Positions 1 through 31,214 of a stretch of 31,214 bases of DNA are shown here, piece after piece. The notes under the pieces were generated by a model. The model was given only the letters and a program-made list of their open reading frames with translations, was not told where the DNA came from and did not search any database. Position numbers and translations under genes: made by a program. Origin of the DNA: a virus (lineage: Duplodnaviria; Caudoviricetes); the IMG/VR virus record IMGVR_UViG_3300048881_000429, positions 1 to 31,214 of that record. One strand, 5' to 3'. Numbering within the stretch: the stretch's first letter is position 1; the number at the start of each line of letters is the position of its first letter.

Positions 1-82
1 TTAGTGTCACAAATACAAAAACATACAACAACAACCAGTATTAATGGGACTTACAGCCCATTTTTTTTACCGCCTCCTAAGC
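1..82 (+). repeat. 82-bp direct repeat, left copy (phage right arm plus att core; truncated by the window edge)
   Basis: ttagtgtcac...ccgcctcctaagc is identical to 31033-31114. The two copies diverge immediately after ...taagc. Confidence 0.97.
70..82 (+). other. att core ccgcctcctaagc in an attP-type junction
   Basis: Contains the anticodon loop CTCCTAA, is flanked on both sides by TGTCACA arm-type repeats, and is also present at 31102-31114. Confidence 0.85.
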
Positions 83-98
83 AGTTTTTGGGAGTTTT

Positions 99-173
99 GC
101 CCTCGTAGTTTAATGGATAGAATAGGGACCTCCTAAGTCTTAGATGCTGGTTCGATTCCAGCCGAGGGCACCA
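99..173 (+). tRNA. tRNA-Arg, anticodon CCT (phage-borne, complete, CCA encoded)
   Basis: Cloverleaf: acceptor GCCCTCG/CGAGGGC, D arm GTTT-AATGGATA-GAAT, anticodon arm GGGAC-CTCCTAA-GTCTT (CCT at 132-134), T arm GCTGG-TTCGATT-CCAGC, 3' end ACCA. Confidence 0.96.
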
Positions 174-274
174 TTTAAACCCTTTATTTATAGTGTTTTT
201 CTAACTTCACCAGTTTTTTATCTATTCAAATCCTCGTGTTAAACACTGGTTTTTCTTGGCTAATGTCAATGGCG

Positions 275-320
275 TGTCACATGCCCTAAAAACCCCTTAA
301 ATGTCACATTTAGTGTCACA
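275..320 (+). promoter_or_regulatory. Putative integrase arm-type binding sites (TGTCACA direct repeats)
   Basis: TGTCACA at 275-281, 302-308 and 314-320. The 19-mer TGTCACATTTAGTGTCACA (302-320) recurs at 31025-31043, and a single copy lies at 5-11. Confidence 0.75.
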
Positions 321-694
321 CCCTGCAAAGCCTAAAATTAGCTGTAACCCCACCCAAATATGGCCACGCTTATGGTTTCTGGCCCCAGGCTTTGCGCGTG
401 GCTGTATATCTTGTGCATTTTGTGCAAATACACACTAAAACCCAAAGCCCCCGTGGCGCGGGTTCTAGCGCCCTAGATTGCACTATTTAAAACATGCACA
501 AAAATGGTTCAAAACAGGCTCGAACAGAGGGAGGAGGAGCGTTTTTTTCCCTGGTTTTATTTTTTCGGCGTGGTTGCTGGGCTGTGGGCCTGCTGGCAAA
601 TGATAGGTGTTATCAATAAGGTAAAAACCAAATAACCATTGGCTATAGCCAAGTTTTATAAGCACCCACACGACTGAAAAAAAATTACAGGCAT

Positions 695-728
695 AAAAAA
701 AGCCCAGGGTTTTAAACCTGGGCTTTTT
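695..728. terminator. Bidirectional intrinsic terminator ending the tail operon
   Basis: A-run, then AGCCCAGG-N8-CCTGGGCT, then T-run, just downstream of the ORF that ends at 743. Confidence 0.85.
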
Positions 729-742
729 GTTTGCTACTTATC

Positions 743-1675
743 TTATTTTGTCATGCCATCCACTTTGGTTTTCACTGCACCAATGTCTGTGGCGGCCTTG
801 GTAAATTTAGCCAGGTTAACTGGTGGGCTACTTGGCGAACCTGGGGCCGCGCACGTTACGGTTAATGCTGCCACCTGGGTAAATCCATCTGATACCGCTT
901 GCATAAAATCACTGACCAATTTTAAAAGGTTGTCTGTTTCTGTGCCCAGGTGAATTTTAGGGGCGGTTTGTTCTAAATTCTCAGTGGCTTTATCAATTAT
1001 GTTTTTGCCTGCGCTTCGGGTTATATGCTCACCGGCCATTTGGTTAACGCTGCCCAGGGCCAATATGTTTGCCACTGTGGTTGAAAGTAAATGTATGGCG
1101 CTGGCTTCTATTTGTTTTTTTCCGTCTATGTCTTCAATTGAATGTTGAAGCACTCTTTTAATTTCTTCACCCAGGGTTTCAATTTTCTTGTGGGTTTCTA
1201 TTTCGTGGGTGTGGCTTTTGTCGTTTATGTTGGCGTGGGTTTCTCGCTTCCAATTGCCTGAATTATCCACGGTTTGTTTTACGCTTTCGTCTTGCTGCCA
1301 TGCCATTGTGTGTTCATCAATCCAGGGCAAGGCTTGACGATCACCCAACACAGAACGCACAAACGGCCTTTCTGGTGAACCGTTTAGCCAGGCTAATTCA
1401 ACAATAGTGCCCTTTTGTGGTAACGCAAAAAAACCGCGCTCACTACCGCCGCCCATAATTGATACGGGCACGGCGTCTAATTCAATGCCGGTGTTTTTAT
1501 ATTCGTTATTTAATAACACAACATTAACCGCAAAGCGCGGGCGGTAATTATCATTTATGCCGCCATTGGCTGGCGCATCGGGTACGGCTAACACTTCGGC
1601 CATTACTGGCAAATGATAACCGGCGGCCAGCTCTGGAAATTCACGGGCGACTTGTTTTCTAAAATCTTGATTCAT
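743..1675 (-). CDS. Baseplate spike/assembly protein (gpV-like; C-terminal half of the HP1 terminal tail gene)
   Basis: REFPELAAGYHLP and RPRFAVNV motifs, OB-fold-like GFFALPQKGTIVELAWLNGSPERPFVR segment, beta-rich C-terminus. Start placed at ATG 1675, which overlaps the upstream stop (ATGA); the ORF track extends to 1717. Confidence 0.75.
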   Translation of the reverse strand: MNQDFRKQVAREFPELAAGYHLPVMAEVLAVPDAPANGGINDNYRPRFAVNVVLLNNEYKNTGIELDAVPVSIMGGGSERGFFALPQKGTIVELAWLNGSPERPFVRSVLGDRQALPWIDEHTMAWQQDESVKQTVDNSGNWKRETHANINDKSHTHEIETHKKIETLGEEIKRVLQHSIEDIDGKKQIEASAIHLLSTTVANILALGSVNQMAGEHITRSAGKNIIDKATENLEQTAPKIHLGTETDNLLKLVSDFMQAVSDGFTQVAALTVTCAAPGSPSSPPVNLAKFTKAATDIGAVKTKVDGMTK

Positions 1676-2403
1676 TGAATTGGCCTTAGTGTTTTTTCCC
1701 AGGGGTTTGTTTGCCATTTAAGGCGCATTTCTTCGCCGCTGATTTCTAAGCCGTTCACATAAAAAACCTGGCCAGCAATTTCTATTTGCACACCAGGGCG
1801 CAACCTGGGGGCCAAAGGTAACGTGCCGCCTTTTACGCTAATTGATTTGAACCTGGCCATGTCTAATTTAATTCGCTTTTGACCGGCCACTGATTTGTTT
1901 GATTCGCCAATGTAAATTTGTCCGTCTGCCTGTTGTTGCCAAACGCCGTTTTCTACTTGCCACATATTTAAAATACTATCCATGGCCATATAGCCGCCGC
2001 CAATATGTTGAAAGCGGGCCATGGTTTTTTTAGTCCATTCACTGTTTGGCAAAATAAATTTAAGACCAGTTTTTTTGCTTATTTCTTCTAACACCTGGGC
2101 CGGTGTTACATGGCGTAAATTTAACGCAATACGCCTATTTAAAAATGCGGATAGTTCACGGCCCATTACTTTAAACAAACCCGCTTGCAACTGAATAACG
2201 TTTTCAACATAACCCAAAAAAAGGCGGCGCATATCATGGCCCGCCATCTTGCCATTTATTTCTAATAGCTCACCTTGGCTGGGCGCTGTATCTGTGGCCA
2301 CGGTTAAAATACAGCGGCCAGGGGTTTGCATTTCAAAACTGGAAAAATCACTTTTTAAAATAACCTCGCTTTGGGCTATTTTAAGTTGTTTGGTTATTTT
2401 CAT
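1672..2403 (-). CDS. Baseplate hub protein (gpD-like; N-terminal half of the HP1 terminal tail gene)
   Basis: LNLRHVT...L.EIS.KTGL.F and WQQQADGQIYIG motifs, plus position in the tail operon. Confidence 0.7.
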   Translation of the reverse strand: MKITKQLKIAQSEVILKSDFSSFEMQTPGRCILTVATDTAPSQGELLEINGKMAGHDMRRLFLGYVENVIQLQAGLFKVMGRELSAFLNRRIALNLRHVTPAQVLEEISKKTGLKFILPNSEWTKKTMARFQHIGGGYMAMDSILNMWQVENGVWQQQADGQIYIGESNKSVAGQKRIKLDMARFKSISVKGGTLPLAPRLRPGVQIEIAGQVFYVNGLEISGEEMRLKWQTNPWEKTLRPIQ

Positions 2404-2951
2404 TTTTCAGGCTCTAACAATGTTTCCAGCATTTTCATTGTGTCCCAAATAAAACCATGGGTTTCTGTAACGGCGCTTTCTTCGCTTTCTGTTGGCGCGC
2501 TTATAGCGGTGCCGGTTATGCTGTCGGCCACTGGGCTCGTTTGCTCTGCCTTGCGGGCTTCTTTGGCTTCTGCCACTGTATTAAATTGTAATAAAGAAAA
2601 GTTCACGTTCCAGGCTTCATGCTTGGCCATGCGCTTGTAATCAAAATCCCCATTAAAAATAACTTCTCTAATATCACCCACGTTGGCGGTTTTATCGTCA
2701 ATGGTATAAACCACACGGGTTAGATCATCGTTTAGGGCTTCGGCAATTTTAACCAGTTCTTTTAAGTGGCTTTCATCCTCAAACAAGGCCAAACCACTTA
2801 TGCGTAAAACCTTCGGCTTGGTGCCCTGGTTTACCGTATCACTGGCGCTGGTATTGGCCCCCACGCCTTTATTTTTTAGCTTTAGCTTTACCGCCACATT
2901 TAAACTTTTTAGCTTTAGTTCAAAGGCTTTGCCATTGGCTTCTAAAATCAT
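2400..2951 (-). CDS. Conserved HP1-type tail/baseplate protein
   Basis: 183-aa ORF coupled to both neighbours by 4-nt overlaps; GxKPK.L.ISG and AWNVNFSL motifs typical of this slot. Confidence 0.6.
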   Translation of the reverse strand: MILEANGKAFELKLKSLNVAVKLKLKNKGVGANTSASDTVNQGTKPKVLRISGLALFEDESHLKELVKIAEALNDDLTRVVYTIDDKTANVGDIREVIFNGDFDYKRMAKHEAWNVNFSLLQFNTVAEAKEARKAEQTSPVADSITGTAISAPTESEESAVTETHGFIWDTMKMLETLLEPEK

Positions 2952-3784
2952 AATCCTAAAACCTCAACTAACGGAGCCAGGTTGGCCGCCTCACCACCAA
3001 TGGCCAGTAAACAACAAAGTGGTGCGTTTTCATTTGGTGGCGTGGTGTCTCTTAACTGCGCATCCAGGTTACCGCCGGTTAAATACAAAACATTTTCAAT
3101 AGGCCCGTTTTGATCTGCAATTGATTCAACCTTGGTTTTTATTTCATCTAACCTGGCTAAACGTTTTGCTTTGAATTCTTCCAAAATGGTTTTTGTGCCC
3201 TGGTCACTGGCCACGGCTTCGCTTACTGCTAAATTTTGTTTGGCATACAGCAACGAAGAAAACGCGCCCATTTGCTCAATGGCCGCGCCTTTTCTGTCGT
3301 CTGGTTTAATACCTGAAATAAAAACCTTTGTGGTTTCGTTTTCGGCCAAGGCTTGTGCCTGGCGCAACGCTTTGGCTAAATCCGCATGAGGGAATACAGC
3401 CAGCAAGCTTTCAAGTTTAGTGGCTAGGTTTGCCGCTTTATCAGCGGCCACCATAAACACCAAGCATGATTCCCAGCCAGCAAATTGCATTTGATCTGCC
3501 AGGGCGGCTTGGGCATCACCAGGACTTAACCAAAAATTTGCGTTTTGCTTGCTGCCATTAAAGGTGCCTTGGTGCCATGGACTAATTATTATAAATTGAA
3601 CTGTACCCTGTAACTTTAAAAAATCACCTCTACGCTCACCATCTGACAAGGCATCGTCTGATATTGAATTTATATTGCTTATGTTTTCTGGCACCGGCAA
3701 TAAATCAACCGCCAAACGAATTGAACGGTTAACAGAAGTAGAAATCCATACACTACTGCTATTCTTTGAAAAACTACCCCACAT
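2948..3784 (-). CDS. Conserved tail-associated protein downstream of the fibre/spike gene
   Basis: 278-aa ORF with upstream AGGTGG. The PW..G...LSP.DA motif is seen in HP1-type genes at this position. Confidence 0.55.
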   Translation of the reverse strand: MWGSFSKNSSSVWISTSVNRSIRLAVDLLPVPENISNINSISDDALSDGERRGDFLKLQGTVQFIIISPWHQGTFNGSKQNANFWLSPGDAQAALADQMQFAGWESCLVFMVAADKAANLATKLESLLAVFPHADLAKALRQAQALAENETTKVFISGIKPDDRKGAAIEQMGAFSSLLYAKQNLAVSEAVASDQGTKTILEEFKAKRLARLDEIKTKVESIADQNGPIENVLYLTGGNLDAQLRDTTPPNENAPLCCLLAIGGEAANLAPLVEVLGL

Positions 3785-3812
3785 AACTACACACCACCTT
3801 TTTCAATTTTTA

Positions 3813-6800
3813 TTATTCAGCAAGCGGAGATATATAAACCGTTCCAGAAACATTTGTTGCCTGAACCAAAATTGAACTATAAGCCGGTGTATACGTTGAA
3901 CCTGTATGCAAAAGTAGATTGCCAGTTTCATTAAACACAATGGCATTAGAATGAGAATTTTTCTTTAACAGAACGCTTTCACCATCTGCAAGCCCGTTAA
4001 TATTATTAATATCCCCATCACCATTTAGAACAACCACGGAAGTATTTAAAACATCTATATCTCCAAAGCTAGTTATTGTTTTTCTAGCTCCCTTACTAAT
4101 ACTTGGCCCATAAGCTTTAGGAATCCCCGAACCATCCATTCTAAAATCATAATCATTTGAGCCATCAAAATTATCAAAAATATTAATATTATGCGTTGTC
4201 CCTTCTGGAAAAGTGACCTTATCCAGTAATGATTCAGCCCGCACAAAAGGAACACCGCCTGTGCCCTTTGTGGCTATATTTCTAGTTATGGTTACGTCCT
4301 GGCAATTTGCTTCAATATTTATAAGTTCTGAACCCATCTCAGAAGCCAAACCCGTTGTCGTGTTATTGATTATGCTAACACCATGGGTATATTGCCCAAT
4401 GTAAGCCATCGAACCTTTTAGCCCTGTAAATTCATTGTCTTTAAATACTAAATCAGCATCCTGAGTATTTACAAAATCCGAATGACCCGAAGACTTGCCC
4501 ACACTCAAACCTCGCACACAATCAATGCAAGTATTTCCCGAGATAGTTAAATTCATATAATTAAAACCGTCTTCTTGCTTTGACCATTTAAACGAAAGGT
4601 AAGCATTTCTAATTGTATTTCCAGAAACAACCGCCCCCACAGTATAACCATCAGCCATGGCAATTCCGTATTTATTAGTGGTTAATATTTTGCCTTGGGA
4701 CTTAGACGAAATATGAATATCATTATCCTTACAAGAACCTTCACGGCTTCTAATTGATATACCTCTAACCGAGTTTTTAGCCACTCCGTTTTTTATGGTT
4801 GTTCCAATGCTTCCGTCATGGGAAGTGACTGGGTTTATTTGTGCATTGTATGTAAACCAGTCTGTTACCGTACAATCTACAGACGGCGTATTTGTATCTT
4901 CACTAGCTATATTAAAAGTAACATCAAAAGCCTGAGTGCCGTTTGTAGATTCACACCCAGTGAATTTACAATTGTGGCCAGACCTAAAAATAAAATCATT
5001 ATGCTTATAATAATCATACCCGCTGCCACCAGCGCTGCCATAAACAAAGTCTTCCATACTGTGTTTTGCTTTACACTTAACCCCTTCACACCCATAACTA
5101 TTTGCTATTTTTAATGCCGAGCCAGCTTCAATGCCATGGTCAACGCTTATATTTTTGGCCGTGCAATATGCGCCCCATTCAAAAACAACCTTATCAACAT
5201 CACCAATAAAGTTTTGTGAAATATTAATATTCTTTAACAGAACGCCTTCAACTGGGTTCACTTTCCGCAATGTTGAAATCGTTCTAGTTCCGCTATTCGG
5301 TAAAGCATATAGAGGGTAATTATCAAACCGAGTGCCCGTGAATATCTTAAATACCGTGCTAGATATAACAGCGGACACTATAACGAACTCACCAAAAAAT
5401 GATTTATAATTAGCGTCATAACCAAGGGCCATTTCTCCCGCATCCGTCGACAAACAATTTATACTGCTTTGCAAAAATGCTAAATCACCACGAGCCAACC
5501 CATGTGCGCTTTGCGTGGCAATCTCAATTGTCCCTTCTTCGGTAATCGCAACAGACAGAGGAACTTCAGAACCAACACCACCTAAAACACCCAGCCCCGC
5601 CGCCCCGTTATTTAATATAACCTCGCAAGCATTGCCGTTGAAAATTTGATTTGATTTAAAATTAATTCGTTCCGATAGATTAATTTTATCGGTTGCTGCT
5701 GCATTTATCGTAACCGCATCAAGTGCCGAAATAATGTTTTTAAAAGCTTGGGTGTCATCTGCTACACCATCAGCCTTAACACCACCTTGTTTAATATTGA
5801 TTTGCCCATCTATTATAAGTTTTAGCTGCAAGCCATTAGCGGTATCATGATATAGAACGCCATCACTAGCCCCAGTATCACCAGCTACACAAACATATTC
5901 ACCAGCCCCACCGCCGCTTTCTGAAAAGTAGCCATCAATACTTATTCTTTTACCCACATATAGGCTTATATCCTGGCAAGCTTCGTCAATATTTTTATAA
6001 GGCTTTATGAATGATAAATTCCCTTTATGCCAAACCTGGAAATCTTCTAAAAGGTTAATGCGGTAATCTTGAATATTGTCTGTTGAAAAAATTCGACAAA
6101 TTTCAATTACTGTATGCTCAACCCCATCAGACACATAATCTTCAATATCTTGCCCAGCATTTAGAACAACCAAAAAAGAGTTTTCAACGCCCCCCATGGT
6201 TTGATTTTGCGAGACATCAAGCCACACCGTTTGCGGCACACTTCCAGGCAAAAGAACATAATCACTTTCTAGACTTATAAATAAACCACCTATGCAGGCT
6301 TCACCAGACCTTAAAACATAATCACTACCATTAAATTCACACTTAAAGGCGTTAGTAATAAAAGCAGTTCTACCATAAATATTTTTAATTGATTTTCGCT
6401 GCAACCTATCCATGGCCACCAAACGGGCGGTGTAATCAATCTGCCAGGATTCAGCACTTATATTAATGCCGGTAACATCGGCGGCACCGTTAAACTCAAT
6501 GGCAAAATTCTTGGTAATCACATTGCCAATGATTGGGCCAAGTGTGGCAATCTTACTTTGTGTGGGTACATAGGCCACCGCCACTAATACGCCGTGCTCG
6601 CTGCTATACAAACCCATCCAGTTAAAATCAAACGTACCCTGGTCGCTGGTTAACACCGTTGAATACACCACTGTATTGCTGGTTAACATGCCGTCTTTTG
6701 TTATAGGGTTAGTGAGCTGTATGTTTTCGGCGCTGGGTAAGGTCTGACTACGATCAGGGGTTAACGTATCGTCCAAACCATTAATGTTAGCAAAAATGAT

Positions 6801-6878
6801 TTGATCAATAATTAGGTTTTGCCCTGCCTGTTGTTGCTGGGCAATTAGGTTTTCACCTGCAAATGTAATAACTGGCAT
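3813..6878 (-). CDS. Tailspike / receptor-binding protein with tail-collar N-terminus and pectate-lyase-like beta-helix
   Basis: N-terminal VVYSTVL.SDQGTFDFNWMGL (tail-collar, DUF3751-like), then GYFSESGGGAGEY, then GVKADGVADDTQAF (beta-helix cap motif) and Asn/Ile/Gly-rich repeats. Confidence 0.85.
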   Translation of the reverse strand: MPVITFAGENLIAQQQQAGQNLIIDQIIFANINGLDDTLTPDRSQTLPSAENIQLTNPITKDGMLTSNTVVYSTVLTSDQGTFDFNWMGLYSSEHGVLVAVAYVPTQSKIATLGPIIGNVITKNFAIEFNGAADVTGINISAESWQIDYTARLVAMDRLQRKSIKNIYGRTAFITNAFKCEFNGSDYVLRSGEACIGGLFISLESDYVLLPGSVPQTVWLDVSQNQTMGGVENSFLVVLNAGQDIEDYVSDGVEHTVIEICRIFSTDNIQDYRINLLEDFQVWHKGNLSFIKPYKNIDEACQDISLYVGKRISIDGYFSESGGGAGEYVCVAGDTGASDGVLYHDTANGLQLKLIIDGQINIKQGGVKADGVADDTQAFKNIISALDAVTINAAATDKINLSERINFKSNQIFNGNACEVILNNGAAGLGVLGGVGSEVPLSVAITEEGTIEIATQSAHGLARGDLAFLQSSINCLSTDAGEMALGYDANYKSFFGEFVIVSAVISSTVFKIFTGTRFDNYPLYALPNSGTRTISTLRKVNPVEGVLLKNINISQNFIGDVDKVVFEWGAYCTAKNISVDHGIEAGSALKIANSYGCEGVKCKAKHSMEDFVYGSAGGSGYDYYKHNDFIFRSGHNCKFTGCESTNGTQAFDVTFNIASEDTNTPSVDCTVTDWFTYNAQINPVTSHDGSIGTTIKNGVAKNSVRGISIRSREGSCKDNDIHISSKSQGKILTTNKYGIAMADGYTVGAVVSGNTIRNAYLSFKWSKQEDGFNYMNLTISGNTCIDCVRGLSVGKSSGHSDFVNTQDADLVFKDNEFTGLKGSMAYIGQYTHGVSIINNTTTGLASEMGSELINIEANCQDVTITRNIATKGTGGVPFVRAESLLDKVTFPEGTTHNINIFDNFDGSNDYDFRMDGSGIPKAYGPSISKGARKTITSFGDIDVLNTSVVVLNGDGDINNINGLADGESVLLKKNSHSNAIVFNETGNLLLHTGSTYTPAYSSILVQATNVSGTVYISPLAE

Positions 6879-6895
6879 GACGCCCCCTTAAATTT

Positions 6896-7426
6896 TTATA
6901 GCTTTGCAATTAGGTTTTGTTCGGTATTACCAAAGTGTTGCGCCCGAACATTCATTTTTAATACGTATTGAGAAAACCATTCATAGCGGCGGCACGCCAA
7001 GCCGTATTTCGCTATCATAATATTTAATAGCTCAGGATTATCAGCAAGCGTTTTATCTTCAACCTCCATTTGTATAATGTCCCATTCACGCCCTGGCACA
7101 TGTTCATGTATTTCTAATGCACCCAATTCCATACGCGCCCAAATGGCTTTAAATCCTGCCAAGCTTCCCGCGTCCCTGGCGTTTTGATATGCAAACTTAA
7201 CGCGCTTTCTGTACAACCATTCTGGCTCAGCATTAAAGCGGGTTATATCACGCTCCCAGGCAAACAAATCAACAATGCGAATGCTTGTGGTGTCTATGTC
7301 AAAACTATTTAGCGGGTATGTCACCCAGTCTTTTACCAGGACAAACCACGCGGTTAAAAAGTCGGAGTATTTTTTTAGATGGCCGTTTGCCATCCAAAAC
7401 GGTAATTTTATTTTGTCCATATCCAT
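6896..7426 (-). CDS. Baseplate/tail protein (P2 gpI-like)
   Basis: KLPFW, LFAWERDITRF..EPEWLYRKRVKFAYQNARDAGS motifs; lies between the J-like gene and the fibre gene. Confidence 0.85.
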   Translation of the reverse strand: MDMDKIKLPFWMANGHLKKYSDFLTAWFVLVKDWVTYPLNSFDIDTTSIRIVDLFAWERDITRFNAEPEWLYRKRVKFAYQNARDAGSLAGFKAIWARMELGALEIHEHVPGREWDIIQMEVEDKTLADNPELLNIMIAKYGLACRRYEWFSQYVLKMNVRAQHFGNTEQNLIAKL

Positions 7427-8625
7427 TACAGTAATGCCCCCGCCGTGAGTGTGAGCGCCCCCAATTGCGCAATGTCGTTATTACTGGTTATGTCACCACG
7501 GTTAAATTCGATTGATTCAACGTCTGGGTATTTTCTTAAAATAGAGCCAGCCAGGCGCGACATACTAAAACGGCTAAAGGGCCAGGTTTGCGTTACGTCA
7601 AAGTCGTTGTTTTCTCTAAAGGCGCAACGAATCATTTGTTCTACGTTATTAAATAGCGTGGCCGCATCAGCGGCGCTCATGCCCGCTGGAATCCAAATAG
7701 TGCCCCCCAGGTCATAACTAATAGACGGCATGGCGAACACTTGCATGTCATCCCCTAAGCCGTGGTGCCCTTGGTTTGTTATGTAATCGTTTACTGTGTC
7801 TAGGTAACTTTGCGCGGGCGTGTCTAAATCAAACAACACATAGGCATTGGCACTGCCTGGGCCACGGGGGGCCAGTGTGTAATCAATAAAAATGCGGTCG
7901 TATGCAATGCCCACGTTTTCACTAATCATGGTTTTATAAACGCTGGTCACATGATGGTCGGACACACTTGAAAAATGCCCTCTAATGCGGGTTCTAAATT
8001 GCTCGTCTGTTTCTTTGTCGGCCCCTGGTGTGGTTAGCCAGTTTTGATCATTTGTTACGGCACTAATGCCCGCGATTGGCTCAGCCAATACGATGTAATA
8101 ATTATCAGCCAGGTTATAAGCGGTGCCGCTTTGTTCGGCTTCTGCTGTTACCCATAAATCCAATTCACCTGGTAAAAATTCACCAAGCTGTGTGGTTTTC
8201 ACCTTGTACACGGTGCCATTTATGTTGGTGGTGTGTACCCAGGTTCCCAGGGGAATACTTAACGAACCGGCGCTGTTATCACGGCTAAATTTAATTAGGC
8301 CCTGGGCCTTGGTTGCGTCTTTTCTTGTTAGGCCATGTGTCCAGGCTAATAAATCTAAAAAGTTGCCTGTGGCGGTTTTTACAAACTGGTTTGGAATAAT
8401 GCCTTTAATAATAAATTCAATAAGCCAAAGCACCGGCACCACGGCCACCAGTCGCAACCAACGCCACCACACACTTTGTTCGCCTGGGTTTTTAAACACC
8501 AAGCCTTCACCCTCGGCCATTTCTTCAAACTTTTGTTTAAGGCCGTCTTCTGTGGTGGGTATGCCCGCCGCTTCCATAGAATCGGCGTAATACTGTTGGT
8601 TGTCGGTTAAATTTTCTAAACTCAT
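7426..8625 (-). CDS. Baseplate J-like protein
   Basis: FVKTATG.FLDLLAW, PGADKETDEQFRTRI, APRGPGSANAY and GHHGLGDD motifs. Confidence 0.9.
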   Translation of the reverse strand: MSLENLTDNQQYYADSMEAAGIPTTEDGLKQKFEEMAEGEGLVFKNPGEQSVWWRWLRLVAVVPVLWLIEFIIKGIIPNQFVKTATGNFLDLLAWTHGLTRKDATKAQGLIKFSRDNSAGSLSIPLGTWVHTTNINGTVYKVKTTQLGEFLPGELDLWVTAEAEQSGTAYNLADNYYIVLAEPIAGISAVTNDQNWLTTPGADKETDEQFRTRIRGHFSSVSDHHVTSVYKTMISENVGIAYDRIFIDYTLAPRGPGSANAYVLFDLDTPAQSYLDTVNDYITNQGHHGLGDDMQVFAMPSISYDLGGTIWIPAGMSAADAATLFNNVEQMIRCAFRENNDFDVTQTWPFSRFSMSRLAGSILRKYPDVESIEFNRGDITSNNDIAQLGALTLTAGALL

Positions 8626-8954
8626 AAACTGGCACCCAGGTTAATTGGCCCAAAATCCGTGTCGGCGGTTATGTAATATTTTTCTAAATCCACGCTGGTT
8701 ATGTCACTGCTACCAGGTAAAACCCTTGGGTCTGCTTCTACTAAAATTCGTAACTTATTTAGCATGATGGCGCGCTGGCTTTTGCTGCGCTCACCTATTA
8801 ATTTTTCTAACAAACCGCTTTCACGTATGGCGTGCCTAATGTCCTGGTCGATCACATCACGGTCATAAATGTAAACAGGCTGGCCAAACTCGTTAAGTTC
8901 TAAATCATCGTTTGTTATTTTTAAATCAACATACGTGGGGGTTAAATTATCCAC
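8622..8954 (-). CDS. Baseplate wedge protein (DUF2590-like, gpW slot)
   Basis: YVDLKI, I.QDI.HAI.ESGL...LIGERS, VEADPRVLPG motifs; follows the tape measure gene. Confidence 0.85.
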   Translation of the reverse strand: MDNLTPTYVDLKITNDDLELNEFGQPVYIYDRDVIDQDIRHAIRESGLLEKLIGERSKSQRAIMLNKLRILVEADPRVLPGSSDITSVDLEKYYITADTDFGPINLGASL

Positions 8955-10686
8955 CTTGCATGGCTCCCCATTCTTCCATTGCTTCTGGGCTTAGCCCGCC
9001 CTCTGCGTTTATGGTTACATCACCAAAGTTAACGCCACCACCTTGCATGGCCGCTGCAATTTGACTGGCCAAGCCTGGGCCATTGTCTTGTGTGTTATTA
9101 ATTGGGTTAACCGCTGCAATGTTTTGGTTTTGATTTACGTCAACCTCGCCGCTTACATCACCAAAACCAAATAAACTCTTAAGGCTTTCAAACTTGCTGG
9201 TTAATGTGTCTAACCAGCCTAATATTTCTTTGCCCCATTCTATGTTTTTAAATAAGTCGGCCAGCTTTCCCCACCAACCAAACAAACTGCCCACCGCTGC
9301 GATCAAAGCAACAATGGCCAACGTAATCACCGCCACTGGGTTTAACATCATGGCCACGTTTAAAAGCACCATGGCCACTTTTGCAGCCCCTAGCACACCG
9401 TTTAATAAAATGATTGAGCCTTTAAGCGCAAGCGTGGCCATACCAAAGGCGGCCATTGCGGTTTTGCCTAAACCCAAAATAATTGAAAACAAACCCGTGG
9501 CCGCGCTCATGCCTAAAATGCCCAGGGTTAACAGCCCCACCCATTTTGTTATGTTGGGAAACTCTTGTGTCCAACCCGTTAGGGTTTGCAAACCACCACC
9601 CAGGGTTTCTAATAAATCGTTAATGGTGGGCATTAGAGCCGTGCCAAAACTTATGCGCACCGCTTCGGTTACGGATTGGAATTTTTCCCAGGGGTCCACC
9701 ATGGCCTTGGCCATAACTTCGGCGTTTTTCATGCCGTTAATATTGCCCAGGGCGTCCATGCTTTTACCCAAGCCTTTTGTTTTGCCCATTAATAGTTTTA
9801 TAAGACTTACAGCTTCCTGGCTGCCAAAGGCTTTTTTAAGCTCTAGCCCTTCCATTTCGTCAAAGGTAGAACCAAATTTACCTTTCAACTTATCCATGAT
9901 GGTTAGCATGGGTAACAAGCGGCCCTGGCTATCGGTAAACGTTAAACCTAATTTATCTTGCGCACCGGCCACACCTGCCAAAAAGGCTTTGTATTTTGTG
10001 CCCGCTTCACTGCCAGACATAGTGGCTTGCAAGGTACCTAGAATGGCCATCTGTTCGTTTATGGCCACACCACTGGCCGTGGCATTAGCACCAATAGAAG
10101 TAAACGCCGCACTCATTTGTGCGCCGTCTGTTTTGAACATTTGCACAGCCAAAGCCGTTTGGCCGGTTAGCTGCTCAACCCATTTGGCTTTTCCCATGGC
10201 GTTTGCCTGGGTTTCAAAAATGCCAAACATGGTGCCCATGTAATTTGTAATTGTGGCCGCATCGGCTTTGGTGCCTTTGGCCAAAATGTTTGAAGCATTT
10301 GTAAAAGTTGCCAGCTCACCATTATTTAAACCGCCAATGGCGCTTTGTATGTCGTAACTGGATTTTATAAAGTCGGCGGCGCTTTCACCGTATGCCGTAG
10401 AAAACTTTAAACTTTCTTTGGTTAGGGTTTTTATTTCGCTTTCAATGACGCCCAGACTTCGCACCTGGCCTAACGCCTCTTCCACATCGTAAACAGGCTG
10501 CATAAAGGTTTTAATGGCAATGCCAGCACCGGCTAAACCAAACGCCCCACCGCGAATAGCATCAAAACCACTGGTGGCGTTTTGCTTCATGCCATTTATG
10601 GTTTTATTAATGCTGGCCGCTGGCGCGCTTACCATGTCGGTAACGCCAATGGTGAACATTAATTTTTCTAGGGCGCTGGTGCTCAT
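8947..10686 (-). CDS. Tail tape measure protein
   Basis: 579 aa, Ala/Gly-rich, SSYDIQSAI and LQATMSGSEAGTKYKAF motifs, hydrophobic C-terminal helices. Confidence 0.93.
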   Translation of the reverse strand: MSTSALEKLMFTIGVTDMVSAPAASINKTINGMKQNATSGFDAIRGGAFGLAGAGIAIKTFMQPVYDVEEALGQVRSLGVIESEIKTLTKESLKFSTAYGESAADFIKSSYDIQSAIGGLNNGELATFTNASNILAKGTKADAATITNYMGTMFGIFETQANAMGKAKWVEQLTGQTALAVQMFKTDGAQMSAAFTSIGANATASGVAINEQMAILGTLQATMSGSEAGTKYKAFLAGVAGAQDKLGLTFTDSQGRLLPMLTIMDKLKGKFGSTFDEMEGLELKKAFGSQEAVSLIKLLMGKTKGLGKSMDALGNINGMKNAEVMAKAMVDPWEKFQSVTEAVRISFGTALMPTINDLLETLGGGLQTLTGWTQEFPNITKWVGLLTLGILGMSAATGLFSIILGLGKTAMAAFGMATLALKGSIILLNGVLGAAKVAMVLLNVAMMLNPVAVITLAIVALIAAVGSLFGWWGKLADLFKNIEWGKEILGWLDTLTSKFESLKSLFGFGDVSGEVDVNQNQNIAAVNPINNTQDNGPGLASQIAAAMQGGGVNFGDVTINAEGGLSPEAMEEWGAMQGG

Positions 10687-10880
10687 TCTTTGCCTTTAAA
10701 TGCTTTGGCTACGCCGCTTTGTACGGCCTGCTCAAATTTTGTGATTAGCTCCTGGTAAAACCAGGAAGCCTCCCCCATGGTTTGGGGGCTTGGGTCTGAG
10801 TCACCAAAAAACAATTTGGCCAACGTTGTTACCTTGGCCAAGTCATTGTTTTTTAATCCCTCACAAACCCTGTTTATTTC
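10683..10880 (-). CDS. Tail chaperone C-terminal extension (probable -1 frameshift product; absent from the ORF track)
   Basis: The -1 frame reads EINRVCEGLKNNDLAKVTTLAKLFFGDSDPSPQTMGEASWFYQELITKFEQAVQSGVAKAFKGKE* and its TGA overlaps the tape measure ATG. Confidence 0.7.
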   Translation of the reverse strand, partial: EINRVCEGLKNNDLAKVTTLAKLFFGDSDPSPQTMGEASWFYQELITKFEQAVQSGVAKAFKGKE

Positions 10881-11143
10881 TTTACGGTTAATTTGATCTC
10901 TGGCTTAAACTCCGCCGCCACAAGAGACGCAAGCTCAATGCTTAACCCTTTGTCGCACAAATCAATAAGCGCCTCTTCCTGGCCCTTTTTAATGCACGAT
11001 GTTAAGAAGTTTTCAGACGGGGCCACTTTATTTTGTGGCAAAAAATCATTCTGAAATTTATTAAACGGGCCAATGCCCACGTCAAAATTTAATTCAGTTT
11101 CACCGGCTTGAATGGTTACTTTCTTTTTAGCTGTATCAGCCAT
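10874..11143 (-). CDS. Tail assembly chaperone
   Basis: NKFQND..PQNKVAPSENFL and P.IKLTVKK motifs; start placed at MADTAKK (ATG 11143). Confidence 0.85.
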   Translation of the reverse strand: MADTAKKKVTIQAGETELNFDVGIGPFNKFQNDFLPQNKVAPSENFLTSCIKKGQEEALIDLCDKGLSIELASLVAAEFKPEIKLTVKK

Positions 11144-11154
11144 GGTTAACTTTC

Positions 11155-11412
11155 CTATTTGTGTATTGCGTCTGTGAAGCCTGCCCACAACATGGAACAA
11201 CCCCCAACAATGAATAAGCCAATTAAAACTAACTTGGCGTGCTTGGTTACGGTTTCGCTTGCCTCGCGTTGTTTACGGGCAAACGCAAAATCCTTTTGCA
11301 CTTCTATGGGTTCATCAATATTCAAACCCAACTTCAAAAGTGCGTTGTTAGTGCCTTTTTCGGCGCTGGCTTCAATGGCCGCTTTGATCTCGTTTAGCTC
11401 TTCGGTCTTCAT
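11155..11412 (-). CDS. Small membrane protein in the lysis region (single C-terminal transmembrane helix)
   Basis: 85 aa, helical N-terminus, hydrophobic LVLIGLFIVGGCSMLWAGF segment. Confidence 0.6.
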   Translation of the reverse strand: MKTEELNEIKAAIEASAEKGTNNALLKLGLNIDEPIEVQKDFAFARKQREASETVTKHAKLVLIGLFIVGGCSMLWAGFTDAIHK

Positions 11413-11689
11413 AAGCCACCGCCTTTAGCAAGCCCCGTGATTCAAAGTCTTTTAAAATATCCGTAACCGTGGACTGGTAAATATTGTTTGTACTTAACGT
11501 GGCTAACCACTTCAAACAACCGGCCACCACTCGCGTTAATAAACGCTCAAAAATAATGCGCCAACCAATCTGGCCAAGCATAGCCAGCAAAATGTCACCG
11601 CCTAATTTAAGCACCACACCAGGGCCACCCAACAAAAGCGATTTAAGCGAACCACCTAAAAACAAAGATTTAAGCCACTGCATTTTCAT
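11372..11689 (-). CDS. Putative lysis membrane protein (holin-like or amphipathic), Met-Lys-Met start
   Basis: GGAG-TA-ATG-AAA-ATG start, hydrophobic/amphipathic N-terminal two-thirds, charged C-terminus; overlaps the endolysin 3' end. Confidence 0.55.
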   Translation of the reverse strand: MKMQWLKSLFLGGSLKSLLLGGPGVVLKLGGDILLAMLGQIGWRIIFERLLTRVVAGCLKWLATLSTNNIYQSTVTDILKDFESRGLLKAVAYEDRRAKRDQSGH

Positions 11690-12137
11690 TACTCCAAACA
11701 TAGGTTTTAAAATCGTTTAAGTACTTGTCAGCACTGGCCGCGCCTTGCTCAGTGTTCCAATATTTTTTGGCATACTGGGCTAAGCCTTCCAGGTCGTCTG
11801 GCTCTGGCAATGGCTCTGGGAACGACCATAAATAAACACGGGCCATGGCCGCTGCAAATTCCACATCAATCACCAGGCGTTCAAGCGGTGTGTTTAAATT
11901 CACCGCTGGGAACGTGCCTTTTCGTTTTATGTAACCCATTACAAAATCAAAGGTGGCTGGCTCCATTTGGAATAAACCCAAAGCAGGGCCGCCCTTTTGC
12001 TTGCAGTAGGTAAAACCGCCGCTTTCATGGGCTGCGATCATTAACAACAAACGCACCACACTTTCACTTTGTGGCAAGTTAAAACGCTCTAGCGCACGTT
12101 CAATGGCTGTGCGTATGGTTAGGCCAAGTTTTGTCAT
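11670..12137 (-). CDS. Endolysin, lysozyme/lytic transglycosylase fold
   Basis: IAAHES (candidate catalytic Glu) and GPALGLFQMEPAT motifs; lysis slot between tail tube and chaperone. Confidence 0.75.
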   Translation of the reverse strand: MTKLGLTIRTAIERALERFNLPQSESVVRLLLMIAAHESGGFTYCKQKGGPALGLFQMEPATFDFVMGYIKRKGTFPAVNLNTPLERLVIDVEFAAAMARVYLWSFPEPLPEPDDLEGLAQYAKKYWNTEQGAASADKYLNDFKTYVWSNENAVA

Positions 12138-12159
12138 ATTTTTATTTACCTGGTTAAAA

Positions 12160-12621
12160 TTAAATTAAGCTGAATTCTGAACTGTCGGCATAAGGCACGC
12201 CGTTAATCCAAACAAAGTCAGGGCTGGTTACATCGTATTCAACTTCTACGGTGCTTTTATCTGTGCTTTTTGGGTCAACGTTTAACACGCTGGCCAAGCG
12301 CAATTTGCAACCGTGGGCGTGTACTTGCATTCCCTCTTTACCCCGTGCGCCTTCACCCATGGCAAACGCATCAATTGGAAAAGGTGGTAATTTATCCCAA
12401 GAACCCGCCGCCGCTGCTGCTGCGCTTAACAACATAAAATTAGAAATATCTAATTCCATTTTGCCGCTGGCTTTCTTTTCACCTGGAATGGTGCCGTTTG
12501 GTAAAATGCCATCCATTGCCGGTGCGCTGCTGTCTTCAATGCCCAGCGTAAAGCTTTCAAAATGGACTTTGATTAAACCCAGGCGCACATCAAAGGCGCT
12601 GCCACTAATTCGATTCATCAT
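12160..12621 (-). CDS. Tail tube protein (DUF2597-like)
   Basis: RISG..FD N-terminus and YDVTSPDFVWINGVPY C-terminus; follows the sheath gene. Confidence 0.9.
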   Translation of the reverse strand: MMNRISGSAFDVRLGLIKVHFESFTLGIEDSSAPAMDGILPNGTIPGEKKASGKMELDISNFMLLSAAAAAAGSWDKLPPFPIDAFAMGEGARGKEGMQVHAHGCKLRLASVLNVDPKSTDKSTVEVEYDVTSPDFVWINGVPYADSSEFSLI

Positions 12622-12634
12622 AATTTTTTAACTC

Positions 12635-13765
12635 CTATGCCAAGCGGTTAAGGTCAAGGCTAATGTGTACGCCGATTTTTTTAGGGGAATCACCAGGGGC
12701 GGCTTTCATATAAATTTCAACCTCCGTGGTATTTACCCAACTAATAACAATGTCACCCTTTTGCGGGGTTTTAACCAAGCCAGGCTTTGGTTCATCGTTA
12801 ATGGTGAAACTTTTAGCCGCTGTAAAAATTGGCTGCATAAAAAAGTTTTCGTGGTAGCTAATAGAGCTGGGCGAACTGTTAAGGCTTTTGTCTGCAATTT
12901 TTGAAATTGCTTTTAAACGCACACGGCGGGTAATGTAATCAAGCACACGCAAATTTTCGTATACTTTAAAATCACCAATGGCCACATCTAAGCTGGAATG
13001 ATCCGCCCAGTATGTGCCCTCTAAACCTGTGTAGGTTTGCGGCACACTAAAACGGTTATCAGCTAAATCTTTTAAGTGCGCCATGGTTAGCGATAAACCG
13101 GCGCTATCTACTGGGGCCGCACCTAAGCCAACCACCGCACCCGATAAAACACGCATAGGGCTATCACCCAGGCTAAACGCATCATTAATCAAACGACCTA
13201 CCACCACGCCTAGGTTGTTACCGTGTAACTGTGGCACCAGGTAAACACGGTGTGCGGCTTTATCGGTTTGCAATGCTTTGGTGGCGCTTGCATACGCCGC
13301 CCAGGTTTGCGAACCATCGTTACCGGCCACCGCCGCGTGAATGGTTATGTATTTGGCATACACGTTTTGTGCGGCCACACACGCGCCATGGTATAAATCA
13401 ACATCATTGGCGCTGGCCATTTCATCGGTTAACACAACCAGTTCAACGTCAATGTCGTTAGGGGCGTCTAGTGCAAACTCTAACGCTGTGTCCCAGGTGT
13501 ACGCGCCGCCGGTTGCTTTAGTTGGGATAACATAACCCGTAAAGTTTGGCCCAGCGTTTAACATGGTGGCTTCAATGTTGGTTTTTAGGGCGCTGTCTTC
13601 TGTGCCTAAAATGGCGTCTAAATCGGTTTGGGCATTGATTGAATGCACTAAATCAAACTGTGCGCTTGCGCCACCTTCACCAATAAATAAAACCTTTCGT
13701 TCAACGGCGGTAATGCCACCGCTTAACGTGTTGTCCTGGCTAATGAGTACCTGACCTGTTGCCAT
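12635..13765 (-). CDS. Tail sheath protein (DUF2586-like)
   Basis: VER..LFIG, VPQLHGNNLGVVVGRL, DSPMRV.SG, RFSVP..Y....G.YWAD motifs. Confidence 0.9.
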   Translation of the reverse strand: MATGQVLISQDNTLSGGITAVERKVLFIGEGGASAQFDLVHSINAQTDLDAILGTEDSALKTNIEATMLNAGPNFTGYVIPTKATGGAYTWDTALEFALDAPNDIDVELVVLTDEMASANDVDLYHGACVAAQNVYAKYITIHAAVAGNDGSQTWAAYASATKALQTDKAAHRVYLVPQLHGNNLGVVVGRLINDAFSLGDSPMRVLSGAVVGLGAAPVDSAGLSLTMAHLKDLADNRFSVPQTYTGLEGTYWADHSSLDVAIGDFKVYENLRVLDYITRRVRLKAISKIADKSLNSSPSSISYHENFFMQPIFTAAKSFTINDEPKPGLVKTPQKGDIVISWVNTTEVEIYMKAAPGDSPKKIGVHISLDLNRLA

Positions 13766-13777
13766 GGTGTTTCCCTC

Positions 13778-14458
13778 TTAACGGGCGGTTTTTACGCCGC
13801 TTAATATTTCGTTTATAAATCCGTCACCCAGGGTTTTTATTTCCCTGTGGTTTAATCCAAAAAATGGGCGTGCTGGTGTTTCTACTTGCCAACTGCTAGC
13901 CGCTTTTTTATCTAACAACATGCGCAGAACCAAACCCGCTTGGCCTAATGTCATATTGTCTTTAATCCATGCCTGGCTAACTCGTCTGGTTTTTGCATGG
14001 CCCTTACTTTTGCCGCTTTTATATTTGCCTTTGTTTAATTTAAAACCGGCTTTAATCAATGCCTTTGCCTGTTGTGTTGTGGCTGGCTCGTCATAATCAG
14101 GGCGGCCATTACGCCTTTGCATTTTGTCGGCGTTGTATTGTTCTTTGTGGCCTTCTTGCTGTGCGCGGGCAATTTTCCCCGTTAGGGTATTTGGCCAGGT
14201 TACTTTTGCTGTGTTTGGCCCCGCATACACTTTTAAATTTTTACCACGGGCCAGTTTTGTTAAAACCCGTTTGCCACTTTTACTGGCCTTAAATGCTTGG
14301 CCATCAACGGTGCGTTGCTGCTTTATGTTTTGCCTGGCTGATTTGATAACCTGGCGGCCCATTTTGCGGTGCCATTGCTTGCGCTTATTAGCCGGTAAAT
14401 TTAACGCGGCTATTTGCTTTAATAATGAAGCACCGCCATTTTGTTTAATCGTAATCAT
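13778..14458 (-). CDS. Virion morphogenesis / tail completion protein (P2 gpS-like)
   Basis: Basic protein with R.NIKQQRTVDG..F, IARAQQEG and PARPFFG motifs. Confidence 0.8.
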   Translation of the reverse strand: MITIKQNGGASLLKQIAALNLPANKRKQWHRKMGRQVIKSARQNIKQQRTVDGQAFKASKSGKRVLTKLARGKNLKVYAGPNTAKVTWPNTLTGKIARAQQEGHKEQYNADKMQRRNGRPDYDEPATTQQAKALIKAGFKLNKGKYKSGKSKGHAKTRRVSQAWIKDNMTLGQAGLVLRMLLDKKAASSWQVETPARPFFGLNHREIKTLGDGFINEILSGVKTAR

Positions 14459-14916
14459 TAGACTGTGGCATTAATGGGGGCCAAGGTGCCCGCCACATTT
14501 AACGAGTGCTCACCAAAGCCCCATTTTTTACCGTCATGCTCAATAGGGCTGTTTTGTACTTCCACCAGGTACACCGCTTCGCGCACACCAAAGGTAATTT
14601 CTATGTCTAAACTTTTGCCCTGGTTGTGTGGCCCAAATTCAATATCTAAACCGGCCAAGCCTTCACGATCACCCAGGCCATTTACAAACTGGTGGCAAAG
14701 CAGGCTAAGTAATGCCAGTGATTCATTTGGTAAGTTTTCAATAATTAGCGCCTGTCTATATTCAAAATCTAAGTAATGAAAACCCTGGTCTGTTTCTTTG
14801 TTGCTGCCTGGTTTAATTTGGCCGCCTTCCCCTAATAGCTCTATTTGGTTTTTTCTTATGTCGAGTAGTTTTCTATTATCTTCAATCACACATTCAAAGG
14901 CGGTTTGGGTTTTCAT
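14458..14916 (-). CDS. Tail completion protein (P2 gpR-like)
   Basis: 152 aa between the L-like and S-like genes; C-terminal E.VYLVE....PI...GKKW. Confidence 0.65.
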   Translation of the reverse strand: MKTQTAFECVIEDNRKLLDIRKNQIELLGEGGQIKPGSNKETDQGFHYLDFEYRQALIIENLPNESLALLSLLCHQFVNGLGDREGLAGLDIEFGPHNQGKSLDIEITFGVREAVYLVEVQNSPIEHDGKKWGFGEHSLNVAGTLAPINATV

Positions 14917-15386
14917 ATTAAATGCACACCAATGGCCGGTTTGTTTTGAATGTACGCTACCGCTTTGCTGGCCATACGTTCGTAATTATTAGACAAGTTA
15001 GCCGCCTGGCTTGCGCTGTTTTCAGCGTCTGGCTTTCGGTCCATGTCTATTTTGTCTTTTATTAATTCGGCTTTTGCTTTTGCATAAACCGCCCGCTTGT
15101 AATGGGCTACTTTTACATGCTTGCCACCAATTTGTGGGGCGGGTATATCGGCCAGGTTATTAAAACCATTGGCCTGTTGTTCTAACGCGTAATCCAAAAG
15201 GCTTTGGTTTACTTCGTCACACGCATAAATCAGTTTTTCAACTAATAGATCATCACTAAAACTTTTAGAAATAGAAAACAGTTCGCAAAATTCAAACAAG
15301 TTAACCGCAACAAACCAGGCATCATTTGCAATTGCATCTTGGCTGCGTTGTGTTTCGGTACTTGGTGAAAATCCCATGTTTGACAT
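14913..15386 (-). CDS. Head completion/stabilization protein (P2 gpL-like)
   Basis: IANDAWF, Y.RAVYA.AKAEL motifs and C-terminal VHLI. Confidence 0.85.
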   Translation of the reverse strand: MSNMGFSPSTETQRSQDAIANDAWFVAVNLFEFCELFSISKSFSDDLLVEKLIYACDEVNQSLLDYALEQQANGFNNLADIPAPQIGGKHVKVAHYKRAVYAKAKAELIKDKIDMDRKPDAENSASQAANLSNNYERMASKAVAYIQNKPAIGVHLI

Positions 15387-15416
15387 TTTTTAAAGCTCTA
15401 ATGATTTGCAATTAAA

Positions 15417-15479
15417 GTGTGGCCTTGGCCATGTCTGTTAATCTGTCTCACAAATCACAAACAACATGGCTAGGCCCAC
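15417..15479. promoter_or_regulatory. Long imperfect stem-loop between the M-like and L-like genes
   Basis: gtgtggccttggccatgtctgtt pairs imperfectly with aacaacatggctaggcccac; no adjacent U-tract. Confidence 0.5.
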
Positions 15480-15497
15480 CCAGGGGTTAGGGTTCTT

Positions 15498-16196
15498 TTA
15501 TTCGCCGCTTTCGGCTGTTAGTTTTTCAACGGCCTTGCGGGCTGTTTTTAACTTAATGTCTACTTTTGCTTTTGCCGGTTCGGCCTTGATAGCTAATTCA
15601 AAATATTTAACCGCGTTGGCCATGTCTTTTTCATCAAAGGCCATATTGCCTGCCAGCTTGTGAAATTTCATAACCACAACGGCTGGCAATTCATAATCAT
15701 TTAGCAAGTCGTAAAACTGCGTAAAATATGGGCTGTTGCTTTTGCCCTTTTTATGCTCGGCTTCGGACCAGGCTAAAACCTCATCAAACACAAATGTAAC
15801 TAATGGGCGCTTAAACGTTTTAACCATTTTCTGGTTTTGTTTTAACGCCACCAAACCCAAGCGGGTTGCGTCTGCAATGCGGCCCAGGTCAAACAACCAA
15901 AGCACCATGTAAACCAAAACAGGGTTGGCAAATTCTTTGCCCGCTTCTAAATAGGCTTCAATGTGGCCCATGTAACGTTCAACCAATGTTTTGCGCATTG
16001 CGTCGCGCTCTTGTTTTGGCTTAGCGTTTAATGCGGTTACATCACTTTCAACGGCGGCGGTTAACACTTCAAATTCGCTGTAATTTGTATCTGTGCTGGC
16101 ATCGGGTGCGGGGGCCGCTGCTGTGTTTTCTTTTACGGCTTTTACGGCCTGGTCTTTTCTGACCTTAGCCATGTGGCGTTGCATTGGTGAAGTCAT
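15498..16196 (-). CDS. Terminase small subunit (P2 gpM-like)
   Basis: MTSPMQRH start, MVLWLFDLG..A...ALKQNQ.M motif; follows the capsid gene. Confidence 0.88.
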   Translation of the reverse strand: MTSPMQRHMAKVRKDQAVKAVKENTAAAPAPDASTDTNYSEFEVLTAAVESDVTALNAKPKQERDAMRKTLVERYMGHIEAYLEAGKEFANPVLVYMVLWLFDLGRIADATRLGLVALKQNQKMVKTFKRPLVTFVFDEVLAWSEAEHKKGKSNSPYFTQFYDLLNDYELPAVVVMKFHKLAGNMAFDEKDMANAVKYFELAIKAEPAKAKVDIKLKTARKAVEKLTAESGE

Positions 16197-16255
16197 TTTG
16201 TTTTATTCCTGGTTCTGTTTAGTTCAATGCACAAAAACAACTTATGCACTCAAGT

Positions 16256-16289
16256 AAAAAGGGCGGGCCATTTTTTTAAGTGGCCCGCC
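16256..16289 (-). terminator. Intrinsic terminator/attenuator after the capsid gene
   Basis: GGCGGGCCA-N10-TGGCCCGCC followed by CTTTTT on the minus strand. Confidence 0.7.
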
Positions 16290-16308
16290 AAAGGCCGTTA
16301 ATTATTTG

Positions 16309-17307
16309 TTATACAAACACAACGTTGTCGGCTTCAATCGCTTTGATTGCTTCCAGGTTGCCAATTGCATAAGCATCGTTTGAACTCATGTAATCAACCA
16401 CACAAGAAAGCGCGCTTTCTTCTTTAGTTGAACGGCGGGTTTTACCTTCTTGGAAATACAAGTGCAGGTTTTTAAGGTCGGTTACAACCATGCCGTTTAC
16501 AGGGAAGCGGGGCACCTGAATTGCTGGCATACCACCATAGCTTTTGGCCATTAGGTGAATGTCTTTTTTCTCGCTTGGGGTTTCGCCATGGTCTGAATAG
16601 ACCTTGTTTGAATCATAAGCCGCTAAACCAGAACCAATGATCACAACTTCATTGCCGGTGCGGTGCTCAACTGGAATGGATTGCAGCAAGTCATTTGCTA
16701 AACCATCCACGCTTTTATAATCGCCGGTTGCACCAATGCGAATTTGGTTAGCGGTTGAACCTTCTGTTAGGTAGTTGGCAGGTTTACCAGTGCGTAACAA
16801 TTCCAACCAGCCAATGTTTACGTCTTGGCCAAGCGTGTTTGTTACTGGGTCGGTTGTGGCGGCGGCAGACGTACCATAAAAACCCACGGTAATGCGATCA
16901 AGCGCAATGGCGCTATAAACAAGCGGCATGTATTTATCCATCAAATCACCTAGGCGCGCCCATGCGTCTAGTGTTGAATAATCAATGGCCACGTCAAAGT
17001 TGGTTTGCTTGGTGTTCCACTTGGTGCCGTTAGGGCTGCCAAGTTTTTTGCCCTGGCGCGTGCCGGTTGTACGACCTGCCAAAATGCCACTAATACCTAG
17101 GCGCAATGCCTGGCCTTCACTATCGTCCACACCCATTACAGTGATTTTATTTAGAAAGTCATGGCTTTCTAAAATGGCGTCATTAAGTTTGGTTTCCATT
17201 GGGATAGAAACTTCAAAATTTTCTGTTACGTCACCGTCTGGCACCGCATAAGATGTGGCCATGGCCACTTGCATGGCTTTATATAAAAGCTTTGTTTTAT
17301 TTTTCAT
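16309..17307 (-). CDS. Major capsid protein (P2 gpN family)
   Basis: FL.KI....V, QTNFD..I.Y.TLDAWA, ALDRI.VGF.GTS.A.TTD, QDVNIGWL motifs. Confidence 0.95.
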   Translation of the reverse strand: MKNKTKLLYKAMQVAMATSYAVPDGDVTENFEVSIPMETKLNDAILESHDFLNKITVMGVDDSEGQALRLGISGILAGRTTGTRQGKKLGSPNGTKWNTKQTNFDVAIDYSTLDAWARLGDLMDKYMPLVYSAIALDRITVGFYGTSAAATTDPVTNTLGQDVNIGWLELLRTGKPANYLTEGSTANQIRIGATGDYKSVDGLANDLLQSIPVEHRTGNEVVIIGSGLAAYDSNKVYSDHGETPSEKKDIHLMAKSYGGMPAIQVPRFPVNGMVVTDLKNLHLYFQEGKTRRSTKEESALSCVVDYMSSNDAYAIGNLEAIKAIEADNVVFV

Positions 17308-17367
17308 TTAGTTTGCCCTTGTGTGCAAAGTTTAATGGTTTGTTTTTTTGTTTAAATTAATGGCTAA

Positions 17368-18210
17368 TTAAATGAATTCTTTTGGTTCGCCAGCATCACC
17401 AAAGTTTTCACCTGGTGCGCGTGGCGGCTTTTCTTCTGTCAACTCTTGAACGGTATTTGTTAGGGTTTCAACCTGGGCCGTTAGTTTTTCAACTTCGGTT
17501 TGCTCTGGTTCTTCTGGGGTTTGTTCTTCCCCTTCTGGTGTTTGGCTGGCTGTGAATGATTCAGCCAGGGCAGTTACCGCACCCGTTACGCTTTCCAATG
17601 CTGCGGCTTGTGCCTGTGCCTGGTTTGCAAACATAGCTTCTAGTTTTTCAAATTGTTCTTTGGTCATTTCTTCGTCCTGGTTTATAGGTGCTGTTTTAAA
17701 TTCAGTTTGCTTTTCAGATGCAAGCCAGGATTTAAAGCGCTCAAATAGACCAGCGTCATTTTCACCAGGCATGGTAAATAGAAAGGGTTCGGGCTGTGTT
17801 AATACGGCGTTTGAATCTTGCGCGGAAAATTTAAGCTGGCTAGTGCCCAGGCTTGCTGGAGTATCGGTTAGGGCCAAGCCTTTTAAATAGGCTTTGCCTG
17901 TGTCGGCAAATTTTGGCTCTACTTCAATAGAGAAAAACAAACGCTGGCTATTGCGATTCATTTCAATTAATCGAAAATTAGGACTAAGACGGCCCAATAA
18001 TGTTGTTTTGCCATCTTTGCTTTTGCCTAACTTAACGTCTTGCACCAAACCAAAATTACCAAACCACTTTTCATGGTCCGCATTTATAACCGCTGTATAT
18101 AATTCTGGGTCGTACTGTTCGGCGATATCAATTAACCATTGCTCTTTTATTTCTCGGCCATCAACTGTGGCACCGGCTGTGGCTAAAACTAAAAAATTGG
18201 TTAAAAGCAT
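17368..18210 (-). CDS. Capsid scaffolding protein/protease (P2 gpO family)
   Basis: ATAGATVDGREI, Y.A.IN.DH, F.SIE..P.FA.TGKAYL.GLA.TD.PASLGT motifs. Confidence 0.95.
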   Translation of the reverse strand: MLLTNFLVLATAGATVDGREIKEQWLIDIAEQYDPELYTAVINADHEKWFGNFGLVQDVKLGKSKDGKTTLLGRLSPNFRLIEMNRNSQRLFFSIEVEPKFADTGKAYLKGLALTDTPASLGTSQLKFSAQDSNAVLTQPEPFLFTMPGENDAGLFERFKSWLASEKQTEFKTAPINQDEEMTKEQFEKLEAMFANQAQAQAAALESVTGAVTALAESFTASQTPEGEEQTPEEPEQTEVEKLTAQVETLTNTVQELTEEKPPRAPGENFGDAGEPKEFI

Positions 18211-18293
18211 TTATAAAAACCCCTGTTGGTTTTCGTTTCATATTTCAAGAACTGCACTTTCTACAAATTTAAAAGGGTTTTCAAAGCCTTTGT

Positions 18294-18336
18294 GTTGTGG
18301 TTTTTTGTTAATCAATCAGCCACAAAACCCCACAAC
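18294..18336. promoter_or_regulatory. Dyad between the divergent late operons; probable Ogr-family activator site
   Basis: GTTGTGGTTTTTTGTT ... CACAAAACCCCACAAC imperfect inverted repeat with TGT/ACA cores; TAGAAT -10-like hexamer at 18368-18373. Confidence 0.6.
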
Positions 18337-18380
18337 AAAAGCACCGTTTATTTTTAGTTTTGCTCTATAGAATGCGGTTT

Positions 18381-20174
18381 ATGGATTACAGCGAAGAAAT
18401 AAAAGACACCGTTAAAAAAATGGTAATACGCCAGGCTAGGGTTTCTGATATAGAAAGAGAAACCAAGGTGCCACGGCGTACCATTTATTCGTGGATAAAA
18501 AAACACAACTGGGACAACCTGGTAAAAACGGATGAAGTGCTAGACGCTTTAAACCGCCGCCTGGTTACGCTTATTAGAAAAGATGATTTAACCGAAAAAG
18601 ATTTAAACATTATTGACCGCTTGCAATCGGTACGGGAAAAAGAACTAAAACTAAGAAGCGCGGGCAGCGAACAAATCATTTTAGAAGGTGCCCACAAACG
18701 CCAGCAAGAACAGCCACTAGATAAAGACAAACTAGACCAAGGCAAAAAGAAAGCCCGCAAAGGCAAACGCGGGAAAAATGATTTTACCGGCATAACACCC
18801 GAACAGGTCGAAAAAAAGTTTTTAGAAGGTTTGTTTGGCTACCAGGTACAAGCCTGGAAAACCCGCCACAAACGCAACCGCTTTATTTTAAAAAGCCGTC
18901 AAATAGGCTGGACCTTTTACAGTGCCCGCGAAGCCTTCGCTGACGCATTAATGACCGGCACCAACCAGGCATTTTTATCTGCCAGTAAAGCCCAGGCCCG
19001 ACTATTCAAAACTTACATCACATCATTTGCCCAGGATTGGTTTGATGTTGAATTAAAAGGCGGCGAACAGATCACCATTCGCACCGACCATGGTGACGCC
19101 ACATTATATTTTTTAAGCACCAATTCCAGCACGGCCCAGGGGCCAAGCGGCAATTTATATATAGATGAATGTTTTTGGATTAAGGACTTTGAAAAACTGC
19201 AAAGCCTAGCGGGCGGCATTGCATCCCAAAAACAATATAGAAAAACGTATTTTTCAACACCCAGCACAAAAAGCCATGGGGCGTATCAATTATGGTCTGG
19301 CGAACAATACAAAAAAATACAAAAGAAACGGCCCAACTTTAAACCGTTTAAAATGCCCACGGCCAAGCAACTTAAAAAAGGCGTGGATTGTGTAGACGGT
19401 ATTTATAGGCAAATCATAACCATACATGATGCCCTGGGCGGCGGTGCCACGTTCTTTAATATTGAACAATTAGAATTAGAAAACGACCCCGACACATTTG
19501 CCCAGCTTTATGAATGTAAATTTATAGACGATACAAACAGCGCGTTTGTATTAGATGAATTATTAGCGTGTGGCATTCCGGACGCACGCTGGCCCGACTT
19601 TGACCCAAGCCAGGCGCGACCATTTGGCAACCGTGACGTGTGGATTGGTTACGACCCTGCCCGCTTGCAAGATTGCGCGGCTATTACCGTTTTGGCCCCA
19701 CCGTCTAAACCTGGTGGCAAATTTCGCGTATTAGAAAAAATTGTTTTATACAAAGAAAGCTGGGCATTCCAGGCACAAACGCTTAAAGCCCTTAATGATA
19801 AATACAACATCACATACATGGGCATAGATATAACCGGACCAGGCCACGCCGTATTTGAAGAAGTGAGCACCACATTCTATAAAGCGGCTACGCCGATTCG
19901 ATATAACAACGAATCTAAAACCACCATGGTTTTAAAAGCCCAGGATATTATTAGCAAAAAACGCATTGTTTGGGATGAAGCCCACACAGACATACCCATT
20001 GCCTTTTTGGCCATTGGTAGAAAAGGCACGGCCAATGGCATTAGTTATGTGGCCAAGCGTGACGCCAACGTTGGCCACGCGGATGTGGCCTGGTCGATCA
20101 TGCACGCGCTAATACATGAAGGGCTAACCACGAATAGCAAACATACAAGCACATACGATTTAGGGGACGATTAA
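18381..20174 (+). CDS. Terminase large (ATPase) subunit (P2 gpP family)
   Basis: N-terminal HTH, ILKSRQIGWT Walker A, LYIDE Walker B, FSTPS, IGYDPAR, HADVAWS motifs. Start is 18381 or 18372. Confidence 0.95.
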   Translation: MDYSEEIKDTVKKMVIRQARVSDIERETKVPRRTIYSWIKKHNWDNLVKTDEVLDALNRRLVTLIRKDDLTEKDLNIIDRLQSVREKELKLRSAGSEQIILEGAHKRQQEQPLDKDKLDQGKKKARKGKRGKNDFTGITPEQVEKKFLEGLFGYQVQAWKTRHKRNRFILKSRQIGWTFYSAREAFADALMTGTNQAFLSASKAQARLFKTYITSFAQDWFDVELKGGEQITIRTDHGDATLYFLSTNSSTAQGPSGNLYIDECFWIKDFEKLQSLAGGIASQKQYRKTYFSTPSTKSHGAYQLWSGEQYKKIQKKRPNFKPFKMPTAKQLKKGVDCVDGIYRQIITIHDALGGGATFFNIEQLELENDPDTFAQLYECKFIDDTNSAFVLDELLACGIPDARWPDFDPSQARPFGNRDVWIGYDPARLQDCAAITVLAPPSKPGGKFRVLEKIVLYKESWAFQAQTLKALNDKYNITYMGIDITGPGHAVFEEVSTTFYKAATPIRYNNESKTTMVLKAQDIISKKRIVWDEAHTDIPIAFLAIGRKGTANGISYVAKRDANVGHADVAWSIMHALIHEGLTTNSKHTSTYDLGDD

Positions 20175-20176
20175 AA

Positions 20177-21193
20177 ATGGCAAAACGCAAAGGCAACAAA
20201 AACAAAGTGACTGACAATAAAGCCGTGGGCGCAAAAGGAGCCACGTTTGACTTTACCTTTGACCCTGACCCCATAGCCGTTTCTAATATTTCTGAAATCT
20301 TAAACGTAACATATGACCCCCACAACAAAGTGTATACACCACCTTTGGCCCTTGGTGGCCTGGACACACTAACCAGGGCTAATGGTATTCACCGCCGCTG
20401 CTTAAACTTTAAATCAAACCAAATGGCCATTTGTTTTCAGCCTAACCCTATTGTTTCGTTGCGTGAATTTCGCCGTGCATCGTTTGAACTAGAAGCCTTT
20501 GGCATGTGCTATTTTGAAAAAGTGTTTACCCGCGCCGGTACAATTTCACGCCTAATACATTTGCCCGCCATTAATATGCGCCGCACCAAACAAGGCGGGT
20601 TTAAATTACTGGTTAAAAATGGGGATGACATCGAATACCAGGCGCACGAAATTTTAATGGCCAGCCACTACGACACAGGCCAAAGCATTTATGGTGTGCC
20701 GCAATGGATTGGCTCAATGCAAGATGTGTTTTTAAATTCGGAAGCCACGCTTTTTAGACGCCGCTATTATAAAAACGGTTCCCACCTGGGTTACATTCTT
20801 TACACCAATGACCCCAATATTGACCCCGCTGTTGAAGCAGCCTTAAGAGATAAAGTGGCCGCAGGCAAAGGGGCGGGTAATTTCAAAAGTGCATATATAA
20901 ACATTCCAAACGGTTCAAAAGATGGCGTGCAAATTATCCCTATTGGCGATATTTCCCAAAAGGATGAATTTGAGAAAATCAAAAACATTTCCGCCAATGA
21001 CATGGTGATTGGCCACGGCGTGCCCGCCCAACTGGCCGCCATGGCCCCAGGCGTAACCGGCGGTTATGGCAACATAGAAACAGAAGCCGCATGGTTTAGA
21101 AAAAGCGAAGTGGCCGCCCTGGTGCAACCACTTGAAGAACTAAACGAGTTTTTACCCGCCAATAAACATTTTAAATTTGACCTAAAAAAATAA
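20177..21193 (+). CDS. Portal protein (PBSX / P2 gpQ family)
   Basis: Q.IYGVP, LNSEATLFRRRYYKNGSHLGYILY, G.GNFK, KDEF.KIKNIS motifs. Confidence 0.95.
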   Translation: MAKRKGNKNKVTDNKAVGAKGATFDFTFDPDPIAVSNISEILNVTYDPHNKVYTPPLALGGLDTLTRANGIHRRCLNFKSNQMAICFQPNPIVSLREFRRASFELEAFGMCYFEKVFTRAGTISRLIHLPAINMRRTKQGGFKLLVKNGDDIEYQAHEILMASHYDTGQSIYGVPQWIGSMQDVFLNSEATLFRRRYYKNGSHLGYILYTNDPNIDPAVEAALRDKVAAGKGAGNFKSAYINIPNGSKDGVQIIPIGDISQKDEFEKIKNISANDMVIGHGVPAQLAAMAPGVTGGYGNIETEAAWFRKSEVAALVQPLEELNEFLPANKHFKFDLKK

Positions 21194-21289
21194 ATAAATA
21201 TAAAACGTCAATTGGCACCATAGCAATTGGCTATAACATTTGGACAATGTAAAATGACTGGAAATAAAAAAAGGCTTAGGCGGGAAAAC

Positions 21290-21544
21290 ATGGCTAAAAT
21301 TTTATGCCCACATTGTGAAAAACCTGTAAAAATTCGCACCAGTGGCCAAACCACCAAAACCATTCGAGAAGTAAGAACAGATTGTGTAAATGAATCATGT
21401 TTGGCCCGCCCTGTTTATACACTAAGTTTTAGTCATGATTCGCAACCACCACTATCACAGCTTAAAAGCCCTAGTGATTACATCAAAACCTTTCTTGACA
21501 CATTATGTGATGAAGAAAAACAAAAGGTTTTAGATAGCCTTTAA
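21290..21544 (+). CDS. ogr: Ogr/Delta-like zinc-finger late activator
   Basis: CPHC...IRTS...C.N..C and LSFSH motifs; start placed at MAKILCPHC. Confidence 0.85.
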   Translation: MAKILCPHCEKPVKIRTSGQTTKTIREVRTDCVNESCLARPVYTLSFSHDSQPPLSQLKSPSDYIKTFLDTLCDEEKQKVLDSL

Positions 21545-21567
21545 AACCCAGCCTTTAACACCGCCAT

Positions 21568-21608
21568 AAAAAAAGCCCTCCAGGTTCACACCAAGCGGGC
21601 TTTTTTTT
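21568..21608. terminator. Bidirectional intrinsic terminator between convergent ogr and the 60-aa ORF
   Basis: AAAAAAAGCCC...GGGCTTTTTTTT. Confidence 0.75.
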
Positions 21609-21617
21609 GAATAACTA

Positions 21618-21800
21618 TTATGCGGCAACCTTATCTAACCTCTCGCTAATATCTTGCAGTAAATCTACCAACCCTGCTTTGTCATCCTCATTTAATATTA
21701 AGTCCCCCTGCTGTGAAAAAAGGGCCGCTAATAAACCTAGTTTGCGCACTGTTTGTGCTGCCTGTTCCTGTGTTGCCATATCCGTTAACTCCGTGGGCAT
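21618..21800 (-). CDS. Hypothetical 60-aa helical protein
   Basis: ORF divergent from the XRE gene and ending just before a terminator. Confidence 0.6.
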   Translation of the reverse strand: MPTELTDMATQEQAAQTVRKLGLLAALFSQQGDLILNEDDKAGLVDLLQDISERLDKVAA

Positions 21801-21870
21801 TGTTATTTGTAAACCTTATCTAAGGCGATTTAAGACTATAGAACTGGTTCTCACTATTCAAACCAGAAAA

Positions 21871-21925
21871 GGGCGTTGAACGCCCCTTAATAGAATGTTT
21901 GATTATTAGGGGCGAATTACGCCCC
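21871..21925. promoter_or_regulatory. Two palindromic operators GGGCG-N5-CGCCC
   Basis: GGGCG-TTGAA-CGCCC (21871-21885) and GGGGCG-AATTA-CGCCCC (21909-21925) in an AT-rich divergent intergenic region. Confidence 0.7.
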
Positions 21926-21967
21926 ATGTGTACTAGCATTAAATGACTAATGCATTGGGATTATTTT

Positions 21968-22393
21968 ATGTGTGCAAAAAAAACTAACCCCGACAAAGCA
22001 GAACTAAAAAACACCATTGGCCCCAACCTAACCAGGCTGATTAAAAACAGTGATTACAGCGCCAAACAACTGGCCGAAATTATTGGTGTGGATTATAGAA
22101 ATTTTAATAGATGGAAAAGCAGCAAGGCCGCCGACCCAATACCGCCCAGCGAACATTTACCAAAATTGTGCAAGCTCTTAAATTGCAGCATTGACGATGT
22201 GTTTGATTTTGACCCGCAATTTACCCCGCAAACCTCAGAAGAAAGGCAACTTTTAATGGTGGCCAGAAACGCAAACCCTAATTTGCCCAGGCATCAAATT
22301 ATTAATGCCATATCAATTAGCCTGGGGGGCATGAAAGCCGAATATAGAAAAGTGTGGTTAAACCTGGGGCGAATACTGGGGGAACTAAAATAA
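21968..22393 (+). CDS. XRE-family helix-turn-helix regulator
   Basis: SAKQLAEIIGVDYRNFNRW...P...L.KLCKLLNCSIDDV. Start is 21950 or 21968. Confidence 0.85.
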   Translation: MCAKKTNPDKAELKNTIGPNLTRLIKNSDYSAKQLAEIIGVDYRNFNRWKSSKAADPIPPSEHLPKLCKLLNCSIDDVFDFDPQFTPQTSEERQLLMVARNANPNLPRHQIINAISISLGGMKAEYRKVWLNLGRILGELK

Positions 22394-22420
22394 AAAAGCC
22401 CAGGAGTTTAAACCTGGGCT
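22392..22420. terminator. Intrinsic terminator ending the early operon (convergent with the XRE gene)
   Basis: AAAAAAGCCCAGG-N8-CCTGGGCT, giving a U-tract on the minus strand. Confidence 0.8.
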
Positions 22421-22426
22421 GTTTGT

Positions 22427-22801
22427 TTATCGCTGGGGCTGGTTGGTGTTTTCACTGTCCCAGTATTCTTTTTGCTCGTAAATACCTGGTTTAAGTGGTT
22501 TTACATAAATGGTGCGTTTTACATAAGGCCCACTTTCACCCTGCCATTTTATCATTTCACCAATAGGCCACCATTTTGGTTTCATCTTTGGTGTGCCATC
22601 TGGGTTAACCAATAACTGGCCCTGTTCGTTTTTAGCCTGGTATTCATCCACCACACCTAGAATGCGGCCTTTATCTAATGGTTGTGATTTACCGCCATAC
22701 TGTGGGGCAGGTTGTTGTGGTGCTTGGCTGTATGCTGGGGCTTGCTGCGGGGCCTGGGCATATTGTGGCTGGGCTGGTGCTTGGTTGTTTTGATTTTGCA
22801 T
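22427..22801 (-). CDS. Hypothetical protein with Gln/Pro/Ala-rich N-terminus
   Basis: AAGGA upstream; QAP repeats followed by an aromatic/basic beta-type domain. Confidence 0.75.
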   Translation of the reverse strand: MQNQNNQAPAQPQYAQAPQQAPAYSQAPQQPAPQYGGKSQPLDKGRILGVVDEYQAKNEQGQLLVNPDGTPKMKPKWWPIGEMIKWQGESGPYVKRTIYVKPLKPGIYEQKEYWDSENTNQPQR

Positions 22802-22875
22802 TTTATGTTTTCCTTTTTTGTTGTTTTTAAACTTTATAACACGTTAATAATGGGGCTATGCCGCCCCGTGTGGGG

Positions 22876-23061
22876 TTATTCTGCTGGCCTAATATTGTCG
22901 TCTGCCAATAAATCTTTCACTGTTGCTAATACTTGTTTTATTTTTTGTTGATCATAGGAATAAACCCCCTCGCTTAAATCTGTCACATTACTTTTGGTTT
23001 CATTTAGTGCGTTATAAATACCCACTAAATAATTAATTCTCTTTTGTTTTTTACTTGCCAT
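22876..23061 (-). CDS. Hypothetical protein (61 aa)
   Basis: Overlaps the upstream ORF in the tightly packed early operon; AAAGG upstream. Confidence 0.6.
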   Translation of the reverse strand: MASKKQKRINYLVGIYNALNETKSNVTDLSEGVYSYDQQKIKQVLATVKDLLADDNIRPAE

Positions 23062-23233
23062 TTTTAGTGCCTTTAAAATAAATTTCTAAATGGGGTTTTA
23101 GTTGCTGCCAGATTTTACGATCAATTAAAATGGATTGTGAAAGCTGTTGTATTAATACCTGGTCTTGGTTCTCTAACCCATAGTGAACAATGGTTTGTTC
23201 ATCATCCTGGGTTATTACTGTGGCGGGCTTCAT
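23051..23233 (-). CDS. Hypothetical protein (60 aa)
   Basis: ATGA-coupled to the upstream ORF; GAGG upstream. Confidence 0.6.
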   Translation of the reverse strand: MKPATVITQDDEQTIVHYGLENQDQVLIQQLSQSILIDRKIWQQLKPHLEIYFKGTKNGK

Positions 23234-23421
23234 GTTTTGCCCTCACTTTCAAAACCCAAACGGCTTAACCGCTTTTTTTGGCTGGTTTGATAGCCGTTAT
23301 CTAACTGGGTTATTTGGCCATGGTCTAACATAGTGATTTTCCCACCTTTGGCCAAAAAGGTTTTTGTGTCCTGGTTTAAATCGTTTCTTAATTTTTCATG
23401 TGATTTTAATGGCGTTTGCAT
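23230..23421 (-). CDS. Small protein with SutA-like FL.KGGKI motif
   Basis: AGGAG-N8-ATG at 23421; sequence LNQDTKTFLAKGGKITML. Confidence 0.6.
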   Translation of the reverse strand: MQTPLKSHEKLRNDLNQDTKTFLAKGGKITMLDHGQITQLDNGYQTSQKKRLSRLGFESEGKT

Positions 23422-23432
23422 TTTTATTACTC

Positions 23433-24353
23433 CTAAGCGGTTTTTAATAATGAATAAGTTTTTGTGTCTGGGCACTGGCTCACTATGTTGGCCGCTTCCA
23501 GTTCATTAAATGCGGTTTTAATAAGTGGATTTGATTTAATGCCGGTTTCTCTCATTACTTGGCGCACCCCTGGTGTTTCGCCAAAATCCCCCGCGCTTAT
23601 GCGTTTTTTTATTACCGCTATTTTTTGCGCCATATCTTGTTTTTTGTTTTGGGGTTTTTCTATTGCTTCTTTTTTTGGTGTTTCAATTTTTGAAACGGCT
23701 TTTGTTTTTAAATCACGTTTATTTTGTGGCGTTACCGTTATGGCAAAACAAAGCAATGGGCATAAGTCCACCAACACCGCTATGGCATACCAAAGCCCCC
23801 AACGACTTTGGCCGCTAAATTCAGCCAGGGTCGCGCCACTGGTTTTGGCTTGTGGTTGTATTATTAAAAGCTTTTCGCTTGCTTGCTGGGCCATTTTGGT
23901 GGCTTGCTGGGCTTGGGTTAGTAGCCAGCCTTTGTCCGCGCTTTTATCAGCCGACTTAGACGCCAACCTTAATGCCTTGGCCTGGTCTTGATACTCCAAC
24001 ACCAAAGCCGCTTGGCTTTCATATTCACTGCTATTTTTTAGCGCGCTTTCTTGCTGGCCACTAAAGCGGCTTTCAAAAAAACTGGCTGTGCCTGAAACAC
24101 TAATAAAAAATAAAACAGCAATGACACAAAATAAAACCATGCTGTTTACTATTTTATATTCACGCCAGGCATTCACCGCAAACGCTACAAATCCAAATTG
24201 GCAGCCCACTAATGCACCAGCGGTAATACCGGCCAGGGTTTTATCAAACACCGTTTGGCCGTAATCCATAAACAACATGACTTCACACACAATAGATACC
24301 AGGGCCAATACCAGCCCCAATATTAATATGATGGTTTTATTATTCGGTTTCAT
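23433..24353 (-). CDS. Membrane protein with coiled coil and C-terminal winged-HTH-like domain
   Basis: Three N-terminal hydrophobic helices, Q/A/K-rich helix, a fourth hydrophobic helix, then PGVRQVMRETGI...IKTAFNELEAANIV. Start placed at the ATGA overlap (24353). Confidence 0.7.
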   Translation of the reverse strand: MKPNNKTIILILGLVLALVSIVCEVMLFMDYGQTVFDKTLAGITAGALVGCQFGFVAFAVNAWREYKIVNSMVLFCVIAVLFFISVSGTASFFESRFSGQQESALKNSSEYESQAALVLEYQDQAKALRLASKSADKSADKGWLLTQAQQATKMAQQASEKLLIIQPQAKTSGATLAEFSGQSRWGLWYAIAVLVDLCPLLCFAITVTPQNKRDLKTKAVSKIETPKKEAIEKPQNKKQDMAQKIAVIKKRISAGDFGETPGVRQVMRETGIKSNPLIKTAFNELEAANIVSQCPDTKTYSLLKTA

Positions 24354-24577
24354 GCCTGGCCCCCTTGTGCCATTTTTTGGCTTAGTTCGCTGTAAGGTGC
24401 ATACAAAACACACTGGGCATGGTCGGGCGTGGTTTTCTGGGCCACGATCATGGCCGCCCTATACACCATTTGTTCCAATGCTTGCACCACTTCAACTTGG
24501 CTGGCGCACTCCATTTGTTTTATAAATATCCCCAGGCTTTCATCTATTACCGCCCCGTGGTGGTTTGACGCAATCAT
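24350..24577 (-). CDS. Hypothetical protein (75 aa)
   Basis: 4-nt overlaps with both neighbours; AGGGG upstream. Confidence 0.6.
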   Translation of the reverse strand: MIASNHHGAVIDESLGIFIKQMECASQVEVVQALEQMVYRAAMIVAQKTTPDHAQCVLYAPYSELSQKMAQGGQA

Positions 24578-24708
24578 TGCGGCCCCCTTATTTCATTTAG
24601 TAATTTTTTGATTTTTGTTTTAAAATTGCTTTCGGTTCTCATGGTTAAAACTTTTTCTAAAATTATTTGTTCACTGCGTTGGTGGCGTTTAAATTGGTTA
24701 ATGTTCAT
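24574..24708 (-). CDS. Hypothetical basic protein (44 aa; 64 aa if started at 24768)
   Basis: AAAGGA-ACC-ATG at 24708; stop overlaps the next start. Confidence 0.5.
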   Translation of the reverse strand: MNINQFKRHQRSEQIILEKVLTMRTESNFKTKIKKLLNEIRGPQ

Positions 24709-24764
24709 GGTTCCTTTAAAACCCAGGTTGTTGGCGCAACCTGGGTTTTTTATTGCCTGGCTGT

Positions 24765-25142
24765 TCATCCTTTACCCCCTAATAAATCTAATTGGTTTAA
24801 ATCCTTTTTAATTTTCAAGCTGTCATCTATTGCCACATTAATTGGGGCCAATAATTTTGCGGCTTTTAAACCCAATGGGGTTAGGGTTAATAAGCGGCGG
24901 CGGCCATCATCTGTGCATTTGTCTATGCGGATTAAGCCAAAACAGCGGCGGCCCCTTTGCCCTTCGGCTAATGTTTGGGTGTTAAACCAGGTGGTGTTTA
25001 AGTCCAGGTCTAAACGGTCGGCGGCTTCGCCAATGGCCACACCTGGGTTTTCGGCCACTTCACAAATAATGCGTTGCTGTATGCCGGTTAACTCTGGCCA
25101 AGCCTGGGCAAATTCATCTAACAAGGTTCTAACTTTAATCAT
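24765..25142 (-). CDS. MarR-like winged-helix DNA-binding protein
   Basis: NPGVAIGEAADRL and GLIRI....DDGRRRLLTLTPLG motifs. Confidence 0.75.
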   Translation of the reverse strand: MIKVRTLLDEFAQAWPELTGIQQRIICEVAENPGVAIGEAADRLDLDLNTTWFNTQTLAEGQRGRRCFGLIRIDKCTDDGRRRLLTLTPLGLKAAKLLAPINVAIDDSLKIKKDLNQLDLLGGKG

Positions 25143-25327
25143 GGGGTTTGCTCCTGGTTATCTAACTGGGTTTGTAACTCGTATAAACCGTGCATCATTT
25201 GCGCGGCTTCTTCTGGGTTCGTGGATAGTTCAAGGGCTTCTGTTCGAGTAAAGCGCTTGGCCATTACTGCCAGTGCTTTGGCTTCTAATGGCTCAAGCTG
25301 TAATGTTATTTTCTGCATGGTCTGCAC
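25139..25327 (-). CDS. Hypothetical protein (62 aa)
   Basis: AGGAG upstream; overlaps both neighbours. Confidence 0.65.
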   Translation of the reverse strand: MQTMQKITLQLEPLEAKALAVMAKRFTRTEALELSTNPEEAAQMMHGLYELQTQLDNQEQTP

Positions 25328-25613
25328 TCCTGGCGGGGGCTAATTCCAAAATGATTAGGGCGTTATTAATGGCGGTATGCTGGTTACTATCCAGGTGGGC
25401 CAATTTGCTTAAATACACACGTCTAATTTCCAGCGGCCAGGTTAAAATTTGCAGGGCTTTAGCCTTGTGAAACGCGCCCCGCAATTCATGCCTGGCACCT
25501 GGGGTTTTCATGCTGGCTATGATCTTTTCACGGTCGCTCACGCTGCAATTACAAAGGTATTTGGCTAAATTCTGCTTTTTGCGGCTATTGGTTGTTATGT
25601 GTGCAATTTTCAT
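25293..25613 (-). CDS. Hypothetical protein (106 aa)
   Basis: First ORF after the iteron region, in operon orientation. Confidence 0.6.
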   Translation of the reverse strand: MKIAHITTNSRKKQNLAKYLCNCSVSDREKIIASMKTPGARHELRGAFHKAKALQILTWPLEIRRVYLSKLAHLDSNQHTAINNALIILELAPARSADHAENNITA

Positions 25614-25643
25614 TTTTTTATATCTCTTTTTGTCTCATGCTGC

Positions 25644-25947
25644 GGAAAACCCTAATTTTTCTAATTCGTGTTAAAACTCGGCTACACGCCACACCACTTG
25701 GGCGTTTAGCGATTAGAAAAAAACCTAATTTTTTCTAATCGTTTTCTAATCGTAGTGTTCACTTACTGCCTACCCCTTGCGGTTGCTCACTTCAAAAAAA
25801 GTGCGTTTTCTAATTGGTTCTAATTATTTTTCTAATCGGTTATTGTTTTGATTAGGTTTTAATTAGGTTTTTAATATCTTGTAAGTTGTTGTTTTATATA
25901 GGTTTATTAGTGTTTATTAGTATTAATTAGAGAAATTAGGGTTTTCC
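25644..25947. repeat. Iterated CTAAT/ATTAG region bounded by 23-bp inverted repeats; putative replication origin
   Basis: 15 CTAAT/ATTAG pentamers in about 300 bp. GGAAAACCCTAATTTTTCTAATT (25644-25666) matches the reverse complement of 25925-25947 at 22 of 23 positions. Lies directly downstream of the primase-helicase gene. Confidence 0.75.
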
Positions 25948-28700
25948 TAGCCCCCCTGCTGTTTCTTGGGTTTCTCAAAAACCCAGCAATGTTTGCTCTT
26001 ATTTGTTAGCTGTGAACTCACGGGTTTAACATCCATAAACTTGTATTTTGTTGAGTGATTCAATAAACGCTTTAGCTCCTTAACTGGCGGTAATCTGTGG
26101 CGTAATTGCTCAGCCCTGGCGGCCACTTCATTTAGGTTTATGGCCACCAGTTCTTGATCTTTTGAATGGTTCAAAACTTCAACGTCCATGGTTTGTTGTG
26201 AATATTCGTAATTAAGATCTTTTTCGGTTTTTATATTTATGATTTCGTAAACACTCCAAAAGTTTTCAATGTCTGGGTGGTCGTCTGTCATGCGCTTTTG
26301 TCTATCAATGGCGCGGGCCATCATCATGTTTTTAACTTGCTCTCTTAGCTGCACCGCTTCATTACCAAACAAAATGTCTAGTGCATAAAAGCAAGCTGTA
26401 ATCAGTGCGTGCACTTCCTGGATGCGAACCATTTTGATTTTTGGCTGGTCCCTAAATTCAGCCAATAAAACTTGGTAATGGCCAAGTATTGAGGCCATGA
26501 TTTGCTTCTCATTCTTTAGGGCTTCAAACATAAACTTGCTGGCTTGCTCGTGTGACATATCACGAAACATTTTTAAAAGTTCAAAGCCTTCATTACTAAA
26601 ATGGCTTTCGGTCCAGTGGGTATGCACAAAGCGGCTAATCATGGCTTTTTCACAATCCACCATGGCGTTTTGGGCAACCATAAAACCGCATTTAAACGGG
26701 GGTTCTATTGTTTCGCTGCCACCAGTAGGCAAACCCACACCACGAATAGGCCCGCCATTGAATGCGTCTTTCATTTCGTTAATGTCAAAAGCTTGTTTGG
26801 CTTCTATGGTGTCCCCTTCCACCATCACCATTGGTAAACCACTAAATTTAGTCATGGCTTTACCGCGTGCGGCCTGGGTGTATTTAGTGGGGTTTATGCC
26901 TTCGTAACGTCCAGAACGTCCACTGGCCTTCCAAAGAAATTCAATGATGGTGCTTTTGCCGGTGCCTGGTGGGCCGCTCATTTCAAAAAACGGAAACCAA
27001 CCAAGGCGCTTGCGCAATTGCTCTGAATAAAAAGTGCCAAACCAATAAGCAATGGTTAACAGGCCGTTCATACCAAATGCGGTTTGGGCTTGGGCTAACC
27101 AATCAAGTTTGGCCACCTGGTCTGGCACCACAAATTCAATGTCTTTTAATGTGGTTTTGGTTTTTTTGTCCTGGTATTGCACCAGGCCAATTTCGTTAAC
27201 TTCGATATAACGGCCATTCTTAAAACCGTACTTATCAAAAACATAGCCGCCAAACTCTGAGTCATAGCCCATGTAATTTAGGGTTTTTACTTCTTCACTG
27301 GCTTTTTTGTTATGAAACCAACCGTCATAAATAAATCTAAAATCTTTATCGTTTCCATAAAAGGCACCACCGGCGGCAATACCCACTAAGGCTTTATGAA
27401 AACCCTTTGGCCCTTCTAATGCGTTTTTGTCTAAGGTTTCTTGAACACGGGGCGCACCGTTTGAAAAATCAACACGAACAAAAAAACTTAGTTCGCGGGT
27501 TAACTGGTTGCGCTCTGCGTATAAGTACTGTGGAAAACATGGGCTAATTTTTTCAATGGTTGCATTGCTGGTGAATTGCCCAGGCACCGCTTTATGGTCA
27601 AAAAGGCTGTCTGGGTTTAGTTCTTTTAATTCATCTAGGTTTAAATCACTTTTACGTGTGTCTATTTTTACGCTGTATAAAGCACTTTTAAATTCGATGG
27701 TAAAAAAACGTAAACCCTTTTCACGAAAAAACACAAACGCTTTACGGTCTGGGGTTTTAGCCGCTTCTAATAAACCACGGTATAAGCAGCCATCAAAAAA
27801 GCGGCCGCTGTCTTTTGTTAATACGCCTTTTTTGTATAGGTCGTCCCAGTCGTCATACTCGCGGCCCGTAATGGCAAGCGTGGTGTTTTCGCCCATGTTT
27901 TCTAGGGTTTCACTGTGCTTGGCCATGTTCTCTAAGCCGGTTTTGTCAAAGTCCAAACCCCACACCCAGGTAATGTTTTTTCCCAGGTACGGTTTAATTG
28001 ATTCACTTGGGAAATAACCAGCGGCAAACGTGGCGGCGGCTTTTACACCAGAAAAGTGCAAGGCGATTGCATGAAAAATACCTTCAACCAAATAAACCTG
28101 GTCGTGGTCTTCGATCACTTGCCCTGGTGGTGTCCACCAAAGCCCTTTTTGTAAGGTGCCGTTTAGGTCTTCAAAATCTGGGTGGTTGGTTGCTAATTTA
28201 CGGCGCGAACCTGCCCAGTGGTGGCGGCGTTTGCCTTTTATTGGTTTTTCTATAAAACGTTCCCAAAATACATGGCGTTCGGCATCAACCAGAAAACGCA
28301 CCGTGGGTGTGTTTACTTCATCTGTGGTGTTGTTAACTGAGTAATGCCCCTGGGTGAACCAATCGGCCATTTTCTCAATAGGAAAACCGCGCATATAACG
28401 CATGTAACCATCTGCACGGCCATTGGGGTTTTTGGGGTCGTTGCTTAATTCGTCTTTTAAGCCTTCTAGTATTTCTGGGTAAATAGCCTGGGTGCTTTCT
28501 TCATAACCACAATTATTGGCGCGGTTACATTTCACTTTCCAAGGGCGGGCAGGATTTACAAACAGCTCTTTTTTATTACAGCTAGGGCATTCACCTTTAA
28601 TTAATTTTCCATTAGAGCGCTTAAAATTAAACTGGTTGTCATGCTCTAACGCCTGGCTTATTCGTTTTTGTAGTTCGCCGTCAAAATCATAGTGCTGCAT
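25947..28700 (-). CDS. Primase-helicase (Zn-binding + TOPRIM + P-loop NTPase), P4 alpha-like replication protein
   Basis: CPSC...C.R.N.C zinc ligands, VYLVEGIFHAIAL, GLDFDKTG and DWDD (TOPRIM), GPPGTGKS Walker A. Confidence 0.9.
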   Translation of the reverse strand: MQHYDFDGELQKRISQALEHDNQFNFKRSNGKLIKGECPSCNKKELFVNPARPWKVKCNRANNCGYEESTQAIYPEILEGLKDELSNDPKNPNGRADGYMRYMRGFPIEKMADWFTQGHYSVNNTTDEVNTPTVRFLVDAERHVFWERFIEKPIKGKRRHHWAGSRRKLATNHPDFEDLNGTLQKGLWWTPPGQVIEDHDQVYLVEGIFHAIALHFSGVKAAATFAAGYFPSESIKPYLGKNITWVWGLDFDKTGLENMAKHSETLENMGENTTLAITGREYDDWDDLYKKGVLTKDSGRFFDGCLYRGLLEAAKTPDRKAFVFFREKGLRFFTIEFKSALYSVKIDTRKSDLNLDELKELNPDSLFDHKAVPGQFTSNATIEKISPCFPQYLYAERNQLTRELSFFVRVDFSNGAPRVQETLDKNALEGPKGFHKALVGIAAGGAFYGNDKDFRFIYDGWFHNKKASEEVKTLNYMGYDSEFGGYVFDKYGFKNGRYIEVNEIGLVQYQDKKTKTTLKDIEFVVPDQVAKLDWLAQAQTAFGMNGLLTIAYWFGTFYSEQLRKRLGWFPFFEMSGPPGTGKSTIIEFLWKASGRSGRYEGINPTKYTQAARGKAMTKFSGLPMVMVEGDTIEAKQAFDINEMKDAFNGGPIRGVGLPTGGSETIEPPFKCGFMVAQNAMVDCEKAMISRFVHTHWTESHFSNEGFELLKMFRDMSHEQASKFMFEALKNEKQIMASILGHYQVLLAEFRDQPKIKMVRIQEVHALITACFYALDILFGNEAVQLREQVKNMMMARAIDRQKRMTDDHPDIENFWSVYEIINIKTEKDLNYEYSQQTMDVEVLNHSKDQELVAINLNEVAARAEQLRHRLPPVKELKRLLNHSTKYKFMDVKPVSSQLTNKSKHCWVFEKPKKQQGG

Positions 28701-28702
28701 GA

Positions 28703-28999
28703 TTAAAGCCCCTTAACAATGTTGGCCGCGCTTTCACCTGTACGACTGGCCGCCAATAACTCTGGGTTCTGCTTTAACACCATGCTTTCAATGTCGCTGT
28801 CACGGTAACGAACCTGACCGTTAATTTTCACCGGCGCGGGTAGCTTTTCTTCTTTTTTCCATCGGTTGCCTGTGCTTAGTGAAACCCCCAATTTTTCGCA
28901 CATGCCTTTAAATGTGTAATAAATCTCTGTTGATTTAATAACCTTATTAATTGAAACCAGCATATCTGGTAGTTCTAAACTATCGTTATTGGTAGTCAT
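28703..28999 (-). CDS. Cox/AlpA-like excisionase and lytic repressor
   Basis: MCEKLGVSLSTGNRWKKEEKLPAPVKINGQVRYRDSDI; divergent from the repressor gene. Confidence 0.8.
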   Translation of the reverse strand: MTTNNDSLELPDMLVSINKVIKSTEIYYTFKGMCEKLGVSLSTGNRWKKEEKLPAPVKINGQVRYRDSDIESMVLKQNPELLAASRTGESAANIVKGL

Positions 29000-29081
29000 T
29001 TTGTTATTACCCCTGTAAACAGCTGTCTTTTTGTGTACTATTTAGGGGCTTTGGCACTCTATGAGCGCCTATGACACACTA

Positions 29082-29144
29082 AATAACTCAATTTCGAGTT
29101 ATTAAAGACTATCACTAATAAGCTTGTCAACTCGTTTTCGAGTT
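29082..29144. promoter_or_regulatory. Lysis/lysogeny switch: two AACTC-N6-GAGTT operators overlapping a leftward promoter
   Basis: AATAACTC-AATTTC-GAGTTATT (29082-29103) and AACTC-GTTTTC-GAGTT (29129-29144). Minus strand reads TTGACA (29130-29125)-N18-TTTAAT (29106-29101). Confidence 0.75.
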
Positions 29145-29156
29145 ATCGAGGAAAAA

Positions 29157-29804
29157 ATGGCCAAACAAAATTTCATGGATGAATTGGATTTAAGCACCTT
29201 GCAAGGGCGTCTAGCTTTTGTTTTGAAGAGTGCTGGCCCTACTTTTGTTGCTAATAACACCAGCTTGAGCATTGCCACGGCTAACCGCCTTTCAAATCAA
29301 AAGGGCGGAACCACACTAGAATCGGCGGCTGAAATTGCCATGGTCACTGGGTTTGAACTCAAATGGATTGCATTGGGTAAAGGGCCACAAAAAATTGATA
29401 ATGCCCTTTGGCAAGAAACAGAAACCCACCTAGAAATTGAAAAATTAGAATCATCACAAGAAATAAAAATTCGCTTTGCGCCCGATCTTATCGAGGATGA
29501 ATTAAGCACCACCGCCGCCAATTGCCTGGTTTGGAAAATTGATTACAAAATCAATTTAGACAAGCTAGAAAAAAACACGGTTGTATTAATCGACAAAGCA
29601 GAAAAGCCAGGCAGTGGTTTATTTGTTGTTGAATTAGACGGGGAATACAAAGTGGCCGCTATACAAAAAAACCTAGACGGCACCGGAAAAGTAGAAACCG
29701 ATTACACCAGGGATGAAGAAACCCTAAGCCGCGATAAATTAAAAGCGGTTTTAGATCATGTAAATATTGTGGGTAAAATCATTTATTCAGCAGGGCAAAT
29801 TTAA
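29157..29804 (+). CDS. cI: CI-like immunity repressor (N-terminal HTH, degenerate S24-like C-terminal domain)
   Basis: GAGG upstream; IAMVTGFELKWIALGKGP, then VLID....GSGLFVVELDG and VNIVGKII; upstream of int and divergent from the cox-like gene. Confidence 0.8.
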   Translation: MAKQNFMDELDLSTLQGRLAFVLKSAGPTFVANNTSLSIATANRLSNQKGGTTLESAAEIAMVTGFELKWIALGKGPQKIDNALWQETETHLEIEKLESSQEIKIRFAPDLIEDELSTTAANCLVWKIDYKINLDKLEKNTVVLIDKAEKPGSGLFVVELDGEYKVAAIQKNLDGTGKVETDYTRDEETLSRDKLKAVLDHVNIVGKIIYSAGQI

Positions 29805-29816
29805 GGGGGGTGATAA

Positions 29817-31001
29817 ATGGCACGTTCTGAGTTTGCTAGGCGGGGTGATTCAATAATAGGTATTTTTCCGGATGATTTTGAGCGGGGGCATATTCCTGGC
29901 CGCCGTGGTACTCGCCGCACGCTATGCACTAAGCAAGATTTAGAAGGTTTAACCGATCTAGAAAAACAGAAACGCTTAGAAGATCTTTACTTGGCTAAAG
30001 AGTATGAACTTAAACAGCATAAGTTAGATCAACGCCTTAAAATAAAGGAAAAAAAACGCCTTAAAAAAGTTTCTGGGTTCTCCGAGGTTTCACATATTTG
30101 GTTAGATGAAGTCAAAGAAACCAAAAGTCTTAAAACCTACAAAGCCTATAAAAACTCTATTGACCTGTATCTTAAATTGGTTGGCAATCATCGTCTGGCT
30201 GAATTTGACCGCGCAAGTAATATGGAGTTTTTCAAGGGCTTGAAAAACTACAAAAAACAAACCTCAAAAAAAAGCTTTTCACCGGCAACCCAAAACATGC
30301 ACATGCGCCAAGTACAGAATTTTATGAACTGGGCCTATGACAATGAATATATTGAAAAGCAATTTAATCTTAAAAAAGCAAAAGTCCCGCGTAAAGATAT
30401 GGAAGTTTTTAGCATGGACCAGGTAAATCAACTGGCCCAGCACTTAGAAAATAAAGCCAAGCTTCCACCAGAAACCAGAAACCCACTAAGGCACCATAAT
30501 TTATACCTGGCCTATTTCATGGCAAGGCACACCCTTTTAAGGCTTGGTCATATTTGGTCTTTAAAATTAGAAAACATAGATTTAGAGCGGGGCATTATTC
30601 GCATAACAGAAAACGAGGAACTAGGCTGGCACCCAAAAGGTTTGAAGTGGCCCAGCAAACCAATTAACAAAACCTTAATGGAGTTTTTAGAACACGACCT
30701 TAAAAACCGCCCCGCCTCCCATCGTTATTTTTTGGACAATGGCCACGGCCAGCCCTGGGTTAAACGGGTAGAAGTTATTTCAAAGAATATGCGCGAAGCC
30801 TGCAACGAAATTGGACTACCTAAAACAGTAAAACCATTTCATTGGGGGATTAGAGCCACGTTTATTACCTGGTTATTAAACAAAGGCGTGCCACCTGTAC
30901 AGGTTCAACAACTGGCCGATCATTCAGATTTAGCAACCACCATGCGCTATTTCAACACCAGGGAATCAAGCCAACGCGCCGCCGCTGACCTATTAGGCTA
31001 G
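29817..31001 (+). CDS. int: Tyrosine integrase
   Basis: SAM-like domain (SLKTYKAY, SPATQN), catalytic R (TLLR), H-WGI-R, H (LADHSD) and Y (TTMRY); ends 100 bp before the att core. Confidence 0.95.
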   Translation: MARSEFARRGDSIIGIFPDDFERGHIPGRRGTRRTLCTKQDLEGLTDLEKQKRLEDLYLAKEYELKQHKLDQRLKIKEKKRLKKVSGFSEVSHIWLDEVKETKSLKTYKAYKNSIDLYLKLVGNHRLAEFDRASNMEFFKGLKNYKKQTSKKSFSPATQNMHMRQVQNFMNWAYDNEYIEKQFNLKKAKVPRKDMEVFSMDQVNQLAQHLENKAKLPPETRNPLRHHNLYLAYFMARHTLLRLGHIWSLKLENIDLERGIIRITENEELGWHPKGLKWPSKPINKTLMEFLEHDLKNRPASHRYFLDNGHGQPWVKRVEVISKNMREACNEIGLPKTVKPFHWGIRATFITWLLNKGVPPVQVQQLADHSDLATTMRYFNTRESSQRAAADLLG

Positions 31002-31032
31002 TGCAAGCCCAAAATGGCTAAAAGTGTCACAT

Positions 31033-31114
31033 TTAGTGTCACAAATACAAAAACATACAACAACAACCAGTATTAATGGGACTTACAGCCCATTTTTTTT
31101 ACCGCCTCCTAAGC
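31033..31114 (+). repeat. 82-bp direct repeat, right copy, ending in the att core (attR-type junction)
   Basis: Identical to 1-82; preceded by a further TGTCACA at 31025-31031. Confidence 0.97.
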
Positions 31115-31149
31115 GGCTGCTTCAGGTTCGAGTCCTGATGGGGAGACCA
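31102..31149 (+). pseudogene. Displaced 3' half of the host tRNA-Arg(CCT)
   Basis: CCGC-CTCCTAA-GCGG anticodon arm, T arm TCAGG-TTCGAGT-CCTGA, TGGGGAG-A-CCA. No D arm or 5' acceptor strand upstream, where phage arm sequence lies instead. Confidence 0.88.
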
Positions 31150-31214
31150 TTTTTATCTCATGCAAAACCCTTCTGCACAAACCCCTCAATTTTTTCATTA
31201 GCTTTTAATTTGTT

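Follow-up and report, generated by a model that had tools for sequence, protein, structure and literature searches.

An HP1-like phage carries an intact foreign tRNA-Arg(CCT) inside its attachment site and likely uses it to replace the host gene that it splits

The window, by which we mean the whole 31,214-nt stretch of DNA analysed here, is a virus record that holds P2 head genes, an HP1-type tail module, Ogr, a primase-type gene and a tyrosine integrase. Matches to PF05125, PF05929, PF05926, PF10758, PF10772 and PF25759 show that P2 head genes and the HP1-type tail module are both present, and the P2 capsid, GPO, GPL, terminases, Ogr, HP1 Orf24/ORF34 and DUF2586 sheath are held in common with HP1/K139-like P2-type phages, which we take to be Peduoviridae. 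We identify the window as a marine, HP1-like temperate phage of P2 type, with a capsid sharing approximately 40% identity with that of Pseudoalteromonas ACA1 and 38.5% with that of Pseudomonas phi3. In contrast to HP1/K139-like phages, it has a 917-aa primase-type gene (phrog_1139; 25947-28700), located where P2-type phages usually carry gpA and also found in L026 and L012, two loci with related integrases; no match to a P2 gpA-type rolling-circle initiator was found among the 31 ORFs scanned in the window. A 23-nt inverted repeat (96%; 25644-25666 and 25925-25947) flanks a 258-nt non-coding stretch after the primase gene, together forming a possible origin. We also noticed near-identical 37-nt palindromic, terminator-like elements lying 21.7 kb apart (696-732 and 22392-22428), as well as short overlapping ORFs ahead of the tape measure gene (11155-11701), presumably the arrangement expected of frameshifted tail chaperones. 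PADLOC returned no match for seven unannotated or regulatory proteins of the window.

The integrase (394 aa; 29817-31001, + strand; PF00589, E = 1.7e-19; phrog_1) is transcribed toward the attachment site, whose features all lie on the + strand as well. Window 1-82 is an exact copy of 31033-31114; we rejected this 82-nt terminal repeat as the att core, and it represents the assembly overlap of a 31,032-bp circle. The attP common core corresponds to the host anticodon stem-loop (70-82), and its 11-mer occurs in the window only at 72 and 31104. Upstream of the core lie a terminator-like hairpin with a T-run (43-69) and a pair of TGTCACA-like direct repeats (31025-31043, with the second copy also at 5-11), which would serve as the P arm. 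Downstream, the left copy of the repeat runs into a 16-nt spacer (83-98) and a complete tRNA-Arg(CCT) with encoded CCA (99-173), followed by two pairs of P'-arm repeats (263-320). Counted from the start of the anticodon loop, the P-arm repeats are at -81/-69, comparable to -80 to -67 in four canonical relatives, and the P'-arm repeats are at +190/+201/+228/+240, so that arm-type repeats flank the core together with the tRNA. Since the first P' repeat lies at +97 to +112 in 10/10 related loci measured, that is, approximately 80-90 nt closer to the core than in the window, the tRNA sits inside attP.

The right copy of the repeat ends differently. There, the core is joined to the 3' half of a host tRNA-Arg(CCT) (31115-31149, ending in CCA; the whole attR tRNA portion spans 31102-31149), followed by 65 nt of host chromosome (31150-31214). 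The preliminary description had claimed that the phage-side sequence after the core does not match this host-type half, such that crossover cannot rebuild the gene; this holds, as 83-98 and 31115-31149 differ, and no second copy of the host 3' half was found on the phage side of the window. In other words, this attP lacks the 3' part of the target tRNA that canonical integration brings along. Also borne out was the claim that a complete, different tRNA-Arg(CCT) begins 16 nt after the core, between it and the arm repeats, as indicated by ARAGORN, Rfam RF00005 and the repeat offsets.

Public contigs allowed us to follow these junctions outside of the window. In sequencing run X1, from which the window may itself derive, a 31,036-nt contig carries window 30700-31114 at 24116-24530 and window 1-900 at 24449-25348, so that position 31114 (equivalent to 82) continues straight into 83-900 with no differences; this contig spans the attP junction of the 31,032-bp circle. 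Also in X1, a 4,986-nt contig is identical to 31104-31214, host flank included, and has a tRNA-Arg(CCT) 5' half in front; it thus represents the empty attB, fixing the common core with this host at 11 bp (72-82 = 31104-31114). The core extends to 13 bp (70-82) in 16 of 18 Bermanella-type tRNA genes. Neither attL nor attR was among the listed contigs of X1, and attR of this phage rests on the assembly of the window itself. In run X2, from a different study, two contigs align without gaps from window 70 to 179 and to 205 (14 and 24 differences, respectively) with host D-arm letters in front, and an 8,018-nt contig leads from the integrase across the core into the host 3' half, to window 31129. 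The X2 contigs are suggestive rather than conclusive as attL and attR of a related prophage, as their host side reaches only 13-15 letters past the core against a bridging threshold of 31 letters. The relative differs from the window at 54 of approximately 430 nt at the integrase 3' end. The search for attachment sites thus produced an empty attB in X1 and an attL-type junction followed by the tRNA in an X2 relative, attL of this exact phage being unseen. Run X2 also holds a junction of another element at the Arg-CCT site. Matches to window 106-175 in two further runs (X3 and X4) were discarded as the tRNA of another organism. Runs X4-X8 account for small shares of the window, and none of the eight runs listed was an RNA run, a result with no bearing on expression.

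The host is probably Bermanella-like. In X1, the 30 host letters ahead of the core are identical to the beginning of the tRNA-Arg(CCT) in one genome (G029), and the X2 host letters, 14 upstream and 21 of the downstream flank, equal those of another (G016, locus L079), both assigned to the same genus as the Bermanella genome G002. Exactly one Arg-CCT gene is present in each of 19 of the 23 genus-level genomes (17 whole and two cut by contig ends), and none was found in the remaining four. A layout of broken half plus replacement tRNA was absent from all 19 of these genes, and the empty attB shows the host gene with a different flank; we therefore rejected the possibility that the 99-173 tRNA is chromosomal, and the reading of it as phage-borne stands. 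A sigma-70-like site scoring at least 9/12 lies upstream of 17/17 host tRNA genes scanned and ends 8-10 nt before the gene in 16 of them, as judged by consensus score. In Bermanella and its relatives, integration has a hot spot at the Arg-CCT gene (L060, L063, L096, L004, L023, L037), and degenerate tandem copies of tRNA parts occur just downstream of it in several Bermanella-genus genomes (L078, L080, L090, L099).

ARAGORN detects a single tRNA in the window, Arg(CCT) at 99-173 (+), which scores 65.1 bits against RF00005, compared with a gathering score of 29. It is foreign to the host genus, with 48-51 of 76 positions identical to three Bermanella-genus tRNAs, compared with 68-70 of 75 identical to five chromosomal tRNAs of other Pseudomonadales. 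A 25-nt piece of it found matches (at most three mismatches) in 11 of 401 order-level genomes, among which are the sources of these five tRNAs, and blastn of window 60-180 gave no match in five related genomes or records. Across the phage tRNA and its five relatives, 126/126 stem cells are paired and 7/21 pairs show a change on both sides, a value reached in 0/500 shuffles, although kinship can inflate it. Relative to the tRNA at L121, the five differences comprise two compensatory pairs (four changes) and one that keeps a G-U pair. Taken together, the tRNA is intact and was probably captured from another lineage. Its anticodon loop is identical to that of the host tRNA and its anticodon stem differs, leaving 9/11 core bases in common; a crossover within the phage tRNA was considered and rejected, as the first core is where attR and the X2 junction fall. 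Because both tRNAs have the same anticodon loop, the earlier suggestion that integration alters susceptibility to anticodon nucleases finds little support.

For the integrase, searches gave 45 homologues (the best 91% and 89% identical), as well as 15 viral and 25 genomic loci. Against phage records, nothing exceeded approximately 26% identity among the best 15 of 30 listed. No near-identical phage was found in 86 family-level genomes, eight of which hold the integrase family, and scans of viral contigs, a set from which near-identical records may be missing, with the window integrase, three att/tRNA patterns and the L048 integrase (see below) gave no match. The tRNA 3' half is present in eight distinct elements whose P' side could be read (L009, L012 (= L018, L024), L015, L027, L031, L060, L061 and L063). 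The Arg-CCT gene is also the target of Bermanella and Oceanobacter prophages with related integrases. Among prophages whose att site is readable, the closest ones restore their target in the usual way: the prophage of G002 (60% integrase identity) restores this same gene by a 52-bp repeat on one contig, and that of G001 (42%) by a 47-bp repeat, likewise on one contig; the att pairing of a third, G003, lies on two contigs and is inferred. At five loci (L004, L019, L020, L023, L037), 1.5-4.4 kb of extra DNA separate the integrase stop from the att core, unlike in the window.

Screening the homologues for an adjacent tRNA of the target isotype, as the preliminary description had envisaged, pointed to one further locus, against the eight readable elements that restore their gene canonically. 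In an HP1-like contig of an Endozoicomonas MAG (L026, 11200-11540), only 15 bp are in common with the anticodon arm of the host's tRNA-Leu(CAA), no 3' half is present, and the element's own tRNA-Leu(CAA) lies beyond the arm repeats, behind a 10/12 promoter-like site. We regard this layout as that of a second destroy-and-replace case in the same integrase family. In a 33-row tree (midpoint root, L039 left out), the window integrase groups with P0001 and P0002 (100/100) within a supported 14-row clade that includes the restoring Bermanella integrases, and L026 falls among the Leu-targeting integrases; the tree suggests that the two types of replacement likely arose independently.

A pattern scan of metagenomes yielded 14 loci, none with a tblastn match to the window integrase; an adjoining integrase was demonstrated for L048 alone. 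At this locus (1690-1948 (-) and 38-1501 (+)), two tRNA-Arg 5' halves lie stacked and have homologous spacers; the locus also contains a whole tRNA-Arg(CCT), arm-like repeats and, in convergent orientation, a tyrosine integrase of 487 aa that has no tblastn match to that of the window. This single 1.9-kb contig possibly records the scars of serial tRNA swaps by an unrelated element. At another (L044, 2960-3110), a promoter-like site, a tRNA-Arg(CCT) 5' half and a complete tRNA-Arg(CCT) all follow a DUF3881 gene, with no integrase ORF recognised within 3 kb, and may be what remains of a swap that became fixed. L053 and L051/L052 resemble L044.

Here, we show a short core, the absence of a host 3' half in attP, a circle, an empty attB and an attR, together with a foreign tRNA that is intact and enclosed by the arm repeats. 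We consider it likely, on balance, that the integrase splits the host Arg-CCT gene at the 11-13-bp core and that the foreign tRNA 16 nt behind the core replaces this gene through the host promoter at attL. Recombination between the anticodon-arm core and the host gene would place all DNA upstream of the core at attR, leaving 16 phage bases ahead of the tRNA at attL, in which a sigma-70 promoter would not fit. Since the DNA upstream of the core in the lysogen would all be host, read-through from the host promoter, as proposed in the preliminary description, is the simplest route, and we adopt it as an inference. The host promoter would then transcribe the broken 5' half, the spacer and the phage tRNA as one precursor, from which RNase P would cut the phage tRNA free, restoring AGG decoding. 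Upstream of the tRNA in the free phage are a terminator-like site and no promoter, which likely leaves the gene silent; in the circle, the 43-69 hairpin would stop read-through from the integrase gene into the tRNA. By consensus matching, on which all promoter and terminator calls here are based, the best sigma-70-like site in 230 nt upstream of the tRNA on the circle scores 8/12, no promoter-like site was found in window 1-800, and this region contains four terminator-like sites compared with 1.2 ± 1.1 in shuffles.

Modelled attL sequences, in which the host halves are proxies from other species, are compatible with such processing. ARAGORN finds only the phage tRNA in 3/3 of them, and the phage acceptor stem is predicted to form with a probability of 0.98-0.99 in 9/9 precursors started at host tRNA +1, compared with means of 0.85-0.98 for shuffled spacers. 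When a 10-nt host leader was included, one of three models (the L091 proxy) lost the stem (probability 0.07). At attL, base pairing between the spacer and the orphan host 5' half is predicted. For two X1-type hosts, the fold reaches -16.0 and -16.4 kcal/mol, values matched or undercut by 6 and 4 of 1000 shuffles, respectively; for seven other hosts, 22-123 of 1000 shuffles were as low. We offer this pairing as a hypothesis, since it came to attention post hoc and reaches significance only with X1-type hosts. A more elaborate version, which we put forward tentatively as a possible but doubtful extension, is that attP operates as a recombination-driven tRNA switch, off in the free phage and activated solely by integration behind the host promoter, that selection has shaped the spacer so that the orphan half folds into an inert, T-armless stub, easing processing, and that the replacement gene becomes the next target, producing serial swaps between lineages. 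The last of these steps fits the layout of L048, with its stacked Arg 5' halves, homologous spacers, whole tRNA-Arg(CCT), arm-like repeats and tyrosine integrase.

How much the lysogen depends on the phage tRNA is where the alternatives diverge. In the strictest form of the replacement reading, the host Arg-CCT gene is essential and integration without the phage tRNA kills the cell. The single-copy state of the gene in 19/19 genomes where it was found, the gap-free retention of the tRNA in the X2 relative and the actinobacteriophage precedent (PMC10865867) are in line with this form; however, tRNA-Arg(UCU) is present in four of five genomes searched, and in E. coli the UCU tRNA is described as reading AGG by wobble, rendering argW, the AGG tRNA, dispensable (PMC4652775). 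We thus hold strict dependence to be rather unlikely. Given the UCU tRNA of the hosts and the dispensability of argW in E. coli, it is uncertain whether lysogeny depends on the phage tRNA, and the lysogen probably gains in fitness instead of owing its survival strictly to this tRNA.

Two readings that dispense with replacement appear improbable to a similar degree. One is that the tRNA works in lytic growth, as a codon supply or as protection from cleavage of tRNAs by the host, under a phage promoter, with a position in attP that is historical. Phage tRNAs commonly serve lytic growth, as discussed in PMC10865867, and AGG occurs 36 times in the 9,026 codons of 31 phage ORFs, five of them in the integrase. 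Yet head and tail genes have almost no AGG, with none in the capsid, scaffold, sheath or tape measure genes; moreover, the tRNA is exactly the isoacceptor that integration breaks, a terminator-like site and no promoter stand upstream of it, and its anticodon loop is identical to that of the host. The other reading takes the tRNA for a neutral leftover from the attachment site of an earlier host, acquired by imprecise excision, in a host that tolerates the loss of Arg-CCT. Capture from a different host would fit the 70/75 identity with tRNAs encoded on other Pseudomonadales chromosomes, and the target is perhaps dispensable, but a neutral relic sits poorly with 21/21 intact stem pairs, with differences from L121 that are compensatory or keep a G-U pair, with retention of the tRNA in the X2 relative despite the divergence of the integrase 3' end, and with P' arms pushed outward at a presumable cost. 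An assembly artefact, with a chimeric attR or attP junction hiding a site that in reality restores the tRNA, is very improbable: the window does have a terminal repeat and a 100-nt host tail, and attR is missing from the listed X1 contigs, but a separately assembled contig spans the attP junction, the phage side lacks a second host 3' half, and X2 shows both junctions.

Replacement from within attP can be set against the canonical mode of tRNA integration, in which phages such as HP1 and 186 cross over in the anticodon loop. The window resembles HP1, 186 and the relatives of its own integrase in the orientation of its integrase, its arm repeats and a crossover located in the anticodon arm, whereas those relatives carry the tRNA 3' half in a 47-52-bp repeat and restore the gene, which the window does not. 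Finders of att sites that are built around a tRNA 3' fragment would miss prophages of the present kind and may annotate the phage tRNA as the host's.

The closest functional parallel is tRNA-dependent lysogeny, reported for the actinobacteriophages Fionnbharth (K4), Cluster L, Cain, Gaia and Gordonia CQ2/DL, with cores of 8-17 bp within the host tRNA gene and Lactobacillus Lj965 cited as a precedent (Guerrero-Bustamante & Hatfull, mBio 2024, PMC10865867). Complementation by an actinobacteriophage tRNA, mentioned in the preliminary description, is thus published. These phages, as described there, share with the window a tyrosine integrase, a short core, no reconstruction, and a foreign tRNA with the isotype and anticodon of the target; both groups also have sister phages that restore the gene canonically, namely Boilgate among the actinobacteriophages and the G002 and G001 prophages for the window. 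With its tyrosine integrase, an attB in a tRNA gene, a short non-rebuilding core and a complete same-isotype tRNA, the window works, at the level of sequence features, like tRNA-dependent lysogeny. In Fionnbharth, by that account, the tRNA lies away from attP under its own measured promoter and the host tRNA is essential, whereas in the window it starts 16 nt after the core and within the arm repeats, leaving no space for a promoter. The window further differs from the actinobacteriophages in being an HP1-like phage of a gammaproteobacterial host whose target may be redundant by wobble.

A second parallel comes from Lo5R7ANS-like prophages of Sinorhizobium meliloti at tRNA-Leu(UAG), for which two computational cases describe an inactivated host tRNA and a carried foreign isoacceptor that is 80.6% identical to the host's and 97.6% to that of Octadecabacter (PMC11476347). 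Like the window, these are proteobacterial prophages that replace an inactivated host tRNA; they differ in their alphaproteobacterial host, phage type and isotype. PMC12429752 reports no such case for phiLM21-like prophages. In the open-access literature, we found no destroy-and-replace case of P2/HP1 type and none driven by a host promoter; the window would extend destroy-and-replace integration to P2/HP1-type phages of Gammaproteobacteria. Within one integrase family, three solutions now appear side by side: restoration of the gene (G002, G001), replacement by a tRNA that lies outside the arms behind a promoter-like site of its own (L026, Leu-CAA) and replacement from inside attP (the window). 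The evolutionary order of such states, left open in PMC10865867, therefore becomes testable. As its target is perhaps dispensable, the window phage also offers a test of whether the evolution of this strategy needs lethality.
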